Part shown: positions 1-64,000 of the stretch, one piece after another
Position numbering within the stretch: the first letter of the stretch is position 1
Layout of the letters: each line of letters starts with the position of its first letter
Notes under the pieces: generated by a model
Databases searched by the model: none
Seen by the model: only the letters and a program-made list of their open reading frames with translations
What the model was told of the DNA's origin: nothing
Program-made: the position numbers and the translations under genes
Virus record (IMG/VR): IMGVR_UViG_3300027983_002388
DNA from: a virus
Lineage: Duplodnaviria; Caudoviricetes
Reading direction: 5' to 3' (one strand)
DNA length: 64,000 bases

Positions 1-21
1 GTTCGAGTCCCACCCGTGTCA
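1..21 (+). tRNA. 3' end of a tRNA cut by the window edge (T-arm and acceptor strand; isotype unknown)
   Basis: GTTCGAGTCC T-loop followed by CACCCGTGTC-A. Confidence 0.75.
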
Positions 22-37
22 CTTTCCTGGAAAACAA

Positions 38-123
38 GGGTTCTGTTCCTCATGCCTGACTGTAAATCAGGTGACAAAAAATTTTGAGGCGGCTGTCGAG
101 GGGTTCAACTCCCTCAGAACCCA
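38..123 (+). ncRNA. Atypical tRNA-Tyr(GTA)-like RNA lacking a normal D-arm
   Basis: Acceptor GGGTTCTG/CAGAACCC, anticodon arm CCTGA-CTGTAAA-TCAGG, T-loop GTTCAACTC; only about 10 nt between acceptor and anticodon stems. Confidence 0.7.
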
Positions 124-162
124 CTTCGGCTTTACAGCCGAATTTGATGGTGATAGAATCAT

Positions 163-239
163 GCCCAGGTGATGCAACCTTCGGTAGACATCCGATACTC
201 AAAATATCGGTTTTACGGGTTCGAGTCCCGTCCTGGGTA
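163..239 (+). tRNA. tRNA-Leu(CAA), short variable arm
   Basis: GCCCAGG/CCTGGGT-A, CCGATA-CTCAAAA-TATCGG, ACGGG-TTCGAGT-CCCGT; variable region only TTTT. Confidence 0.9.
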
Positions 240-255
240 CTTTGCGGAGAATGTG

Positions 256-786
256 ATGGAAGAGAAATGCACGGAGTTGACTCTCGAACAATGTGAATTT
301 GCTTGCAAGATGGTTTGCCAGTGGATGAATATTTGCGAGGACAATAAGCGTGGATCAAGTTCGGCTGATGTCGATCATTCTGCCCTTTTGCGAAGGATGT
401 TGATGGGTGGGACGGTTCATAAAAATCCTCCACCAAAAAGATTCAGTTATCCTTGTTGGGGATTGGTTGAACAAGAAGAGATCGAAATCCAAGACATGCA
501 CGAATATGACATAGACATTGAAGGCATGAAAGGAACTGTGGTTGTCGATCAACATCGTGAATACGAATGGGTGGATAAAGAAAATAAAATCATCAAACAC
601 ACACGATTGGGCATTGAGTATCAATATTCCGAACGTGAAGTAACACCAGATGCCAGACGTTTACGAAAGGGTTTGAACCCCGAAGACCATAAATACACTG
701 GTAAATTTTTGAAGAGATTGAATGATCCACCAACAGGAAAAGAAGAAGTGTGGAAAATGCAAGTGAGTGGCTTTTGTTCAGGATGA
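256..786 (+). CDS. Hypothetical phage protein
   Basis: ORF 169..786; start moved to ATG 256 (GGAGA SD) because the upstream part overlaps a tRNA. Confidence 0.7.
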   Translation: MEEKCTELTLEQCEFACKMVCQWMNICEDNKRGSSSADVDHSALLRRMLMGGTVHKNPPPKRFSYPCWGLVEQEEIEIQDMHEYDIDIEGMKGTVVVDQHREYEWVDKENKIIKHTRLGIEYQYSEREVTPDARRLRKGLNPEDHKYTGKFLKRLNDPPTGKEEVWKMQVSGFCSG

Positions 787-897
787 ACATCAGGCTGACC
801 CCGGTAGCGTAACTCGCCAATGATCGGTAAGTAACATCATCAAGGAAGATGAAACCACTAAGGAATAAAATGATGAAAAATAATCACGAAAGTTTGG

Positions 898-940
898 GTA
901 GCGTCTTTTAAGTGCATTCCGCACTTAGGAGAATCGCTAC
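898..940 (+). promoter_or_regulatory. Hairpin covering the SD of ORF 941, overlapped by a 13-aa uORF (870..911)
   Basis: GTAGCG/CGCTAC and TAAGTGC/GCACTTA stems enclose AGGAGA; uORF MMKNNHESLGSVF stops in the 5' arm. Confidence 0.45.
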
Positions 941-1393
941 ATGGCAAAAAAAAGATGGTTCTCGGCATTCCTTCGGTATCCGAGAACAACACAAGAACTA
1001 AGAGCAAACCAAGACCGCAATGATCCCTATGTCCGTGGAAAGAGACGAAACCTTCCCACGGCATGGGACGATCGGTTTGTTCGCAAGCAAAAATCATGGA
1101 AATATCTCGGTCGAGATCATCAATACCGAGAACAAGGTCATGGTTACGAGTGGCATGAATTCCAATACTCGTGGCGTGATACTGAACGGAGAATGATCGC
1201 CAGAACCATCATGGACTGGCTGGAACGACTTGGATGCTTCTACGAAACGATTCGTGGCGGCTTCCGTTGGTTTGGACCAGCATGGTGGATCAAAGGTCAT
1301 TGTCGCTGTTGTTATACACAATTGATTTCTGACACCCAATCCGAAGAGTTCGGAGATTGGTGTCCAAACCCGGACTGTTGCTTCCTTAACTAA
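941..1393 (+). CDS. Hypothetical phage protein
   Basis: ORF with AGGAGA SD; basic N-terminus, C-terminal CxxC pairs. Confidence 0.75.
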   Translation: MAKKRWFSAFLRYPRTTQELRANQDRNDPYVRGKRRNLPTAWDDRFVRKQKSWKYLGRDHQYREQGHGYEWHEFQYSWRDTERRMIARTIMDWLERLGCFYETIRGGFRWFGPAWWIKGHCRCCYTQLISDTQSEEFGDWCPNPDCCFLN

Positions 1394-1470
1394 GAGAAAA
1401 ACCATGAACAAATTCACTCAAATCCTTGGACTCATCAAACCTATTACCCAAACCCATTATGGAGGGAACG

Positions 1471-1770
1471 ATGAGAAGGTGGAACGAGGATTACAAGATC
1501 ACTCTGCGTGAGTGGAAAAAGCACCGTCGCTCTCATGTTGAGAGTAACAAAAGCTGGATAAATCGCATCGGAGTCAGCGCCTATGTCGTTGATTGTGAGC
1601 GTGATGAACAAAAAGGTCGATTCCGTAAGAAAGACGCTTTCGATTGTGGCAATACGCAGTGCAGAATTTGTCACAGCGACAAGTATCCCAAGCGGGAAAA
1701 ACACGAACACGAATTGAAGTCCGATGTGGACTTCAAAGAACAACTCAAAGAGTTGCGTGGTGAAGAGTAA
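1471..1770 (+). CDS. Hypothetical basic phage protein (DCGNTQCRICH motif)
   Basis: ORF; GGAGG SD before ATG 1471. Confidence 0.7.
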   Translation: MRRWNEDYKITLREWKKHRRSHVESNKSWINRIGVSAYVVDCERDEQKGRFRKKDAFDCGNTQCRICHSDKYPKREKHEHELKSDVDFKEQLKELRGEE

Positions 1771-1804
1771 AAGAAGACGAAGGTTTGAAAAAGCCTTCGT
1801 TTGA

Positions 1805-1881
1805 GTCCAAGTAGGCAAACCTCCGGCAAAGCCGCCAGATCGAGAGTCTGGTGTTTGTGGGTTCGACTCCCACCTTGGACA
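1805..1881 (+). tRNA. tRNA-Leu(GAG), short variable arm, C at position 33
   Basis: GTCCAAG/CTTGGAC-A, CCAGA-TCGAGAG-TCTGG, GTGGG-TTCGACT-CCCAC. Confidence 0.85.
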
Positions 1882-1958
1882 TTTTCTAAATCCTGTTCAA
1901 CAATCAACGAGAATTGGGAGTGTCAGACAATGCAGTTAGAAAACGGCAGTTAGAAAAC

Positions 1959-2032
1959 GGCTCAGTAGGCAATCGGCAGACCACCCAGGCTTAAACCCAG
2001 GGATGCTGTGAGTTCAAATCTCACCTGAGCCA
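1959..2032 (+). tRNA. tRNA-Leu(TAA), short variable arm
   Basis: GGCTCAG/CTGAGCC-A, loop CTTAAAC, GTGAG-TTCAAAT-CTCAC; A-A mismatch in anticodon stem. Confidence 0.85.
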
Positions 2033-2047
2033 CTTGATTTTTAATAC

Positions 2048-2129
2048 GGCTTTGTGGTGAAATTGGCAAACGCACAGCACTCAAAATGCTGCGTCGAAAG
2101 ACTTGTGGGTTCGAGTCCCACCAAAGCCA
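2048..2129 (+). tRNA. tRNA-Leu(CAA), canonical long variable arm
   Basis: GGCTTTG/CAAAGCC-A, CAGCA-CTCAAAA-TGCTG, variable arm GTC-GAAA-GAC. Confidence 0.95.
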
Positions 2130-2247
2130 CTGTTTCGATTTCTGGATCTGGCTCTTACTCGTTGTGAGTAGAAACACCTTTTTTTGGTGGGGTTATAGAA
2201 GTCAAACCTCCAACGGTGATCTCGTAAAGATCACAGGAGAAAGTAAA

Positions 2248-3420
2248 GTGAAGAAAGTCCACATCAATGTCGGAACGATTGGTCACATTGACCACGGGAA
2301 GACGACTCTGACAGCAGCAATTCTCGCTGTTCAGTCCGAGAAGGGTTACGCAAAAAAGAAAGCATACGGCGACATCGCCAAGGGCGGCACCGTTCGTGAC
2401 GTTACCAAAACGGTAACGATCACCACGTCGCACGTTGAGTATGAGACGGATACCCGTCACTATGCTCACATTGACTGCCCCGGTCACGCCGACTATGTAA
2501 AAAATATGATTACCGGGGCTGCTCAAATGGACGGCGCTGTATTGCTCGTCAATGCAGCAGACGGTCCTATGCCTCAGACGAAAGAGCATATTCTGCTCGC
2601 TCGTCAGGTGGGCGTGCCGGATATTGTAGTATTCCTCAATAAGTGCGATCTTGTCAAAGACGAAGAATTGCTGGAACTGGTCGAGATGGAAACAAGAGAC
2701 TTGCTGACGAAGTATGGCTTCGACGGCGAGAAGACTCCGTTTATCCGTGGAGCAGCAAAACCTGCCTTGGATAATCCTGCTGATCCCGCAGCAAGCAAGT
2801 GTATTGTAGAATTGTTGGCGGCTCTGGATTCTTATATTCCTGACCCCAGCCGTTCTATCGACCGTCCCTTCTTGATGCCCGTCGAAGGTGTTCACAATAT
2901 CGAAGGTCGTGGCTGCGTAGTCACGGGCAAGATCGAGCAAGGAACCATCACGGTCGGAACCAAAGTTGAAATCCTTGGGTTGACTGATATTCTGGAGTCA
3001 GTTGTCACCAGCGTCGAGGCTTTCAATAAGCAACTGGAATATGGAGAAGCTGGACAGAATGTCGGTTTGCTGCTGAGAGGCATCAAGGCCGATCAAGTTC
3101 AGCGTGGACAGGTTGTGGCACAACCACGAAGCATCAAGCCTCACACCAAGTTCAAGAGCGAAATTTACGTCTTGGGCAAGGATGAGGGCGGGCGTCACAC
3201 CCCGATCTTCAATGGTTACAAGCCACAGTTCTTCTTCAGAACTACCAACGTCACCGGCCTTGTCCAAATGCCGGAAGGAATTGAGTTGGTCATGCCGGGC
3301 GAGAACACTTGCCTGTTTATCACCCTGGATAAGCCGATTGCTATCGAAAAAGGTAGTCACTTCGCCATTCGTGAGGGTGGTATGACAGTCGGTTCTGGCG
3401 TCGTGACGGAATTGCTGTAA
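2248..3420 (+). CDS. tuf: Elongation factor Tu (Planctomycetes-type effector region)
   Basis: [40 protein letters not shown]; GTG start after AGGAGA. Confidence 0.97.
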
Positions 3421-3447
3421 AACGGCTGTAAAACGGCTGTAAAGCAA

Positions 3448-3485
3448 AGCGAAAGCGTGGTATAATCAAATACCACGCTTTCGCT
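3448..3485 (+). promoter_or_regulatory. 15-bp perfect inverted repeat with an extended -10 box (TGnTATAAT) at the stem-loop junction
   Basis: AGCGAAAGCGTGGTA-TAATCAAA-TACCACGCTTTCGCT. Confidence 0.55.
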
Positions 3486-3528
3486 GCAACGGTTAAGAAA
3501 TTTCCATTGGCACGCACCAGGCATAAAC

Positions 3529-3810
3529 ATGCGTCGAGAAACAACCATCATCGGCATGATAACAATCATTTTCATGATTGTCGTTTTCTTCATTTCAAGT
3601 GCCACTAATTCCAGCGATCAAGCCAAAATACAAAAATGGGCTAGTGACAACAAATATGTCATAGTCACATCTGAACGGTGTTTTTTCTACTCCGGCCCTT
3701 ATTGGACGACTAAAAACACTCGGATTTACAAAGTCGATTTGGAAAATAACAAAACCCATTGGTTCCGATTCGGACTTTGGGGAACCGACACCGACATCGA
3801 GGAATATTGA
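3529..3810 (+). CDS. Hypothetical membrane-anchored protein
   Basis: ORF with N-terminal hydrophobic helix. Confidence 0.7.
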   Translation: MRRETTIIGMITIIFMIVVFFISSATNSSDQAKIQKWASDNKYVIVTSERCFFYSGPYWTTKNTRIYKVDLENNKTHWFRFGLWGTDTDIEEY

Positions 3811-4181
3811 TGCGAAGACAAAGACCCACCGCTTGTGAAATCCGAAAACAAATGAACACTGCCGATAGCACCCACCAAAGGTGTGTGTCGGATTATTCAT
3901 TTGGTAAATTCAAAATGAAACCGGGAGAAGTAATTCTTACTTGGCACGACAAAGAAAACGACAAGCACAATAGAATGGTATTGACCCACCGTTCAACTGG
4001 CGTCCAAATATTTGGATATATCAAGCCAGGATACAACCCATCCAAAAAAGAGATCAGCGAAATGCGAAAGCATTTTATCAAAAAGAATTTGTCTTTACTT
4101 GAAAGCATGACGAGGCGACACCTTAGAGCGTGCATGGCAAGTCAGTATGGACCCATTCCAAAAGGACAGTTCGATGAGTAG
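3810..4181 (+). CDS. Hypothetical protein
   Basis: ORF coupled by TGATG overlap. Confidence 0.6.
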   Translation: MRRQRPTACEIRKQMNTADSTHQRCVSDYSFGKFKMKPGEVILTWHDKENDKHNRMVLTHRSTGVQIFGYIKPGYNPSKKEISEMRKHFIKKNLSLLESMTRRHLRACMASQYGPIPKGQFDE

Positions 4182-4407
4182 AAATCAAATCAAACGATGT
4201 GCCTGTGGGCTACCGCTTCATTATCGAGACAAAACCAAAGAAGCGGAAGTTCAAGGAGAGATCGACAAGCTCGGAGAATGGATACCATTCAGCATTGGTC
4301 AAAGTCGATATTTGGTGCAAAGACACTACAAAGAACTGCACGGCCTTAATCCAAATGAAGTTCCTGCTTTAATGAAGCAAGGAATTATCAGAATAAACAA
4401 GGATTAA
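4174..4407 (+). CDS. Hypothetical protein (CACG motif)
   Basis: ORF overlapping the upstream stop. Confidence 0.65.
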   Translation: MSRNQIKRCACGLPLHYRDKTKEAEVQGEIDKLGEWIPFSIGQSRYLVQRHYKELHGLNPNEVPALMKQGIIRINKD

Positions 4408-4597
4408 AGTCGATATGAACACCTACTCCAACGAACTCATGCAAAAACTGACAAATCAGTTTTAGGCGACATTTTACAATTGGTGCCAAACATTTGGAAG
4501 TTGCTAGTTTTTCGACCTTTTCATGAATTGGCAATAGCATCAATCACAGACAATGTTGCATCATCAGATATTGTCGCTAGAGCTTTGGGCAATTTTT

Positions 4598-4909
4598 TTA
4601 GCTCCCAAGATTTTCTTTGTTGGTTGGCAATAATTCAGACGCCCAATTATACATTTCAGATAATAAATCTCCAAATTGTTTGGCTCGACTTTGATTACAA
4701 AAATGTAAAGGATAATTGCTATGAGGAAAATGCCAATTAGAACAACCATCCCACTTAATGTGTCCAATTAACAATGGATCTTCATCAGAAACTTCTTGAT
4801 TTCCTTGGTAAATAAAAAAATTAACAATATGTCCATTTTTATGCAAGTCAGCCAACACCACATAAGGATCTTCTGATCCTTGAAAGAACTCTCTTAATGT
4901 ATTCGACAT
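4598..4909 (-). CDS. Hypothetical protein
   Basis: ORF track, 103 aa. Confidence 0.55.
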   Translation of the reverse strand: MSNTLREFFQGSEDPYVVLADLHKNGHIVNFFIYQGNQEVSDEDPLLIGHIKWDGCSNWHFPHSNYPLHFCNQSRAKQFGDLLSEMYNWASELLPTNKENLGS

Positions 4910-4947
4910 TTCATTGTCTTTCTAAATTTATTTTATTGTCTAATGGC

Positions 4948-5208
4948 TCATACAACAATTCTTACGTTTCCGGGTGGCTTTCTAGGAGCCATCTCTCCCT
5001 GTCCCAAAATCATTACAGAGTGTCCAACTTGTGTTAGGTGAAACTCTAAAGTCACATCCTCAACCATCCAAAGTCCCATGCCAGTTCCATTACAGTGTGG
5101 ACAAGGTCCATCAACCAAACCACTGCAATTACAATTTCCACAAGATTTCTTTACGAAAAAATCCATATCCATCTCCGCCACAAGTGTAACAAAAATCACA
5201 TGGCACAA
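4948..5208 (-). CDS. Small Zn-finger protein (DnaJ-like CxxCxGxG)
   Basis: CGNCNCSG and CPHCNGTG motifs. Confidence 0.55.
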   Translation of the reverse strand: MCHVIFVTLVAEMDMDFFVKKSCGNCNCSGLVDGPCPHCNGTGMGLWMVEDVTLEFHLTQVGHSVMILGQGEMAPRKPPGNVRIVV

Positions 5209-5481
5209 AATCGCTCAGTGGAAGAAAGAATGAACATTTTGGCTCTTATCCCAATTGGTGGGATTGCCGGTATGCCGCCATATACGCCACATGCAGGATC
5301 AGGAAAAATCGCCTGTGCTGGCTGTGGTATAGCTTGTTGGATCGGTCCTCGTCAAACCGTGATGAAGCTCGAAAAGCCTGAACTCCCGGCATTGTGCATG
5401 TTGTGTGCGTGCAAAGAAATACAAAAACAAAAAGAATCAGACGAAGAAGTAACTGCATCCGTGATTCCATTAGGTGATTGA
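5200..5481 (+). CDS. Small Zn-binding hypothetical protein
   Basis: CAGC and CMLC motifs. Confidence 0.6.
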   Translation: MAQNRSVEERMNILALIPIGGIAGMPPYTPHAGSGKIACAGCGIACWIGPRQTVMKLEKPELPALCMLCACKEIQKQKESDEEVTASVIPLGD

Positions 5482-5483
5482 AT

Positions 5484-6134
5484 ATGCAAAGAGATTATAG
5501 TTGGAAGCCATCCTGGAGTCCTATTCACAAAGAATGTGACGTTCACCCTCATGTCCCTGCGGAACGTGCTGATTTATTTGAGGTCGCCGATGGCGGCTCT
5601 ACTGAATATGAAGTCTTAAATTGGCTTCATTCCACAATCCGAGTATTGAAGCCACAACTGGTTCTTGAAACTGGTGCGTGGGAGGGTTTCGGAACAACCG
5701 CCCTAGCTCATGCTTGCAAACTCAATGGATTCGGCAAGGTGCATTCTCTTGAAGTTCTGCCGCCACAATGCGTGCGACTTCAGACGGTTCTTGAAGAAGA
5801 ACACTTGCTTAAATGGGTTGAAGTGCATTGCGTAGATTCGCTTGAATTCTTGCAACAATCTAATATTATCTTCGATATTGGATTCTTTGATAGCCTGACC
5901 GAGATCAGGCCCATCGAATGCGAGATAATGCTCAACAAAGGCACGTTGAGAAACCTTGCTGTCTTCCACGACACATCGCCTCATCGGTCTGAATCCGCTC
6001 CTGATTGGACCAGCACAGAAACTCAAAACACATACAGAGAAAAGGTCTTGGCCTTAGCCAAACATCCCCGATGTACTGGCTACTATGATTCCCCACTATC
6101 CAGAGGATTCATGGCCTTGTTCTTAAAAGGCTAA
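5484..6134 (+). CDS. Class I SAM-dependent methyltransferase (Methyltransf_24-like)
   Basis: [12 protein letters not shown] motif I, FFDS, VFHDT. Confidence 0.8.
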
Positions 6135-6135
6135 C

Positions 6136-6473
6136 ATGAAAAACGTAGTTGTAATGTTCCCATATCCATCGGGTGCCGGTTTACACTTGGGGCATTACTA
6201 TAATTATGCCATTATCGACAGCTATTGTCGATTTCTGCGATATGAGGGCGAAGAAGTCTTTCAGCCTTTTGGATATGACGCATTCGGACTGCCTGCCGAG
6301 ATCAAGGCTTGAAGAATTCAGTACGAAATTATTTGTTCTTTTGGAAAGTGAACAAGGTGGTCAGCACATTCATGACCTTCTATAACGACAACAAAGACAA
6401 AAAAGTCTCGCCCGCCAACGCCAAAGAGATTGTCCAGTTGCTTCAAAATTTTGCACCTGGATTTAATCTTTGA
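6136..6473 (+). pseudogene. leuS: Leucyl-tRNA synthetase relic: N-terminal HIGH region joined out of frame to the C-terminal anticodon-domain helices
   Basis: 6136..6312 reads [14 protein letters not shown]...[12 protein letters not shown]; a different frame from 6300 to 6473 reads ...KVNKVVSTFMTFYN...EIVQLLQNFAPGFNL*. Not in the ORF track. Confidence 0.85.
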
Positions 6474-7189
6474 AAATATCGTTCTGCACAACTTGTATGG
6501 GCAGGGTTCATCATCTAATGAGAACCCTGCCCATAAATATTCATGTCGCTCCAGATTGCGAATTTGTGTTGCTTAACTATGGCAGCAAAGATGGAATGCA
6601 CGAGTGGGTCCGAGACAATATGCGTCCTTGGATAAATCGAGGAACCATCAAGTATTATAGAACTCAGCTTCCTGAATACTTCGTGGCGACACATGCCAAA
6701 AACATTGCACATCGCCAAGCGACCGGCGATATTCTTTGCAATTTAGACGCAGACAATTTCTTGATTGACGGCTTTGTTGAATTGGTTAAAAAGACCATGA
6801 GCGACAAACAAAGCATTATGACTGCTCCTATATTTGATATGTTCAATATGTCGGGCAGTTGCGGAAAGATAGCAGTTCATCGAGAGCATTTCTATAGCGT
6901 AAATGGATACAACGAAGACATCAATTTGGGATGGGGGTGGGATGATATTGATTTTGAATTACGTGCAGCCATGCACAACAAATTGAAATACGCTCAAACT
7001 CCCGTGAAGTTTTGCCGAGTAATAGACCACGACGAATCAGATCGAGTCAAGAACTTTCGCACCAAAAACTTGAAGGATTCCCAACGGACAAATGGGGAAC
7101 TGTTGGAAACGGTGAAAAATACTAGAAATTACGTTGTCAACAAAAACAGAGAGTGGGGAGTTGCATTAGATTTATCCAGTGATATATAA
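6470..7189 (+). CDS. Glycosyltransferase (GT2/GT7-like)
   Basis: KISFCTTC, NLDADNF DxD motif, GYNEDINLGWGWDDIDF. Confidence 0.85.
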   Translation: MKISFCTTCMGRVHHLMRTLPINIHVAPDCEFVLLNYGSKDGMHEWVRDNMRPWINRGTIKYYRTQLPEYFVATHAKNIAHRQATGDILCNLDADNFLIDGFVELVKKTMSDKQSIMTAPIFDMFNMSGSCGKIAVHREHFYSVNGYNEDINLGWGWDDIDFELRAAMHNKLKYAQTPVKFCRVIDHDESDRVKNFRTKNLKDSQRTNGELLETVKNTRNYVVNKNREWGVALDLSSDI

Positions 7190-7192
7190 GAC

Positions 7193-7417
7193 ATGATTAA
7201 ATTCAAAGACTGGATGCAGACAAGAGAAGCCAAACTCCGAGAAATGGGGAGTGGTCCATATATTGGAAACTGCACTGACACCAGTGATTATCAAGTAATT
7301 GGTGCTTGTAGCGATCAAAATTCCGAAGAAAAGAACAAGGCGTATCGAAAAGGTGGCGTAGACCACAAAAAAGTCCACAAGCATTCCGACAAGATCAGAT
7401 CAAAAGTCGGTATATAA
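7193..7417 (+). CDS. Putative capsid-packaged protein (MIKFKDWMQTRE N-terminus)
   Basis: ATATATAA 3 nt upstream of ATG; CTS-like N-terminus. Confidence 0.65.
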   Translation: MIKFKDWMQTREAKLREMGSGPYIGNCTDTSDYQVIGACSDQNSEEKNKAYRKGGVDHKKVHKHSDKIRSKVGI

Positions 7418-7420
7418 GGT

Positions 7421-7840
7421 ATGATGACGTTCAAGGAATTCGTGGGATCGCAAGAAGTACAGCCGCAGGTGCAACAGCCTCAAGCGGCTGGTTCTCAGCA
7501 ATCATCCAAATGGAAGGCCACAAAAGATGAAATTGTGGGCTACTGGAAGAACTTACGTCCCGACACACCCGTCCAAATGCGAGCCATTGATTACACCCAT
7601 AAGGGATCAACATATGGCGAAGACGGAATGCGACTAACAGGCAGTCCGCAGTTTATTGCATCAATTTTAGCCAGAATGAAAGAGTTGTTGACTTACGAAA
7701 CTCCAACAACCAAACTCGCCGTTACATATCGACAAACAGAGTCCCCCAGCAAGATGGCAATGGGACAAAGTAAAACTTCCTACGTCTTTTACGTTGCTGC
7801 TCGTCAACGTGGCGGCAAAACTCAAATCGCACCCAACTAG
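7421..7840 (+). CDS. Putative capsid-packaged protein (MMTFKEFVGSQE N-terminus)
   Basis: TATATAA 3 nt upstream of ATG; CTS-like N-terminus. Confidence 0.7.
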   Translation: MMTFKEFVGSQEVQPQVQQPQAAGSQQSSKWKATKDEIVGYWKNLRPDTPVQMRAIDYTHKGSTYGEDGMRLTGSPQFIASILARMKELLTYETPTTKLAVTYRQTESPSKMAMGQSKTSYVFYVAARQRGGKTQIAPN

Positions 7841-7923
7841 ACTTGATTTTATCTTTCGTGATTGTATACTCATAACTTGTGTTGAGAACCAACCAAGGCC
7901 CCAAAGGAGAGTTTACAGTGAGT

Positions 7924-8370
7924 ATGAAAATTGCGTGGACGATTGCCGGAATTGTCGGAATTTCCGCTCTGTGTGTGGGATCAATGACGTGGCACGCCTG
8001 GAGTGTCCAGAAGGAAAACCAACGACTCTCGCTGGTGAATTACATCTATGTTGCGGAGCATCGTATTCTCAAGGATGAAATCTCTGAACTTGCATCTAAG
8101 CCAACATACGATCAGGGATATAAAGACGCTCTGATCCGCATCGGCGGACCACAAGTCCCTGGTGCATACCAAGATGGCTGGGACGACGCTCAGAAGCTCT
8201 GTGGTGCGGAAAACAATTACGCAGACGGGTATCACGCTGCAATCCAACAGTTTGGATATACTAAGACTACAACAATGGCTCGTTGGTTGGTTCCCGAACC
8301 AAAAGACAAGGCTATTGCTGCGGATAAGTCCAACAAGGAAGGCATCACGCCTGCTAAATTGGAAAAGTAA
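7924..8370 (+). CDS. Hypothetical membrane-anchored protein (repeated GYxDG motifs)
   Basis: N-terminal TM helix; TTGATT-N16-TATACT upstream at 7843..7870. Confidence 0.7.
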   Translation: MKIAWTIAGIVGISALCVGSMTWHAWSVQKENQRLSLVNYIYVAEHRILKDEISELASKPTYDQGYKDALIRIGGPQVPGAYQDGWDDAQKLCGAENNYADGYHAAIQQFGYTKTTTMARWLVPEPKDKAIAADKSNKEGITPAKLEK

Positions 8371-8450
8371 TCCAAACCGCTATAGAAAGCATTGGCTACA
8401 GTAAATCGGGTGATTTAGGGAAAGGTACGTCCTTTCCTTTGGGGAAACAA

Positions 8451-8555
8451 AGACAGCCAGGATGTTGGCCTAGAAGTAGCCAACATTCAAAGAGTAGGGT
8501 TACACAGGGACTTCCTGTTAACGGACCCTTTTGGTGTAATAACACACTGGCCGAG
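8451..8555 (+). ncRNA. Stand-alone mimic of the 23S rRNA GTPase-associated centre (H42-H44, L11-binding domain) with a 38-nt insertion; transcript may span about 8390..8636
   Basis: AGACAGCCAGGATGTTGGCCTAGAAGTAGCCAACATTCAAAGAGT [insert] GTGTAATAACACACTGGCCGAG aligns to 23S nt 1046-1112 (E. coli numbering, from memory) with compensatory changes. Confidence 0.88.
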
Positions 8556-8593
8556 CCACCCAACACTCGACACTGGCAATGCTGGTGCCTGGA

Positions 8594-8636
8594 GAGCATG
8601 TCGCCGACGAAGGCTTAGGCGACATGCTCATTTTTT
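8594..8636 (+). terminator. Intrinsic terminator
   Basis: GAGCATGTCGCC/GGCGACATGCTC 12-bp stem followed by ATTTTTT. Confidence 0.8.
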
Positions 8637-8651
8637 GAAAAGAAAGATGAA

Positions 8652-8834
8652 ATGATAGCTTGTATTTGCGGTGGATTTTTGGAACTAGGTTACATCCTAG
8701 TGATGGCAATTATTTCTATTTCGGGAGCAATATTTGGCACCAACTGGTACAATACAGCACGATATAAAAAGTACATAAAATACAAAGACAAACACAAAGG
8801 CTGTGGTTGCGACTGTCACAAAGAAGACGAGTAG
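8652..8834 (+). CDS. Small membrane protein
   Basis: One TM helix, Cys/His-rich tail. Confidence 0.6.
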   Translation: MIACICGGFLELGYILVMAIISISGAIFGTNWYNTARYKKYIKYKDKHKGCGCDCHKEDE

Positions 8835-8837
8835 TGC

Positions 8838-8919
8838 GGCCCTGTGGTGGAATTGGAATACACATGGGACTTAAAATCCCACGCCGAAAGGATTGCGGGT
8901 TCGAGTCCCGCCAGGGCTA
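8838..8919 (+). tRNA. tRNA-Leu(TAA), canonical long variable arm
   Basis: GGCCCTG/CAGGGCT-A, TGGGA-CTTAAAA-TCCCA, GCGGG-TTCGAGT-CCCGC. Confidence 0.95.
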
Positions 8920-8922
8920 CGT

Positions 8923-8951
8923 TTTACAAGATGCCTAAAACGTGGTAAAAC
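8923..8951 (+). promoter_or_regulatory. Sigma70-like promoter for tRNA-Leu(TAG)
   Basis: TTTACA-N17-TAAAAC with TG extension. Confidence 0.5.
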
Positions 8952-8952
8952 T

Positions 8953-9033
8953 GGCCGAGTGGTGGAATGGCATACACGATGGTTTTAGGAACCATTGCCG
9001 CAAGGCTTGCAGGTTCAAGTCCTGTCTCGGTCA
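8953..9033 (+). tRNA. tRNA-Leu(TAG), canonical long variable arm
   Basis: GGCCGAG/CTCGGTC-A, ATGGT-TTTAGGA-ACCAT, variable arm GCC-GCAA-GGC. Confidence 0.95.
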
Positions 9034-9061
9034 CTAATGAGGAATGAGGAATGAGGATACG

Positions 9062-9556
9062 ATGGAAGTTTCGGTTGGCGATTACGGTCGCATGATGTTC
9101 GAGATGATGGTTGCTGAAAAAGGCAATCTCCCGGAACACTGGCAAAGCATTCAAGTCCTTGCTGAACCTCTAGTTCGTCAGCTTATTGCCCTCAACGGTC
9201 AAATGACTAACGGTGGATATGAAATCCACGGTTATGTTGAACCGGGCAACAAGAAAATATTATCCAAACACGAACTGATCCAAGCCGCTCAAGAAAAAGC
9301 CCTAAAGTTCCCTGCCAATAAATTGAAGATAGGCGACCGTCTTTGGTTGATTGAAGATGGTGAGCTTGACATGAGTTTCGACCAAGACCCTGTGGCAGTA
9401 AGTGATATTGGCAATACAGGCAGCATCTATGTTGAAATGCAAGGCGGATACGTTGCCCAAATCCACCCTTCTAACCTTGTGTTGAAGGCACCAGACGATT
9501 GGGATGAAAACGAAGATCAATATCGTTCTGATGATTACTGGTTAAATGCAAAATGA
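9062..9556 (+). CDS. Hypothetical acidic protein
   Basis: ORF; GAGGA SD. Confidence 0.7.
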   Translation: MEVSVGDYGRMMFEMMVAEKGNLPEHWQSIQVLAEPLVRQLIALNGQMTNGGYEIHGYVEPGNKKILSKHELIQAAQEKALKFPANKLKIGDRLWLIEDGELDMSFDQDPVAVSDIGNTGSIYVEMQGGYVAQIHPSNLVLKAPDDWDENEDQYRSDDYWLNAK

Positions 9557-9652
9557 AAATTAAGCCTATTGATTCAACAAAAAAGAAGAAAAGCCTTTGG
9601 GCGTCGAAGTCATCTACTTGAAAAGAGAATCAGACGGCAACTGGAAAACCTT

Positions 9653-10537
9653 ATGAAAGTTTTTTACAACGAAAATCAGTCAGTGGAAAATAATCCAAGC
9701 ATTTCGCCAAGTGCCAAGAAGCCCACGGCAGTATTGAAGTCGTGGCAGGAAATTGTGCCTGTCGAGATCATGCCAGTTGTTCCTGTAACCGTTGCAGACT
9801 TGGAGTTGGTGCATGACAGAGAATACGTTAATGATGTTATCTCTTGTCGCATAGAAAATGGGTTCGGCAACAAACTGAAAACCATTGCTGATTCTTTGCT
9901 GTGGACAAATGGTAGTTTTCTTAGTGCTGCTAAATACGCAGTTGAAAACAAAACAAATACAGTTAGCCCAACAAGTGGTTTTCACCATGCAGGATATTAT
10001 GCTGGTAGTGGATTTTGTACATTTAATGGACTTATGTTGGCGGCAATAACGCTCAAAAATGCCATGCTGGTCAATCGAGTTGCCATTGCTGATTTAGATA
10101 TGCACTATGGCAATGGCACGGATTGCATCCTTGAGCAGTTATCCATTCGAGGAATGAAAGATTTCATCTCTCATTATACTTTTGGCGGGCATTTAGACAC
10201 TGTTGATCGTGGAGCTAAAAGTCGGCTTGCTTTTGGCCAAGCATACACAAAACTTTTGCCCGACATTATCACTAGGTTGCTTGATGATGCAGATGTTCTG
10301 TTCTATCAGGCTGGGGCTGACCCTCATGTGAATGATCCATATGGCGGCGTTCTCACGACTGAAGAGTTAAAAGAAAGAGATCGCATTGTTTTTACAATTG
10401 CGAAAGAAAGAGGAGTGCCGGTTGTTTGGAATTTAGCAGGCGGGTATCAAACCGACTTTTCTAAAGTCTTGGAAATCCACAACAACACAGCTTTGTTGCA
10501 CGTTGAGATATTCGAGAATGCACCGGAAACCTTGTGA
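9653..10537 (+). CDS. Histone deacetylase/AcuC/acetylpolyamine amidohydrolase family protein
   Basis: SGFHHA, GFCTFN, DLDMHYGNGT, YQAGADPH, AGGY. Confidence 0.92.
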   Translation: MKVFYNENQSVENNPSISPSAKKPTAVLKSWQEIVPVEIMPVVPVTVADLELVHDREYVNDVISCRIENGFGNKLKTIADSLLWTNGSFLSAAKYAVENKTNTVSPTSGFHHAGYYAGSGFCTFNGLMLAAITLKNAMLVNRVAIADLDMHYGNGTDCILEQLSIRGMKDFISHYTFGGHLDTVDRGAKSRLAFGQAYTKLLPDIITRLLDDADVLFYQAGADPHVNDPYGGVLTTEELKERDRIVFTIAKERGVPVVWNLAGGYQTDFSKVLEIHNNTALLHVEIFENAPETL

Positions 10538-10896
10538 GGCATTTAATTATGTGGGCTGTTCTTTGCACGGATGGACAATTGAACCTCAACGAAGTTCGCA
10601 ACGAATGTGTGCCCGGCAAATGGGTGCCATTATTCGTTTACAGAACGAACCCTGAAGACAATCCTGTTGTCCCTGTATTCCACGATGGGTTAACTACCAA
10701 GAAATTCGCCAAACGAAACATGCCTAAGAATTGGATGTGTGGCGGGGTAGAGCTTACCGACAGGGATGTTGAGTGGATGAAAGAAAAAGGATGGATCATC
10801 AAAGAAATGACTTATCCTCAAAAAGTTGACAACTTCATCTGTGGCTTTGAGGTTCTTGAGTTTGCCGAAGCCCCTGATTTCAGGACAAGTAGATGA
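10534..10896 (+). CDS. Hypothetical protein
   Basis: Coupled ORF. Confidence 0.7.
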   Translation: MRHLIMWAVLCTDGQLNLNEVRNECVPGKWVPLFVYRTNPEDNPVVPVFHDGLTTKKFAKRNMPKNWMCGGVELTDRDVEWMKEKGWIIKEMTYPQKVDNFICGFEVLEFAEAPDFRTSR

Positions 10897-11516
10897 AACG
10901 TGAAGTTGACGACATTCATGTTGCCGCCAAAAAGTTCGTGTCTCGATATATTCGAGGCCGCAAACCTCGTCGTTTACACACATCCAGCAGCAAGCTGGCT
11001 CTGAAGGATATTCATCTCACACCACAAATCACCGATCACAAACCTAAAGGCATTTGGTACGGAATTGCCGATTCATGGATTGATTGGTGTATTAGCGAAC
11101 ATTTTGGAGGCATCCACCAATACATCTACGAAGTCGTATTGGACGAAGGCAATATATTGACCATTGACAATATCCAAGACTTTGAAAAGTTCGAGGACGA
11201 ACACAAGGATATTCCTGAGTGGCGTAAAGAACTTCAGTCCGTCGATGGCTTCCCATTTGATCTGCCATTCGGAAGATCGAGATATTTTGACAGCATGAAC
11301 TACAGGAAGGTTTCTGAAACTTTCGGAGGGATTGAAATTACTCCCTATCAATGGGAAAAAAGACTTGAATCTATGTGGTATCATGGTTGGGACTGTGCCA
11401 GCGGGTGCATTTGGAATCCCAGCGTCATCAAGGATTTAAGGCTTTTTGCCTACTTTGATGCCCGAAAAGGTGAGTTCGTCAAAACGAGTTTACAACCCGA
11501 CAAAACCAAGGTATAA
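10893..11516 (+). CDS. Hypothetical phage protein (KPKGIWY...GWDCASGCIWN)
   Basis: Coupled ORF. Confidence 0.75.
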   Translation: MKREVDDIHVAAKKFVSRYIRGRKPRRLHTSSSKLALKDIHLTPQITDHKPKGIWYGIADSWIDWCISEHFGGIHQYIYEVVLDEGNILTIDNIQDFEKFEDEHKDIPEWRKELQSVDGFPFDLPFGRSRYFDSMNYRKVSETFGGIEITPYQWEKRLESMWYHGWDCASGCIWNPSVIKDLRLFAYFDARKGEFVKTSLQPDKTKV

Positions 11517-11517
11517 T
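11489..11517 (+). promoter_or_regulatory. Sigma70-like promoter
   Basis: TTTACA-N17-TATAAT. Confidence 0.75.
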
Positions 11518-11577
11518 CCTTTCGTTGCTTCTAAACCTTCAGTTCACAGTTCACAGTACACAAACAGGGGAGTTGAG

Positions 11578-11796
11578 ATGAATTTGCCAGAGAACTTTTG
11601 GATCGGTGTGTTTGGTTCTTTGATTTTCGGTTTCATGGGCATCGTGTTGTTGCTCGTTGGCTTCAAGATGTTCGACTGGCTTCTGCCCAAGGTCGATTTC
11701 CAGGCTGAAATGAGAGGAAACCCGCTCGCAACGTCCATCATCGTTGCCTCGTTTTTTCTGGCGTTAGCACACATCATCGCCTCGTGCGTACACTAA
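11578..11796 (+). CDS. DUF350-like small membrane protein
   Basis: Two TM helices, FKMFDWLLPKVDFQAEM..GN.LA pattern. Confidence 0.75.
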   Translation: MNLPENFWIGVFGSLIFGFMGIVLLLVGFKMFDWLLPKVDFQAEMRGNPLATSIIVASFFLALAHIIASCVH

Positions 11797-11819
11797 CGGT
11801 ATTCACGTTGCTCGATCAT

Positions 11820-11872
11820 AAGTCCGGCTAACGGCGAGCAGCAATTGCGGCTTGTCTAGTCGGACTTTTTCT
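11820..11872 (+). terminator. Terminator-like hairpin with a competing pairing
   Basis: AAGTCCGGCTA/TAGTCGGACTT followed by T-run; TGCTCG (11809) can pair with CGAGCA (11835). Confidence 0.5.
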
Positions 11873-11886
11873 TATGTGAGCGAGTC

Positions 11887-12249
11887 ATGCCAATAAGTCG
11901 ATTCATGAACAACAAGATGACTAAAAAGGTCGGACTTGTTCTGATCTCGTCATCTTTGATCCTCAATGGATGTTCACATCATGTGCCAGAGCAAGACCCT
12001 TCACAAGAGGGTCAACCGCAAATAATTCATGGTGGCGTTCATCCGTTTTGGTATTTCCATCACAGTGGCGGCTACGTTGGCGGAAGTGGATATAGTGGCG
12101 GGGGTTTCCATCCCGGCACTTATACGCATGGTGGCGGCATAGTCTCAAGCGGTGGAATTCGCAGTGGTGGAGGATTCAAAGCATCGCCATCAGTTAGCGC
12201 CCGTGGCGGCTTTGGTGCTTCCAGTCATGCCTTTGGTGGAGGATCATAA
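11887..12249 (+). CDS. Gly/Ser-rich lipoprotein (YgiB-like)
   Basis: LILNGC lipobox; C-terminal SARGGFG. Confidence 0.7.
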   Translation: MPISRFMNNKMTKKVGLVLISSSLILNGCSHHVPEQDPSQEGQPQIIHGGVHPFWYFHHSGGYVGGSGYSGGGFHPGTYTHGGGIVSSGGIRSGGGFKASPSVSARGGFGASSHAFGGGS

Positions 12250-12250
12250 C

Positions 12251-12472
12251 ATGGCAGTTGAAACAGATATTACAAAGCGTTGGGAACAAGGGATAGATCA
12301 CCATCCCAAAAGCATCGCTTTGTTCAAAAAACTAGCAGAAATCGACTTCAAATTCGGTGGAGATTTCTTCGACTGGTCATCAGGTGGCGATGGAGACAAT
12401 GGCGAACATTTAATGTACGAAATGGACATTATGTTCGAGAAAGAAGATGCTGAAATAGGAGCTTCATCATGA
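12251..12472 (+). CDS. Hypothetical protein
   Basis: ORF; GGDGDNGE motif. Confidence 0.65.
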   Translation: MAVETDITKRWEQGIDHHPKSIALFKKLAEIDFKFGGDFFDWSSGGDGDNGEHLMYEMDIMFEKEDAEIGASS

Positions 12473-13614
12473 AGCGACACACAACCGATCTTAGGCATGA
12501 TTGGAAAAAGACCATTGAAGGTCAGGGAATGTTATTTCATACATTTGATGGCGATATTTATTGGGACGAGTCAGCATACTACGAGTTAAACAGTCCTGAA
12601 GTAGACACCATAGAGGCGGCTACTTACGAACTGAATGATCGTTGTCTTGAAGCTGTTCAACACGTCATCGACAATGATCTGTTAGATGCTTTCTTGATCC
12701 CGCCCGAATTCCATCAGTTTATCCAAGACAGTTGGGAGAGAGACGAACACACCATTTATGGTCGGTTTGACTTTTCCTATGACGGAAAAACCCAACCAAA
12801 GATGTTGGAGTTCAATGCCGACACGCCTACCGGCCTGATAGAAGCTGCTGTTACCCAATGGTATTGGGCAAAAGACAAGTTTCCAAATCGGAACCAATTC
12901 AACTCAATACACGAGCGGCTAATTAAGGTTTGGAAAGAACTGAAGTCCGTGACGCCAGGAGTATTGTATTTTACGGCACTCGCTGGCAATCTCGAAGATT
13001 ACATGAACGTCAATTATCTTCGAGACACTGCCATCCAAGCCGGGTGGGATACTGAATATATTGACATTGAAAACATCGGATGGAACGAAGGTCGCCGTAC
13101 ATTCACCGACCTGAACGAAAATCCAATACAGACATGCTTCAAGCTGTATCCTTGGGAATGGATGCAGACCGACGAGTTTGGCAGAAAACTATTCCTCAAG
13201 ACCACCAAATGGCTTGAGGCTCCGTGGAAGGCAATCCTTAGCAACAAGGCCATTCTGCCTATATTGTGGGAGTTGTTTCCCGATCATCCAAACTTATTAG
13301 AAGCATCGTTTCAACCAATTCGCACAAAACCTTACGTTCAGAAGCCAATTCTGAGTCGTGAGGGAGCTAATGTGCAAATATTTGAGCATGGCGAATTGCT
13401 GCTTAAAACTGATGGTCCTTACGATGGACCATGTGTATATCAACAACTATGGGAACTTCCCAACTTTGATGGCAATCACGCCTGCATTGGTAGTTGGTTG
13501 GTCAACGGCTGGGCTTGTGGAATAGGCATTCGAGAAGACAAAACCATTGTAACGGGGAACCTGAGTCGGTTCGTACCGCACATTTTCGGTGTTCGACCAA
13601 AATACGGGAGTTAA
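12469..13614 (+). CDS. Glutathionylspermidine synthase-like ATP-grasp ligase (YgiC/YjfC family)
   Basis: GRFDF, LEFNADTPTGLIE, FKLYPWEW, SNKAIL, KPILSREGANV. Confidence 0.93.
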   Translation: MKRHTTDLRHDWKKTIEGQGMLFHTFDGDIYWDESAYYELNSPEVDTIEAATYELNDRCLEAVQHVIDNDLLDAFLIPPEFHQFIQDSWERDEHTIYGRFDFSYDGKTQPKMLEFNADTPTGLIEAAVTQWYWAKDKFPNRNQFNSIHERLIKVWKELKSVTPGVLYFTALAGNLEDYMNVNYLRDTAIQAGWDTEYIDIENIGWNEGRRTFTDLNENPIQTCFKLYPWEWMQTDEFGRKLFLKTTKWLEAPWKAILSNKAILPILWELFPDHPNLLEASFQPIRTKPYVQKPILSREGANVQIFEHGELLLKTDGPYDGPCVYQQLWELPNFDGNHACIGSWLVNGWACGIGIREDKTIVTGNLSRFVPHIFGVRPKYGS

Positions 13615-13618
13615 GATC

Positions 13619-14872
13619 ATGGCTGCAAACAAAAAGATTCACATCATCGGTGGTGGAACGGTCGCACAAATTGGCCCGCACTTGGCTTTGTGCGCCCCAG
13701 CTTATGGTGGCACTGCAAAGAGACTACATCACTTGTGCTGGCAGCAGTGCCACACTCTGGACTCTGAACTCCATCTCACCAAGATGGCTGGCGGAAATGA
13801 ACTGGAAACCAATGCTGATATTGCAAAATTGGTGAACGAAATCGTTGCCGATCCAGCATCAAAGATCGTGTTTTTGAATGCTGCTCTGGTTGATTTTCAA
13901 TACGATGGTGTTGCCGACAAATACGGCGAGCGAATTAAATCTCGTGAAACTCCACACCTTCAGTTGAACTTTGTTCCAGCGGATAAAGTCGTTGGCAATA
14001 TCCGCAAGAATCGTAAGGATATTTTTGCCGTCGCATTCAAAACGACTTCAGGAGCAACGCCAGAAGAACAATACATCGCTGGCTTAAATCTCCTGAAAGA
14101 GTCCAGCCTGAATTTGGTTTTTGCCAACGATGTGAAAACTCGATTGAACATGGTCATTACGCCTGAAGAGGCTCGTTATCACGAAACCACAGATCGTGAT
14201 GAAGCCCTGGAAGGCTTGGTCGAAATGACTTTGCTTCGATCTCATTTGACCTTCACTAGATCAACCGTCGTAGACGGTCAACCTGTGCCTTGGGACTCGG
14301 AATTGGTGCCTGAAGCACTCCGCACGGTTGTCGATCACTGCATCAGTGCTGGTGCCTACAAGCCATTCCGAGGGGCGACTGTGGGGCATTTTGCTTGTAA
14401 GGTAAACGACACAACTTTCCTTACAAGTATTCGCAAGTCGAACTTCAACGATCTACCCAATACTGGTCTGGTTCGTATTGTGACTGATGGGCCAGACAGC
14501 GTGATCGCTTATGGTGCCAAACCGAGTGTCGGTGGGCAAAGTCAACGTATTGTGTTCCACGATCATCAGGAATACGACTGCATTGTTCACTTCCATTGCC
14601 CGATTAAACCGGGATCAGAAGTACCAGAAGTCTCACAGCGGGAATACGAGTGTGGGTCGCATCAATGTGGAGAGAACACCAGCAAAGGACTGAAGCAGTT
14701 CGGAAACTTGAGCGCCGTTTATCTTCAAGAGCATGGACCCAATATTGTTTTCAATCGCTCGATCAATCCGCAAGAAGTGATCGACTTCATTGATGCCAAC
14801 TTCGATCTGAGCGATAAGACTGGCGGTTATGTGAGCTTGGGGCAAATCCTCACGACTCCTCACGACTCCTGA
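13619..14872 (+). CDS. CoaB/DFP-like domain fused to a class II aldolase-like domain
   Basis: IIGGGT...APAYGG, NAALVDF, VAFKTT, LVFAND; C-terminal VHFH and HGP motifs. Confidence 0.7.
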   Translation: MAANKKIHIIGGGTVAQIGPHLALCAPAYGGTAKRLHHLCWQQCHTLDSELHLTKMAGGNELETNADIAKLVNEIVADPASKIVFLNAALVDFQYDGVADKYGERIKSRETPHLQLNFVPADKVVGNIRKNRKDIFAVAFKTTSGATPEEQYIAGLNLLKESSLNLVFANDVKTRLNMVITPEEARYHETTDRDEALEGLVEMTLLRSHLTFTRSTVVDGQPVPWDSELVPEALRTVVDHCISAGAYKPFRGATVGHFACKVNDTTFLTSIRKSNFNDLPNTGLVRIVTDGPDSVIAYGAKPSVGGQSQRIVFHDHQEYDCIVHFHCPIKPGSEVPEVSQREYECGSHQCGENTSKGLKQFGNLSAVYLQEHGPNIVFNRSINPQEVIDFIDANFDLSDKTGGYVSLGQILTTPHDS

Positions 14873-14908
14873 CACTGTGGATTTTCTACGCTTTTCCTAT
14901 GAGGGGCA

Positions 14909-15661
14909 ATGATGAAGAAGGTTGTGCTTTTTGCTTGTTTGTTAATGATTGGATGTAGCAAATCCACCGAAACAGTTGCCGAGGCACAAGTGTCGGTACA
15001 GACAGAGCCGACAATGCTTCAAAGGTTTTTTGGAGGCCCCACCAAAGAAGAGATTGCCACACAGCAAGAACTATTGGCTCAACAGCAAGAGTTGCACGCT
15101 CAACAACTCAAGGCCAAACAAGAGTTGCAGGCTCAACAGCTTAAAGACGGAGACGCATTGGTTGCTAAGTGGGCTGATAAGATTCAAGAAACAGCAACTA
15201 AAGACAGCTTCGGATATGAGCGAATGGAAGGTTTGACGGAAGCTGATCCCTGGGGTCAGCAAATTAAGGTGAACTATCGCCAAGAATGGTTCAAAGAAAT
15301 TGCAACTATTCAATCTGCTGGACCTGATGGTGTTTTTGGAAATACCGATGACTTGATTAGAACAAGATCAGCCAAGAATCCCGCTGGAATCATTGAGGGA
15401 ATTTCTTCATTAGGTTGGGTTGTATTGGCTTGGTTGTTTTGTGGTGGATTGGCATTGGCATTCTCGTCGGGAATTGGTCATCGCCGAGTCACTAAAGGCA
15501 AATCAAAAAATCATCGTCGTCCACTTGTGTTCGGCGTGACAACTGTATTATTTGCTCCTGTGGCGGTGTTGATTTACGGATTGCAATTCATTGGCGGGGC
15601 TTTGGGTGCAAACGGTGAATTCTTCGATGGATTTGACTTCGACTTCGACATTGACCTATGA
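14909..15661 (+). CDS. Lipoprotein/membrane protein with a GspG pseudopilin-like motif
   Basis: LLMIGC lipobox; DPWGQ...SAGPDGVFGNTDDL; two C-terminal TM helices. Confidence 0.65.
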   Translation: MMKKVVLFACLLMIGCSKSTETVAEAQVSVQTEPTMLQRFFGGPTKEEIATQQELLAQQQELHAQQLKAKQELQAQQLKDGDALVAKWADKIQETATKDSFGYERMEGLTEADPWGQQIKVNYRQEWFKEIATIQSAGPDGVFGNTDDLIRTRSAKNPAGIIEGISSLGWVVLAWLFCGGLALAFSSGIGHRRVTKGKSKNHRRPLVFGVTTVLFAPVAVLIYGLQFIGGALGANGEFFDGFDFDFDIDL

Positions 15662-15827
15662 GGATGAATATGAGCAACTGTCCACAAGAAGAACGTTACC
15701 AGGATATTTTACAAAAGAATACCTCCACGATGAACTTGCTCAATAACATTGAGCGGTCACAAAGGCGACGAAGATTCAACGCCTGGGTCAAACGATGGTG
15801 GTATAAACTAACCTTCCGAGGTTAAAA

Positions 15828-16370
15828 ATGAGCGAAAAAAAGTCAACAAGGGATGATTTTCGTAATGCCGTATTCAAACGGGATGGCTATGCCTGCGCTA
15901 TGTGCGGGCATAAACCAGAAAACGTCAATGAATTAGACGCCCACCACATTACAGATAGAACCTACATGCCATTCGGTGGATATTGTGCCGCCAATGGCAT
16001 TTCGCTTTGTACAGATCGCTGCAAGAAGGAATCTTGGCTGGGTTCTTCGCTCGATTGTCACCAGAAGGCAGAACACCTTCACGCTACCGGAATTGAATTT
16101 CCGGGATATGCTCCAGTGAACCTTTATGCTAGAATCAAGTCTTCCTATAAACAGGCTTATTCGCACAGTCTCAAGCTAGAGATCACAGCCAATAGAGCCG
16201 ACGCAATGATGGCCGTCATTGACGTAATCTCCAAAAAAGAATTGGAGGTATGTCTTCGCTTGTGTGAAAACACCAGCCCGGAGACATGGGAGTTAACTTG
16301 TGACGAACTAAGTGAGTGGGAACCCCTCAATAGAACTTACGGAAAAGGTCGCTATGTCCCTGACAAATGA
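15828..16370 (+). CDS. HNH endonuclease-like protein
   Basis: VFKRDGYACAMCG, LDAHHI, NGISLC. Confidence 0.75.
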   Translation: MSEKKSTRDDFRNAVFKRDGYACAMCGHKPENVNELDAHHITDRTYMPFGGYCAANGISLCTDRCKKESWLGSSLDCHQKAEHLHATGIEFPGYAPVNLYARIKSSYKQAYSHSLKLEITANRADAMMAVIDVISKKELEVCLRLCENTSPETWELTCDELSEWEPLNRTYGKGRYVPDK

Positions 16371-17445
16371 ACAGAAAGATGTCCTGAAGCTCTTAGTGGG
16401 CAATATGGACAACCACCAGCAGCAAACTCTTGGTGGATATGCGGGGACAGGAAAATCAACAATTATTCGAGTGATGCTCGACGCCCTTCAACGAAAAGGG
16501 CGATATTTTTGCGCAGCCGCATTTACCGGCAAAGCCACGAACGTATTGCGCAAAAAGGGAATGAATGCCAATACGATTCACAGCACGATATACCAGCCGT
16601 ACAAAGACGAGCATGGCGAAACCGTGTGGTTCTTAGCTGACAAAACTGACTTAGTGTCCAAGGGCATTGACGGCTTCATTATTGATGAAGCGTCTATGGT
16701 GAGCAAGGAAATACACGACGATCTTATGTCGTTTGGCCTGCCAATTATCTATGTTGGCGATCACGGTCAACTTGAGCCTATTGGCACCAAATTCAACCTT
16801 ATGCAAAAGCCAATGTATAAGCTGGAGACGGTTCATCGAAATGCTGGTGAGATTGCATATTTTGCCGAGCATCTTCGCAAGGGCAATTCTGCCAATTCCT
16901 TCATGGGAGCAACGAAGGTTCAGATTGTTCAAGAAAAAGCAATTGAGGATCGACACCTTGCTGCCGTCGATCAAATCATCTGCGCCTTCAATAAGACTCG
17001 TGTGCAACTCAACGAGCGTGTGCGTATCGAGAAAAAGATTCAATATACATTCATTGCCAAAGGCGAGAAGGTCATTTGTTTAAGGAACAATAAGAAGCAG
17101 GGTTTGTTTAATGGGATGCAAGGCGTTGTCCAGAAAATCCACAAGAACGACCGCTTTGACTTTATATCGGATGGCAACTTCTTCGAGAAGGTCCATTACG
17201 ATCCTGACCAGTTTGGAAAAGACTCAAATAAGTTTGAGTTTTCCCAGGCAGCAAATCCATTCGATTACGCATACGCCATCACTTGCCATAAGGCTCAAGG
17301 CGACGAATGGGGCAATGTGATCGTATACGAACAGCGATGCGATAAATGGGATAACGTGCGATGGTCTTATACAGCAGCCAGTCGTGCAAAAAACGGACTG
17401 ATCTGGATCGCTGTAGAAGAGTTCCGACCCAACTATCTAGGGTAA
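16354..17445 (+). CDS. SF1B helicase (Dda/RecD-like)
   Basis: GYAGTGKS, IIDEASM, YVGDHGQL, TCHKAQG, YTAASRA. Confidence 0.9.
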   Translation: MSLTNEQKDVLKLLVGNMDNHQQQTLGGYAGTGKSTIIRVMLDALQRKGRYFCAAAFTGKATNVLRKKGMNANTIHSTIYQPYKDEHGETVWFLADKTDLVSKGIDGFIIDEASMVSKEIHDDLMSFGLPIIYVGDHGQLEPIGTKFNLMQKPMYKLETVHRNAGEIAYFAEHLRKGNSANSFMGATKVQIVQEKAIEDRHLAAVDQIICAFNKTRVQLNERVRIEKKIQYTFIAKGEKVICLRNNKKQGLFNGMQGVVQKIHKNDRFDFISDGNFFEKVHYDPDQFGKDSNKFEFSQAANPFDYAYAITCHKAQGDEWGNVIVYEQRCDKWDNVRWSYTAASRAKNGLIWIAVEEFRPNYLG

Positions 17446-17577
17446 TGTTAAAAGAACCAATCAGTAAATGTGCATCGCATTGGGCTGTGGGCGTACTCGA
17501 CACCAATCGTGCCGAATATTTCAAAGCCAAGAATTTGGAGATTAGTTTACAGATCGCCGAAATCGTGGTATCATCTA

Positions 17578-17606
17578 TCGCAAAAATCAAGCTCCACGAG
17601 TATGAT
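17578..17606 (+). promoter_or_regulatory. Sigma70-like promoter for RNase P RNA
   Basis: TCGCAA-N17-TATGAT, 4 nt upstream of P1. Confidence 0.5.
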
Positions 17607-17610
17607 ATAA

Positions 17611-17891
17611 GGGGATGCAACTTGTCGAGTCGTCGCTGTAATCCCCTCAAGGGGTTGTAGAGGAAGTTCTGGACACTACTGCTTTTAAGGTAGGAGCGAA
17701 AACCTCGAAAGGGGCTAATAGTGTTTGAACTACCGAGGGTGCAAGCCATACAGACCAAAATCTCGTAAGAGGTACGCCGGTGAGCAGGGCGTCATCATGG
17801 TCGGGTCGGTGCAGTCCGCAAGGACCGGGGGCAACTCCGAGATAAATGACGACATAGAACAGAATCCAGGCTATGGATAAGTTGCATCTCC
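17611..17891 (+). ncRNA. rnpB: RNase P RNA with a strongly reduced specificity domain
   Basis: P1 GATGCAACTTGTC/GATAAGTTGCATC, P2, P3, GAGGAAGTTCTGGA...ACAGAATCCAGGCT P4, P5 CAC/GTG, P6 CTGCT/AGCAG, P7 GGTAG/CTACC, P15-P18, AGATAAATGACGAC. Confidence 0.92.
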
Positions 17892-17915
17892 TTTTCAAGT
17901 CAAAAAGGAGATGTC

Positions 17916-18707
17916 ATGCGTGCCGAAATTGTCCACGTTACGGACCACGCTTTGTTGCGATGGAAAGAACGTGCGTCGAAAACAGGTGAAGTCAACGTAG
18001 AAGAAATCGTTCAGGCTGTAAAAGAATCCAAGGTCATCAAAAAAAACGAACCTTTGCCTTACCCGATGCCTCGTTTAGATGGATCAGTTTACAGCTTCAA
18101 TGCCGGAGTGTTGTTCATTCTCGAATCAGTAACCATTGATGAATATCGACTCGTCACAGTTATCGCCGACGAGCCGACCTATCAACGGATTGCTCGACCG
18201 CCGAAGAAACAACTTAATCCTCGAAAGAGACAGAAATACGAGGAAGTTCAAAAGGTGCAAATCGACATTCCTTGCTTTGAAAGTTTCATCGAAGAACGTC
18301 AATGGTTGACCGACGAGAAACGAAAACTCGAAAGTGAACTGGCAACAACAGCGAAGAAATCTTCCACTCGCAAAGAAATATTGAAGGTGTGGGGCGAGAT
18401 TGAAGCCCGACTCACCGAGAACAAACCTCAATATCTCGAAGAGCGGAAAAAATCAGGAGACGGATATGTTGACTATGGTTCTCTTCTTTTGCAAATTATC
18501 AGAGAGTTAAAAGAAATACGCTCTGAACAACAGGAATTACGTAACCTAATCGAAGGCTCCAATGGACAACAACCGAGATCACCGAGCAATCGGAAAAAAG
18601 CTAGACCTCTTCATGTTCAGCCCTCTATCGCCGGGTTGTCCGATCTGGCTCCCGAAGGGAGTTGTGCTTTATCAGTCTTTGCTGAACCGCATTCGTCAAC
18701 TCAATGA
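17916..18707 (+). CDS. Hypothetical protein (VTDHALLRWKER motif, coiled coil)
   Basis: ORF with AGGAG SD; 3' end overlaps thrS. Confidence 0.7.
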   Translation: MRAEIVHVTDHALLRWKERASKTGEVNVEEIVQAVKESKVIKKNEPLPYPMPRLDGSVYSFNAGVLFILESVTIDEYRLVTVIADEPTYQRIARPPKKQLNPRKRQKYEEVQKVQIDIPCFESFIEERQWLTDEKRKLESELATTAKKSSTRKEILKVWGEIEARLTENKPQYLEERKKSGDGYVDYGSLLLQIIRELKEIRSEQQELRNLIEGSNGQQPRSPSNRKKARPLHVQPSIAGLSDLAPEGSCALSVFAEPHSSTQ

Positions 18708-19785
18708 AGCCAATGGTTGCCAAGAAGTTCGGACCCCACTTATATGGAAGTCCGAACTTTATGCAACCAGCGGACACCTGGATCACTATGCAAAAAATAT
18801 GTTCTTCGTCAGTGATAAGCCTGCTGGCGAGTCCCACGAAGAAGGACATGAAGATCAGTGCTTAAAACCAATGAATTGTCCTGGGCATATGGAGATATTC
18901 CGCTCGAAACAGTGGAGCTATCGAGACTTGCCTGTTCGATTCGCTGAATATGGTCCTTTACACCGCAATGAAGTTTCTGGTGCCTTGGGTGGGCTAACTC
19001 GCTGTCGTGCATTCTGCCAGGATGACGCCCACATTTTCGTTTCGCCGGACAACCTACAAAGCGAAATCAAACGAATCCTTGTCATGATCGAAAGAGTTTA
19101 CGGATGGTTTGGAATGAAGTTCCGATCCGTACTCAGCACTCGTCCTTATAACTTCATGGGCGAGAAGTTGGTTTGGGATAATGCTGAGGCGAACCTCGAA
19201 GATGCTTTATGCGAAAATGGATTGAAGTTCGAGATTGCCCATAAAGACGGTGCGTTTTATGGTCCAAAAATAGACTTCATTGTGACTGATTCCCTTGGAC
19301 GTGATTGGCAAACAGCAACAATCCAATTGGACTTCCAGTTGCCTCAAAGATTCGGTTGTACCTATACCGACAAGGACGACAAAGAGCAAACTCCAATTGT
19401 CATTCACAGAGCAATATACGGCAGCTTTGAAAGATTCATTGGTGTATTGTTGGAACATACTGACGGGCATCTACCATTATGGTTGGCTCCTGTTGGTGTA
19501 ACCATTGCACCAATCAGCGACAAAGTTGCTGAATACGCTGATGAGATCAAAGAGGTTTTGCTTGCTCATGGAATTCGGTGTGAATGCGATCACTCGAATC
19601 GAACTCTGCAACAGAAGATTGCCATCGGGTACGATAAAAAAGTACCCTACATGGTCATCTTGGGAGAGAAAGAAAAATCCGCAAGAACCGTTACCCTCAA
19701 ACAAATGAGATCAACTGCTGTCGCACAGGAAACCTTATCTTTGGAAGTATTCCTTCCTCAGATGGTCGCACTGGCGAAAGAGTAA
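18562..19785 (+). CDS. thrS: Threonyl-tRNA synthetase, catalytic and anticodon domains only
   Basis: RDHRAIG, LKPMNCPGH, HRNEVSGALGGLTRCR, AFYGPKID, TIQLDF, VIHRAIYGSFERF. Confidence 0.95.
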   Translation: MDNNRDHRAIGKKLDLFMFSPLSPGCPIWLPKGVVLYQSLLNRIRQLNEANGCQEVRTPLIWKSELYATSGHLDHYAKNMFFVSDKPAGESHEEGHEDQCLKPMNCPGHMEIFRSKQWSYRDLPVRFAEYGPLHRNEVSGALGGLTRCRAFCQDDAHIFVSPDNLQSEIKRILVMIERVYGWFGMKFRSVLSTRPYNFMGEKLVWDNAEANLEDALCENGLKFEIAHKDGAFYGPKIDFIVTDSLGRDWQTATIQLDFQLPQRFGCTYTDKDDKEQTPIVIHRAIYGSFERFIGVLLEHTDGHLPLWLAPVGVTIAPISDKVAEYADEIKEVLLAHGIRCECDHSNRTLQQKIAIGYDKKVPYMVILGEKEKSARTVTLKQMRSTAVAQETLSLEVFLPQMVALAKE

Positions 19786-19868
19786 GCCAAGGATGAGTGA
19801 TACATAATGTTGTATGAGGTACGACATTATTCAAAATTTACCCTTCCGAATATATTTGTTGGAAGTAG

Positions 19869-20084
19869 ATGGAACTACACAATATTGGATACATCGATGA
19901 CGATTTCCGAACGGACCTGCGTACATTCAGTGCCACGTCCAAAAATTCAAGCCCTGATTCAATCATCAAGGGCTTGAACGCTTTCCTGGAAAGTGAAGGA
20001 TACATCAACGTCGCCGAGTTGGTTTCCGAAGAATACAAAGCTGGCGTCGTCAGCATTCGATCACGACTCATAGAAAGAGACTAA
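19869..20084 (+). CDS. Hypothetical protein
   Basis: ORF track. Confidence 0.55.
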   Translation: MELHNIGYIDDDFRTDLRTFSATSKNSSPDSIIKGLNAFLESEGYINVAELVSEEYKAGVVSIRSRLIERD

Positions 20085-20086
20085 TC

Positions 20087-21043
20087 ATGTCAGAGCATAT
20101 TGAGTTCACGCCCAATGGACTCGTGCTTCATAAGTGGAACGGCAACAAGCGTAAGTTTGTTCGCAAGCGTCCCAAGAAACTGAGCATCATTACTCATCTT
20201 AGATCTCGCTGCGAGATTGCCGAAGGCACTACCCTGAAGCAAATCTTCGAGACGGTTGACAAATACAAGTTTCTGAAATTGGTGATTTCCCAATATTCAT
20301 GGTGCCGTCAATTGGACGCATTCCACGCACAGGCTCAAGAACCTATGCGTGACGATCCAGATGATACTGATCCGCTTGAATATCTGGAACTCTATCATCA
20401 TCCCGAAGTTTACAAGTTAACGGAAAAGAAGAAACACCCTGGTGGTATGCGTGAACGCACCATTACCGTTGACTTCGACACGTCAGTTGGGTTCCACGGC
20501 ATTGGTCCCACCAAAGAAGAAGACGGTTTAGCCAACCGTACAGACGGGAAGACCAATTATTCCGTGTCTTATAGTCCCATGTGGAAGTTGGCTGATTTGC
20601 CGGTCAAACTCAACAAGACATTTGACGTATATGAACCTTTCGATACCAACAACCCTCGCAAAAAACCCGAAAAGCTGCTGACTGCTACTCGTGAATATAC
20701 TCTCCTGGAAGTCCTCGATGCCATCTATTGGGACATTTCCTTTATGGGCGGTCCCGAAGATAACGCTAATTTTCTGGATAACATGAAAGAAACGGTGGAT
20801 CAAATCAAAAACGGCGAAGTGCCGATGATCCCCATTGAACAAGTTTTCACCGACATGAAAGAAGACATGTCGGAAGAAGGCGAACCCAAACCGATGAAAA
20901 TTTTGATGCACCCGGATGTTGCCAGATTCTTCGGCTGCGACCCCGATAGCATCCCGTTGGATGACAAAGAAATCATTCGCAACGAAATCATTCGCAACGA
21001 AATCATTCGCAACGAAATCATTCGCAACGACGATGAGTCTTGA
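20087..21043 (+). CDS. Hypothetical phage protein with a C-terminal (EIIRN)x4 repeat
   Basis: 318-aa ORF. Confidence 0.75.
   Translation: MSEHIEFTPNGLVLHKWNGNKRKFVRKRPKKLSIITHLRSRCEIAEGTTLKQIFETVDKYKFLKLVISQYSWCRQLDAFHAQAQEPMRDDPDDTDPLEYLELYHHPEVYKLTEKKKHPGGMRERTITVDFDTSVGFHGIGPTKEEDGLANRTDGKTNYSVSYSPMWKLADLPVKLNKTFDVYEPFDTNNPRKKPEKLLTATREYTLLEVLDAIYWDISFMGGPEDNANFLDNMKETVDQIKNGEVPMIPIEQVFTDMKEDMSEEGEPKPMKILMHPDVARFFGCDPDSIPLDDKEIIRNEIIRNEIIRNEIIRNDDES
20969..21030 (+). repeat. 15-bp tandem repeat x4
   Basis: GAAATCATTCGCAAC, four identical copies. Confidence 0.95.
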
Positions 21044-21068
21044 CACTTCTTTTTGTTTGCTGTACAGT
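21040..21068 (+). promoter_or_regulatory. Sigma70-like promoter
   Basis: TTGACA-N17-TACAGT. Confidence 0.6.
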
Positions 21069-21088
21069 GACTTCAAGAAAGGAAGCGT

Positions 21089-21460
21089 GTCATCGTAGTC
21101 AAAGAAATTCTAAATGCTGGCGGCGTTTGTCCTTTCTAGGTCGAAGGAAAAACAGATAAAGGTGAAGAGATATACGCCCGTTATCGCTGGGGTCGATTAA
21201 GAGTCGAGGTTACTCATGGTGACGGTGAACGTGAAGTCATTTTCACCAAGCAGGTTGGCGAAGACCAAGACGACGAAGAAATAAACAAAATGCGAGCAGC
21301 CGGAATGAGCGAGGAGCGTCTCACTCAAATGGCTGAAACTTTCAAAAACGTACGTGCCTATTCCGAAGGTGAGCCTCTTTGTTTCGACGGATATATGGAC
21401 ATGGACAAACTCCGTGTTGCTACCGAAGGCGAAATAGAGTGGCCAGATTTTGAGGAATAA
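21089..21460 (+). pseudogene. Phage hypothetical gene interrupted by an in-frame TAG
   Basis: ...GGVCPF*VEGKTDKGEEIYARYRWGRL... open for 124 codons except TAG at 21137; no in-frame start. Confidence 0.55.
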
Positions 21461-21489
21461 CTAATGTGGCCTTTCACCAGGAGAAAAAA

Positions 21490-21999
21490 ATGGGTGGTAT
21501 TAACGAGTCTGTTCTTGAGTCCGACGATAAGGGTGGAAAGAAGAAAAAAGATGCTGGTGCTGCTAGTCCCAGCATGGACGGAACAATCCTTGCACCTGAC
21601 CACGTTCAACCGCCTACGAACGTGGTCCCGCCGTTGTTGAGGCGGAAACCGCCGTCCTGGCCAAGGCGGAAACCGCCGTTAAACTTGCATGACGAGCAAG
21701 AAACTGGCGTTCCAATGCAGACTCAGGCTATTCGACAACATATGAATAATGGACAAGTCCATTTGCATGTAGATTTGCCACAGCCTCTCAAAGCTGCTGT
21801 GCCAGTTGCCGAATGGTTCGTCATCATGCGACATCTGCGTTCCTTGAACCCATTCACCTTTGTCGATGCAGAAAACAAGTGCGTGGCGTATTTACGCCCT
21901 TACGTTCATGGCGGTCTATTCGAGGTCGTCATTGAATTGGCTCCAATTGAAATTGGGCCTCGTTTCAACGATATGAATGCCGTCACTGGCAAGAGATAA
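21490..21999 (+). CDS. Hypothetical protein
   Basis: ORF; AGGAG SD before ATG 21490. Confidence 0.7.
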   Translation: MGGINESVLESDDKGGKKKKDAGAASPSMDGTILAPDHVQPPTNVVPPLLRRKPPSWPRRKPPLNLHDEQETGVPMQTQAIRQHMNNGQVHLHVDLPQPLKAAVPVAEWFVIMRHLRSLNPFTFVDAENKCVAYLRPYVHGGLFEVVIELAPIEIGPRFNDMNAVTGKR

Positions 22000-22007
22000 G
22001 GTGACTA

Positions 22008-22385
22008 ATGGACAACAAAATATGGCAGGAATTTTACTGCGGCGAGTGTTCGGGCTATTTCCGTGTCAGATTGAACATGGCCCTGACTATCGGCGTAGAA
22101 ATCGTTTGCCCCAAGTGCAAACATAAACACCATCGCTTCATTAAGGATGGAACGATATACGAAAATGGTCGCAGAGAAAATGGGGCCAAGGAAGAAATCT
22201 GCCCGCCTTTGTCGGCTTACAGCAAAGAACCACTGACGGCCAAGATGAGATCGGCCACGGGGTATAGTGGTCGCAGGGACGGAGTGAAGATTGAGAAAGA
22301 AGAAGACCTCAACGAACGCAGTCCCATTGCCGATGCAATGATTAAAGAACGATGGTTCGAGTTATATGGAGGTAACATCAATTGA
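22008..22385 (+). CDS. Zn-ribbon protein
   Basis: CGEC and CPKC motifs. Confidence 0.7.
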   Translation: MDNKIWQEFYCGECSGYFRVRLNMALTIGVEIVCPKCKHKHHRFIKDGTIYENGRRENGAKEEICPPLSAYSKEPLTAKMRSATGYSGRRDGVKIEKEEDLNERSPIADAMIKERWFELYGGNIN

Positions 22386-22660
22386 AAAAGTTCTACGACC
22401 CTCATCCTGGTGCGAGCATAGCATTGCCAGAAATTATTTCCCTTGTAGCCAAGGGAATCAGCGGCAAAGAAATGGAAATTGCCGATGTTGTCAGAATCAT
22501 TCAAGATGCTGCCGATACTTTGGTGGCAGACGGTTCTTTTGGTGACGCCAAAGTCGAAGACCAAAAAGACTACATCAGTCTTACCCTGGTTGAAGGAGAA
22601 GGTGGTGCCGAGGACTTTCCGAGGCACTCATTCAGAGTCATTCGATATAAGGAAAAGTAA
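22382..22660 (+). CDS. Hypothetical protein
   Basis: Coupled ORF. Confidence 0.65.
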   Translation: MKKFYDPHPGASIALPEIISLVAKGISGKEMEIADVVRIIQDAADTLVADGSFGDAKVEDQKDYISLTLVEGEGGAEDFPRHSFRVIRYKEK

Positions 22661-23035
22661 ATGACCGCCACAGTAGATCGTGAAATCGACGCTGCAATGC
22701 TTCGAGTAGGCAATAAACCCGGCAATCTGTCGGCCAAGATCAGGATTCCCGACATTTTGGGAATCATGGATGATCCATCACAAAAGGCACCCGAAGGGTT
22801 CGGTTGTTTCCGCATCATGACGCCAAAAGACGGCGACAAGCGTGTGGTGTGGGATAGCCGAGACTTCGCTCAAATCAGTGAAGCAAAAACAATGTTCGAC
22901 GAACTGGTCGTCCAAGGACTTGTTCCATATTGTGTGGGAGTAAACGGTCGAGCTTCATCAGAAGTCATGGCTGAGTTCGATCCTTACGCCGAAGAGATCA
23001 TCTTTCTCCCCGTAGCAATGGTTGCAGGAGGTTAA
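22661..23035 (+). CDS. Hypothetical protein
   Basis: Coupled ORF. Confidence 0.7.
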   Translation: MTATVDREIDAAMLRVGNKPGNLSAKIRIPDILGIMDDPSQKAPEGFGCFRIMTPKDGDKRVVWDSRDFAQISEAKTMFDELVVQGLVPYCVGVNGRASSEVMAEFDPYAEEIIFLPVAMVAGG

Positions 23036-23036
23036 T

Positions 23037-23870
23037 ATGGCCACAAGTGGATACTTGATACTCGGTAACAACAAATACACTGTAGGTAGTTGTGAAATCA
23101 CCTACGATTGTAATCCTGCTGCAACCTCCAGTTGTAATTCTTGGGTCAATTACGATTATGGCACCGGAACAGCCAGCCCTCGCATCAAAGTGAAGGCATA
23201 CCGTGCTGACCCTTGGTCTACTGGAAATGTCTATCGTGTTGCTTCGACAGCTACTACGGCGTGTACCATTCAATTGAATAATTGGGGCTGGAGCGATAAC
23301 GATTGCTCTGTTGAATACGAATACGAATGGTATGGAGTTGCCGCCAAGCCGATGTCGGCTGAAGAAAAGAAAGCCTATGAGGAAAAACGGCTCAAAGAAC
23401 GGTTTTCTCAAATCATCCAAGGTCGGTGTGCGCCGAATATCGCTATTCGGCAAAATACAAAACGGCAACCCTTGCCGTTGCCTGCGGATATTCGAGAACA
23501 ACGAGCGAGAGAAACGCTGCGAAGGGTTATTGGAGATCAGAAGTACGTCAACTTCATCAAGCACGGGTTTATCTCAGTGAAGGGTAGAAGTGGATTGGTC
23601 TACCAAATCTTCACTGGACAAGGTATAACCCATGTGTTCGACCAGGGCAACTTGGTTGAACGATTGTGCGTCGTACTTCAGGGCAGCTTCCCACCCACTG
23701 ACTCGCTTATTATGAGATATCTACTCATCCTAAATAATGAGCAGCAGTTCCGATCCCTCGCCATCAAGCACTCGATCTCTGGATACGAGCGCTCCCGCCA
23801 AGTTAATGGCCCTGCGGAAATTAAGCCGCTTGCGGAACTCTTCAAGGAATTGAAGTCCAAAGTTGCATAA
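23037..23870 (+). CDS. Hypothetical phage protein
   Basis: GGAGG SD; 277-aa ORF. Confidence 0.75.
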   Translation: MATSGYLILGNNKYTVGSCEITYDCNPAATSSCNSWVNYDYGTGTASPRIKVKAYRADPWSTGNVYRVASTATTACTIQLNNWGWSDNDCSVEYEYEWYGVAAKPMSAEEKKAYEEKRLKERFSQIIQGRCAPNIAIRQNTKRQPLPLPADIREQRARETLRRVIGDQKYVNFIKHGFISVKGRSGLVYQIFTGQGITHVFDQGNLVERLCVVLQGSFPPTDSLIMRYLLILNNEQQFRSLAIKHSISGYERSRQVNGPAEIKPLAELFKELKSKVA

Positions 23871-23888
23871 CTCTGAAGATGAAACACG

Positions 23889-23920
23889 AAATAGCCAGGG
23901 ATAAAACCCTGGCTATTTTT
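23889..23920 (+). terminator. Intrinsic terminator
   Basis: AAATAGCCAGGG/CCCTGGCTATTT followed by T-run. Confidence 0.8.
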
Positions 23921-23931
23921 ATATATAAGGC

Positions 23932-24390
23932 ATGAATTTTAAGAAATGGCTCCTCATAGAGCATGAACAAAATGTCAATCTACAGCAAGCAATCCAAATT
24001 GCTACGGCTCATAATGGACCTATTTCTGCAAAAGAAATGCGTATAGACACATTGCAGAATGCCGCTCGTTTAGAGAAGTCGATATCATTTGATTCAGAAT
24101 TCGCCGTAGCTAATATCGGCAGAAGAATTCAAGGATATGACATGCAACGAGTAATGCAGATGATTGGGGTCATGTTTCAAGCATTGAACCTACCTGCTCC
24201 CCAAGACCCACGACAGATCGACAAGCAAGTGGTTCAACAGCATGTTCCTAAAATCAAAGAGATGTTGCCACCGATCATTGTTAGCGTAATGCCAGATGAA
24301 TCCTATGATCTGGATGACGGCAACCACAGATTAGGCTGTGCGAGAGTTTTGGGGCTTCTAACCATGAAAGCCTTTGTAATCCGTGATTAG
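23932..24390 (+). CDS. ParB/Srx-like domain protein with a CTS-like N-terminus (MNFKKWLLIEHE)
   Basis: PIIVS...DLDDGNHRL; ATATATAA 3 nt upstream. Confidence 0.7.
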   Translation: MNFKKWLLIEHEQNVNLQQAIQIATAHNGPISAKEMRIDTLQNAARLEKSISFDSEFAVANIGRRIQGYDMQRVMQMIGVMFQALNLPAPQDPRQIDKQVVQQHVPKIKEMLPPIIVSVMPDESYDLDDGNHRLGCARVLGLLTMKAFVIRD

Positions 24391-24405
24391 AAACATTAAA
24401 GCACG

Positions 24406-24437
24406 AAAAAGTCAGGGATGTATCCCTGACTTTTTTT
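24406..24437. terminator. Intrinsic terminator (possibly bidirectional)
   Basis: AAAAAGTCAGGGA-TGTA-TCCCTGACTTTTTTT. Confidence 0.8.
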
Positions 24438-24520
24438 ATTGGTCGTCCAAACTAATTTAGTCAGCATATAAATTAGAAGCCCAATTACGGATCAAAATCG
24501 AGGAAAATATGGCAACCGGC

Positions 24521-24575
24521 TATTGTTATTGTTATTGTTATTGTTATTGATCTTGATCTTGATCTTGATCTTGAT
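24521..24575. repeat. Compound hexamer microsatellite (TATTGT)n-(ATCTTG)n
   Basis: Seen directly; intergenic. Confidence 0.9.
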
Positions 24576-24597
24576 TTTATATTTTTGATCCGATAAG

Positions 24598-25017
24598 ATG
24601 GGATTTTTCGCCACCATCGCAATTTTCAATGAGACCGACATGCCAACCAAATACTCAGAACGACTGATTCTCCCCTCTGATGGCTCCGAAGAAATTGTAT
24701 TCAAAACAAAAAATGGCTTGACAATCGCCACTGGCTACAGAAAAGTGAATTTTAGCGAAAAAAAGCCACTTATCGAGTTTGTAGACTCAATGATTGAAAA
24801 AGAAAATATCTTCATGCCGCTGAACCAGCAGTGGAAAGAGAAAAACCCATCTATCCAATATGCTGAATATCGCAGCCGGGATTATTGCAATATCAGGATT
24901 TTGAGAGATAAAACAAATGGCAGGTTTTACATCTCGCCCTTTGATCTCATTTCTGATGAAATCCCCGTATTGATCTCACCACTGCGGCGTAAAAAAACCA
25001 TTCTCGCCATAGCCTAA
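24598..25017 (+). CDS. Hypothetical protein
   Basis: ORF track. Confidence 0.65.
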   Translation: MGFFATIAIFNETDMPTKYSERLILPSDGSEEIVFKTKNGLTIATGYRKVNFSEKKPLIEFVDSMIEKENIFMPLNQQWKEKNPSIQYAEYRSRDYCNIRILRDKTNGRFYISPFDLISDEIPVLISPLRRKKTILAIA

Positions 25018-25072
25018 CCAGCATGATTTACGATGCCAGAAAGAAAACTGATGTTGGAATCATAAATACAGC

Positions 25073-25411
25073 ATGGCAGACTTTGAATATATCGGAAGTG
25101 GTGGCGCTGAAACACTTGGCTGTGCCGAATACAGTATGCAGGTGTACTACACCTACGCATTTGAAGTAGGTTCTATCGTATATCTTAAACATAAAGCAAA
25201 AAAAGGAATTTTGGAACGTGTTGCCATCAAACGAATATTCATTCGTCAAAACAAGGCAACTTGGGGACAACCAATATTCATTTATCAAGACACCTTAAAC
25301 TCGTTGTATAACGAAGCAGACCTAGTGACTCATCAGCAGGCCGTCGATTTGACATTGATCTACCATGAAAATATTCAACTCAACACCCTGGCCGCTCTAA
25401 GATTGTGCTAG
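25073..25411 (+). CDS. Hypothetical protein, possibly late
   Basis: CATAAATACAGC-ATG upstream. Confidence 0.65.
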   Translation: MADFEYIGSGGAETLGCAEYSMQVYYTYAFEVGSIVYLKHKAKKGILERVAIKRIFIRQNKATWGQPIFIYQDTLNSLYNEADLVTHQQAVDLTLIYHENIQLNTLAALRLC

Positions 25412-25465
25412 ACCGACATCCATCTTCAAGTTACAATACAATATCCATTTTGACAACTTCAGGAG

Positions 25466-26077
25466 ATGAACATGCTTTATTGCTCAATCGACATTGAAAC
25501 AACAGGACTCAATCCAAAAACTTGCGATATTGTGCAGTTTGCGGCAATAATTGATGATCTGTCTAATCCGCAGCCACTCGAAAAGCTGCCGAAGTTTCAA
25601 ACTCATTTCGCACAGCCAACATATACTGGCGAGCCATACGCCTTGGGGATGCACCCTCAAATATTCAAGAAAATCGCCGATGCTCAAAAGAAGCGAATTG
25701 AAGAGAATGAATTCGGCGACCGATTCATGAATATTCTCGACCTGCCTTCTGCATTCAAGAACTTCTTAACACAGAATGGCGTCCCAGAAGACCCAAAGAG
25801 CGGTCGGGTCAGAATTACTATGGCAGGCAAGAATGTAGCTATGTTCGATCTTCCATTTTTGAACAAGAAGCTCAAAAAGCATTGGGGCGACATCACGATT
25901 TTACATCGTGTGATTGACCCGGCAATCCTTTATTATCAACCTGGAGATAAAAACCTGCCTGACTCGGCAACATGCCTGGAGCGAGCAGGATACGCTGGAG
26001 AAGTGGCTCACACGGCTCTGGAAGACGCCTTAATGGTCGTCAAGCTGGTACGACACAAGTTGCTGCCAAAGACTTAA
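25466..26077 (+). CDS. DEDDh 3'-5' exonuclease (DnaQ-like)
   Basis: SIDIETTGL, GKNVAMFDLPFL, HTALEDA. Confidence 0.88.
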   Translation: MNMLYCSIDIETTGLNPKTCDIVQFAAIIDDLSNPQPLEKLPKFQTHFAQPTYTGEPYALGMHPQIFKKIADAQKKRIEENEFGDRFMNILDLPSAFKNFLTQNGVPEDPKSGRVRITMAGKNVAMFDLPFLNKKLKKHWGDITILHRVIDPAILYYQPGDKNLPDSATCLERAGYAGEVAHTALEDALMVVKLVRHKLLPKT

Positions 26078-26400
26078 TCGAACCGTGAAACCTCCCATTC
26101 TGCGTCGATGGGTCTTGGAACAATCCTCTTTTTTCGGTTTTTGAATCGCACCTCGGCTTCGGCAGAAATTCTGAACGAATCAGTTGAACCATTACGAGCT
26201 AGGTCTTCAAGGATTTCCTTGTCGATCTCGCTCGCAATTTCTTGCGCTATAATATCAGCCAATGATTTTGCTGCATCTATGTTGTACAAATCTTGTGCGG
26301 CTTCCATGCTCCATACGGCTTTTAGCTTGCGTTGGACTGGAACAATTTCCTGGGACTCTATGCCCAACACGATTTCAGGGGCATACATACTTGTTGACAT
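26074..26400 (-). CDS. Short T4 gp23 major-capsid-like fragment
   Basis: RKLKAVWSMEAAQDL...IIAQEIASEIDKEIL matches the gp23 core motif. Confidence 0.7.
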   Translation of the reverse strand: MSTSMYAPEIVLGIESQEIVPVQRKLKAVWSMEAAQDLYNIDAAKSLADIIAQEIASEIDKEILEDLARNGSTDSFRISAEAEVRFKNRKKRIVPRPIDAEWEVSRFD

Positions 26401-26522
26401 ATTTTTTAATTGAGGAAATGCCATGTGTTGTGGTTCAAAACGGAGTGGTACAAGAGGCAGTAAATCTGGTAGAATAACCCGTGCCAGGAAGATCATACAA
26501 ACTCAGGCAATAGATACAAACA

Positions 26523-27965
26523 ATGAGCAACCTACTGAGAATAGAGAACGATTACTCGTACTTCCTGTCGGAAGACCTACAGACGAAACACGAGATTTGG
26601 GATCGTCTGAGATTCAGGGACAAGAACTACTTCCATAACCGTGCATACAAAATGCGGAAGTGGGATGGTTATATCCAATTCTTCGCTATGGAAACAGGCA
26701 AATTTCTCACAGGGTTGCTTCCTGAAGTCACGGCTGTTCTACGACATTTCAAAATTGATTTTGTTGTAGAAGACAACCGGAAGAAAACCTCTTTTATTTA
26801 TGAAGAAGTAGATCAAAATTTCTTAAATCAATGGCTTCCAGCTAAAACATTGGGCGGCGATCCAATGAAGCCGGTTACACTACATGATTATCAAGTTGAA
26901 CTCATCAATCAAGTCCTGAAGCATCGAAGGGGCGTTATTTATGCTCCCACCAGTGCCGGTAAAACTTTCATCATGTTGGGAATCCTGAAGTCGATCCCAC
27001 CAGGAACTCCCACTCTTGTTCTTCAAAACAGAGTAACGCTCGCCCAACAGAATTATGATGAAATCAACAATTGGGGTTTCAATAATGTAGGCACTCTTTG
27101 GGGTGGTGCGGTAAAACCAAATGTTATCACTGTTGCCAGCGTCCAAAGTGTTGCAAAAATTGAAAAACTTTTGCCTAAAATAAAAGTCCTCATCGTCGAT
27201 GAAATCCACGATATGATGAGTGCTTTACCAAAAGCTGTATATCGTCGCTTGAAGGCTTGTGATATACGAGTTGCAGTCAGTGCTACACCATTCAAATTTG
27301 GCGGCACAGACAACGTACAGAAGTTCCACGTTCGAGGATTCTTTGGTCCTATCCTCAAAGTGAAGAGTGCAGCAACCGGCGTATTGACGACTGCCGAGCT
27401 TCAAGGGCGAGGCATTCTATCATCCAGCAAGTGTACATTCTATCCTATTTATGAACCGATGATCCCGCACGACATCTATATCGATGCCGTGACCAGAGGA
27501 ATTGCGGAGTCCTATCATTTCCATAGAATTGTAACCAGACTGGCAAAGTTACAAACCGGACGAACTTTAATTTTGGTAGATCGAGTAGCACATGGAGATG
27601 CTTTACATAATTTACTACCAGGAAGTTTATGGGTGCAAGGAAAAGACACCCAAGCCACTCGCAAGGGAGTAATTAAACAACTACAAAAAGATGAACATTG
27701 TATTGCTATTGCGACACAACAGATATTCAACACAGGAGTGAATTGTCACATCCACAATCTTATCAACTGCGCAGGAGGTTCTGCCGAACATATGATAATT
27801 CAAAGAATGGGTAGAGGACTACGAACCGCTGCTGATAAAGCAGTTTTGAACTATTACGATTTTCTTTTCAAGATCAACGATTATCTTGAAAAACACAGCA
27901 ATGATCGTATAGCCATATTAAAAAGAGAAGGTCATGAAATTATCGTAAAAGAAATTGATTTCTAG
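26523..27965 (+). CDS. uvsW: SF2 DNA helicase, T4 UvsW-like
   Basis: LHDYQ, APTSAGKT, IVDEIH, SATP, QRMGRGLR. Confidence 0.85.
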   Translation: MSNLLRIENDYSYFLSEDLQTKHEIWDRLRFRDKNYFHNRAYKMRKWDGYIQFFAMETGKFLTGLLPEVTAVLRHFKIDFVVEDNRKKTSFIYEEVDQNFLNQWLPAKTLGGDPMKPVTLHDYQVELINQVLKHRRGVIYAPTSAGKTFIMLGILKSIPPGTPTLVLQNRVTLAQQNYDEINNWGFNNVGTLWGGAVKPNVITVASVQSVAKIEKLLPKIKVLIVDEIHDMMSALPKAVYRRLKACDIRVAVSATPFKFGGTDNVQKFHVRGFFGPILKVKSAATGVLTTAELQGRGILSSSKCTFYPIYEPMIPHDIYIDAVTRGIAESYHFHRIVTRLAKLQTGRTLILVDRVAHGDALHNLLPGSLWVQGKDTQATRKGVIKQLQKDEHCIAIATQQIFNTGVNCHIHNLINCAGGSAEHMIIQRMGRGLRTAADKAVLNYYDFLFKINDYLEKHSNDRIAILKREGHEIIVKEIDF

Positions 27966-28318
27966 TCAACTCAAGCATACGGGCTACAACAAAATATTGC
28001 TCAAGGAAATGCAAAGGCATAGACAAACGAAAAATCAAAAATGAAGGAATTAGACAGTGCAACAAATGCAAAGAAATATTGCCTATGTCAAACTTTGGAA
28101 ACAAAAAATGTCATTATTGCTTTGATGATCTCAATCCAACTGGAACAGGACTTGATAGAAAAGATAATGACAAAGGATACTTAATCGATAATGTGGTTTC
28201 TTGTTGTTGTACTTGCAACAGAATGAGATCGGATAAATTCAGCTACGAAGAAATGCTTGTGCTGTCTGTGACAATTAGAGCAATCAAGGAAAAAAGAGTT
28301 TCTAATGGACACTCCTGA
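27966..28318 (+). pseudogene. Degenerate HNH homing endonuclease remnant
   Basis: Frame reads KYCSRKCKG...CNKC...CHYC...GLDRKDNDKGYLIDNVVSCCCTCN with no proper start. Confidence 0.6.
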
Positions 28319-28610
28319 TTACGAACCAGAATTCTATGAGAAACAGATCAAGATGATGGAGGACAGATACTCCAAATTGTTCAAGAAATGGAATCTCAGT
28401 TGGGATGCGTATCACAACCATGTTATCGAAAAACTCAGAAACAAACGATATTGGGTGTGGTGCTACCTGTGCGGCTTCGAGAAGTTTGTACAGGAACAAG
28501 GTGATACAAAACGGGGTCGCTGTGATCGCCTTTACAAAGATGCCGACGAACGTATCAGACGTATCGTTGGCGATTACTTCAAAATACAATATTATGTGAA
28601 ATCATTATGA
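28305..28610 (+). CDS. Hypothetical protein (CYLC, CDRL)
   Basis: Coupled ORF. Confidence 0.65.
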   Translation: MDTPDYEPEFYEKQIKMMEDRYSKLFKKWNLSWDAYHNHVIEKLRNKRYWVWCYLCGFEKFVQEQGDTKRGRCDRLYKDADERIRRIVGDYFKIQYYVKSL

Positions 28611-28813
28611 TTGCATTCATTAAAAAAATACCTTCGGTGCTGTTGTTCCTTCTCCTTGCCCTTGTGTACATCACTTGTGGTTACGTGATTGGCTATCACC
28701 AAGGATATAAAGCCGGACAAGAAGATTACATCGTTTACATCAACAAGGTATTAGAAAATGCCGATGTGGGTAAAATTGATAACGCACCAGTTGATGTCAA
28801 AAAACAACCTTAA
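28607..28813 (+). CDS. Small membrane protein
   Basis: TM helix followed by GYHQGYKAG. Confidence 0.65.
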   Translation: MIAFIKKIPSVLLFLLLALVYITCGYVIGYHQGYKAGQEDYIVYINKVLENADVGKIDNAPVDVKKQP

Positions 28814-30762
28814 ACAATAGTAAAAATGTCCCCTTGGAATCCTTGCAAGCCCCGACTGTTTTGAGCGCCTTGAGGGCCTTGGAATCCCTGGAATCCAATC
28901 GTCGCCACTCCCAAACTAACAACCTGACCATTGGAAAATAAAGTTCCGATGTCAGATAAGTAGCCAACGGAAAAGTTATAGTCGCCTGCGTTTTTTACAA
29001 CACTATTTGCCTCGAAAAACACATATTGAACTGCCGATCCCTCAGATGTTATGTACAACAGCGTTCCTATGCCTAAGCGATCAAGAACTCCTTGTTGTCC
29101 AACTCCATTTCTATCTGTTCTTGAAATATCCACATTAGTCACCGAAGACTTAGTGGCATGGTTGAATCTAATTTCACCTGAAGCCGCTGCCATTGTTGTG
29201 CTAGTGTTAAATGTATATGGAACGACAAATCCAACCATGACGGTGCCTTGGAAGCCTTGTGTTCCCTGACTGCCTTTCGTTGCTTGATTACCCTGAAATC
29301 CTTGGTTACCCTGCGGTCCTTGATGTCCTTGACGACCTTGGCTCCCAATAAACCCTTGTAATCCTTGTGATCCCGCTAGACCCTGATTGCCTTGGCTTCC
29401 TTGGCTTCCTTGATTACCTTGCCGACCTTGGTTGCCTTGAGAGCCTTGCGACCCTTGAGGACTACTGCCCTGGTTCCCCTGGTTCCCCTGGTTTCCTTGA
29501 CGACCTTGGTTGCCTTGAGAGCCTGTGGCTCCGATAACGCCTTGGTTGCCTTGAGAGCCTTGCGACCCTTGAGGACTGCTGCCCTGGTTTCCTTGTGAAC
29601 CTTGATTTCCCTGAGTTCCCTGGTTGCCTTGAAAGCCACGGTTGCCTTGATTTCCCTGAAAACCTTGGTTTCCCTGAGAATCTACTCCTTGGTTTCCTAC
29701 AAAACCTTGATTGCCTTGGTTGCCCTGATTGCCAATGTTACCCGCACTACCAACTGCTCCCTGCAATCCTGTCGGGCCATTGATCCATTCGAGTTGGGTA
29801 GTATCGGAATTCGTCTGCATATAGATATCGCCGCTATCGACACAAGCATAAACATTACCGTTTGCAGTGGCAGTCATACCAATCCAATTTCTCGAAGTTT
29901 GGCTTAGTGCAACGAAGTTCCCTGCTCCATTTGTCTGCATATAGATATCGCCAACCCAAACAGCAGCGTAAACATTGCCGTTTGGAGCGGTAGTCATGCC
30001 GTCCCAACCTCTAGTAGTCTGGCTTAGCGTAACGAAGCTACCTACTCCACCAGTCTGCATATAAATATCGCCGTTAAAGACACAAGCATAAACATTACCG
30101 TTTGAAGCGGTAGTCATGGCATACCAATTTCTAGTAGTCTGGCTTAGTGCAACGAAGTTCCCTGCTCCACCAGTCTGCATAAAAATATCGCCGCCCCAGA
30201 CACAAGCATAAACATTACCGTTTGGAGCCGTAGTCATGCCGAACCAAGCTCTCGCAGTCTGGCTTAGAGCAACGAAGTTCCCTACTCCGCCAGTCTGCAT
30301 ATAGATATCGCCGTTGTTGACACCAGCATAAACATTGCCGTTTGGAGCGGCAGTCAGAACAGTCCACTGCCTAGTAGTCTGGCTTAGCGTAACGAAGTTG
30401 CCTGCTCCACCAGTCTGCATAAAGATATCGTCATTATAGACGCAAGCATAAACATTACCGTTTGGAGCGGTAGTCATGCCATACCACCGCCTAGTAGTCT
30501 GGCTTAGTCCATCGAAAACAATGCTTCCGGGATAGCCCATAACTTGGCCAGGACTACCAACTGTGTTTGCAAATTGATATTGACTCTGAACCCCTAAAGT
30601 CACTGCTTGGAAATTGCCCATAGAGACAATATTGCCAAATCTAACAGCCACATTAGACGGACTTGGAGAATCAACACTTAGGTCCGGGTCATACCAATAC
30701 TGCACCTTATATTGATTGATTAAACTGGCTTCGGAATCAAATATAGATACAGATAATGTCAT
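28810..30762 (-). CDS. Collagen-like fibre protein with a 6-repeat beta-propeller
   Basis: Six 40-aa repeats (SQTTRxWxGMTTAPNGNVYACVxxxDIYMQT), long G-X-Q triplets, PYTFN...GEIRFN C-terminal domain. Confidence 0.85.
   Translation of the reverse strand: MTLSVSIFDSEASLINQYKVQYWYDPDLSVDSPSPSNVAVRFGNIVSMGNFQAVTLGVQSQYQFANTVGSPGQVMGYPGSIVFDGLSQTTRRWYGMTTAPNGNVYACVYNDDIFMQTGGAGNFVTLSQTTRQWTVLTAAPNGNVYAGVNNGDIYMQTGGVGNFVALSQTARAWFGMTTAPNGNVYACVWGGDIFMQTGGAGNFVALSQTTRNWYAMTTASNGNVYACVFNGDIYMQTGGVGSFVTLSQTTRGWDGMTTAPNGNVYAAVWVGDIYMQTNGAGNFVALSQTSRNWIGMTATANGNVYACVDSGDIYMQTNSDTTQLEWINGPTGLQGAVGSAGNIGNQGNQGNQGFVGNQGVDSQGNQGFQGNQGNRGFQGNQGTQGNQGSQGNQGSSPQGSQGSQGNQGVIGATGSQGNQGRQGNQGNQGNQGSSPQGSQGSQGNQGRQGNQGSQGSQGNQGLAGSQGLQGFIGSQGRQGHQGPQGNQGFQGNQATKGSQGTQGFQGTVMVGFVVPYTFNTSTTMAAASGEIRFNHATKSSVTNVDISRTDRNGVGQQGVLDRLGIGTLLYITSEGSAVQYVFFEANSVVKNAGDYNFSVGYLSDIGTLFSNGQVVSLGVATIGFQGFQGPQGAQNSRGLQGFQGDIFTIV
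29790..30507 (-). repeat. 120-bp coding tandem repeat x6
   Basis: GGCTTAG...AACGAAG recurs every 120 bp. Confidence 0.9.
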
Positions 30763-31718
30763 GCGTTGTTGTTATCCAGCAACAATAAAGGAAAGCCGCC
30801 CACCCATGCTGCTTGCGCCGCAATTGTTGCTGCTGGGTTGGTCAAAGCACCGGCAGACACGGCGAATTGGGCATATCCACCATCCATGAAGCCATTATCA
30901 ATGTTAATCGAACCGGGCCATGCTTTGGGCAATACTACTATTTGTCCCGTGGTTGCAGCAAGGCTCGGTCCACAACACAACATGCCTGCTGTTGTGCTTG
31001 TTGTGCTGGCCGACACGGCCATAAAATACAATTGGTCCTTGGACAGCGTTAGAGCAAGATCATCGCCAACTTTGCCCCATGTGCTCGCCGTTGTGGTAAT
31101 CGACATTTGCCCCGTCAATCTTTCCAACGTATCGCCGTTGTAGATCGCAGTTTGGTAAATTCCTGTGACATTACCAACGCCATAGAATCGAATCGTGTTT
31201 ACTATAATATTTTTTGGCGGTCTAAAATAGCTAATTCGGGCAATGGTGTTTGTTATATTGGTGGGTGTTGCTGCGATAGTGCCAGACATCTGAGCCATGC
31301 GCATGCCTTGCTGTGGATCGCTCCTGCCATAAGTCCAATGCAATTGTCCTTGCCAAGAATCGACAACGGATAAACCAGTATCAGATAAGTTGAAACCACT
31401 CTCAGCAAAATAGGTTATTGTGCCACTGGGTCCAATAGATATTTCTTTATACAGATTTTTTGAATTTGTCCCGTCATGGTGTAGGATTGTGACCACCACC
31501 GATGTCGTGTCGTCATTTGATATAATCAAACTTTTGACATTTCTTGTGCCTGATGATGGGCTGCTAACAACTGTTGTTGTTGTAGCACTTGAAATCGTTG
31601 TTGTTTGTCGTCCTGGAACAACCGTAGTATCATAATCCATGTAGCTTGAGTAAACACTCAAGCTAGTGGTGGTTGCCGTAGTGATCCGAATAGTATCAGT
31701 AGTTGCTAGGATAATCAT
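30759..31718 (-). CDS. Putative virion structural protein (Thr/Ser-rich, beta-rich)
   Basis: Lies between the collagen genes; TATAGATACAGC-ATG upstream. Confidence 0.65.
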   Translation of the reverse strand: MIILATTDTIRITTATTTSLSVYSSYMDYDTTVVPGRQTTTISSATTTTVVSSPSSGTRNVKSLIISNDDTTSVVVTILHHDGTNSKNLYKEISIGPSGTITYFAESGFNLSDTGLSVVDSWQGQLHWTYGRSDPQQGMRMAQMSGTIAATPTNITNTIARISYFRPPKNIIVNTIRFYGVGNVTGIYQTAIYNGDTLERLTGQMSITTTASTWGKVGDDLALTLSKDQLYFMAVSASTTSTTAGMLCCGPSLAATTGQIVVLPKAWPGSINIDNGFMDGGYAQFAVSAGALTNPAATIAAQAAWVGGFPLLLLDNNNA

Positions 31719-31762
31719 GCTGTATCTATATGCCCTTCAAAATTTTGTGAAATACAATCTTA

Positions 31763-33070
31763 TTATGGTCCGCACCATTCGCCTTGGTGTCCTTGGTAGC
31801 CCTTATCGCCCTGGAAGCCTTGGTAACCTTGGTAGCCCTGATGACCTTGGTATCCAATAATTGCGACACCTAATCCAATATTGGCCGAGTTTGAAAACAA
31901 CGAGCCTCCATTTGATAGGTATCCAACAGAAAAGTTATATTCTGTTGCGTTTTTCGTAACACTATTCGCCTGGAAAAAAGCGTGCTGCGTTGCAGTGATT
32001 TCAGAAGAAAATCTCATTAAAGTCCCAGACGCCATTCTATCGAGAATAGATTGATGACCAATTCCATTGCGGTCAGTTCTGGATACGTCGATATTAGTGA
32101 CAGCGGCTACTGTGGAATTATTGAATCGAATTTCACCTGTTGCCGATGACATCGCTGTGTTAGTGTTAAAGGTGTATGGCAAGCCAAAACCCAATCCAGA
32201 TATACCTTGGTTGCCCTGATTTCCGGTTAACCCTTGATTGCCTTGGAATCCTTGATTGCCTTGTAATCCTTGACTGCCTTGATTCCCCTGGTTGCCTTGT
32301 AACCCTTGATTTCCGGTCAACCCTTGGTTTCCTTGATTTCCTTGATTGCCTTGGTTTCCTTGATTTCCTTGATTGCCTTGATTGCCTTGAAAACCCTGTG
32401 AACCAGTTACACCAGCCGTGCCTTGATTGCCTTGTGAACCTTGATTTCCTTGGTTTCCTTGATTTCCTTGATTGCCTTGGTTTCCTTGATTTCCTTGATT
32501 GCCTTGATTACCCTGAAAGCCAACTGTTCCTGACGCTCCTTGATTTCCCTGAAAGCCTTGATTGCCCTGATTTCCTTGCGTTCCTTGATTTCCCTGATTT
32601 CCTTGTAAACCTTGTAAACCTTGATTACCCTGAAAGCCAACTGTTCCTGACGCTCCCTGAAAGCCTTGATTGCCCTGATCTCCTTGCGTTCCTTGATTTT
32701 TTCCTTGTAAACCTTGTGCGCCAATGCTGGTATCGACCCAAGCTAATTGACTGACGCCTTGATAACCAATGGCTTGTCCTGCGGTGCCTACAGTTGTAGG
32801 AAATTGATACTGGCTCTGTACGCCAATTGATGCTGCTTGAACATTGCCCAAAGAAATCATCGCACCAGTGCGCATCAACATATGCACTTCGGTAGTGGTT
32901 AGTTCAAGGCTGTCTTTAGCCATCACTAAGTCACTGAGAGCTTGTATAAAGCCATCAGCGTCTACTGAATCAATCTCTATGTTCTGGGGGTGAGTCGAAA
33001 CGACGGTGCCATTCTCGTCAACCACCAAGTAGGTTGCTGTTAGCACTGGTTTAGTTATTACAATTGGCAT
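31763..33070 (-). CDS. Collagen-like fibre protein, paralog of 28810..30762 without the propeller
   Basis: G-N-Q triplets; shared GVQSQYQF and PYTFN...GEIRFN...DRNG domains; TATATAAA upstream at 33114..33121. Confidence 0.85.
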   Translation of the reverse strand: MPIVITKPVLTATYLVVDENGTVVSTHPQNIEIDSVDADGFIQALSDLVMAKDSLELTTTEVHMLMRTGAMISLGNVQAASIGVQSQYQFPTTVGTAGQAIGYQGVSQLAWVDTSIGAQGLQGKNQGTQGDQGNQGFQGASGTVGFQGNQGLQGLQGNQGNQGTQGNQGNQGFQGNQGASGTVGFQGNQGNQGNQGNQGNQGNQGNQGNQGSQGNQGTAGVTGSQGFQGNQGNQGNQGNQGNQGNQGNQGLTGNQGLQGNQGNQGSQGLQGNQGFQGNQGLTGNQGNQGISGLGFGLPYTFNTNTAMSSATGEIRFNNSTVAAVTNIDVSRTDRNGIGHQSILDRMASGTLMRFSSEITATQHAFFQANSVTKNATEYNFSVGYLSNGGSLFSNSANIGLGVAIIGYQGHQGYQGYQGFQGDKGYQGHQGEWCGP

Positions 33071-33137
33071 TCTATGATTTCTCCACTCTCTTAAAGCAGC
33101 GTCAAGCAGTCGTTTTATATAGTGGAGTTCGGAAAAA

Positions 33138-34034
33138 ATGATGCCAAATTACGATCCTGAACATTTATGGTGGGAACCATACAAGCAGCACCCGAAAAAA
33201 AGCAGGATAATCCCGAAAATTATTCATCAGATGTGGATTGGAGAAAATCCACCAATGAATCTTATAAACACCTGGAAAGAGCAAAATCCTGAGTGGCGGC
33301 ACATATTGTGGACGGACAAAACACTCAAAGAGTGGAAATTTCGTAATCAAGACAAACTTGACCATATGTCCGAACCTAACGGCAAATGTGATATTATGCG
33401 ATATGAAATACTTTATCGCATGGGTGGTTTTTTCGTGGACGCCGACACAATTTGTATTAGGCCGTTAGAGGAAAAGCTGTTCGAGTACGATTGTGTGTCG
33501 GTATATGAAGGCGAAAAACAACGTGGTGGCTTGATCGCTTGCGGTTTCATGGCTTGTCAGCCTCGATGCGAACTAATGAAACTCTGCATTGAAGGAATCG
33601 AAAAAGTCGCAAGTCCGGCGTGGTGGCATGTGGGTCCAGCTTATTTCACCCACATTGTAAAAATCCACAAATATCCAATCAGAATCTATCCATCTCATTA
33701 TTTCATACCAAAACACTACGCTGGTCCAATGTACAAAGGCCCTGGACCTGTTTTTTGCGATCACCTTTGGGGAGTAACCTATGAAGGAGGATATGAGCGA
33801 TTTGTTGGTCTTATGCCAAAGAATCGGACAATCCAAGTTCAGCAGCCAAAAGTTCAGCAGCGTCAGCCAAGGCTTCAAATGGCTGGTATTTGCCGTCGTA
33901 TGGGTATTTTATGTCAATCCCGATACATGATACAGGATCATACATCAAATCAATCTCTTGAGCATGATGGTCAACCGTGTAGCCGAGTGCCAAACTCTGC
34001 AACTCAGGTAATGAAGGTGCGATCCCCTTCTTAG
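33138..34034 (+). CDS. Glycosyltransferase GT32 (DxD, Och1-like)
   Basis: IPKIIHQMWIG, CDIMRYEILYRMGGFFVDAD, GPAYF. Confidence 0.88.
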   Translation: MMPNYDPEHLWWEPYKQHPKKSRIIPKIIHQMWIGENPPMNLINTWKEQNPEWRHILWTDKTLKEWKFRNQDKLDHMSEPNGKCDIMRYEILYRMGGFFVDADTICIRPLEEKLFEYDCVSVYEGEKQRGGLIACGFMACQPRCELMKLCIEGIEKVASPAWWHVGPAYFTHIVKIHKYPIRIYPSHYFIPKHYAGPMYKGPGPVFCDHLWGVTYEGGYERFVGLMPKNRTIQVQQPKVQQRQPRLQMAGICRRMGILCQSRYMIQDHTSNQSLEHDGQPCSRVPNSATQVMKVRSPS

Positions 34035-34728
34035 CACGATCAAAGAACATTTTCCAATGCGACCAATCTGGTCGTAGCCCTCTATTTGCTGGATTGGCTA
34101 ATTTTGCTGTCCATCCAACGAGGGCTTTTTTCATGAATTGGTCTGCTGACCGAATGGGAAAATGAGCCAGATGCAGATGTGGTGAAATCACCATTCGCAA
34201 TACGCCGTCTCCCAAATAAACCTCGTGACACCCCTCTCGCATATGTGTATTCATGTCCAATATTGGACCTGGAATCATTGTTTTGTGCTGATTAGGATTG
34301 ATGTGTTTATTGCGATAGCAGATGTCCCTCAAAATATGAAAATTATCCTCTTTGGTCGGAGCATAGTTCCACCACAATGCCGAAAGAGTGCATGGATAGT
34401 TTTTTGGCAAATCATGAGCAGCCTGTCGAATGTCTCCCACAACGAACTCATCAGCGTCTATTGCCATCAACACAGAAGGCTTGTGTTTCTCTCGAACCTC
34501 TTTAAGAAGACTTGTCATGGCCTCGCCCTGAGCGTGGTAAAAAGAAGTTGACTGAGTCACCGTCAGTGGCAGTCCCTCTTTAACCAAGGCGGCAAGGATG
34601 TCTGAAGTGCCGTCTTTGCTTAGATGGTCGATGATAAACACATGATCGAAAATTATAGCATGATACCTGACAAACAATTCAATGATGTCAGCTTCGTTGC
34701 GAACAATACTTATAACAGCACTTTTCAT
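33811..34728 (-). CDS. Glycosyltransferase (GT2-like)
   Basis: IVRNEADII, IIDHLSKDGT, AIDADEF, LAHFPIRS. Confidence 0.85.
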   Translation of the reverse strand: MKSAVISIVRNEADIIELFVRYHAIIFDHVFIIDHLSKDGTSDILAALVKEGLPLTVTQSTSFYHAQGEAMTSLLKEVREKHKPSVLMAIDADEFVVGDIRQAAHDLPKNYPCTLSALWWNYAPTKEDNFHILRDICYRNKHINPNQHKTMIPGPILDMNTHMREGCHEVYLGDGVLRMVISPHLHLAHFPIRSADQFMKKALVGWTAKLANPANRGLRPDWSHWKMFFDRAKKGIAPSLPELQSLALGYTVDHHAQEIDLMYDPVSCIGIDIKYPYDGKYQPFEALADAAELLAAELGLSDSLA

Positions 34729-35738
34729 GGTAGCTTAATGCCCTTCTTTTTCAACAATGATTGTTGAATGAAATGACCCCAATGCTGGGACATAAACTTA
34801 TCATGCCACGGCAATATTTCTTTGCTAATTCCCCGTGACATATTAAAAAGAATCTCTGGATTATCTTTTAAGAAAAGAATCTTCTCTGCACAGGCTTCGG
34901 CATTGCGATCAATGATGAATAAATTTTTGAAGTAATCGCAATAACCAACCTTAGTCATAATAGGAACACACCCACATGCGGCAGCTTCGTGTAGAGTGCA
35001 TGGACCACCTTCAGAAATAGACAAGCAAACGAACACCTGACATTCATTGTACAATGAATTCATTTCTTCTGGAGTCCGCTTGTTGTTGAATGAATCGGTA
35101 AGAATCTCAACAAATTCAATGTCGGTTCGATGGGCGAGTAATTCTTTAACCCGTTGCCAGATCGGATAACCCTTGTGATCCAATCGAACAATGCTCGACG
35201 AAAAGAAAACCTTGAACTTTCTTTTCTGAATTGGCATGTCAGGACCAAATACATGCAAATCTACACCATCAAATGTTGTGTAGATATTGCTGAATCCTGC
35301 TTTGGAAAAATTTTCGTATGCCCAAGGATTGTTGACAGACAAGGCATTGAATACAGCATATCTTCTCAGATCGTTTTGAATCAACTCCAAAGGAGTAACC
35401 TCGTTCTGAGTCAGAATAAACTGCGTGCCTTTTTTGTTTTGGTCGGCAACAAAAGCAAACCAACGATCATAACCAGGGACGTTATAGCCGTGAAGATGCC
35501 AAATCACATCGTACTTTTTTTGTCTCATCATATCTTCCCAATAACCAAATTCAGGGGCGAGATCACAACGAGCGTAGCCGATGTCTATTTCAAATTGTGG
35601 CAGATACTTTCTGTATTGATGTCCTTTAATGTCGAAGCTCCAGTTGGGAACATCAGCAACATAAAGCACTTTTGGCTTAATGGAATATTCAAATAAATGA
35701 GGCGGATTTAGATTGAATAAAGTGGTTTCTTGACTCAT
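34725..35738 (-). CDS. Glycosyltransferase GT4
   Basis: GVDLHVF, DHKG, SISEGGPCTLHEAAACG. Confidence 0.85.
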   Translation of the reverse strand: MSQETTLFNLNPPHLFEYSIKPKVLYVADVPNWSFDIKGHQYRKYLPQFEIDIGYARCDLAPEFGYWEDMMRQKKYDVIWHLHGYNVPGYDRWFAFVADQNKKGTQFILTQNEVTPLELIQNDLRRYAVFNALSVNNPWAYENFSKAGFSNIYTTFDGVDLHVFGPDMPIQKRKFKVFFSSSIVRLDHKGYPIWQRVKELLAHRTDIEFVEILTDSFNNKRTPEEMNSLYNECQVFVCLSISEGGPCTLHEAAACGCVPIMTKVGYCDYFKNLFIIDRNAEACAEKILFLKDNPEILFNMSRGISKEILPWHDKFMSQHWGHFIQQSLLKKKGIKLP

Positions 35739-36444
35739 TAGGTTCAAAGCCCTTTTTCTTTGGCGCAGAAGCCAGTGCTGGCGGTAATTCAAACGGATAT
35801 TCTACATCCGGCATGTGATTGTACCCCTTCATGTCTTTCAAGAAGGAATCAACTTGCTGGTCTGTGTAACCGAGTAGTTCTCCAATTCTTTTGTGAATTG
35901 GTTTACAATTCATACCGCCATAGCCTCGTTTACAAAACACATCGCACCTACCATGCAGCATTTGATTGACACGGCCTATGATTTCTGGAGCGACATTGCC
36001 GTGATCGGCAGAAGTGAGGAAATCCAAATAATATTGACATTGATAGACCTTCCACAATTCTTCGGCGGCTGCACGTCCTCCAACTATGATATTTGTTCTT
36101 GAATATCCTGGCAAATTCATGTGAATAATATGAAAATCAGGCCGCACTTTAATGCCATGCGTCAATAATTCTGCCTGAATGCGACCAAGGTTGCCAAAAT
36201 CCTTCTTGATCGCATCAGCGACAACGGATGAGGCGGGACTTTCGGGATGATAGTCATAACGCACAATAGCGGCTGGTTTAAGCCCCAATATGGCAGCGAT
36301 TAGATGATCGCCAGAATGCGGCCCAGGCTTGTAGGTTGCCTGAGTATGGTAAATGCGTGCCTGAGCCTCTGGAGAAAGTTCCAGGGCTTCTGCAAAGGTT
36401 ACGACATGACCCTGATCGAGTCTGAAGACCTCGCTGACAACCAA
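35689..36444 (-). CDS. Hypothetical protein; CTS-like start (DFSKWLVVSE) separated from its ATG by a frameshift
   Basis: TTG start in track; upstream in-frame DFSKW preceded by TAA. Confidence 0.6.
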   Translation of the reverse strand: MVVSEVFRLDQGHVVTFAEALELSPEAQARIYHTQATYKPGPHSGDHLIAAILGLKPAAIVRYDYHPESPASSVVADAIKKDFGNLGRIQAELLTHGIKVRPDFHIIHMNLPGYSRTNIIVGGRAAAEELWKVYQCQYYLDFLTSADHGNVAPEIIGRVNQMLHGRCDVFCKRGYGGMNCKPIHKRIGELLGYTDQQVDSFLKDMKGYNHMPDVEYPFELPPALASAPKKKGFEPNESRNHFIQSKSASFI

Positions 36445-36454
36445 CCATTTAGAA

Positions 36455-36500
36455 AAATCTTAATCCCATGCGGTATTTAAGCCGCATGGGATTAAGATTT
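36455..36500. repeat. 19-bp perfect inverted repeat
   Basis: AAATCTTAATCCCATGCGG-TATTTAAG-CCGCATGGGATTAAGATTT. Confidence 0.95.
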
Positions 36501-36714
36501 ATATAACTTCAAGCACGGTTTCGATTTGAGCAAATTCTTCAATTTTGAACGCTGGAATGGAGATGAGAGCCGTCAATCCACCATCATACTTGAGTTCGCC
36601 ACCCAATTCATTCAATTTTTGAATATCTTCAGGCGAAAGAGAAGTCGTCAAAAACAGCTTGAAATGAGTCGGCTCCAAGCTATTAGGGTCAAAAGTCGCC
36701 TTTATTTTGCTCAT
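36499..36714 (-). CDS. Hypothetical protein
   Basis: Coupled ORF. Confidence 0.6.
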   Translation of the reverse strand: MSKIKATFDPNSLEPTHFKLFLTTSLSPEDIQKLNELGGELKYDGGLTALISIPAFKIEEFAQIETVLEVI

Positions 36715-37298
36715 GACTCATCCTTTGGCATCCCGGCATTACGGGCATAAATAGTTGCCAATTGCTCAACGGTGACGTTGTAGTGATACCGAAACAACAT
36801 CTTCTTGATGCTTTCCAAAGGAACCTTGTGGGACAATTGATTCTTCTCCCACAGGGACTTGCACATCTTTTCCAAATGTTTCCGGTTCTTTTCCTTATCG
36901 TCCAAATATGGAGCAATATCGTTGACCCACCAAGGCGAAGTTGCCTCTTCGATCTGAACTCGATATTGATACTGAAATGCCATCTCAAAGTATGGCATCA
37001 ACTCCCGGACCATCGTGTTGGTGTTGTCCACAATCGCCAAAGGAAGCTGCCGCTGCATTCGCATACGAATATTCTTATGGCACTGCTTGTGAGCCATGCC
37101 CAGCTTTTCGATGGACCAGTTGGCGACATACTCTTCAGGGGTATTGCCAAAGAAGTGGTCGGCAGAGTGAATCACAGAAGGATCATCACCAGCCAATTCC
37201 ATCGCACGATAGCTCTTGCCTGATGAGGGAACCCCTCGCATCAAGATCAATACCTTATCGTTGTTCGGATCGAACATCCACTGGAATGCGCTGTTCAT
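36711..37298 (-). CDS. P-loop kinase (AAA_33/N4BP2-like)
   Basis: LMRGVPSSGKS, SADHFF, IVDNTN, HKVP. Confidence 0.82.
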   Translation of the reverse strand: MNSAFQWMFDPNNDKVLILMRGVPSSGKSYRAMELAGDDPSVIHSADHFFGNTPEEYVANWSIEKLGMAHKQCHKNIRMRMQRQLPLAIVDNTNTMVRELMPYFEMAFQYQYRVQIEEATSPWWVNDIAPYLDDKEKNRKHLEKMCKSLWEKNQLSHKVPLESIKKMLFRYHYNVTVEQLATIYARNAGMPKDES

Positions 37299-37594
37299 TT
37301 TCTGCTTTCTTTATCGCCTCGTTAAAAGCCCCGCCTGCGATACCAGCACAAGCTATTGCCGCAATTATCAGGAATGTAACAAAATCCTCTTCACGATACT
37401 TTATCGCAAGAATTACAAAAAGCAATACGCCCAGGGTGCAAACTAGCGACCCACGGATTCATCCTTGACGGAAGACAAAACAATATCCGCTGCTTGCCCT
37501 GTAGCGAACGATCCATCTTCGTGTCGAATTTCAAACGGAGAATTACATTCAATGGTCCAGCCGTTTGATTCCAATATTTTTTCATCTTGCGTTT

Positions 37595-38542
37595 TCATCG
37601 GAAAAACTCCGTGTGATCCACGAATTTGAAGCCGCAACGGGCGGCAAAGGTCTTGTCGGTCGTCATGTCACCGACGTAAGTGCATTTACGAGGATCGAGC
37701 TTGTATTTGTAGATCAACTCCACGCCCATTCCAGGACCGGGCTTCCGACAATAACAAGTAATCGGAGGAACCTTGTGAGGACAATACAAGATTTCCTTGA
37801 ATTCCACGCCCAACTGCTTTGTGGTTTCTGCAAAACAGGCTTCGGCATCTGCCGCTGTGAGTTTTCCTTTGGCGATGCCTGACTGATTGCTGGCCCCCAG
37901 GATTAAGACTCCCTGAAGACCTACGATTCGTTTGAGTCGAACAGACCGCTGTTTAATGGCTCGAACTTGATCCGGCGAAACCGGATATTTCTCTTCACCA
38001 ACATGGGTTCGGAGTGTGCCATCAAAATCAAAAATGGCAGCTTCATTGACCCAATCAGCGGGATAAATCCGCACGAACTTTTCAGATTTTACCGAAGCGA
38101 ATCCCTCTGCAACCGTGGGCTTTTCAAAGTCTTTGCGATATTTGTAGAGAACGGCGACAGGGAAAAGATTCGGGTCGTCTTTGTACGGAGCCAACTTGTG
38201 GTCGTCGGGATGAAGAATCTTTCCGCAGCGTTCCATCATGCGACAACAAGCGTTGAATTGAGCGTCTTCAAGCGACGTATCCATCAGCACAAAATGGACA
38301 TCAACTCCAACGTCTTTTGCGGCTTTGAGAACTTCGGCCCGGCTCGTTTTGGTCGCATATAGATTGTCCATGACGACATTCTTGCCTGCCCGAAGTGCGG
38401 CCAGCATGGGCGAAATGAGGTCATTCACCTTGCCGCCCAAAGTATCCCGATTCAATCGGGTGTATCCCTGGTCAACAAAACGCTTTGTGACCGTTGTTTT
38501 CCCACCCGCAGGCATTCCGCCAACCAAAACGACTTCTGCCAT
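37595..38542 (-). CDS. Polynucleotide kinase-phosphatase-like (AAA_33 kinase plus HAD/GmhB-type phosphatase)
   Basis: GGMPAGGKTT, LNRD, VMDN; DFDGTL, SNQSG, CRKPGPGM, YVGD. Confidence 0.85.
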   Translation of the reverse strand: MAEVVLVGGMPAGGKTTVTKRFVDQGYTRLNRDTLGGKVNDLISPMLAALRAGKNVVMDNLYATKTSRAEVLKAAKDVGVDVHFVLMDTSLEDAQFNACCRMMERCGKILHPDDHKLAPYKDDPNLFPVAVLYKYRKDFEKPTVAEGFASVKSEKFVRIYPADWVNEAAIFDFDGTLRTHVGEEKYPVSPDQVRAIKQRSVRLKRIVGLQGVLILGASNQSGIAKGKLTAADAEACFAETTKQLGVEFKEILYCPHKVPPITCYCRKPGPGMGVELIYKYKLDPRKCTYVGDMTTDKTFAARCGFKFVDHTEFFR

Positions 38543-38575
38543 GAGTTGCTCCTTTTGAAGTTGTAAAGACCAGAA

Positions 38576-38604
38576 ACTATACCACAGAAGACTTCTTGTG
38601 TAAA
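38576..38604 (-). promoter_or_regulatory. Sigma70-like promoter
   Basis: Minus strand TTTACA-N17-TATAGT with TG extension. Confidence 0.7.
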
Positions 38605-38611
38605 GCAACAA

Positions 38612-38718
38612 CAAAAAGGCTTCAAAGTATCTCTTTTACAGCGACAGAATATGAGGAAAAGACCAAAAAGGCTTCAAAGTATCTCTTTTACAGCGACAGA
38701 ATATGAGGAAAAGACCAA
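38612..38718 (+). repeat. 52-bp tandem duplication covering the leader and SD of the GT2 gene
   Basis: CAAAAAGGCTTCAAAGTATCTCTTTTACAGCGACAGAATATGAGGAAAAGAC, two copies. Confidence 0.95.
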
Positions 38719-38719
38719 T

Positions 38720-39778
38720 ATGACCCCAAAAGTAAGCATCGTAGTTCCCGTATGGAACGAAGAAAAATACCTAGAAAAATCCTTAGACACAATACGCTGC
38801 CAGACCTTTGAAGATTTCGAGGTCATTATCGTTGATGACTGTTCCACTGATCGAACCCCTAAAATCATCAAATATTTTGAAACACTCGATCCTCGCTTCA
38901 GAAGCATAAGGCTGTCAAAGAACTCCGGAACTGGCACGGCTTTGAATGCGGGATTCAAAGAAGCAGTTGGAAAATATCAAACATGGTTAAGTGGTGACAG
39001 TTGGGTCATGGATGATGCTATTGAAAAACTTACGACGGCTTTGGATAAAACGGGACCAGAAATTGTTCTGGTGTACGCTGATTGGCTGCAAGTTGACGAT
39101 GTGTTTGGCGTTGTAGAAGAACGTAAAAACCCAGAATACAACAAAAAAGCACTGCAAGACTTTTGCTACCTGGGACCAAGTTGGCTTTGGCGGAAAGAAG
39201 CCAAGGACAAGGCAGGCGAATATTGTGCAGAAATCTGTGAGGACTATTACATGCACTTGCTTTTGTCTGAGCAGGGCGATTTTCAACACGTCCCGAAGAC
39301 ATTAGGGATTTGGCGAAATCACGCAGAAAACTTAACCAATAAAGTTAACAATCCAGAGGGATGGACTCAATCGGTCGTGGCACGAGCGATGGCTCGCTGG
39401 ACATTCTGCAAATACAGAGCGGCGTACATCTCCCAAACTTATACTTCAGAAGGATGGAAGTTCGTCGATATGATGAACAAAATTACTGACGACTTTTCTT
39501 ATAGGCACATTACCTATGAACAAAGGCATGACTTCACCATCGGTGAACATGATGAAAAGATAGAAGAAATCCTCAAGGAATGTGATGTGGTGATTCTCTG
39601 GGGTGTAATGCCAGATTGCCTAAAAGATAAAATACATTGTCCAATTGTCGGTGACAAATGGACCAATGACCAAAACTTAGTTCCAGAATACGAACAACGA
39701 TATAAGGATGCAATCAATGGAACCATACGCAAGCAACAAAGCAAGCCTACACTTAAACCAACTGGTTCAACTGCGTGA
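38720..39778 (+). CDS. Glycosyltransferase GT2
   Basis: VSIVVPVWN, IIVDDCSTDRT, NSGTGTALNAG, WLSGD, CEDY. Confidence 0.9.
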   Translation: MTPKVSIVVPVWNEEKYLEKSLDTIRCQTFEDFEVIIVDDCSTDRTPKIIKYFETLDPRFRSIRLSKNSGTGTALNAGFKEAVGKYQTWLSGDSWVMDDAIEKLTTALDKTGPEIVLVYADWLQVDDVFGVVEERKNPEYNKKALQDFCYLGPSWLWRKEAKDKAGEYCAEICEDYYMHLLLSEQGDFQHVPKTLGIWRNHAENLTNKVNNPEGWTQSVVARAMARWTFCKYRAAYISQTYTSEGWKFVDMMNKITDDFSYRHITYEQRHDFTIGEHDEKIEEILKECDVVILWGVMPDCLKDKIHCPIVGDKWTNDQNLVPEYEQRYKDAINGTIRKQQSKPTLKPTGSTA

Positions 39779-40802
39779 CAGCAAGCAACCCTATCCTATT
39801 CACGTTCAATTGATTGTTTCTGATTACTGTAATCAGGATTGCAGCTTTTGCGCATACCGAACAAGTGGGTATAGCAGTAATGAACTATTCAAAATCATCG
39901 ACGACAATGGTGGCGTAAACAATAATCCCCGTCGTATGATTCCTTGGGAGAAATTACAAGAGGTAGTGGAAGACTGCCACAAGATGGGTGTGAGAGCCAT
40001 TCAAATTACAGGTGGCGGTGAACCGACGCTGCACCCAAACTTCAATGAACTGTGCGAGATGATTCTCTCAAAAAACATTGACTTGGCTCTTGTCAGCAAT
40101 GGATTGCTGTTAAACAAAAAACGTGCTGAAATCATTGCCAGAGCAACATGGGCCAGGATTTCAATTGATGCGGGAACTCCAGAAACTTATTCAGGAATCA
40201 GAAATGTTCCCAAGCAAGAGTTGGGAATTGTAGAAAAAAACATTCGTTATCTCACTTCAATCCCTGATCGTAAAGCCACGGTCGGCATCGGCTTTGTTGT
40301 GACAAAAGAAAACTACAAAGAGATAGCAATTGGTTGCAGACAATTCAAAGAATGGGGTGCAGATAACGTAAGATTATCGGCTGTATTCCAGAATGATGAA
40401 GAAAGGTTCTATGATGGAATCCATGATGAAATCATGGAACAAATTGAAACCATTTCTTATTTGAACGATAAGAAGTTCAGAATATTCAACAACTACAACT
40501 CTCGATACGCAGACCTAGAACAAGGCAAACCGGATTACGAGAAATGCGGTTACATGAACTTCACAACTTACATTGGTGGCGACCAACACGTCTACACCTG
40601 CTGTGTGAATGCTTATAACCAAAAAGGTCAAATCGGCAGCATCAAAGAAATGAGTTTCAAAGACCTCTGGGACAGCAAACACAAACAAGAATTCTTTGGC
40701 GAATTTGATGCTCGCAACTGCACTCGTTGCATGTTCAACGACAAAAACAGAGCAATCAATCAGTTGCTTGTTGAGCCTCAATCACACGATAATTTCGTTT
40801 AG
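39708..40802 (+). CDS. Radical SAM/SPASM enzyme
   Basis: CNQDCSFC, ITGGGEPTLHP, ISIDAG, C-terminal C...CC...CTRC. Confidence 0.9.
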   Translation: MQSMEPYASNKASLHLNQLVQLRDSKQPYPIHVQLIVSDYCNQDCSFCAYRTSGYSSNELFKIIDDNGGVNNNPRRMIPWEKLQEVVEDCHKMGVRAIQITGGGEPTLHPNFNELCEMILSKNIDLALVSNGLLLNKKRAEIIARATWARISIDAGTPETYSGIRNVPKQELGIVEKNIRYLTSIPDRKATVGIGFVVTKENYKEIAIGCRQFKEWGADNVRLSAVFQNDEERFYDGIHDEIMEQIETISYLNDKKFRIFNNYNSRYADLEQGKPDYEKCGYMNFTTYIGGDQHVYTCCVNAYNQKGQIGSIKEMSFKDLWDSKHKQEFFGEFDARNCTRCMFNDKNRAINQLLVEPQSHDNFV

Positions 40803-43140
40803 CATTAGACTGCCCGTGGTACAAGTGGATGACATCTACATCTATTTGTACCATGTGAGCGGCTGATTGGTCTAAACCTCTTCGATAAGCCAAAACATAA
40901 GGCTTATCGAAACAATCAAAATTATCACGAAAGACAAAAATTTGCTTGTCTTTTTTTACATAATTCAATGAACCAAAGTTATCGTTCAATTCTTTTAACA
41001 AAACTCCGTCAATGTCGTCAACAACATGAGTCGTTGCAACCGCAGTGGGATCGTATTGAACTGACTTTATCAAGCGGTCCAAAATATCACGTTGAGGCAT
41101 GAATATATCTGCTCCGATAACCACAATGGTTTGTCCTACTGCTTGATTAAGCCCTTTTTCCAACGCCTGATTTGCTCCCTGGTGTATGAGCTTGCGAGCT
41201 AAAATGCCGTTGTTTCTCTGACCAGAGAATAGATGCCTAATATTCAGTCGCTTGTTATACAAACTACAAATGTTTTGTGTTTCGTCATATTCAAATCCAT
41301 CGTTGATTACAATAACTTCAAAATCAAAATCAGTTTGTTGATTAGCCAAAGAAAACAAATTCCATCTTAGTTGTTCAGTACGCTTAAAAGATGGAATTAA
41401 AACTGATACTGGTTTAGATTCTCTTTTAACATCAATATACTTCATGATGGTGTTGGACAACGTGCTGTTGCCGTAAGCCACGTTGTTTGGCGTGATTCTT
41501 TGATTGAATTGTTGAGCAATCAGATCGCCTGCGTACCAGTGGATACCAATCGTGTCTTGCTCCAGAGGAACATTATTGATGAAAATATCTTTGGTGCGAC
41601 TCCAATCCAAAGCATACACAGTGTCTTTCGAGATCAACCCCACGTTGATTGGGAACTTCATGAGATTCATCTCAGGAAGAAAAAACAGATCAGCCCCAAT
41701 GGATTGATATTTCTTGAGATTCAATCGTTGTTTCGCTAATACTTCTAGTTTGGCATAAACAGGGTTGCCAGCACAGCTAAACAAGAATCCAATAGGGACC
41801 AGACCATCTTCAAAGATGCAGATACCTGTGTCTACATTGCCATTCTCTCTCTTGTTGATAGAAACAGAATTCATGGGACGAAAATACAAAATATCAAAAT
41901 CAGACCATACGCCGCCTTCTGTGGAAAGCAACAAATAGCGAAGATAGTCAGATTTGTATGTTTCAGGAATGTTGTTCTTGAAACCGTATTTTTCAAAGTC
42001 GTGACCTACAAACTCCACATAATATTCTTCTAGTTTTTCTATGTAAGCGTATTCGCCAGCAGTAGCTAAACCCTTTTCAGAATGCGGCAAATCTCCCCAG
42101 GTAATATCGCCATCATAAGGAAAAAGCGGACGGTGAATTTTTATTTTCCAATCAGGGTTGTGCTGCCTGAATGAAACAACAGTAAGGTATCTCAGGTAAG
42201 AAAGATTCTGACCGCCCCAATAAAGATGCAACACCTTGGGTATCTTGGTTAGATGCCATTGAGGCAAATGAGTCACTGAATAATCAATTCCTAAATTCAA
42301 AGCCTTAACAATAATCTTGCACAACGTATTGTCGAATATGAATACATTTTCAACAGTGATGCGTGAGTCAAAATCTTGAGAAATAGGAGTTCCAGCAAAC
42401 CAATGAATGCCTACGGCATCATCTGGATATGACACTTCACTAATGAATACATCTGAAAGACGCTTCCACTCAAAATAGTAAATTGAATTCTTATCAATCT
42501 TACACAACTTAATGGGCAATTGATCGATTTGCATGTCTGGCAATGCGAATAAATCAGCACCAATAGACTGATAACTTGTAAGGTCAAGTTTCTCTTTAGC
42601 TAGAGCCTCTAGCTTGATGTACATAGGATTGTTTGCACTGCTGAACAGAAACGATATGTGAGGCAACCCATCTTCGATGTACAATCCTGTATCTGCTTCG
42701 CTGTTTTCTGCGTTGTTAAATGCAGTCATAGTCATTGGGCGAAAATACAAAATATCAAAATCAGACCACACACCACCTTCTGTGGAAAGTAGTCTGTATC
42801 GCAGGTAGTCAGCTTTGAATGTTTCAGGGATATCGCTGCGAAACCCGTACGATTCAAAGTCATGTTCTACAAATTCTACATCGTAGTTTTTCAATTCATC
42901 CTGGTATCGCCCAGCCATTTTGAAGCTGCGAGAATATTCCGGGGAGTCCCAAGTCGGCTTGCCTTTGTAGGCATTCTTAGGGATATGCACTTTAATTTGC
43001 CAATCAGGGTTGTATTGGCGAAAAGAGACGGCGGTGAGATGTCTTAAAAAAGACATATTCTCACCGCCCCAATAAAGGTGCAATACCTTTGGGACTTTAT
43101 GAAGATGCCACAAGCCGATGGGTCGTTGAGAAAACAACAT
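40756..43140 (-). CDS. Multi-domain glycosyltransferase (two GT32-like domains plus GT2)
   Basis: Twice PKVLHLYWGG...KxDYLRY..L...GGVWSDFDILY; C-terminal SVLIPSFKR...VINDG. Confidence 0.85.
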   Translation of the reverse strand: MLFSQRPIGLWHLHKVPKVLHLYWGGENMSFLRHLTAVSFRQYNPDWQIKVHIPKNAYKGKPTWDSPEYSRSFKMAGRYQDELKNYDVEFVEHDFESYGFRSDIPETFKADYLRYRLLSTEGGVWSDFDILYFRPMTMTAFNNAENSEADTGLYIEDGLPHISFLFSSANNPMYIKLEALAKEKLDLTSYQSIGADLFALPDMQIDQLPIKLCKIDKNSIYYFEWKRLSDVFISEVSYPDDAVGIHWFAGTPISQDFDSRITVENVFIFDNTLCKIIVKALNLGIDYSVTHLPQWHLTKIPKVLHLYWGGQNLSYLRYLTVVSFRQHNPDWKIKIHRPLFPYDGDITWGDLPHSEKGLATAGEYAYIEKLEEYYVEFVGHDFEKYGFKNNIPETYKSDYLRYLLLSTEGGVWSDFDILYFRPMNSVSINKRENGNVDTGICIFEDGLVPIGFLFSCAGNPVYAKLEVLAKQRLNLKKYQSIGADLFFLPEMNLMKFPINVGLISKDTVYALDWSRTKDIFINNVPLEQDTIGIHWYAGDLIAQQFNQRITPNNVAYGNSTLSNTIMKYIDVKRESKPVSVLIPSFKRTEQLRWNLFSLANQQTDFDFEVIVINDGFEYDETQNICSLYNKRLNIRHLFSGQRNNGILARKLIHQGANQALEKGLNQAVGQTIVVIGADIFMPQRDILDRLIKSVQYDPTAVATTHVVDDIDGVLLKELNDNFGSLNYVKKDKQIFVFRDNFDCFDKPYVLAYRRGLDQSAAHMVQIDVDVIHLYHGQSNAKRNYRVIEAQQATD

Positions 43141-43712
43141 TACTCTTCGTACACTACCTTCCCGAACCAAATGCCTTCTCCATTACGGACATAGCTGAGA
43201 GAGCAGTTTTTTACAAAGTTAATTGTATCTGCGCCGCCGTTTAATCCAACAGCAAATTCGTACATCGTATTAACTGGCGTGCCATGTGAGATAACCACGA
43301 GCTTTTCGTGTTTCAAACTGTCATGGAATGCCTTCATTCGAGCAACAAATTGCTTGTCAGATTCTTGAGTGAAGAACAAGTCGTCGCTGTGATTCCAAAT
43401 AAATTCTGGAAATTTCTCTTGGTGATTTTTGACTTCCGCCGCCTGATATTTCATCATGATTTCCCGTGGTCCGGGATTCACAGTGAACTCTAAACCAGTT
43501 TCTTCTCGTATTATCCGAGAAGTTTGCAAACATCGCATGTATGGCGACGTAATGCCAACAAAGTTGTTGATGTGACCAAATTGTTCCTTGAGGAATTTAC
43601 CTGTCGTGCGAGCTTGTTCAATGCCTTTAGGAGTAAGCTCGCTATCCAGATGATCCGTCAAATAAGCGTTGTATTGGCTTTCCCCGTGACGAACTAAAAT
43701 CAATTCTTTCAT
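43140..43712 (-). CDS. Histidine phosphatase (PGM family)
   Basis: LVRHGES, SPYMRCLQT, ISHG. Confidence 0.9.
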   Translation of the reverse strand: MKELILVRHGESQYNAYLTDHLDSELTPKGIEQARTTGKFLKEQFGHINNFVGITSPYMRCLQTSRIIREETGLEFTVNPGPREIMMKYQAAEVKNHQEKFPEFIWNHSDDLFFTQESDKQFVARMKAFHDSLKHEKLVVISHGTPVNTMYEFAVGLNGGADTINFVKNCSLSYVRNGEGIWFGKVVYEE

Positions 43713-44521
43713 TCCAACCTCAAAGTTAAGCATTTACAGGCACCACCCGCTTTGATGAATTCGCTCATATCAGTATCGAATACCTCAAAACCCGCACTCA
43801 CCAAAAGAGCTTTTGTCGCCTCGCATCCGGCTGGAATGACAACTAGATTGCCAATAGCAACAGCATTGCAGGCGAACTTGCGAGCATCCTCTTCTGGTAC
43901 TCTGAGTAATTCTAGTCCGGCTTCCAGTGAAGAAACCGTATCTTTGTCAAAAGCTCCAGTCCAAATCAAAGCATAATCATCTTTGAGAGGACAAAAACAG
44001 GTATCCAAGTGGTAAAAATATGGATCAATCAATTTTAGATATTGAGCGTTTTCTGTCCTGAAAATTCCCCAATGTGAATTGGTGTCATAATCGCTACGAA
44101 ATCCATAGCCTAAATAAAGTTTTTTTTCAAAATCACTAGATTCTTCTTTGAATAAAGCATCGCCAGCACCCTCGAAATTAAACTCAGACGAAAATTGCAT
44201 AGTCTCAAAGCCGTTGGCCTCGAACCACATTTGATAATGTTTCTTTTCTGCCTGTCGTTCGGGATGTTTGAAATTAGAGAGCATGACTAGATTTTGATCT
44301 CGAAACACAAGTCCCGCATTTGCGGTAAATACCATGTCTGGAAGTCCAGGTTGTCCTGGCATGGTCATGATAGTAGCACCTAATTGATTTAATATATCAA
44401 TTAGGTCGTGCCATTGGCGAATAGCCAATTCTCGATCCGCTTGATTTTGGATACTCATCCAAGGATTGATTTCATATTCAATTCCATAATACGTTGGGTC
44501 GCAAACAAGTATTTTGTTCAT
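43709..44521 (-). CDS. Amidinotransferase/dimethylarginine dimethylaminohydrolase family protein
   Basis: YEINPWM, PDMVFTANAG, FEGAGD, YHLDTCF, EFIKAGGACKCLTL. Confidence 0.9.
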   Translation of the reverse strand: MNKILVCDPTYYGIEYEINPWMSIQNQADRELAIRQWHDLIDILNQLGATIMTMPGQPGLPDMVFTANAGLVFRDQNLVMLSNFKHPERQAEKKHYQMWFEANGFETMQFSSEFNFEGAGDALFKEESSDFEKKLYLGYGFRSDYDTNSHWGIFRTENAQYLKLIDPYFYHLDTCFCPLKDDYALIWTGAFDKDTVSSLEAGLELLRVPEEDARKFACNAVAIGNLVVIPAGCEATKALLVSAGFEVFDTDMSEFIKAGGACKCLTLRLE

Positions 44522-44802
44522 CCATTGGTGCCTAAAGTTGGTGATGAAGACATGATACGGATGAGATCGCCAAGCGTACCCATCCGGCTTCTAATTTGTC
44601 CAACAACTTGATCTTGGACTTGTTGCCGCAATCCTTTGAACTCGCCGAGTCCATTAAGAATATTGATTAACTGCTCTGGTTCCCATGTGTCAATTCCTTG
44701 GGATAGACCGTGGGTTCGATCAAGGTTCAGTTTGCCAAGAAGGATATTCTTGTAAAAGTCATAACCTTTATCTTCCATTTCGGCAAGCCAAACCTTGAAC
44801 AT
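44518..44802 (-). CDS. Putative capsid-packaged protein (MFKVWLAEME)
   Basis: ATAAATA upstream; CTS-like N-terminus. Confidence 0.65.
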   Translation of the reverse strand: MFKVWLAEMEDKGYDFYKNILLGKLNLDRTHGLSQGIDTWEPEQLINILNGLGEFKGLRQQVQDQVVGQIRSRMGTLGDLIRIMSSSPTLGTNG

Positions 44803-44857
44803 TATTTACCACCTATATTTATTCTAAAGGAGTTGAGTCTATTCCATATATAAAGTC

Positions 44858-45667
44858 ATGAACCGATTACTTTTCAAACAATGGATGTTATCCGAAATGG
44901 CCGATTTCGGATTTGACCAGGACCAACAAGGCCAGCCAAAAGGCGGCACGGAGGAAATGGAAGGAGACAGTCCGTTCAAAAATTTAGACGGTAGCAAAAT
45001 CATTACAGAACTGGCTAGTTTTCCAGCTTTAGGCCCAAATCAACCGCTTCGACGCTGGAACGATGTGGTCGAGTGGGGGAGTGGCCCAGGGGCAATTCAA
45101 GTTGGCGTGACTCCATTGGGATCAATGAGAGTCGTAATTCGCAGAATGACCAAAGACCTTTGCGGAGAGAATACCTGGATATGCACCAAGGTCATTCCTC
45201 TGAGTGACAATGCCGCCGAGAGCAAAGAAACATCTATAGCTCATGATGTGTACGACATGATAACGGAATCATCCAATGAAATGATTCCTGGTCCCGCTAA
45301 AGAGTTCGACGAACTAGAACGATTGTCTTGGAAGCTGTGGGCGGCAACAAAGCGAGATCATCCTTCATATTGCATGTTCCCTATCGGGATGCGTCAGCAA
45401 AATGAGAACTACTACAAGCTCGTGTTCGAGTTTCGTGGACACGGAGTTCAAAAAATCGGTAGTGGTGCCCGTGCCGAACAATTCAATATCGACATGGTAT
45501 GGGAACCAAAACGTGGTTTGATTCGTTGCTTGGGATATGATATTGATTCAAGTCTAGGACAACACTCCTGGAAAGTTCAGCCATCTGAATTCAACGAATA
45601 TTTTTCGCCCCAACAAAAACATGAAACTATCATTGCCAGCATAGTTCAGACTTTCTTGCAGTATTGA
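44858..45667 (+). CDS. Putative capsid-packaged protein (MNRLLFKQWMLSEM)
   Basis: ATATATAA 4 nt upstream; CTS-like N-terminus. Confidence 0.7.
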   Translation: MNRLLFKQWMLSEMADFGFDQDQQGQPKGGTEEMEGDSPFKNLDGSKIITELASFPALGPNQPLRRWNDVVEWGSGPGAIQVGVTPLGSMRVVIRRMTKDLCGENTWICTKVIPLSDNAAESKETSIAHDVYDMITESSNEMIPGPAKEFDELERLSWKLWAATKRDHPSYCMFPIGMRQQNENYYKLVFEFRGHGVQKIGSGARAEQFNIDMVWEPKRGLIRCLGYDIDSSLGQHSWKVQPSEFNEYFSPQQKHETIIASIVQTFLQY

Positions 45668-45721
45668 CCAACCTATAATAAAACGATAGTTGATCTAATC
45701 ATTTACTTTACAGAGGATATT

Positions 45722-46279
45722 ATGGACGCAAAAAAAGTCTTGGTTGCTGTGTTACTTCTCGTTGGAGCCGGTGCCTTGTATGTCAAATTCGGCAAACACA
45801 TTGTTGCGCCAGTCAAACCACCAGTAGAGATGAATGATCCCATCATTACTCCACCAGTTGCGCCGCCTGTAGTGCCAGACGTGGCGAAGCCACCTATTAT
45901 ACCTGAAATACCTGAAATATCTGAAATACTGGCCAGCTTCAGCAATTATCAAGAAGCCATAGCAGCAGCAAAAAAGCACAACCGACCATTGTTCTTGTAT
46001 TTTGGTGCCGAGTGGTGTGGCTGGTGCAAGAAGATGAAAGAAACACTTTCCAGTCCAGAAGTCAAAGACAAGCTAGGCAAGGAATATGTCACTTGCCTCA
46101 TTGACACCGACAAAGATCGTGCAACCGCCAGAAAATACAAAGTCTCAGGCATCCCGGCCTATATGGTCGTAGATGGCTCTGAGACTGTTGTGATTCGAGA
46201 TTCTGGGTTTAAGAGCAAAGACGACATGCTGGTTTGGTTGCGACCAAAGAATGTATCTTTGCTTGAGCTTAAAGACTAA
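45722..46279 (+). CDS. Membrane-anchored thioredoxin-like protein
   Basis: TM helix, Pro-rich linker, FGAEWCGWCKKM, SGIPA. Confidence 0.85.
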   Translation: MDAKKVLVAVLLLVGAGALYVKFGKHIVAPVKPPVEMNDPIITPPVAPPVVPDVAKPPIIPEIPEISEILASFSNYQEAIAAAKKHNRPLFLYFGAEWCGWCKKMKETLSSPEVKDKLGKEYVTCLIDTDKDRATARKYKVSGIPAYMVVDGSETVVIRDSGFKSKDDMLVWLRPKNVSLLELKD

Positions 46280-46617
46280 GCTGCTTTATTTTCTTGTAGT
46301 TTTTCGTACAACACTTCCTCGGTGGCCTCTAAAAGATCATCGAGACGATTTCGTGTATAGAACTTGCCTTTAATGCCACGAGTGTTGTAGACCTTATATC
46401 CAAGTTCAGTCAATGTGCCGAACACCTTCTCATGGGAGGGGTCCGGCATTTTTTCATTCAACCCCAAGGCGATTGCCAAGGGACAAAACTTGCCGTCTTC
46501 GTAGTTGTAAGTATCCAGGACCATTGGATCGGGATGCAGAAACACTCGCAGCAATTCCTCTACGTTCAATTGACGCAGGCCATTCTTGAGTCCAGTCTTG
46601 CGAGCATCTTCACACAT
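46276..46617 (-). CDS. Hypothetical protein
   Basis: ORF track. Confidence 0.65.
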   Translation of the reverse strand: MCEDARKTGLKNGLRQLNVEELLRVFLHPDPMVLDTYNYEDGKFCPLAIALGLNEKMPDPSHEKVFGTLTELGYKVYNTRGIKGKFYTRNRLDDLLEATEEVLYEKLQENKAA

Positions 46618-46626
46618 TTCATTTCC

Positions 46627-47196
46627 TTACTGGAGATAACTAAGGTCAATTTCAGGAGTGGGCTTTGGCTTGATTAAAATCCATTTATCATGCAATTCAA
46701 AAAAATAACCTTGACCAACACATGGATCAAAAAAAGGTTCTTTTTCCCCATTTCTGTTTCTAGGTCGGCATATTATTATCCTAGATTTCAAAACAATCGC
46801 ACGCTTGATGATAAAGGCTCTTTTGAAATCACCACCAATCATCATATGATGAGTAACCATTTCCCTAGTGGCAGAGCCTCTTTTGCGATATGGGAAGTGG
46901 GCCGTTGAATAAGGAAAAGGGAACGCTTTTTCAAGCCATCCCATTTTTTGGTTTGGATGATCTTCAAACCAAACGGTTCCCCAATCTTCCTTGACTTCTA
47001 CTTCAACGATTATCCTTTTTCCATCTTTCCACGCTTCTAAATCAAATATGTTAACAAACCCATTTAGCCATTCTTTGTTTTCTTTAATGTTAGTATAACC
47101 CATTCGCTCCAACAATTGAATGGCAGCTAGTTTACCGGGTCTATCATATTTATCGTTTACTATTTGTTCAAACGGCTTGTCGTTAGCTTGTGTCAT
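46627..47196 (-). CDS. Hypothetical protein, possible PD-(D/E)XK nuclease fold
   Basis: FDLEAW...IVEVEVK. Confidence 0.5.
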   Translation of the reverse strand: MTQANDKPFEQIVNDKYDRPGKLAAIQLLERMGYTNIKENKEWLNGFVNIFDLEAWKDGKRIIVEVEVKEDWGTVWFEDHPNQKMGWLEKAFPFPYSTAHFPYRKRGSATREMVTHHMMIGGDFKRAFIIKRAIVLKSRIIICRPRNRNGEKEPFFDPCVGQGYFFELHDKWILIKPKPTPEIDLSYLQ

Positions 47197-47200
47197 TCGA

Positions 47201-47968
47201 TCACCCCATCAAAATGGATTTTGCAGAAAGCAGTCTTGGAGTAGTGCAATATGTTCTTGGAGTATTTGTAACTCCAAAAGCCGCCAATGTTTCTTGATGT
47301 TCATCCCAAGGTGTTTTGCCGTTTGAAAAAACACTAGAAATAGAAACACACGGTCTGGTGTGTTCAACGCTCAGTGAGTTGATGACGCCCACATTGGACT
47401 TCTTGCTATTACTAACGATCATTGGCCAAACGAAATCTAAGCCCCATGCAGAATAAGACAAAGAAAATGTCCATAGACATGACATCATTGCTTTACGAGA
47501 AAATATTGGACACATTGGCTCAATCAAATTCATGTGTCTAATCAATATGTTTCTATTTTCAATCGGAGCTAAAGACGGATGGTTGAGATGGCCGGTAATG
47601 GAAGGTTGACATAAATCCAAATCATATAACTTGGCCATAGCAAACAACTTGTTGATGTCTTCCACTCTGATCTTCAAGTCGGGATCAGGACACATCACAT
47701 AGTTATATTTGCCAATAACTTTGAATTGTTCGCTGTAGAGCTTCACCAATGTGCGAAACTTATGTTCTTTGATTTGAAAGTAAAACTCTGGATTCCTATC
47801 TTGGAAGAATCCAGAGTCGCCCCAATTGTTCACCAGGATGTCGTAATTTCTGCCCTCGCCGAACCAAAGATCGGCGAGGTCACAATTGGTTCTGCTAAGA
47901 GGCAAGTAGACCAAACAATTATTCAAAGTCAGCCTCTTGAATTTGAATAATGATTTCCATGACATCAT
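47201..47968 (-). CDS. DUF707-like glycosyltransferase
   Basis: YNYVMCPDPDL, LDLCQPSI, IEPMCPIFS, AWGLDFVW. Confidence 0.75.
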   Translation of the reverse strand: MMSWKSLFKFKRLTLNNCLVYLPLSRTNCDLADLWFGEGRNYDILVNNWGDSGFFQDRNPEFYFQIKEHKFRTLVKLYSEQFKVIGKYNYVMCPDPDLKIRVEDINKLFAMAKLYDLDLCQPSITGHLNHPSLAPIENRNILIRHMNLIEPMCPIFSRKAMMSCLWTFSLSYSAWGLDFVWPMIVSNSKKSNVGVINSLSVEHTRPCVSISSVFSNGKTPWDEHQETLAAFGVTNTPRTYCTTPRLLSAKSILMG

Positions 47969-48173
47969 TCATCTCATCAGGGGTCATCTCAATTCCACTC
48001 TCGGCGGCATGAAGTCTTAAATCAAACTTTTCCTTATTTGACATAAGACCAACGGGCTTGCGATTGAGATTTCTCTTCAAACTGCGTAGTCTTTTAAGAA
48101 TGCCGAGAGCCTGCTTGGGCGTATATTCTTTGCCCAATTCAGCCAACCTATTGCGAAGTTCATTCTCGTTCAT
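47919..48173 (-). CDS. Hypothetical protein
   Basis: Coupled ORF. Confidence 0.6.
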   Translation of the reverse strand: MNENELRNRLAELGKEYTPKQALGILKRLRSLKRNLNRKPVGLMSNKEKFDLRLHAAESGIEMTPDEMNDVMEIIIQIQEADFE

Positions 48174-48910
48174 TGGACTTCCTCGAACTCGTGTGGGAAC
48201 ATATCTCTAAATGTACGGACAACTAAGTCCGTAATGCACGGTTTATAGAGATCAGGATCGAAATTCATTCTTTTATAATCTTCCGGCTTCAGAATTGCCG
48301 CAATATGCGGCGACATCGCAATATAGTACGGACTGATTTTGCCGAAATTAACCCAGCGAAAGATGTTGTTGTTGATGTAGGACTCCCGGTACTTTTCAAG
48401 ACTTGGACTGGCACCAAAAGTTTTGGCAAAGAACTCTTTGGTTCGCTCAAGTCCTTCGATGGCTTTGATAACGCCGGGACCAATAGGCTGGGATATTTCG
48501 GACGGTTTCGCAGAGATGGCATCATATTTTCTTTTCCATAGTTTCCACCGCTTCCAGGCTTTTTCTCCCACCAAACAATTGGTATCGATGAGAGGATGAC
48601 CTTTGCCGGTATTGATGTGTCGGAGAACATCAAGCTGCGCCCGGACATAAAAGGGATATTCTTTTTCTTCGAGTACGCCCTGTGTTTCACGAGCCAGCTT
48701 GTAGCAGACTTTGAATATCAGGGACTTCCGAGGATCGCCCTGCTTCATGGTCGTATGCTGATATTCAGGGAATACTTTACGACTTCTATCGAGCCAGAGC
48801 AAGCACAATTTATATGCTTTCGCCTCAAGTTCATCCATTTCGTAGTCAACAATTGCATCGAGACGCATATCTTTGATCTCCGGGAGTTCTTCTTTTTTGT
48901 TTTCAGTCAT
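48170..48910 (-). CDS. Hypothetical phage protein
   Basis: 246-aa ORF. Confidence 0.75.
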   Translation of the reverse strand: MTENKKEELPEIKDMRLDAIVDYEMDELEAKAYKLCLLWLDRSRKVFPEYQHTTMKQGDPRKSLIFKVCYKLARETQGVLEEKEYPFYVRAQLDVLRHINTGKGHPLIDTNCLVGEKAWKRWKLWKRKYDAISAKPSEISQPIGPGVIKAIEGLERTKEFFAKTFGASPSLEKYRESYINNNIFRWVNFGKISPYYIAMSPHIAAILKPEDYKRMNFDPDLYKPCITDLVVRTFRDMFPHEFEEVQ

Positions 48911-48954
48911 TTTACCTCACATCTAAATGGTAGCCAAGCCCAATATATAAATCC

Positions 48955-48984
48955 ATGAACTTCAGAGAATGGCTCTCACAATAG
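48955..48984 (+). pseudogene. 9-aa stub of a CTS-family gene (MNFREWLSQ*)
   Basis: ATATATAA 4 nt upstream; stop after 9 codons where the antisense oxidase fragment begins. Confidence 0.55.
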
Positions 48985-49924
48985 CAGAATAATCAGTTTG
49001 ATCCTGACCTTCTGTGCCATTCCAAGTTTCATTGATTTTTCTATCACCCTTTGCATTCTGCGACACATTTTTGTCGATCCAATATTTGCTCTCAACTGCC
49101 GAGAGATGCTTAATATTCATGCCCATTTGCGGAGCAAAATCAGCAGGCAACTCTGGCGTGAAACAAATCGTAGACCACAATGAAGGAGGAATTGCCAATA
49201 CGACAATATCAGCTTCGTGGATCGAACCATGAGCATCAACAACAACGACGGATGGCTCGGTGATGATGTGAACTACGGGGCAATTCAAGATCAATCGAGT
49301 GCCTAATTTTTGAGCAAACTTCAAAGCGAATTGCTGATTGCCGCCCTTTGTGCGATAGCTCTCTGTATCGGCCCAAAATTTATCGAAACCACCGCCTCTG
49401 ACGAGTACGATATTGCCCAACAAACTTTGTTTATCGGTAGAGACGCCGTTGTCACTTGACACTTGAATATCAAACAAATATTTGGCAATAGACGAAGCAT
49501 CTTGAGTGTGAATCCACTCTCGCATGGATATATTGTCCAAATATTCAGCTTGTGGCGACAGCCAAGGTTGATTTACGTCTATGTTTTCAGCCAATACCGA
49601 TAATGCAATTTGCATTTTGAATATTTCTGATTTGATATTTTCGTATTCACCTTGCGTCAACTTTTGATTTTGCAAAATGATCGGCGTTTCCGCTTCACTA
49701 TCTTCGGCAAGGAGAAACTCCAAACCAAATTCACGAGCGTATTCGATCAAGCAATGGTGATGAGAGCCAATAAGCTCTCCACCGAATTCGACGTTCATGC
49801 CAGAGATGAAATCGTCTCGACTGTATACTCGGCCACCAACTCGATTACGAGCTTCCAAGATTTCGACAGTGTGACCAGCGGTCATAAGCTCGTATGCACA
49901 AGCAAGACCGGAGAATCCTTCCAT
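48962..49924 (-). pseudogene. Flavin-dependent amine oxidase fragment (both ends missing)
   Basis: GFSGLACAYEL...EARNRVGGR, FGGELIG, GGNQQF, ADIVVLAIP; no first Rossmann strand and no C-terminal FAGE motif. Confidence 0.75.
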
Positions 49925-50226
49925 AGTAAAAAAATAACACTACCGTATTTATGCGCAACAACCAAACTATAACAAAAAACAACGATGCGAATGAATGGAA
50001 GCGGTAAAAATACACGAAATCAGGCTTGATCTGCATGAGCTTCAGGTCTAGGATATTCACGTTCGGTGAAATAAGCGTGTCCAAATAACCGAACATAAAA
50101 CCTAAAAAGGCATACAGGTAATCGCTGTCGAGGGTAAAACTTCTTCAGATTTCGGAAAGCCTTAGACACTACAGCCCCAATACCCCAGATTGGTTCGAGG
50201 GCCTGATTTACTGGATAGGGTTTCTT

Positions 50227-50550
50227 CCTCAACAGAGGTCTTAGGTGGCAATGGGCCGACGTGTAGCGGCTAATCGGAGAGCAATCTCCGAGGATTGAAA
50301 AGAGCTAGGATTCAACACCCACCAACGGCGTGCCTCGTCGCTCAGATAAATCGAGGCTGGGATAAATCACAAAGAAACCGATATAATCCGCTGAACCTAT
50401 ATTACGCCTACCCGGAAGGGTGAGTGTAAATCAGAAAGAGCTTAGAGCTAACTTATTGTTGGGATTACAGCCGACTTTTCGGCTATTGTATAAGTGACTA
50501 ATTTCAGTTACTTCTACAATAGATAATCCCAATAATAAGAAGGCTCTTTT
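50227..50550 (+). ncRNA. Candidate structured non-coding region upstream of the polA-like gene
   Basis: Multibranch GGTGG/CCACC, CGGAGA-GCAA-TCTCCG, CCC-GGAA-GGG, and a 16-bp stem enclosing two hairpins. Confidence 0.4.
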
Positions 50551-50620
50551 TGTATTATAAACTAATTTACAAGAAGCGCTTGTTGTACAACAAACAAAGA
50601 GGCAACGTGACAGAACAGTC

Positions 50621-50649
50621 TTGCAATCAAAGGGTTTGCGTCTTATACT
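50621..50649 (+). promoter_or_regulatory. Sigma70-like promoter
   Basis: TTGCAA-N17-TATACT. Confidence 0.7.
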
Positions 50650-50710
50650 TAAAATGAAATGTGCCTCCCGTTGGCACGCACGCACGCACTAAACCGCATG
50701 ATTGAGGCAC

Positions 50711-52021
50711 ATGGATCACTCTCAACTGGCAAAGGCTCTATCAGATTCGATGGGGCCAAATGTGTATATCTGTTGTAAGCCGGAAGTTCTTGACTTCACG
50801 GATCGGGTAGTTGTTCCTGAACTGCAAATATTCAGCCAGAGTGGGCTAGTCACGATTATGCTCACGGATGAAATATTGCCGATGCTTTTGCCTATGCTTC
50901 GATTGAGCGTATTTGGCAAGGGCAACAAGATTGTCACTTGGAATTGGAAGAACTTTGTAAGTTTCGTTCTGGCCAAGACTGGCAAGTCGTATTCCATTGA
51001 TGGGGCTATTATCGACTTGAAGATAATCGAAACTTATTGTGGGCGCAAGTTCAAAGCTCCCAAAACACTGATCGAGGCCATGAACAGGTTGAAAGATTTA
51101 ATCACCACAGGTATGTGGAAAGAGGTTGAGTCTGTATATCGCAAGGTTCATATTCCCCTCATCACCACGGTTATCCCGCATCTTGAAACCACAGGTATTC
51201 TCAACACTCAGTTGGGCAATAAGGTTTATGCCTATTACGAGATCAATGGCCAGGAGAATGGCCGTCTGAAGTGTTCTGGCGAGTATCAGCAGGGCTATGT
51301 GCCGCACGCCATGAAGCCAGAAACGAGGCAAATTCTAAAGCCTCGCACAGCCGATGAGTTGTTCATGGTCTTTGACTACAAGGGCATGGAAGTCTTCATG
51401 TTGGCTTGGATGAGCCAAGACCCGCTCTTGATGGAGCTTTGTCGTGAACCGGATGTTTATTTTGCCTTGTTCGAGAAGATTACCGGCAAAAAGTGCGAAG
51501 GAAAAAATGATCGTGAAATGGCGAAAAAATTCTTTCTGCCGGTTATATATGGACAGTCGGCTTATTCATTAAGTCAACGCTGCGGTGTCGCTTTAGATCT
51601 CGCAGAGATTATTACAGAACGCATTGACGCTTTGTTTCCGGCTGCTTTGGCCTTCATCGAGGGTTATCAGAAGCAGCTTCAAGAACTCGGATATGCCAAA
51701 GACATATTTGGCAAACGCCGCTCTAGCTTCGAGGAAGGCAAAGAATATTCTGTCAGAAATTTTGCAGTTCAGTCACCAGCATCCGTTGTGTGCCTGGAAA
51801 AGTTAGCCCACCTATATTTCGCCCTCAAAGATAAAACCGATCTCGCCTACACCGTCCATGACGGTTACGCTGTGTATGCAACGAAGGAGAACTGGAAGAC
51901 CATATACAAAATTGGTCGTGATGTTCTTACTGGCGATTCCGATTTTTGTCCCGGTTTACGACTTAGAGTAACTTGTCGTGCCGGTCGCAATCTTGATGAC
52001 CTGAAGTTACTCCGCACCTAG
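50711..52021 (+). CDS. Divergent family A DNA polymerase-like protein
   Basis: FDYKGMEV (motif A), REMAKK..LPVIYG (motif B), NFAVQS, VHDG (motif C). Confidence 0.8.
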   Translation: MDHSQLAKALSDSMGPNVYICCKPEVLDFTDRVVVPELQIFSQSGLVTIMLTDEILPMLLPMLRLSVFGKGNKIVTWNWKNFVSFVLAKTGKSYSIDGAIIDLKIIETYCGRKFKAPKTLIEAMNRLKDLITTGMWKEVESVYRKVHIPLITTVIPHLETTGILNTQLGNKVYAYYEINGQENGRLKCSGEYQQGYVPHAMKPETRQILKPRTADELFMVFDYKGMEVFMLAWMSQDPLLMELCREPDVYFALFEKITGKKCEGKNDREMAKKFFLPVIYGQSAYSLSQRCGVALDLAEIITERIDALFPAALAFIEGYQKQLQELGYAKDIFGKRRSSFEEGKEYSVRNFAVQSPASVVCLEKLAHLYFALKDKTDLAYTVHDGYAVYATKENWKTIYKIGRDVLTGDSDFCPGLRLRVTCRAGRNLDDLKLLRT

Positions 52022-52028
52022 AGGACCA

Positions 52029-52586
52029 ATGTTAGACATTTGCATAAATTACAGTATCAACGAAGAAGAGTACCTAGAGCTTGAACATCGTTTCGGTCGT
52101 CTCTGTTGGCACGCCGCTCACGAACTCAAGAAAAAGAACTCTCGCAACAACTACACCGATGATCCCGAAGATATTAAGCAAGAACTCCAGATGTCTATGC
52201 TTCGGGCCGGTAGCTATTACAAGCGACAGATATACATTGAAAAATGTCTTGCCGTTACAAAAAAATATGCTACTGACCCTCTCATGCAACATATCATAGA
52301 AGAGTTAGAGAGCTTATGGGCGAACCGAACTCGACATGGCGCAAATCGCCAAAAGTTTGGGACGTTTCAAGAGCAGCTACTCCAAAAAATCGTTCGGGAG
52401 ATTGTCCCGAAGGATGAGCGGCCCAATAAGAAAGAAAACTTGAAGATCGACGCCAAGTTTGCTACTTATTGCAAAGCTATTGTTTGGAATGGCCAGAAAA
52501 GCATGGGCAAAAAGATAACCAGAGAGAAAGCAATCCGATCTGGCCAAGTAAGCCTTTCCGAATTCGATTACTTGGGTACGGTTTGA
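52029..52586 (+). CDS. Possible sigma-factor region-2-like protein lacking region 4
   Basis: EDIKQELQMSMLRA...KFATYCKAIVWN...REK..VSL. Confidence 0.4.
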   Translation: MLDICINYSINEEEYLELEHRFGRLCWHAAHELKKKNSRNNYTDDPEDIKQELQMSMLRAGSYYKRQIYIEKCLAVTKKYATDPLMQHIIEELESLWANRTRHGANRQKFGTFQEQLLQKIVREIVPKDERPNKKENLKIDAKFATYCKAIVWNGQKSMGKKITREKAIRSGQVSLSEFDYLGTV

Positions 52587-52738
52587 TCGGTTTCTAATAT
52601 GAAATAGGGAACGGTGTAGTCTGTCGCCGAAGGCATACAACTTGATAGTTATAGATAGATAGATTTTGTTTTTTGATAAAAAACATGCTTTAGTAATGCG
52701 ACACGCTGTTTCCTATTTCTTTTTTATAAAGTGTTCCG

Positions 52739-53308
52739 ATGGAGTTGAATTCAGTAAGAGCCAAAATAACAACTGGATACGGCGATGATGGATGGACTCA
52801 TGCTGGAATCCATAAACAATGTTCAAAAGACGATCTTGTTATTGATACCGTGGGTGACCTGGATGAACTTAATTGTTGGTTGGGTCGCACTAGAGAGTTA
52901 CATCCACAATTCGATGAGGAATTGAAGACGATCCAAGGCAAGATTTTTGAGCTTGGTGTATTTGTCATTCAATATCGACTTTCATTATCTCTTGAAGATG
53001 TCCGTTGGTTGGAAATCAAGTCTTTAGAACTCGAAAAACACCTGCCTGACCTCAAGAACTTCATTCTTCCTCATTATCCATCCGAAGTTCACATTGCACG
53101 AGCGGTATGTCGTCGTGTAGAACGTAAGCTCTGCTCTTTCATGCGTAAGGATGGTGCGCAGAACGATTTTATCGTGCAGAACGATTTCATCGTGCCTTAC
53201 ATCAATCGCTTGAGCGATTATTTGTTCATTATGGCTCGCCATATCTGTCATACGGCAGGTAAGTCAGAGACTATTTGGCAAGGCGAAAAACCGGAGGCAA
53301 GTAAGTGA
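52739..53308 (+). CDS. ATP:cob(I)alamin adenosyltransferase (PduO-type)
   Basis: TTGYGDDG, GDLDELN, HIARAVCRRVER, YINRLSDYLFIMAR. Confidence 0.9.
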   Translation: MELNSVRAKITTGYGDDGWTHAGIHKQCSKDDLVIDTVGDLDELNCWLGRTRELHPQFDEELKTIQGKIFELGVFVIQYRLSLSLEDVRWLEIKSLELEKHLPDLKNFILPHYPSEVHIARAVCRRVERKLCSFMRKDGAQNDFIVQNDFIVPYINRLSDYLFIMARHICHTAGKSETIWQGEKPEASK

Positions 53309-53805
53309 AAAATTATGTCATCGTTCATGCTCGACATCCTGATGGGAAAATTTTGTTGGTCCTCAAGGACCGTCCCGAATGGCAAAAGGGTCGATTGAAT
53401 CTTGTCGGTGGCAAAATTGAAAAAGGCGAGACGCCGGGTCATGCCGCCATGCGAGAGTTGCAAGAAGAAGCCGGACTAATTGGAATCTCACCAGAATACG
53501 GCACTCCAATTATTCCCAAGTTGTGCGGCGCAATCAAGGGAGTCGATTGTGTTGTTTATTGTTTTTCTGTGGATGTAAATGAAAAAATAATCAAGCCACG
53601 AGAAGGCGAGACTGAAAAAGTTGATTGGTATTCTCTGGATGTGCTTGACGATTCAAGGCTTATGCCTAATTTAAGGCTTGTAGTTCCACTGTTGCAAATG
53701 GGCGTCACGGATTGGGTTATTACCGATCACAAGTCGTCTTTGGGTGTACCAACTCATGAGGTTATGGTATCCTTGGGGATAGATAAACCTTTTGTAAATG
53801 GATGA
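53305..53805 (+). CDS. NUDIX hydrolase
   Basis: GGKIEKGETPGHAAMRELQEEAG. Confidence 0.92.
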   Translation: MKNYVIVHARHPDGKILLVLKDRPEWQKGRLNLVGGKIEKGETPGHAAMRELQEEAGLIGISPEYGTPIIPKLCGAIKGVDCVVYCFSVDVNEKIIKPREGETEKVDWYSLDVLDDSRLMPNLRLVVPLLQMGVTDWVITDHKSSLGVPTHEVMVSLGIDKPFVNG

Positions 53806-53811
53806 CATTAC

Positions 53812-55359
53812 ATGCGTGATCTGACCCCAGAGGAGCAAGCGAAACTTGAAGCGATTTCCGACCCACAGGCTAATGCCAAAGTAAAATTTGCCTGGGACGA
53901 CACCTTTCAGCGAAAGCTGATGGGAATGTTGTTGACCGACCAATATATGCTCATCCAAGCAATGGATAAGCTAGAGTCGGGATACTTCAGCAACGAAGCA
54001 CACGTTTTGATTTGTGATATATTGTTGAAGCATTTTGCCGTTCATAAGGCAATCCCTGAAAAATGGATCATTGAAAATGATCTCAAAGAAAAACTTAAAG
54101 ACCGTGACGCCAGTGTTCAATTGCACTTCTTGGCAGAACTCCATTCTGTTTATGACTACTATGTTCCCGGTTTAGAAACACGGGAATATTTGATTGATAA
54201 AATCACGTTTTTTGCAAAAGTACAAGCTGTAAAAAAGGCATTTGGTACGTCTCTCGAACTGATGGCAGAAGCCCCTGAGTCTGAAAAAACCTGGGCTGCT
54301 GTTTATGAAGAAATGCGAAAAGCAATGCTTATCGACCGGAGTTATGAGCCGGGCGTTGAATACTTCATGAACTTGGATGAGATGTTTTTAAGAATGGATC
54401 AAGTCTTTGAAGGCAAAGATAGATTCACTTCTGGTTTCGCTCCCATTGATGAAGCACTCACTGGTGGCGGGCTATTCAACGGACAGATCGCTTCGTGGAT
54501 TGGATTGCCCGGAACAGGTAAATCACTTGCGCTTGTGCGTGGGGCCGTTCAGAATGTCATTCTGGGGCATAAGGTTCTCTATCTCACGATGGAAATGGAT
54601 GAGCTTGGCATCATGCAGCGATTCACATCGCAGTTCGCCAAGTTGGACATCAATAATCTGCGTGGCGTCAAAGACGAAGTATATCGCACAGTAGAGGAAT
54701 TTAAGAAGGGTTGGGACGATCCCAACTTACTTCACGTCAAGCAGTTCCCTGGTGGCGAAATGGATGTGAACGGCATCCGTGCATATATCGCTCAACTCGA
54801 ACTACGAAAATTCAAACCCAACTTGGTCATTATTGACTATGTTGGCGAAATGAAAGACGACCCGAATGTCAAAAAATATGAATCGGCATATAAAATCCTT
54901 CGTGATTTGCGTGGTTTTGGTGTCAGCCGTGGGCATTGCACTATGACTTGCGTACAACCGAACGCTTCAGCGGCAAAACTTGAAGTAGGCCAATATATCG
55001 ACGAGTCTAACATCGGCACTTCGTTTGACCAGTTCAAGCCTTTGGATGCTTTCTGGAGCATCAACCAGCAGGTTATCGAGAAGGATGCTGAAGTCGGTCG
55101 AGTGTTCGTCATCAAACATCGTAATGGTCGCTCAAGATTTCCATTTAAGATCGGCTTTGACTATAAGCTGGGAACGCTGGATATGTTCTCTATCTCGAAG
55201 GAGAGTTATCGAGAACGCATGAATCTGGTTCAGGAAAAGAAGGCTGATGAAGTCACGATGGACAACATTGATACTGGTGCGCCGCAGCCTGGGAAAAAAC
55301 AAAGAAGCAAAAGAGGATTCAAAGGTGACGATCCGATGGAAGATACTTACGAGGCTTAA
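53812..55359 (+). CDS. Replicative helicase (DnaB/T4 gp41-like)
   Basis: GLPGTGKS, YLTMEM, VIIDYV, KHRNG. Confidence 0.9.
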   Translation: MRDLTPEEQAKLEAISDPQANAKVKFAWDDTFQRKLMGMLLTDQYMLIQAMDKLESGYFSNEAHVLICDILLKHFAVHKAIPEKWIIENDLKEKLKDRDASVQLHFLAELHSVYDYYVPGLETREYLIDKITFFAKVQAVKKAFGTSLELMAEAPESEKTWAAVYEEMRKAMLIDRSYEPGVEYFMNLDEMFLRMDQVFEGKDRFTSGFAPIDEALTGGGLFNGQIASWIGLPGTGKSLALVRGAVQNVILGHKVLYLTMEMDELGIMQRFTSQFAKLDINNLRGVKDEVYRTVEEFKKGWDDPNLLHVKQFPGGEMDVNGIRAYIAQLELRKFKPNLVIIDYVGEMKDDPNVKKYESAYKILRDLRGFGVSRGHCTMTCVQPNASAAKLEVGQYIDESNIGTSFDQFKPLDAFWSINQQVIEKDAEVGRVFVIKHRNGRSRFPFKIGFDYKLGTLDMFSISKESYRERMNLVQEKKADEVTMDNIDTGAPQPGKKQRSKRGFKGDDPMEDTYEA

Positions 55360-55450
55360 CTCCAACCGAACTCCAATTGTTTATTTCGTAAACAAAGGTA
55401 GACTTCAATCTTTGGCAATCTAAAACAACGCAATCGAAGGATGAAATGAA

Positions 55451-56071
55451 ATGGACGACTCAAACGATTTGAAATTTGAAAATATGAATTTTGATGATAG
55501 AGGTAGCAATGCTTGGAGCCGCAAGGATCGTTGTGCTTTTCATTTGAAAGTTGAAAAATTTATATTTCAGAGGCTTAGTCAAGAGTTGCCCGGAAAACTT
55601 GAACGAGCATCTGAAATTGTTGATAAATATGAAAAAGTTGATTGGTTTTGGAATGATGCTTTGTGTGCCATCAAAACTCGTCAAATGAATAGTGGACCTG
55701 ATTTATTGATAGATGTTTACGAGCCATTTAGTGGTTTTTTGTCTGATGAAAATGTCTTGGCAAGAGATATGCAAAAGGCATATGCGGCGATAGCTCATTT
55801 GGAAAACACAAAAACAACTCTGAGTGTTGTGTGCGGACTTGAAGTTCACAGTATCATTAAAAACATAATACAAGAAAACGAAGAGAAAATTTCAGATGGA
55901 GAAATCTCTAATTCTCATGAACCCAAAAGAGTATTTTCATCGGATATACATTCGGATTGTCATTTTAAGGTTGTTATTGATGCCTACTCGAATAAGAAAA
56001 AATTAGTTGCAATTCTTCCTATTTCTTATTTGACCATAATCAAACAAATACCACTAAATCCTAATACATAG
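55451..56071 (+). CDS. Hypothetical protein
   Basis: 206-aa ORF. Confidence 0.65.
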   Translation: MDDSNDLKFENMNFDDRGSNAWSRKDRCAFHLKVEKFIFQRLSQELPGKLERASEIVDKYEKVDWFWNDALCAIKTRQMNSGPDLLIDVYEPFSGFLSDENVLARDMQKAYAAIAHLENTKTTLSVVCGLEVHSIIKNIIQENEEKISDGEISNSHEPKRVFSSDIHSDCHFKVVIDAYSNKKKLVAILPISYLTIIKQIPLNPNT

Positions 56072-56317
56072 GGCATGTTTCAATATTAAACGGCCATTAA
56101 AAGCCGACCGATATTGGGAGTTTTCCGGCAGGCTGCTCGCCAAGGTGCGAGTGGACGACCCACAAGTTGGAAAAATGGATAGTCATATTCCCTGATGGGG
56201 AGACGTTCAACTGAGCAGCAACATAACGCTCAAGCGATTCATCCTTGGTTTATGACAGGTCAAGTCCGCAACCGAGCAATTTGTGTCGAAAATGGAATCT
56301 ACTTTGAGGAATCTAAA

Positions 56318-56494
56318 ATGAAATATCGTATTTGCGAAATGACGCTCAATGAGTATGTCAATCATCCCACTGAAGTTAAAATTGATGAAGTCGAGGCCAA
56401 CTCGATGGAAGAAGCTCGTAAGGTTGCCGCCATGCGGTGGCCAAATAGAGAAATTAAAGTGATCGCAGAGAATAACTCTGTTGATTGCAACTGA
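56318..56494 (+). CDS. Small hypothetical protein
   Basis: GAGGA SD; VEANSMEEA motif. Confidence 0.6.
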   Translation: MKYRICEMTLNEYVNHPTEVKIDEVEANSMEEARKVAAMRWPNREIKVIAENNSVDCN

Positions 56495-56540
56495 GAGAAA
56501 TGTTAAAGTAATCTCCAAAGGTCAACTATCACTACCCTAA

Positions 56541-56575
56541 AGAAGTTTGGGTCGGAGTACCGACCCAAACTTTCT
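56541..56575. terminator. Hairpin/terminator
   Basis: AAGTTTGGGTCGG-AGTA-CCGACCCAAACTT. Confidence 0.65.
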
Positions 56576-56603
56576 ACGCCTGCTCGCTCTTAGGTGAAAA
56601 ACT

Positions 56604-57092
56604 ATGTCACAAGATGCACCCGTTGAAATTGTCAAGGTTATTGTTCAAGGTCGAGAGATCGAACTCAACCCTAAGAACATGAAGTACAACGAAAACACCT
56701 TGGGCGAATACATGGGCAAGGAGTATGGGTGGGTCGATTATCTCGGCAAGCAGCTTGAGTACGCTCAAAAAGAAGTTTTGTTTGCCGACATAGAAGTTGA
56801 TCGCCTTTTTAGTCTCCGTTACATAGAGGCGAAAGAAAAAGGAGAATCAGAAGGCTATTCAAAGGCTTTCGCCCTTTCTCGTGACGACGTGGTTGCAGCT
56901 AAGAAATATTTAGCTGAACGTAAGGAAGCTGTTGGACATATCAAGGCACACCTGAAAGCCTTTGATAAGAACCACGAGAATGCTCAGAATCGAGGACATA
57001 CGCTTCGTAAAGAATTGGACAAGCTCAATCGAGACATCTATGTATCGCCGGATGATGCCACTTGTACCTTTGAAGATGTGTTGAAGGAGTAG
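56604..57092 (+). CDS. Possible UvsY-like recombination mediator
   Basis: All-helical 162 aa with T4 UvsY-like layout, near replication genes. Confidence 0.45.
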   Translation: MSQDAPVEIVKVIVQGREIELNPKNMKYNENTLGEYMGKEYGWVDYLGKQLEYAQKEVLFADIEVDRLFSLRYIEAKEKGESEGYSKAFALSRDDVVAAKKYLAERKEAVGHIKAHLKAFDKNHENAQNRGHTLRKELDKLNRDIYVSPDDATCTFEDVLKE

Positions 57093-57095
57093 TAT

Positions 57096-57686
57096 GTGGT
57101 CGATCCTACCAAGATTACCAATTATCATCTCACGCACGCACAGACAGAGGAAGTTCTTCTGTTTTGGGTTTGTGCAGCAGGCAAAAATGGCGTCACCGCC
57201 GCCAGATGCTTAGAGAGACTTCTCTCAACTTGGCGGGAGAGGGCGTCCAAACTCAAAGCAAATCCATCGCCGTTTGATATTGTTCAATACATTTCTGACA
57301 TTGGCGATCTTGCTGATGAAATGAAAAATCATGGCATTGGTTGTTACAACGCCAAGGCAAAAACTTTTTTGGCACTTGCTCTAAGTGCTATGAATTTCAA
57401 AAAATGTTCAGTTGAAGATTTGGAATCTTTTCCTGGCATCGGTCCCAAGACTGCCCGGTGTTTTTTAATTCATAGCCGTCCTAATCAGCAATATGCTGGT
57501 CTTGATACGCACGTTCTCAAGTTTCTTCGTGACAAAGGACATGAAGTTCCTAAAACAACTCCCACTGGCAAAAAATATCGTGATTTGGAAGCGGTGTTTT
57601 TGAAATATGTGGCCGAGTCCGGCATGAACGTGGCGGACTTTGATTTGATGATTTGGAACGACTATAGGAACAGGAAAGCGGCATGA
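57096..57686 (+). CDS. HhH-GPD DNA glycosylase-like protein
   Basis: LESFPGIGPKTA HhH motif, GLDTHV. Confidence 0.75.
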   Translation: MVDPTKITNYHLTHAQTEEVLLFWVCAAGKNGVTAARCLERLLSTWRERASKLKANPSPFDIVQYISDIGDLADEMKNHGIGCYNAKAKTFLALALSAMNFKKCSVEDLESFPGIGPKTARCFLIHSRPNQQYAGLDTHVLKFLRDKGHEVPKTTPTGKKYRDLEAVFLKYVAESGMNVADFDLMIWNDYRNRKAA

Positions 57687-57778
57687 GTAATTTCAAATCT
57701 CTGGTTGGTTTGAAAATTGGAAAACTTTTAATTCTTGAAGAGTTCAAAGATACAAGATGGAAGGTTCATTGTGGATGA
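57683..57778 (+). pseudogene. N-terminal remnant of a homing endonuclease
   Basis: MSNFKSLVGLKIGKLLILEE...RWKVHCG* resembles DLTGxxFGxLTV...WxCxCxCG. Confidence 0.5.
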
Positions 57779-58211
57779 AAAATGGGATAAGAGGTTTATT
57801 GATCTTGCAAAACATTTTGCCAAATGGAGCAAAGACCCAAGCACTCAAGTCGGTGCAGTTATCTTTGATAAAGATAATCGAATTATTTCTGTAGGCTACA
57901 ATGGGCTACCGGCAGGTGTTTCTGATGTTGGTTTAGAAGATAGAGATAGAAAGTATAAAACAATAATACACGCCGAGATGAATGCTATTATATTTGCAAA
58001 TAGAAGTTTGGATGGTTGCCAAATTGCAACGTGGCCTTTCATGCCTTGCTCTAATTGTTCATCTGCAATTATTCAATCGGGGATTGTTAGGTGTGTTTAC
58101 CCCAAAGCAACTGGTGAAAGAGCGATTAGATGGCAGGAATCTTTTAATTTGTCTAAGAGTCAATTTGATGAGGCTGGAGTTGTAACTAAAGAATATGACG
58201 AAATTGATTGA
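57771..58211 (+). CDS. dCMP deaminase
   Basis: SKDPSTQVGA, GYNG, HAEMNAI, PCSNC. Confidence 0.92.
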   Translation: MDEKWDKRFIDLAKHFAKWSKDPSTQVGAVIFDKDNRIISVGYNGLPAGVSDVGLEDRDRKYKTIIHAEMNAIIFANRSLDGCQIATWPFMPCSNCSSAIIQSGIVRCVYPKATGERAIRWQESFNLSKSQFDEAGVVTKEYDEID

Positions 58212-58247
58212 AGCTAAGTTGGTTCTTTTGCATGGCTGATTGGGCAA

Positions 58248-59105
58248 ATGAAATTATCGTTCACTTTAGGTGGTGGTCTTGGGGATTATATCCTCAATTA
58301 TTTAGGCGATCCGGGCAATCGGCTTGCCTACATAATGATGGCTGTCCAGGATATTGAGTTCAGAGTTTCTGCTCAGTGTCCGGCTGGTATTGATCTTGTG
58401 AAGAATTCGCCATATTTCAAATTCCAGCATGTCTATCAAGAAAAGAAGTTCGCTCAGAATAGACTTAAAGATGACATTTCTAACATCGGTAATCTTGCCG
58501 AATATCTAAAAGTTATTCCTCCTCTTTGGCTTTCTTCAGAAGAAGAGGATATTTTGGTCAATGTGGTGCGACCATATGCTGTCTTCCATCCATTTGCCTC
58601 TCACGGGCCTCGCAACCTTACTGCGGCGTTCAATACGACCAACATGGTGCAATGGATCGCAGATGCGTCTGGGATTAACGTAGTCGTTTTGGGGCAAGAG
58701 GATTTTGGATATGAATCTGCTAACGTGAGACACATCAAGGGTAGTCCTCGGTTGGCAACAAAATTGGTGGAGCATTCATCCTTTTTTGTCGGTAGTCATA
58801 GTTCAATGCAGTGTGCTGCGTGGGTTCATGACATACCATCATTCTGCATAGGTCCAAGCCATTTGTTGTTTCACAATTTGTATTCACCGAGCAACAACGA
58901 CTTGTATTTGAAACCCTTATTTAAGGGCAAGAACATATTCATGATGTATGACCAAGCAGATCGGTTCTCTTATTTCTTAGACTATTTTTTAAGGACGGCC
59001 ACTTCTCTACAGCCTCAGCGAACCCCCGAAGAATGTCGGAGGAGGATAGCTCTGTCAGGCATGGCTTCTGAGCTTCTTTTGACTTCGGACAAGCAATCAT
59101 GTTGA
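58248..59105 (+). CDS. GT9-like glycosyltransferase
   Basis: GGGLGD, VFHPFAS, FVGSHSS. Confidence 0.65.
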   Translation: MKLSFTLGGGLGDYILNYLGDPGNRLAYIMMAVQDIEFRVSAQCPAGIDLVKNSPYFKFQHVYQEKKFAQNRLKDDISNIGNLAEYLKVIPPLWLSSEEEDILVNVVRPYAVFHPFASHGPRNLTAAFNTTNMVQWIADASGINVVVLGQEDFGYESANVRHIKGSPRLATKLVEHSSFFVGSHSSMQCAAWVHDIPSFCIGPSHLLFHNLYSPSNNDLYLKPLFKGKNIFMMYDQADRFSYFLDYFLRTATSLQPQRTPEECRRRIALSGMASELLLTSDKQSC

Positions 59106-59952
59106 AACAAGGTCCGCAGTCCCAATCCCCATTGTCTCGATGCTTTTGAACCAGAACAAAATCGTAGTATTTGCCATACAATTTGCCATTGGTGAAAGAG
59201 AATATCCCGATTAAGGGCTTTTTAAGTCCTGCTGCAATATGAAATGTTCCGGTGTCCACCGAGATGACAGCATCGGCCAATTCAACCATAGCGATCCAGG
59301 CTTGTTGGTGAATACTGAATATTTGGTCTACGCCCAAGTTGTCATAGACCACTTGTTTGTCGCTGTGGATGGTAAACACATAGCACCCTATATCTCGCAG
59401 TGCTTTGACGACATCGCTTATTTGATTGTATGTGAGGCTTTTAGCTATTCCACATTGATCGTCACTGGAAGCGGAAGCTACTAATATAGCTGGTTTGCCT
59501 TCTTTGTTGTATCGCTTAAATGCTTCTCGGCATTGGTCTAGTACATTGGCATCTGGTTTCAGCATCATGTTGTGATTGGTCAATGTCACTCCGCAGTGCG
59601 CCGCCCAAATATCGCTGCGATTATCTTTGTTGTCGATTCCTTGGCGGTTTTCATGGACCCGGCAGGCTGTTGAAAGATCGTAAACTACGCCATATTCATC
59701 TTCGTTTACAGACCCCAGATCAATTGCTGTGGCGAATGGGTGGTTTTTGGCCATTTCGACGTATTGTGCAGGACAGGCGAATGTGATCTCGGCTCCAGGA
59801 AAAGCCTGGGAGAAGTCTTCAAACAGCATTCTTTGCACAAGGATGTCACCGTAGCCGCCGCTGCGTCTTTTGATGAGAATCTTGTTGCGTCTTTCTTGGT
59901 GGTCTTTCAACGAAACAGGCTTCTTTACCTTCTTTTTCACCAACTTGAGCAT
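58939..59952 (-). CDS. GT9 (heptosyltransferase-like) glycosyltransferase
   Basis: RRSGGYGDIL, ISVDTGTFHIAAGLKKPLIGIF, CGPCF. Confidence 0.85.
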   Translation of the reverse strand: MLKLVKKKVKKPVSLKDHQERRNKILIKRRSGGYGDILVQRMLFEDFSQAFPGAEITFACPAQYVEMAKNHPFATAIDLGSVNEDEYGVVYDLSTACRVHENRQGIDNKDNRSDIWAAHCGVTLTNHNMMLKPDANVLDQCREAFKRYNKEGKPAILVASASSDDQCGIAKSLTYNQISDVVKALRDIGCYVFTIHSDKQVVYDNLGVDQIFSIHQQAWIAMVELADAVISVDTGTFHIAAGLKKPLIGIFSFTNGKLYGKYYDFVLVQKHRDNGDWDCGPCFNMIACPKSKEAQKPCLTELSSSDILRGFAEAVEKWPSLKNSLRNKRTDLLGHTS

Positions 59953-60007
59953 ATATTTTTCTCGTGTTCTTTCATAACAACCAGATATACAGTTTCTATC
60001 TTCTTCA

Positions 60008-60724
60008 TTATTCCTCCAAGCTCGTGTCTCTTGGCCGGACATATCTGGTGTCATCGGAAAGCAATATTGGCTTAATGGTACGACCACCAGAAGTCGCTAC
60101 GGCAAATTCGTAAATGCTTCGCTTTGGACCGCATACATGCTTTGTTCCAATTGCGTTAAGTTCGATGAGAGCCGTGATTTTTGTCGCAGCTTCACTGGCC
60201 GTTAGTCTGGTAGAGAACTGGTCTTGGTAGGCTTGTTCATGTGGAAATATGTCTGGGAAGAACGACAAGCGGATTATCAGGTGGTCTTTTACACTCTTTG
60301 CAACGTATTCCCCAGCCAATTTGGTTTCGGCATAGTAGTTCATTGGACCCACTTCGTCGCCAACTTTGTAGTTTCCTCGATCTCCTCGAAACACATAATC
60401 CGTGCTGATATAGACCATTTTTGCACCAATGTCATGGCAGAAAGTAGACACATTTGCGGTGCCTACGACATTTGTGAGCATTCCTTCGATTGGCCCGCTG
60501 GTACAGGGTTCCATTTTGAGAGCGGCACAGTGGATGACTGTCGATATGGGGTTTGGGTTTATTTGCTTTATGTATAGAGAGTCTTTTAGTGGTTGACGAA
60601 TATCCATTTCGTGATGTCTTGGCCGGTGTGCATTCGGAAAAAGCCGATGCAGGGCTTCTCCCAATAATCCATGACCGCCAGTGATTAAAACAGCAGAGGT
60701 TGATAATGATTTCGTATTGTCCAT
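60008..60724 (-). CDS. rmlD: dTDP-4-dehydrorhamnose reductase-like SDR (RmlD-like)
   Basis: LITGGHGLLG, IHCAA, YISTDYVF, YYAETK; AGGAG SD before ATG 60724. Confidence 0.8.
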   Translation of the reverse strand: MDNTKSLSTSAVLITGGHGLLGEALHRLFPNAHRPRHHEMDIRQPLKDSLYIKQINPNPISTVIHCAALKMEPCTSGPIEGMLTNVVGTANVSTFCHDIGAKMVYISTDYVFRGDRGNYKVGDEVGPMNYYAETKLAGEYVAKSVKDHLIIRLSFFPDIFPHEQAYQDQFSTRLTASEAATKITALIELNAIGTKHVCGPKRSIYEFAVATSGGRTIKPILLSDDTRYVRPRDTSLEE

Positions 60725-60764
60725 TCGTCTACTCCTGGTACTCTTCTGATAGAGTGATGCTATT

Positions 60765-60935
60765 TTATTTATTGTCAATGCCATATCGACTCTCGTGGAC
60801 CCGGCAGGCTGTTGAAAGATCGTAAACTACGCCATATTCATCGCTACGTCTTTTGATGAGAATCTTGTTGCGTCGTTCTTGGTGGTCTTTCAACGAAACA
60901 GGCTTCTTTACCTTCTTTTTCACCAACTTGAGCAT
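60765..60935 (-). pseudogene. Internally deleted duplicate of the GT9 gene 5' region
   Basis: 56-aa ORF MLKLVKKKV...IKRRS|DEYGVVYDLSTACRVHE...GIDNK*, near-identical to 59952-59860 joined to 59700-59630. Confidence 0.85.
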
Positions 60936-60982
60936 ATTTTTCCTCGTGTTCTAAAATTTCTTCCTCAGTATTATAGATACTG

Positions 60983-61150
60983 TGTCCTTGACTGACTCCC
61001 TAACTTCAGTCCGTGACGCTAACGTAGTTCCGACTGTCTGCATGGAAGTTTGATCTATGGTTGCGAGTGGGAATAGCCAATGCAGGATCAGGATGCTTTA
61101 AGGCACTGATTAGGCGAAAACCAATAGAGGCAAAACCTCGACCAAGGATA
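60983..61150 (+). ncRNA. Candidate structured ncRNA
   Basis: Closing helix TGTCCTTG/CAAGGATA, internal hairpins, possible CTGCAT/ATGCAG pseudoknot; TATAGATA upstream and terminator downstream. Confidence 0.45.
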
Positions 61151-61189
61151 AGGGAACCATTACTCGTATAGTATTGGTTCCCTTTTTTT
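61151..61189 (+). terminator. Intrinsic terminator
   Basis: AGGGAACCA/TGGTTCCCT followed by T-run. Confidence 0.75.
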
Positions 61190-61211
61190 ATGCGATTACA
61201 GAGGATAAATT

Positions 61212-62375
61212 ATGGATCATCAAAAATTGATTTTGTTGCTAGAGCAAGCCATTGAAATTATAAAAGAGGCAGCAGTAGCAATTGAACCGGCAGTAGCAAT
61301 TGAACCGGCAGTAGCAATTGAACCGGCAGTAGCAATTGAACCGGCAGTAGCAATTGAACCGGCAGTAGCAATTGAACCGGCAGTAGCAATTGAACCGGCA
61401 GTAGCAATTGAACCGGCAGTAGCAATTGAACCGGCAGTAGCAATTGAACCGGCAGTAGCAATTGAACCGGCAGTAGCAATTGAACCGGCAGTAGCAATTG
61501 AAACGGCAGTAGCAATTGAACCGGCAGTAGCAATTGAACCGGCAGTAGCAATTGAACTGGCAGTAGCAATTGAACTGGCAGTAGCAATTGAACCGGCAGT
61601 AGCAATTGAACTGGCACTAGCAATTGAACTATTAAAAAGTGAAGAGTGGCCTGAAGCTGTTCCAGATTTTTTGATTTGTGAAGACACAGAATTAGATAAA
61701 ATGGAAAGAGGCGAAGGAATTCTGAGTTACATCAGTGAAAATTTGGAGAATAAAACATTTTTAGATTTCGGATGTGGCGAAGGGCATGTTTCGCACCTAG
61801 CATCCAGCATGACATCTAAAAGTGTAGGATACGATTTATCTCAGTTGGGTTCATTGGGTTGGGAAAAGGAAACGGAATCAAAATTTTTATTGACTACAGA
61901 TTTCAATAAAGTTCTAAACTATGCGCCCTATGATTTAATTCTTTTATATGACGTTTTAGATCATTGTCAAGATGTTTTAATTTTGCTTAACCAACTCAAA
62001 TCTATATGTGGACCAAAAACTAAGGTTTACGTGCGATGCCATAGCTGGATGAGTCGTCACGGCACTCACTTGTACAGAAAATTAAATAAGGCTTGGGTAC
62101 ATTTGTTCTTCACAGATGAAGAACTTAGTGCAATGGGATTGAAACCAGAATATACTAGGAAGTATTTTTTTCCAATAAATACTCAAAAAAAATGGTTTTC
62201 TGATTCTGGGTTTGAAATAATTCATTCAAGCATAGTTAAAACTGAAGTCGAGTCGTTTTTTTCCAAACCGGAGTTAATTTCAAGACTTCCAATTGAGTTC
62301 AAAGATTGTACATACTTACCACCAGAATTTCAAATGAGTCAAGTTTTTAATGATTATGTATTAAAGGTAATTTAA
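61212..62375 (+). CDS. Class I SAM methyltransferase with an N-terminal (AVAIEP)x20 repeat
   Basis: FLDFGCGEGH, VGYDLS, YDLILLYDVLDH. Confidence 0.85.
   Translation: MDHQKLILLLEQAIEIIKEAAVAIEPAVAIEPAVAIEPAVAIEPAVAIEPAVAIEPAVAIEPAVAIEPAVAIEPAVAIEPAVAIEPAVAIEPAVAIETAVAIEPAVAIEPAVAIELAVAIELAVAIEPAVAIELALAIELLKSEEWPEAVPDFLICEDTELDKMERGEGILSYISENLENKTFLDFGCGEGHVSHLASSMTSKSVGYDLSQLGSLGWEKETESKFLLTTDFNKVLNYAPYDLILLYDVLDHCQDVLILLNQLKSICGPKTKVYVRCHSWMSRHGTHLYRKLNKAWVHLFFTDEELSAMGLKPEYTRKYFFPINTQKKWFSDSGFEIIHSSIVKTEVESFFSKPELISRLPIEFKDCTYLPPEFQMSQVFNDYVLKVI
61272..61631 (+). repeat. 18-bp coding tandem repeat x20
   Basis: GCAGTAGCAATTGAACCG; first 12 copies identical. Confidence 0.97.
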
Positions 62376-63274
62376 TGAAATTGATATATGGTATGACGTG
62401 GGATCATCATTATAGTGGCTGGGCAGGTTGCTTGAATTCTCTTCAACAACATTTTGAATGCCTTCCAAATATAGATTTGGTTGGATGTTTAGACCATGCA
62501 ATGGCTCACAATAATTATTTTATTAGTCCGTGGGTTGGTTTTTTACACAATGTTCCAAAGCACCCTCTGCACATGAAAGATATTTATGGAATTTTCGATT
62601 TAGATTTAGAAAGAATGGTTGAGTCTGATTCTTGGAAAGAAAGCATAATTCATTGTAAAAAAATATTCGTATTGTCTCAGTATTCTAAGAATTTTTTAAT
62701 TGATAAAACAAATGTTCCAATTTGCGTTTTGAAACATCCTACTTTTTTCCCCGATGTGAAATTTGATATTGATGGATTTACAAATAGTGACGAAAAGTGT
62801 TTGATTTTAGTAGGGCAATGGCTGAGGGATTTTCAGGCAATTTTCGATATAGAAACTCCATACAAGAAAAAAATTCTTGTTGCAGAGTCATTTCTAAATG
62901 AAGCTATTCATAGAGTTTTCAGAGTTAATGACGATGTCGAGTTTGTAAATTGGTTGCCGAAGGAAGAGTACGATAGACTACTTTCTTCTAATTTGGTTTT
63001 TTGTCCTTTGTTTGACTGTAGTGCTTGCAATACACTCGTCGAGTGTATTGCAAGGAATACTCCAATTGTGTTGCCAAGATTGCCAGCAGCAGAAGAATAT
63101 CTAGGTTCAGACTATCCCTTGTTTTATGATTCTCTTCAAGATGCTTCTGCGTTGATAGAAAATCATGAAAACGTAGTAAAGGCACATTTGTATTTGGTCG
63201 CTATGAATAAACAGGATTTAACATTTGATTATTTTTCTAATTCTTTTTTGAAAAAATTCGTACGCTTCATTTAG
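62375..63274 (+). CDS. GT4-like glycosyltransferase
   Basis: LVGQWLR, ACNTLVECIARNTPIV, EEYLGSDYPLFY. Confidence 0.6.
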   Translation: MKLIYGMTWDHHYSGWAGCLNSLQQHFECLPNIDLVGCLDHAMAHNNYFISPWVGFLHNVPKHPLHMKDIYGIFDLDLERMVESDSWKESIIHCKKIFVLSQYSKNFLIDKTNVPICVLKHPTFFPDVKFDIDGFTNSDEKCLILVGQWLRDFQAIFDIETPYKKKILVAESFLNEAIHRVFRVNDDVEFVNWLPKEEYDRLLSSNLVFCPLFDCSACNTLVECIARNTPIVLPRLPAAEEYLGSDYPLFYDSLQDASALIENHENVVKAHLYLVAMNKQDLTFDYFSNSFLKKFVRFI

Positions 63275-63280
63275 GTTTTT

Positions 63281-64000
63281 ATGTTGCACAATTTCAATCC
63301 TTACAAACTAAATCCTAGTTGGATTCTATGCACTCCAAGAACGGGATCGACTTATCTTTGTAGTCTGCTCAATAACTTAAATGTTTTTCCTTCTTATGAA
63401 ATTCTTCATCCTTCTATGCGAGAAATTCAAATTGAGCATATGGGCATCATGAGTAAAAATCATACATTTGGAGAATGGTTGCGGTTTTATACTTCTGAAC
63501 AAATAGTGGAATCTCCACCACGTTTTACCAAAGCTCTTTTTTATCAATTTTCAAACATTGCTCCCAAGCACTTTAGCTTTCAGACTGTATTGCCTAATAT
63601 TAGGCTTATCGTACTTAAACGATCGAATTTGTTAGATCATACTTCATCTTTGTATTTGGCAAAAAAACTTCAAAGATGGCATTTGCGAAATGAAGAAGAT
63701 TTACGAAATTACGTGAATACAAAAGTTGAAGTTGATGAATCAGAACTTATAAAAACTTATGAAGAAACTATTTCACATTTTAATGTTTGGGATAGTCATC
63801 TAAAAAATGTTACTTATTTAGAAGTGTACTATGAAGACCTATTATCTGATCCGTTCGGTTTCATGAAAAAAATATTGATATTTTTAGAAGTATATGCTTC
63901 TACTAAATTGATTGAAGAAAGTATATTAAATACAAATTTGGAGTTGGTTCCAACCAATCATCCCGCCAAGTACAAAATTATTTCATTTCTTGAAAATCTA
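63281..64000 (+). CDS. Sulfotransferase (Stf0-like), cut by the window end
   Basis: TPRTGSTYL PAPS-binding motif, LKRSNLLDH..SLYLA, VYYEDL; no stop before 64000, so absent from the track. Confidence 0.8.
   Translation, partial: MLHNFNPYKLNPSWILCTPRTGSTYLCSLLNNLNVFPSYEILHPSMREIQIEHMGIMSKNHTFGEWLRFYTSEQIVESPPRFTKALFYQFSNIAPKHFSFQTVLPNIRLIVLKRSNLLDHTSSLYLAKKLQRWHLRNEEDLRNYVNTKVEVDESELIKTYEETISHFNVWDSHLKNVTYLEVYYEDLLSDPFGFMKKILIFLEVYASTKLIEESILNTNLELVPTNHPAKYKIISFLENL

Follow-up and report, generated by a model that had tools for sequence, protein, structure and literature searches.

What is a piece of ribosome-like sequence doing between the genes of a large freshwater phage, and could it be a working RNA? 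Within the window (the whole stretch of 64,000 nucleotides analysed here), it lies among a protein gene, a terminator and tRNA genes, is not part of a full-length LSU rRNA and is overlapped by mechanically called ORFs only. By comparing it with the E. coli K-12 rrlB sequence retrieved from the database, we found that positions 8456-8495 and 8534-8551, taken together after removal of the hairpin 8496-8533, are identical to nucleotides 1051-1108 of 23S rRNA at 48 of 58 positions, and that the flanks AGACA (8451-8455) and CGAG (8552-8555) are identical to rrlB as well. The rRNA equivalents are U1060 (8465), A1067 (8472), U1072 (8477), U1082 (8487), A1086 (8491), A1088 (8493), U1092 (8535), A1095 (8538) and A1099 (8542), and the pair G1051-C1108 corresponds to 8456-8551. 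The identity, flanks, named positions, insert and terminator given in the preliminary description of this DNA all hold.

An Rfam cmscan of 8371-8660 aligned 8442-8561 (plus strand) to positions 1078-1159 of the 2925 positions of the LSU_rRNA_bacteria model (RF02541), which correspond to helices 42-44, with 32.9 bits and an E-value of 1.3e-8 for a search of this size. This score is below the gathering score of 50 because merely an 82-position piece of the model is present, and the match is missing from the whole-window gathering scan because it falls under that cut-off. At E-values up to 10, no other Rfam family matched this region, including the L10 leader (RF00557), GOLLD, ROOL and group I and II introns, and we found no near-identical phage record for 7000-10500.

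In the best explanation, a large phage encodes at 8389-8637 a stable, small non-coding RNA with the following parts:

8389-8412, plus strand: 5' strands of three outer closing helices, predicted to pair with 8564-8588
8418-8438, plus strand: predicted 5' hairpin of 8 bp with the loop UACGU
8441-8455, plus strand: 5' strand of an H42-like extension, GGG followed by an internal loop ending in AGACA (from the Rfam LSU alignment and rrlB identity)
8456-8460, plus strand: 5' strand of P1 (about 1051-1055), pairing with 8547-8551 (from family covariation)
8462-8486, plus strand: H43-like hairpin (1057-1081) with the 1067 loop (from covariation and invariant positions)
8487-8495, plus strand: U1082...A1086 turn and junction GAGU (1087-1090) (from covariation and conservation)
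8496-8529, plus strand: variable arm P3, a 34-nt hairpin (from covarying pairs)
8530-8533, plus strand: linker UUUG from P3 to H44 (from conservation)
8534-8546, plus strand: H44-like hairpin (1091-1103) with the 1095 loop (from conservation)
8547-8561, plus strand: 3' strand of P1 (1104-1108), CGAG and 3' strand of the H42-like extension (from the LSU alignment and rrlB comparison)
8564-8588, plus strand: 3' strands of the outer closing helices, predicted
8594-8637, plus strand: intrinsic-terminator-like hairpin and U run (from sequence and fold)

According to the minimum free energy fold of 8385-8640, a thermodynamic prediction with a z-score of -5.0, the outer helices would close an RNA of about 200 nt. 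The terminator consists of a 12-bp stem (8594-8605/8618-8629) and a 12-nt loop followed by AUUUUUUG, and was missed by a simple terminator scan because of the length of this loop. It is followed by a 60-codon ORF (8652-8834) and by two tRNA-Leu genes, located 278 nt downstream of the element on the same strand; no r-protein gene lies downstream of the element in the window. The PHROG matches in the window include a Dda-like helicase, a DnaB-like helicase and tail fibres, and the phage also carries EF-Tu.

By sequence and secondary structure, the element comprises the top of H42, H43 and H44 of the GTPase-associated centre (GAC), that is, the 58-60-nt uL11/thiostrepton domain of 23S rRNA. The window RNA has the same nucleotides as the GAC at every tertiary contact named in PMC2952862, namely U1060-A1088, U1082-A1086, G1071/G1091-C1100 and 1072/1092-1099, so that its predicted fold reproduces the tertiary contacts of this domain. 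It also keeps the H42 internal loop, which is the place of Kt-42. On the other hand, the phage RNA differs from the GAC in being free-standing, encoded among tRNA genes and closed by a helix of its own with arbitrary sequence. Moreover, its H43-H44 junction (1087-1091) is interrupted between the equivalents of 1090 and 1091 by 38 nt (8496-8533) folding as a hairpin with the helices AGGGU/ACCCU and (A)CAGG/CCUG(U), that is, by an additional arm and the UUUG linker. Compared with bacterial GACs, the phage triple is U-U-A instead of C-C-G, 1089/1090 are GU instead of AA, and A1067 is not fixed.

The preliminary description had treated the element as a singleton, whereas it turned out to be the smallest member of a large family in which the arms of the others measure 45-340 nt. 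With a covariance model (R1), we obtained 100 matches, distributed over 95 phage loci; 72 are full length, and since 80 of the matches lie outside the seed, the family is real. The window itself matches R1 over the full model length with 90.2 bits (E 4e-19), partly by construction because it is one of the 20 seed sequences. The carriers include the cultured jumbo phages Yersinia fHe-Yen9-04, Ralstonia RSP15, Acinetobacter ME3 and Cronobacter GAP32 as well as the Prevotella Lak megaphages, and the element is unannotated in all these records. It is located at 287.8 kb in LT960551 (Yersinia fHe-Yen9-04), at 95.7 kb in LC121084 (Ralstonia RSP15) and at 162 kb in KU935715 (Acinetobacter ME3). In every member a variable arm is inserted at 1090/1091, and the hallmarks of the family (a closing helix of free sequence, U1072/U1092/A1099, the GAGU junction, P3 at 1090/1091 and UUUG) are all found in window 8456-8551. 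What was first noted as peculiar to this one sequence, namely the U-U-A triple, the insertion and the pair U1090-A1101, is thus common to the family.

The P3 arm accounts for most of the diversity. With 34 nt, the window has the most compact one; arms in the rest of the alignment span 45-261 nt, those of the longest class measure about 340 nt, and the larger members reach about 450 nt in total. About 14 of the 72 full-length members have a K-turn-like P3 base. The L013 class and L124, but not the window, carry a sarcin-ricin-like hairpin in which 13 nucleotides in a row are those of the universal sarcin-ricin loop, with a compensatory change in its stem; its GAGA loop is lost in the close relatives L039 and L047. 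We detected no T-loop motifs in the P3 arms and no Rfam family in the inserts of the relatives, nor any match to GOLLD/ROOL or group I/II intron models in seven relatives' loci at E-values up to 0.1.

By searching the genomes of 185,579 species (one each) for an H44-like pattern, we obtained 91 matches. Seven of these fit the family model (one weakly), all in MAG contigs, while the five archaeal matches inspected fell into protein-coding sequence, in two cases at what looks like a GTPase G1 motif. No rRNA gene was found among the inspected matches, which speaks against an origin from one particular cellular rRNA. The family is therefore almost confined to phages. Neither Rfam 15 nor the literature searched describes it, and it is apparently both undescribed and widespread.

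Then, we assessed whether the fold is maintained by selection. First, in the model-fitted alignment 93.1% of the cells are paired, compared to 65.8% in shuffles, and the covariation score is 0.668 versus 0.162 in shuffles; none of 500 shuffles reached 0.668, and slid controls gave at most 0.155. An alignment made with MAFFT, which is blind to structure, gave similar figures (92.6% versus 67.5% in shuffles), and RNAalifold independently recovered P1, H43 and P3. All nine modelled pairs of P1 covary, as do those of P3; pair 1058-1080 occurs as UA (25), GC (18), AU (16) and CG (3), and pair 1082-1086 as UA (43), AU (9) and CG (5). The compensatory changes in these relatives are of the kind expected for an RNA. 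Second, counting in subsets that were not fixed by our search patterns, we found U1060, G1062, G1063, U1066 and G1071 of H43 to be invariant, and G1087, A1088, G1089 and U1090 to be present in 40 of 40 sequences. U1060-A1088 and G1071/G1091-C1100 are kept in 72 of 72 members, as are the two middle U of the linker, the G of which is found in 68. Among 31 loci found via the other half of the element, G1091, U1092, G1093, U1094, A1098, C1100, A1101 and C1102 are present in all and A1095 in 30, while 1096 and 1097 vary. A1067 is A or G in equal numbers in the family.

The most telling position is the triple. In the rRNA, C1072 contacts C1092 and G1099 (PMC2952862), and in the phage family 1072 covaries likewise with 1092-1099, as either U with U-A or C with C-G (Fisher p 0.0023), the latter combination being found in two copies, which are the sole informative ones. 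Since both have C1072 together with C1092-G1099, they support the rRNA register and the base triple. A shifted register of H44 (GUGU/ACAC with an AAYA loop) is more stable by energy when H44 is folded alone, but is disfavoured because it would give C-A mismatches in these two copies, the only sequences that discriminate between the registers. A G/A swap between the linker G and A1103 is inconsistent across sequences. Together, these comparisons support the view that a GAC-like secondary and tertiary fold is under selection, as the preliminary description had proposed for a free-standing phage RNA gene, naming covarying homologues in phages as the test beforehand.

With respect to genome context, the elements are located in tRNA arrays, on the strand of the tRNAs. 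A tRNA lies within 3 kb of 50 of the 72 full-length elements and within about 100 nt of 21 of them, and the nearest tRNAs within 500 nt are on the same strand as the element in 55 of 55 cases; the remaining 22 elements have no tRNA within 3 kb. Unlike most members, which are probably excised from tRNA precursors, the window copy has its own terminator. In L013, the RNA would end, on its 3' side, exactly at the RNase P site of the following tRNA. A relative of the L013 class is present in metatranscriptomes (two without flanking DNA), and the 439-nt contig of a relative is circularly permuted in one RNA library, with an apparent joint 7304/6866 in the L013-type element; the RNA of the window itself was absent from all RNA runs searched.

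We also looked for a partner encoded by the phages. No protein family is recurrently adjacent to the element, the best cluster being an HTH protein at 5 of about 70 loci, and the element is followed in the relatives by tRNAs or unrelated genes. The L11 gene was found in none of five phage genomes carrying the RNA, and L12 scored above the family cut-off in none of four, G006 giving a weak match of 17 bits. The partnership put forward in the preliminary description, with the phage EF-Tu, finds no echo in the family, since none of the five other carrier genomes has an EF-Tu-type GTPase domain. RtcB was not found as a phage-encoded partner. A TROVE (Ro) domain is present, weakly, in one of five carrier genomes, and the RNA ligase PF09414 in all five, a count made on carriers only. 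Given that the phages supply no L11, EF-Tu or L12 in these genomes and no recurrent neighbour, the partner of the RNA should be a host component.

In the rRNA, L11 requires and recognises the tertiary fold of the GAC, which folds autonomously (PMC6239185). Because the predicted fold is the specific site of uL11 and because none of the five carrier genomes supplies L11, the RNA could bind the host uL11 as a decoy, a reading to which we give even chances. The core (8441-8561) would fold like the GAC, with the top of H42, H43 and H44 and the same tertiary contacts, and the short P3 arm would leave it between 1090 and 1091. This would make the RNA a sponge for the stalk base of the ribosome, and for the window subtype, with its H42 internal loop, the L10-(L7/L12) stalk base may be a further ligand. 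In the rRNA, A1095 takes part in no tertiary contact but touches cofactors (PMC6239185), so its retention in nearly all loci, although dispensable for the fold, hints at a ligand on that face. Strict mimicry of the factor and thiostrepton face, as first proposed, is weakened by the variable A1067, although A1095 is kept; the variation at 1067, 1096 and 1097 also weighs against the decoy reading. Two further points weigh against a uL11 sponge. It would compete with tens of thousands of ribosomes, on which most uL11 is bound, and P3 sits inside H44, where it may affect the fold or the access of L11. What uL11 capture would do to the cell is speculative. L11-poor ribosomes would be a likely result; such ribosomes translate, do not activate RelA and terminate poorly with RF1. 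Alternatively, the RNA may capture a factor that needs the GAC-L11 surface.

The P3 arms, variable and often large, hint that the GAC core does not carry the whole function, which also tells against the uL11 sponge. We weighed other explanations of the family. The GAC fold may be a compact, nuclease-resistant closing module, with L11 as a chaperone or with none, which joins the ends of the RNA, perhaps for ligation into a circle, while P3 is the real cargo. The lineage-specific range of P3 from 34 to about 340 nt, its K-turn-like and sarcin-ricin-like motifs, the circularly permuted contig and the ligase in all five carriers would all fit. We nevertheless regard this as unlikely, because the GAC core is the sole part common to all members and is far more conserved than P3, because a plain 34-nt hairpin as in the window leaves little cargo, and because A1095 is conserved though unneeded for the fold; RNA ligases are moreover frequent in large phages generally. 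Somewhat further down the scale, the RNA may be a decoy for a target other than L11, such as a defence toxin or protein acting at the factor-binding site, a translational GTPase, RelA, a release factor or a thiopeptide. The sarcin-ricin-like hairpin of one clade and the cofactor-contacting A1095 speak for it, as do the toxin-decoy precedent of the phage pseudo-ToxI RNA (PMC3475682) and the existence of VapC toxins cleaving the sarcin-ricin loop (PMC5175351). However, the near-universal sequence conservation, seen in phages with very different hosts, would rather be expected for a universally conserved partner than for lineage-specific defence proteins, A1067 is free to change, and the sarcin-ricin-like element is missing from the window and has lost its GAGA loop in two close relatives.

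The neighbourhood raises the question of whether the RNA holds or chaperones phage tRNAs, or is a processing spacer in their precursors. The GAC-L11 platform of the ribosome contacts incoming tRNA at its elbow. The clustering with tRNAs on one strand and the RNase P site in L013 are in line with such a role, but they may merely reflect shared promoters and stable-RNA processing, almost a third of the full-length elements have no tRNA close by, the window copy is separated from the next tRNA by its own terminator and a small ORF, and the base that meets the tRNA elbow, A1067, varies; we thus find this role improbable. A cis-acting leader, in which an rRNA-mimicking protein site would control the terminator 8594-8637, the downstream ORF and the tRNA-Leu genes, is suggested by the order of these elements, and the L10 leader, which mimics the same rRNA region, provides a precedent. 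With no evident antiterminator pairing, no conserved downstream gene in the relatives and no Rfam leader match, we consider it very improbable. Finally, the high identity to bacterial 23S rRNA over 58 nt could mean that the element is a non-functional remnant of host rDNA taken up by the phage, or that the assembly is chimeric, the latter a concern that the preliminary description had itself raised. This is refuted by about a hundred homologues with compensatory changes and by a 1.2-kb stretch found whole in four DNA runs from four studies, and the P3 insert and UUUG linker are absent from every rRNA gene found, which leaves it next to no probability.

Returning to the uL11 decoy, a broader version of it is possible, and we propose it tentatively, as leaning to the doubtful side. 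Big phages would make a free-standing, possibly circularised replica of the factor-binding platform (the GAC, with the H42 kink region in the window's phage and a sarcin-ricin-like loop in others), which would capture uL11, stalk proteins or the factors depending on them and thereby reprogram the control of host translation, for instance by keeping RelA from being activated or making RF1 less effective. If true, viral RNA mimics would gain a new class, one directed at a functional centre of the ribosome.

Several known RNAs invite comparison. The leaders of r-protein mRNAs (rplJL/L10, RF00557) are likewise RNAs outside the ribosome that imitate the stalk-base region of 23S rRNA for r-protein binding. 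They differ in being cellular, in acting in cis on their own mRNA and in resembling rRNA loosely, whereas the phage RNA has no r-protein gene, does not match RF00557 and is a near-exact copy including the predicted tertiary fold. 6S RNA, CsrB/RsmZ and the phage decoy RNA pseudo-ToxI (PMC3475682) share the proposed logic of an abundant stable RNA titrating a protein, but their folds and targets are unrelated, and the function of the phage RNA is inferred. GOLLD and ROOL (PMC12286853), which are large and ornate, are also structured phage-associated RNAs that often adjoin tRNA genes; neither matched the loci scanned with Rfam, and no copy of an rRNA domain is known in them. Bacterial Y RNAs, which mimic tRNA and are bound by Ro (PMC4201824), share the modular build, the closure by pairing of both ends and the presence of a domain imitating an RNA of translation. 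Here too there was no Rfam match, and the TROVE domain, weak in the single carrier mentioned above, is absent from the window ORFs scanned.

Mimicry of tRNA by viruses and of rRNA by cellular mRNA leaders are textbook cases, but no textbook case is known in which a virus encodes a copy of a ribosomal functional centre that acts in trans, nor did Rfam 15 and the literature searched yield one. As the element has gone unannotated in well-known cultured jumbo phages and in Lak megaphages, the question is open to bench work. If uL11 is bound, phages would have a handle on the stringent response, release-factor choice and factor recruitment, and this would explain why the RNA travels with tRNA arrays, aminoacyl-tRNA synthetases and, in the window's phage, EF-Tu. 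The family also gives a classic RNA-folding model system about a hundred natural variants, in which the insertion point is defined and the 1072/1092/1099 triple has been put to the test by nature. For experiments the window copy is the most useful, being the shortest, with its H42 loop kept and a terminator of its own. Among the members seen, the H42 internal loop is otherwise retained only in L007 (identical to L264), from a 424-kb phage, and the H42-keeping element is all that L007/L264 and the window have in common.

We compared the window directly with E. coli K-12 rrlB, whose numbering is used here for the GTPase-associated centre of 23S rRNA (GAC, helices H42-H44). The preliminary description had claimed 48/58 identity to 1051-1108 and conserved flanks AGACA and CGAG; both were reproduced against rrlB with 8496-8533 left out, and every rRNA-equivalent position that it named was right. 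The window sequence and folding also bore out its reading of 8496-8533 as an inserted hairpin, and the terminator it had placed at 8594-8636 is there, as a 12-bp hairpin plus U run at 8594-8637. The element lies between two ORFs:

ends 8370: 163-codon ORF, upstream of the element
8456-8551: element core (8441-8561 with the H42-like extension)
starts 8652: small ORF, downstream of the element

In a 290-nt search, 8442-8561 matched positions 1078-1159 of the Rfam bacterial LSU model, helices 42 to 44 (32.9 bits, E 1.3e-8). Because the match spans just part of the model, the score stays under the gathering score of the family, which is why the Rfam scan of the whole window lists tRNAs only. The preliminary description had also considered a chimeric assembly. 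Since the 1.2 kb around the element are complete in four DNA runs from four studies (three freshwater, one estuary), this is excluded.

Exact-pattern scans of IMG/VR found the H43-like half at 10 and 78 loci (two scans) and the H44-like half at more than 116, and in most of these loci the two halves follow each other in order, with 48-370 nt between them. Blastn against phage records also found both halves in Yersinia phage fHe-Yen9-04, about 165 nt apart in a stretch between genes that carries no annotation. The preliminary description had proposed to look for covarying homologs in phages, and these exist: a covariance model built from 20 short-insert members matched 100 times, in 95 loci; 72 of the matches are full length (E < 1e-9), and the helices covary. 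Cultured phages carrying the element, always unannotated, are Ralstonia RSP15, Acinetobacter ME3, Yersinia fHe-Yen9-03 and -04, Serratia BF, several Erwinia pEa_SNUABM phages, Xanthomonas XaC1 and XacN1, Pectobacterium CBB, Cronobacter GAP32, Aeromonas 4_4572 and Prevotella Lak megaphages. We then searched 185,579 bacterial and archaeal species, one genome per species, with the H44-like pattern. Of the 91 matches, about 7 were true elements, all on MAG contigs, and five archaeal matches that we inspected were protein-coding sequence (two at an apparent GTPase G1 motif), none being rRNA. Thus, this is essentially a phage family, and none of the cellular rRNAs sampled is its source. A 118-kb contig binned as Candidatus Peribacteria (CPR) carries one member (L231:3189-3349). 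Three contigs have two copies (L061:3842-4336, in tandem; L067:1119-2366; L031:2701-5058), and the two copies differ in L061 and in L067, a bacterial-type C/C-G triple in one being U/U-A in the other.

In the 72-sequence alignment, standard pairs filled 93.1% of cells compared to 65.8% after shuffling, and the covariation score was 0.668, a value reached by 0/500 shuffles, compared to 0.162; sliding the partners by 1-3 columns as a control gave at most 0.155. As this alignment had been fitted to the model, the count was redone on a structure-blind MAFFT alignment of 20 sequences, with similar values for pairing (92.6% versus 67.5%) and covariation (0.667 versus 0.183). On the MAFFT alignment, RNAalifold recovered unguided the closing helix P1, both H43 parts and P3, the arm inserted between 1090 and 1091. 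All nine pairs of P1 covary, the P3 base covaries freely, and pairs 1058-1080 (U-A, G-C, A-U, C-G) and 1082-1086 (U-A, A-U, C-G) are each found in several forms.

Given that each search pattern fixed one half, the loci used to count the conservation of a half were only those that had been found via the other. U1060, G1062, G1063, U1066, G1071, U1083, A1085, G1087, A1088, G1089 and U1090 were present in 40/40 loci, G1091, U1092, G1093, U1094, A1098, C1100, A1101 and C1102 in 31/31, and A1095 in 30/31. Variable positions were 1061, 1067 (A 19, G 19, U 2), 1068-1070, 1096 and 1097, among which 1061, 1067 and 1069 are not conserved in rRNA either (PMC6239185). Taking as a list the GAC tertiary contacts C1072/C1092, C1072-G1099, G1071/G1091 and G1071-C1100 (PMC2952862), their partners fall within the invariant set. 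We are confident that the element is a selected, GAC-folded phage RNA.

For H44 alone, energy models prefer another register, GUGU/ACAC. Two divergent second copies (L067 1119-1237 and L061 3842-4086) have C1092-G1099, a pair in the rRNA register but a mismatch in GUGU/ACAC, and the latter was rejected. Both copies have C1072. The state of 1072 is associated with that of 1092-1099 (Fisher p 0.0023; two exceptions, C1072 with U-A), which, as read from the alignment and with few independent events, is how the base triple of rRNA would be expected to behave.

In contrast to the GAC of 23S rRNA, P1 in the family is a plain helix free to vary in sequence, U-U-A makes up the triple, positions 1089-1090 are GU, so that U1090 is able to pair with A1101, and every member has the P3 arm followed by UUUG between 1090 and 1091. 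P3 is 34 nt long in the window, the shortest seen, compared to 45-261 nt in the rest of the aligned members; the longest class reaches about 340 nt. Around 14 of 72 arms (L004, L011, L045, L059, L063, L066, L070, L035 and others) start, three pairs above the junction, with NNC-GA-G, which faces three bulged bases followed by GA-GNN on the other strand, a layout that we read as a putative K-turn-like motif. A P3 hairpin with 13 consecutive bases of the universal sarcin-ricin loop (SRL) is found only in the L013 class and L124 (L013, L015, L016, L021, L023, L050, L071, L086, L120, L124). The stem of this hairpin reads UUCCA/UGGAA in one lineage and, by a compensatory change, UUGCA/UGCAA in another; its GAGA loop is lost in the close relatives L039 and L047. 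The internal loop of H42, site of the rRNA motif Kt-42 (PMC2952862), is kept only in the window and in L007/L264, which are the same phage (424-kb metagenome contig; L264:14130-14275 is identical to L007:3360-3505). This phage and that of the window have nothing else in common, and two sequences are too few for covariation at this loop. A 259-kb piece of the L264 contig in IMG/VR is labelled provirus and has a weak TROVE (Ro-like) domain match.

The window element was in no RNA run among those searched. Most of an L013-class element is present in seven runs recorded as RNA, and four of these were aligned to the 3.4 kb around it. Contigs of a 14-Mb wastewater metatranscriptome lie over the element alone (6888-7282) and coverage in a gut metatranscriptome is confined to 6866-7304; in the remaining two runs the flanks are covered too, so that these do not help to delimit the RNA. 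One 469-nt gut contig is a circularly permuted 439-nt unit plus a 30-nt overlap, joining 7304 to 6866 or, given three ambiguous T, anything up to 7307 to 6869. The next tRNA, tRNA-Arg, has its 5' end at 7308. Coverage of the element only and a joint adjoining a tRNA thus point to a discrete RNA with a 3' end as expected from cleavage by RNase P. From this one contig of one run, the L013 RNA is either circular or abundant enough for head-to-tail template jumps.

The GAC folds autonomously, and its tertiary fold is both required for and recognised in the binding of L11 (PMC6239185). With this fold kept across hosts of many phyla and no phage partner, the simplest ligand would be the host L11 (uL11). 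Indeed, none of the other carrier genomes tested has an L11 gene, an EF-Tu-type GTPase (five genomes) or RtcB, nor an L12 match above the family cut-off; RNA ligase PF09414 is in 5/5 genomes tested, a set made of carriers alone. On sequence grounds, we lean slightly towards the element binding uL11. The window version, with its H42 loop, presumably the place of L10 on rRNA, may bind the L10 stalk base as well. L11 is dispensable for translation and needed for RelA activation, UAG read-through rises when it is limiting, ribosomes exchange L11 and stalk proteins in vivo, and eukaryotic-type (U-U-A) GAC RNA binds bacterial L11. Acting as a uL11 sponge, the RNA could thus dampen the stringent response or alter the release-factor balance, specific effects that we hold to be possible rather than probable. 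Such a sponge would suit phages investing heavily in tRNAs and translation factors.

There are four main rivals. The core might only be a stable handle for the variable arm, or the RNA might serve as a decoy for different proteins or drugs aimed at the GAC or the SRL. A tRNA-linked role would go with the surroundings: 50/72 elements have a tRNA within 3 kb (31/72 have three or more) and 21/72 within about 100 nt, and the nearest tRNAs at distances up to 500 nt, 55 in all, share the strand of their element. The fourth rival is a cis-acting leader; no recurrent protein family adjoins the RNA at the family loci. Like ribosomal-protein leaders, the element would in principle work as a protein-binding mimic of rRNA; unlike them, it belongs to no such family by Rfam search. 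Rfam searches of the window and relatives also rejected membership in 23S rRNA, GOLLD, ROOL, Y RNA and introns, and no published description of the family was found in the full-text literature, subscription journals being largely outside its scope. A phage tmRNA (L012:1661-1968, 114 bits) shares its tRNA array with a family member.

The window is phage-like, with a Dda-like helicase, a DnaB-like helicase, DNA polymerase A and collagen-like tail fibres. Its genes and RNAs include:

2086-3420: complete EF-Tu (three domains)
17617-17889, + strand: RNase P class A-like RNA (53.7 bits, E 9e-16; gathering score of 100 not reached)
18562-19785: class II aminoacyl-tRNA synthetase core and anticodon-binding domain
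37595-38614: polynucleotide kinase/3'-phosphatase

With 273 nt compared to 367 positions in the full model, the second is therefore a phage RNase P RNA in strongly reduced form. Six tRNAs of the window are called by Rfam; ARAGORN calls four, each typed as tRNA-Leu (163-239 and 1805-1881 are Rfam-only). Just 3' of the RNA/tRNA cluster are a histone-deacetylase-family protein (9569-10537) and a glutathionylspermidine synthase (12469-13614).

Follow-up and report, generated by a model that had tools for sequence, protein, structure and literature searches.

Only two ribozymes are universal, and RNase P RNA is one of them. To our knowledge, every known bacterial RNase P RNA has a specificity domain (S-domain), and the only natural forms that lack most of it are the archaeal type T RNAs and some organellar RNAs. 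Type T RNAs are archaeal and cellular, serve as the only RNase P of their organism, work with the protein partners Pop5, Rpp30, Rpp29 and L7Ae, and are devoid of P18 (PMC13462272). According to a 2026 model, their S-domain stub, a stem with one T-loop, still stacks on the tRNA elbow (PMC13462272). Among bacteria, the RNase P RNAs of the CPR were found only below Rfam thresholds and lack P12, P13, P14 and/or P18; the same survey detected only tRNAs and one tmRNA in 536-kb megaphages (PMC8172020). A more drastic reduction has been made in the laboratory, as the catalytic domain (C-domain) of the E. coli RNA alone (Eco CP RPR) retains correct cleavage at a roughly 100-fold reduced rate, whether or not the C5 protein is present. 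This construct needs P6 and P15-P17, and P18 is no longer needed once the S-domain is gone (PMC5839562).

This work describes a miniature RNase P RNA gene of 281 nt, running from P1 to P1 at positions 17611 to 17891 (+ strand) of a 64-kb stretch of phage DNA, hereafter the window. The window encodes tail fibres, a Dda-like helicase, a DnaB-like helicase and DNA polymerase fragments, and its carrier is a huge freshwater phage. Based on a full-model match to RF00010, the proposed base pairs and covariation in relatives, we identify the locus as a phage-borne RNase P RNA of bacterial type A descent. It shares with bacterial type A (RF00010; E. coli M1 RNA, rnpB) the same catalytic domain, with P1-P5, the bulged U in P4, CR-I, CR-IV and CR-V, the P6 pseudoknot with L17, P15-P17 with GGU in L15, and a hairpin with a GNRA cap preceding CR-IV. 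It differs from type A by the absence of P8, P10-P14 and CR-II, by two hairpins in the place of P18, by an extra hairpin (P16.1) and by being virus-encoded. The type A RNase P RNA itself is known; the phage family with a reduced S-domain appears to be new, as no published description of a phage-encoded RNase P RNA was found in a full-text search of the openly accessible literature.

The preliminary description of this DNA had proposed an Infernal search with RNaseP_bact_a as a check, and this search (cmscan, E-value mode) returned an end-to-end match at 17617-17889 (+), covering model positions 1-367, with 53.7 bits and an E-value of 1.5e-15 locally and 1.1e-13 over the whole 64-kb window. RF00010 is also the best-scoring model of clan CL00002 for 17611-17891. 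The score is about half of the RF00010 gathering score of 100, and the locus is consequently missed at that threshold; only six tRNAs are reported in the window at Rfam gathering thresholds. Archaeal type T RNAs have been overlooked by standard searches for the same reason. CR-I, J5/15, L15, CR-IV and CR-V are aligned with high posterior probability, and the core strings AGAUnAAUGA (CR-IV/J18-2) and GCAAG (J5/15) are present on conserved RF00010 positions. When the helices are written out and checked base by base, 87 of 87 proposed pairs are Watson-Crick or G-U. The minimum free energy has a z-score of -4.2, with none of 200 shuffled sequences folding as well.

The limits given in the preliminary description coincide exactly with the ends of a 16-bp P1, formed by 17611-17626 and 17876-17891, the latter strand being followed by UUUU. 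All elements below lie on the + strand. P2 pairs 17629-17635 with 17847-17853, and P3 (17636-17660) is a 10-bp hairpin with a CUCAA loop. CR-I (GAGGAAG...) and the 5' strand of P4 occupy 17660-17673. P4 itself, AGU(U)CUGGA / UCCAGGCU, forms eight of eight pairs with the bulged U at 17668, and its three differences from the type A consensus are each compensated on the opposite strand. The 5' strand of P5 (CACU, 17674-17677) pairs with GGUG, which together with the CAA of J5/15 lies at 17738-17744 and forms the GCAAG core string. The 5' strand of P6 (CUGCU, 17679-17683) pairs with AGCAG at 17783-17787, within the L17 loop. The P15-P16-P17 module (17745-17810) is built from P15 GCC/GGU, P16 GACC/GGUC and P17 ACGCC/GGCGU, and L15 (GGGUC, 17803-17807) contains the GGU that in type A enzymes pairs with the 3' CCA of the tRNA. 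The region 17840-17872 holds CR-IV (AGAUAAAUGA), the 3' strand of P2, CR-V (ACAGAA) and the 3' strand of P4 (UCCAGGCU, 17865-17872); this string is nearly identical in the cultured phage DLP6. The complete catalytic domain that had been read from the letters (P1-P5, the P4 bulge, P6, P15-P17 and the L15 GGU) was therefore recovered in full, as was the extra UCUC-GUAA-GAGG hairpin, a variable insert in P16 at 17761-17772 (P16.1). A single P18 with a GCAA loop had also been proposed. The GCAA hairpin is present, yet it is one of two adjacent ones at the P18 position (17814-17839), namely GUCC-GCAA-GGAC (17814-17825) and CGGGG-GCAA-CUCCG (17826-17839).

In the place of the S-domain lies a stub of 46 nt (17689-17734), consisting of P7 (GGUAG/CUACC), GA, a GCG/UGU helix, AAAA, the capped hairpin CCUC-GAAA-GGGG, CUAAUAG and UUGAA. 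P7 (GGUAG from 17689, CUACC from 17730) encloses 36 nt, in agreement with the first estimate of about 36 nt with one GAAA hairpin. The S-domain of RF00010 (P8-P12 with the CR-II/CR-III T-loop module) is not found in the alignment: model blocks of 15, 15 and 110 positions are replaced by 16, 16 and 24 unaligned bases in the phage RNA, the 24 bases standing for the 110-position block. The stretch enclosed by P5 measures 60 nt in the window RNA and 6-70 nt in nearly all phage members described below (one has 108). For comparison, at least 39 cellular RNase P RNAs with the same CR-IV/CR-V signature were collected from genome contigs; among the matches listed with an unambiguous P5 anchor, this stretch measures at least 103 nt and typically 150-213 nt. 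CPR RNAs resemble the phage RNA in being bacterial, found only below Rfam thresholds and short of several helices, but they keep the S-domain core, the smallest Patescibacteria sampled having about 112 nt within P5 among the matches listed. Judged by this alignment, the S-domain is reduced to a conserved 46-nt stub. A supply of the S-domain by a separate gene was considered and rejected, as no such gene was found in the 64-kb window or in the complete relative G001.

Structure is conserved within the stub as well. Across seven members of similar length, pairing in P7, the 2-bp helix and the capped hairpin is complete (100%), whereas shuffled controls give 77.9% (none of 500 reaches the observed value). 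Covariation scores 0.589 compared with 0.224, controls slid along the sequence pair 30-48%, and six of the 11 pairs show compensatory changes. MAFFT with RNAalifold applied to 13 stubs of unequal length yielded no structure, the short members being mis-registered. Conserved unpaired strings are the GA after P7, a GAA opposite A(G/A/U)UA, which we take to resemble a loop-E or S-turn core, and UUGNA before the 3' strand of P7. These pairing statistics indicate that the stub is under structural selection, and its conserved structure means that some tRNA contact may remain. The S-domain loss claimed at the outset thus holds for P8, P10-P14 and a recognizable CR-II, whereas the total absence of T-loops is not proven: UUGAA at 17725-17729, which is UUGNA family-wide, is one base off the CR-III string TGAAAC named in the preliminary description. 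This string is the one caveat to the preliminary description. Given the conserved unpaired strings and the type T model, an enzyme blind to the tRNA elbow is not established.

The likeness to type T extends to a type-A-like C-domain, P6, P15-P17 and an S-domain of roughly one stem between P7 and a capped hairpin. The phage RNA differs from type T by its bacterial descent (RNaseP_bact_a being the best clan model), by residing on a bacteriophage alongside the host enzyme and by the hairpins at the P18 position. A second likeness links it to Eco CP RPR, likewise a type A C-domain without the S-domain. The needs of that construct (P6 and P15-P17, with P18 dispensable) match what the phage family keeps and what its smallest members lose. 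Engineered C-domains, however, are laboratory deletions with about 100-fold lower rates, whereas the phage RNAs are natural and carry a stub and several GNRA loops. The phage RNAs may have compensating contacts that are absent from engineered C-domains.

Relatives were collected with short sequence signatures. An exact search with the CR-I/P4 17-mer identified eight viral contigs. In four of these, RF00010 matches stretches of 261-300 nt below its threshold, and two of the four matches lie within tRNA arrays. Two loci (L005 and L007) are syntenic relatives of the window phage with 80-86% DNA identity, and a search with the flanking helicase for related loci recovered only these two. A further relative, L001/L009, comes from a complete 533-kb phage whose version of the RNA measures 238 nt. 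A CR-IV/CR-V pattern added eight loci from metagenomes, and a looser form of this pattern gave 78 viral loci. After filtering, 25 distinct family cores from phage contigs and metagenomes were retained. The cultured Stenotrophomonas phage DLP6, one of the relatives collected, has a 249-nt full-model RF00010 match of 54.7 bits (105774-106022), located in an unannotated gap of a tRNA cluster with its 3' end 3 nt before tRNA-Arg. When 29 records were scored with RF00010, at least seven obtained a score; the prefilter drops most members, such as L027, which nonetheless has a perfect P4/P2 signature. BLASTn of the window RNA against 50,697 GenBank phage records gave no match because the RNA family is too divergent for BLAST.

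We define the family by the CR-IV to CR-V pattern GAUAAAUGA-N6-AGAACAnAAU, the bulged U in P4, a P2 of 7 bp, a fixed P6 register, a P5-enclosed stretch of at most 70 nt and a location on phage contigs, usually among tRNA genes. The window RNA displays every one of these features, its closest members being L007, L005, L014 and L009. Family RNAs form a natural size series from about 164 to 349 nt. At the lower end, four ultra-minimal members (L101 (G031 1545-1710), L102, L034 and L055) of about 164 nt score 63-67 bits on RF00010; their P5 loop of 6-8 nt is the 5' strand of P6, and P7, the stub and P18 are absent. At the upper end, a sister group (L003 2209-2502, L006 9675-9974, L013 1123-1435 and L015 916-1264) has 294-349 nt and 76-89 bits, the same P4 as the window RNA, a larger S-domain remnant and another P15-P17 layout, and is located in dense tRNA arrays. 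A 200-nt mini RNA was also observed at 182484-182683 of G008, a complete 184-kb phage with terminal repeats, at 4 nt and 12 nt from the flanking tRNA genes. Co-transcription of this RNA with its substrates is probable, in which case RNase P would have to cleave to release the downstream tRNA.

Selection on the catalytic fold was assessed with anchored, alignment-free pairing tests on the 25 family cores. P4 forms eight of eight pairs around the bulged U in all 25 members, in ten sequence types; P4 pairing is bimodal, as chance co-occurrences of both P4 motifs pair at no more than five of eight positions. P2 is fully paired (7/7) in all 25 members and occurs in 13 sequence types. P3 always spans precisely the interval from P2 to CR-I, as a hairpin of 10-43 nt closing at its own ends. 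P1 pairs at 7.7 of nine positions within a sequence and at 5.4 of nine across sequences. P6 has 12 sequence types with a summed Watson-Crick length of 68, compared with 49.4 +/- 2.9 in 500 shuffles (maximum 57; z about 6). This P6 test counts Watson-Crick pairs only, summed over the family, as a scan that allows G-U pairs is indistinguishable from shuffles. The P6 register is nearly fixed, with one side 0-2 nt after P5 and the other, unless P16.1 is inserted, 21-22 nt after J5/15. The GGU of L15 is invariant across the family. RNAalifold on the five sequences of group A, the window's own type, recovers P1, P2, P3, P7, the stub and both 3' hairpins and counts 17 compensated pairs, and the second hairpin at the P18 position shows the compensatory series CGGAG/CUCCG, CAGAG/CUCUG and CAGG/CCUG.

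P4 also contrasts with that of cellular RNAs. Among phages it varies freely, in ten fully compensated forms that include the pairs beside the bulged U, whereas it is nearly fixed in the sampled cells, with the canonical P4 in 39 of the 39 cellular RNase P RNAs listed. P6 and P15-P17 are kept in every family member. P16.1 is extended in L007, whereas L005, L014 and L009 lack it, the GNRA hairpins at the P18 position are missing in the smallest members, and indels among relatives fall only in peripheral hairpins. We conclude from these comparisons that compensatory evolution has preserved the catalytic-domain elements in no fewer than 25 distinct phage sequences and that the locus is a real, probably active ribozyme. 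A protein-coding reading was rejected, since the overlapping ORFs at 17279-17898 are broken by indels among relatives.

The sub-threshold Rfam score and the large internal deletion might suggest a non-functional relic, either a host rnpB that was captured and is being eroded by deletions, or a fragment retained as an integration site. We regard such a relic as extremely unlikely. Both halves of the C-domain are intact, the promoter is conserved, no integrase adjoins the gene, indels stay within peripheral hairpins, and compensatory changes occur in P1, P2, P3, P4, P6 and P7 across phages whose flanks no longer align. The compensated pairs and the covariation exclude a decaying pseudogene.

The function that we consider fairly probable is that of an active ribozyme that, together with host RnpA, matures pre-tRNAs, chiefly those of the phage itself. 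Under this proposal, the phage would make its own working RNase P ribozyme of type A descent from 17611-17891. The RNA would be transcribed from its own extended -10 promoter, fold through P4 and P6 braced by several GNRA loops, bind host RnpA via the conserved face of P2-P3 and CR-IV/CR-V, and remove 5' leaders from pre-tRNAs, above all from the dozens of tRNAs of the phage. Substrates would be placed mainly by the acceptor stem, by the contact between leader and RnpA and by L15 after CCA addition, and the stub may add a weak T-arm contact. The gain would be extra processing capacity, or independence from host rnpB expression during takeover. The roughly 100-fold lower rate of the engineered C-domain counts against a clear benefit over the host enzyme.

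No match to RnpA (PF00825) was found in four related phage records, among which the complete 533-kb genome, and use of host RnpA is therefore plausible. The same observation, together with the conserved RnpA-binding face of the C-domain and the poor catalysis by C-domain-only RNAs (PMC5839562), would also suit a decoy or competitor that binds host RnpA or pre-tRNA leaders and depresses host tRNA maturation without any need for catalysis. This role seems improbable to us, because the bulged U of P4, the CR-I/IV/V core, P6 and the L15 GGU would be needless in a decoy, yet they are under strong purifying and compensatory selection, and because the phage needs its many tRNAs matured.

Expression of the RNA as an independent gene is suggested by a promoter-like site at 17546-17574 (+), composed of TTTACA, a 17-nt spacer and the TG-extended -10 element TGgTATCAT (10 of 12 consensus positions, TG present). 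A second -10-like element, TATGAT, lies at 17601-17606 (+), just upstream of the RNA 5' end. TGgTAT(C/G)AT or TGgTACAAT is found upstream in all five group A members, directly before P1 in L009. The exact RNA sequence is absent from the RNA runs searched and present only in DNA metagenomes. Contigs of 169-334 nt from a relative (< 90% identical) occur in three metatranscriptome libraries and run past P1 into the next ORF, which we take as a weak hint of expression.

The tRNA genes of the window were examined as potential substrates. Rfam reports six (163-239, 1805-1881, 1959-2130 and 8838-9034) and ARAGORN four, all four ARAGORN calls being tRNA-Leu with short variable arms. None of the six encodes CCA, and five have a single C after the discriminator; the L15 GGU may consequently not act on primary transcripts. 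The T-arm is canonical in all six, and the D-loop GG is present in most. It had been suggested beforehand that the reduced ribozyme suits non-canonical tRNAs encoded in the window. This finds no support in the canonical T-arms, nor in the presence of family members in ordinary tRNA arrays such as that of DLP6, and none of these tRNAs demands a relaxed recognition. Relatives inside tRNA arrays lie 3-12 nt from tRNA genes, and carriers have 59, 47 and 37 tRNA matches, while one complete phage without a detectable copy has 60.

Another reading holds that the ribozyme has an altered specificity and acts mainly on non-canonical substrates (phage polycistronic transcripts, tRNA-like or hairpin structures, host RNAs) or on phage tRNAs that are poor substrates of the host enzyme. 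In its favour, P10-P14 and CR-II have been lost, simple hairpins are cleaved by C-domain constructs (PMC5839562), the window gene lies 8.5 kb from the nearest tRNA and beside protein genes, and P1 overlaps the ribosome-binding hairpin of the next ORF. Most relatives' genes are nevertheless embedded among ordinary tRNA genes, the window tRNAs have canonical T-arms, the conserved stub may still contact the T-arm (PMC13462272), and the L15 GGU, which reads the tRNA 3' end, is invariant. Weighing both sides, we deem altered specificity unlikely and retain the maturation of ordinary pre-tRNAs as the preferred function.

The overlap with the next gene concerns an alternative 11-bp hairpin, CAUCUCCUUUU / AAAAAGGAGAUG, at 17885-17913 (+). 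The final 7 nt of the P1 3' strand also take part in this hairpin, and the Shine-Dalgarno site of the next ORF, which starts at 17916, lies within it. Formation of this hairpin and of P1 is either/or, and the same either/or pairing is found in L007, L014 and L009 despite different P1 sequences. Through this hairpin, folding or processing of the ribozyme may be linked to translation of the downstream ORF. A mir-873 match at 17885-17913 was dismissed as spurious, as it reflects the alternative hairpin.

The ORF itself (17916-18707, 263 aa) has no Pfam or PHROG match, and a protein Atlas search with it returned only noise. Its conserved N-terminal domain of about 85 aa is predicted to fold like RelE/ParE/YafQ toxins and DUF4258 (pLDDT 78). 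These fold matches are weak (TM at most 0.62, PDB E-value about 5e-3) and derive from a moderate-confidence model built on six sequences. The ORF lies at most about 25 nt downstream of the RNA in all five group A members and in L104, where it is split into ORFs of 74 aa and 181 aa, and is absent at the loci of other family members, including DLP6. This protein, with its small-RNase-like fold, is the candidate if the ribozyme partner were a phage protein and not RnpA. The close linkage, the ribosome-binding site that can pair with the P1 3' strand and the RelE/ParE/YafQ and DUF4258 fold matches speak for such a partnership, which we still judge very unlikely. Because the other family loci lack the ORF, its product can be no general partner; moreover, the fold matches have the weakness stated above, and the linkage may be plain synteny among related phages.

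If maturation of pre-tRNAs with host RnpA is indeed the function, tRNA 5' maturation would join the translation functions that large phages supply themselves. The family would then show, through natural examples already tested by evolution, to what size a type A ribozyme can shrink and by which contacts the S-domain can be replaced, and routine Rfam thresholds would systematically miss such genes in phage genomes. The cultured carrier DLP6, which grows on Stenotrophomonas maltophilia, makes the family directly testable. A more far-reaching proposal, which we put forward as a rather doubtful one, is that of a large-phage RNase P lineage without canonical tRNA-elbow recognition, whose size series would map the minimal RNase P. 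This lineage would be independent of RnpA or use a phage partner (such as the RelE/DUF4258-like protein), and would provide private tRNA maturation with altered substrate rules when host RNase P is limiting, excluded or attacked.

Two further translation-related sequences were observed in the window. Near the RNA gene, an ORF at 18562-19785 encodes a class II aminoacyl-tRNA synthetase with a core domain and an HGTP anticodon-binding domain, a neighbour that fits the proposed role in tRNA maturation. Since the ORF as listed shares 146 nt with the one preceding it, translation probably begins further downstream. At 8442-8561, a stand-alone match of 38.6 bits covers approximately positions 1074-1162 of bacterial 23S rRNA, the GTPase-associated centre, and such a match also occurs in L016 (7238-7371).
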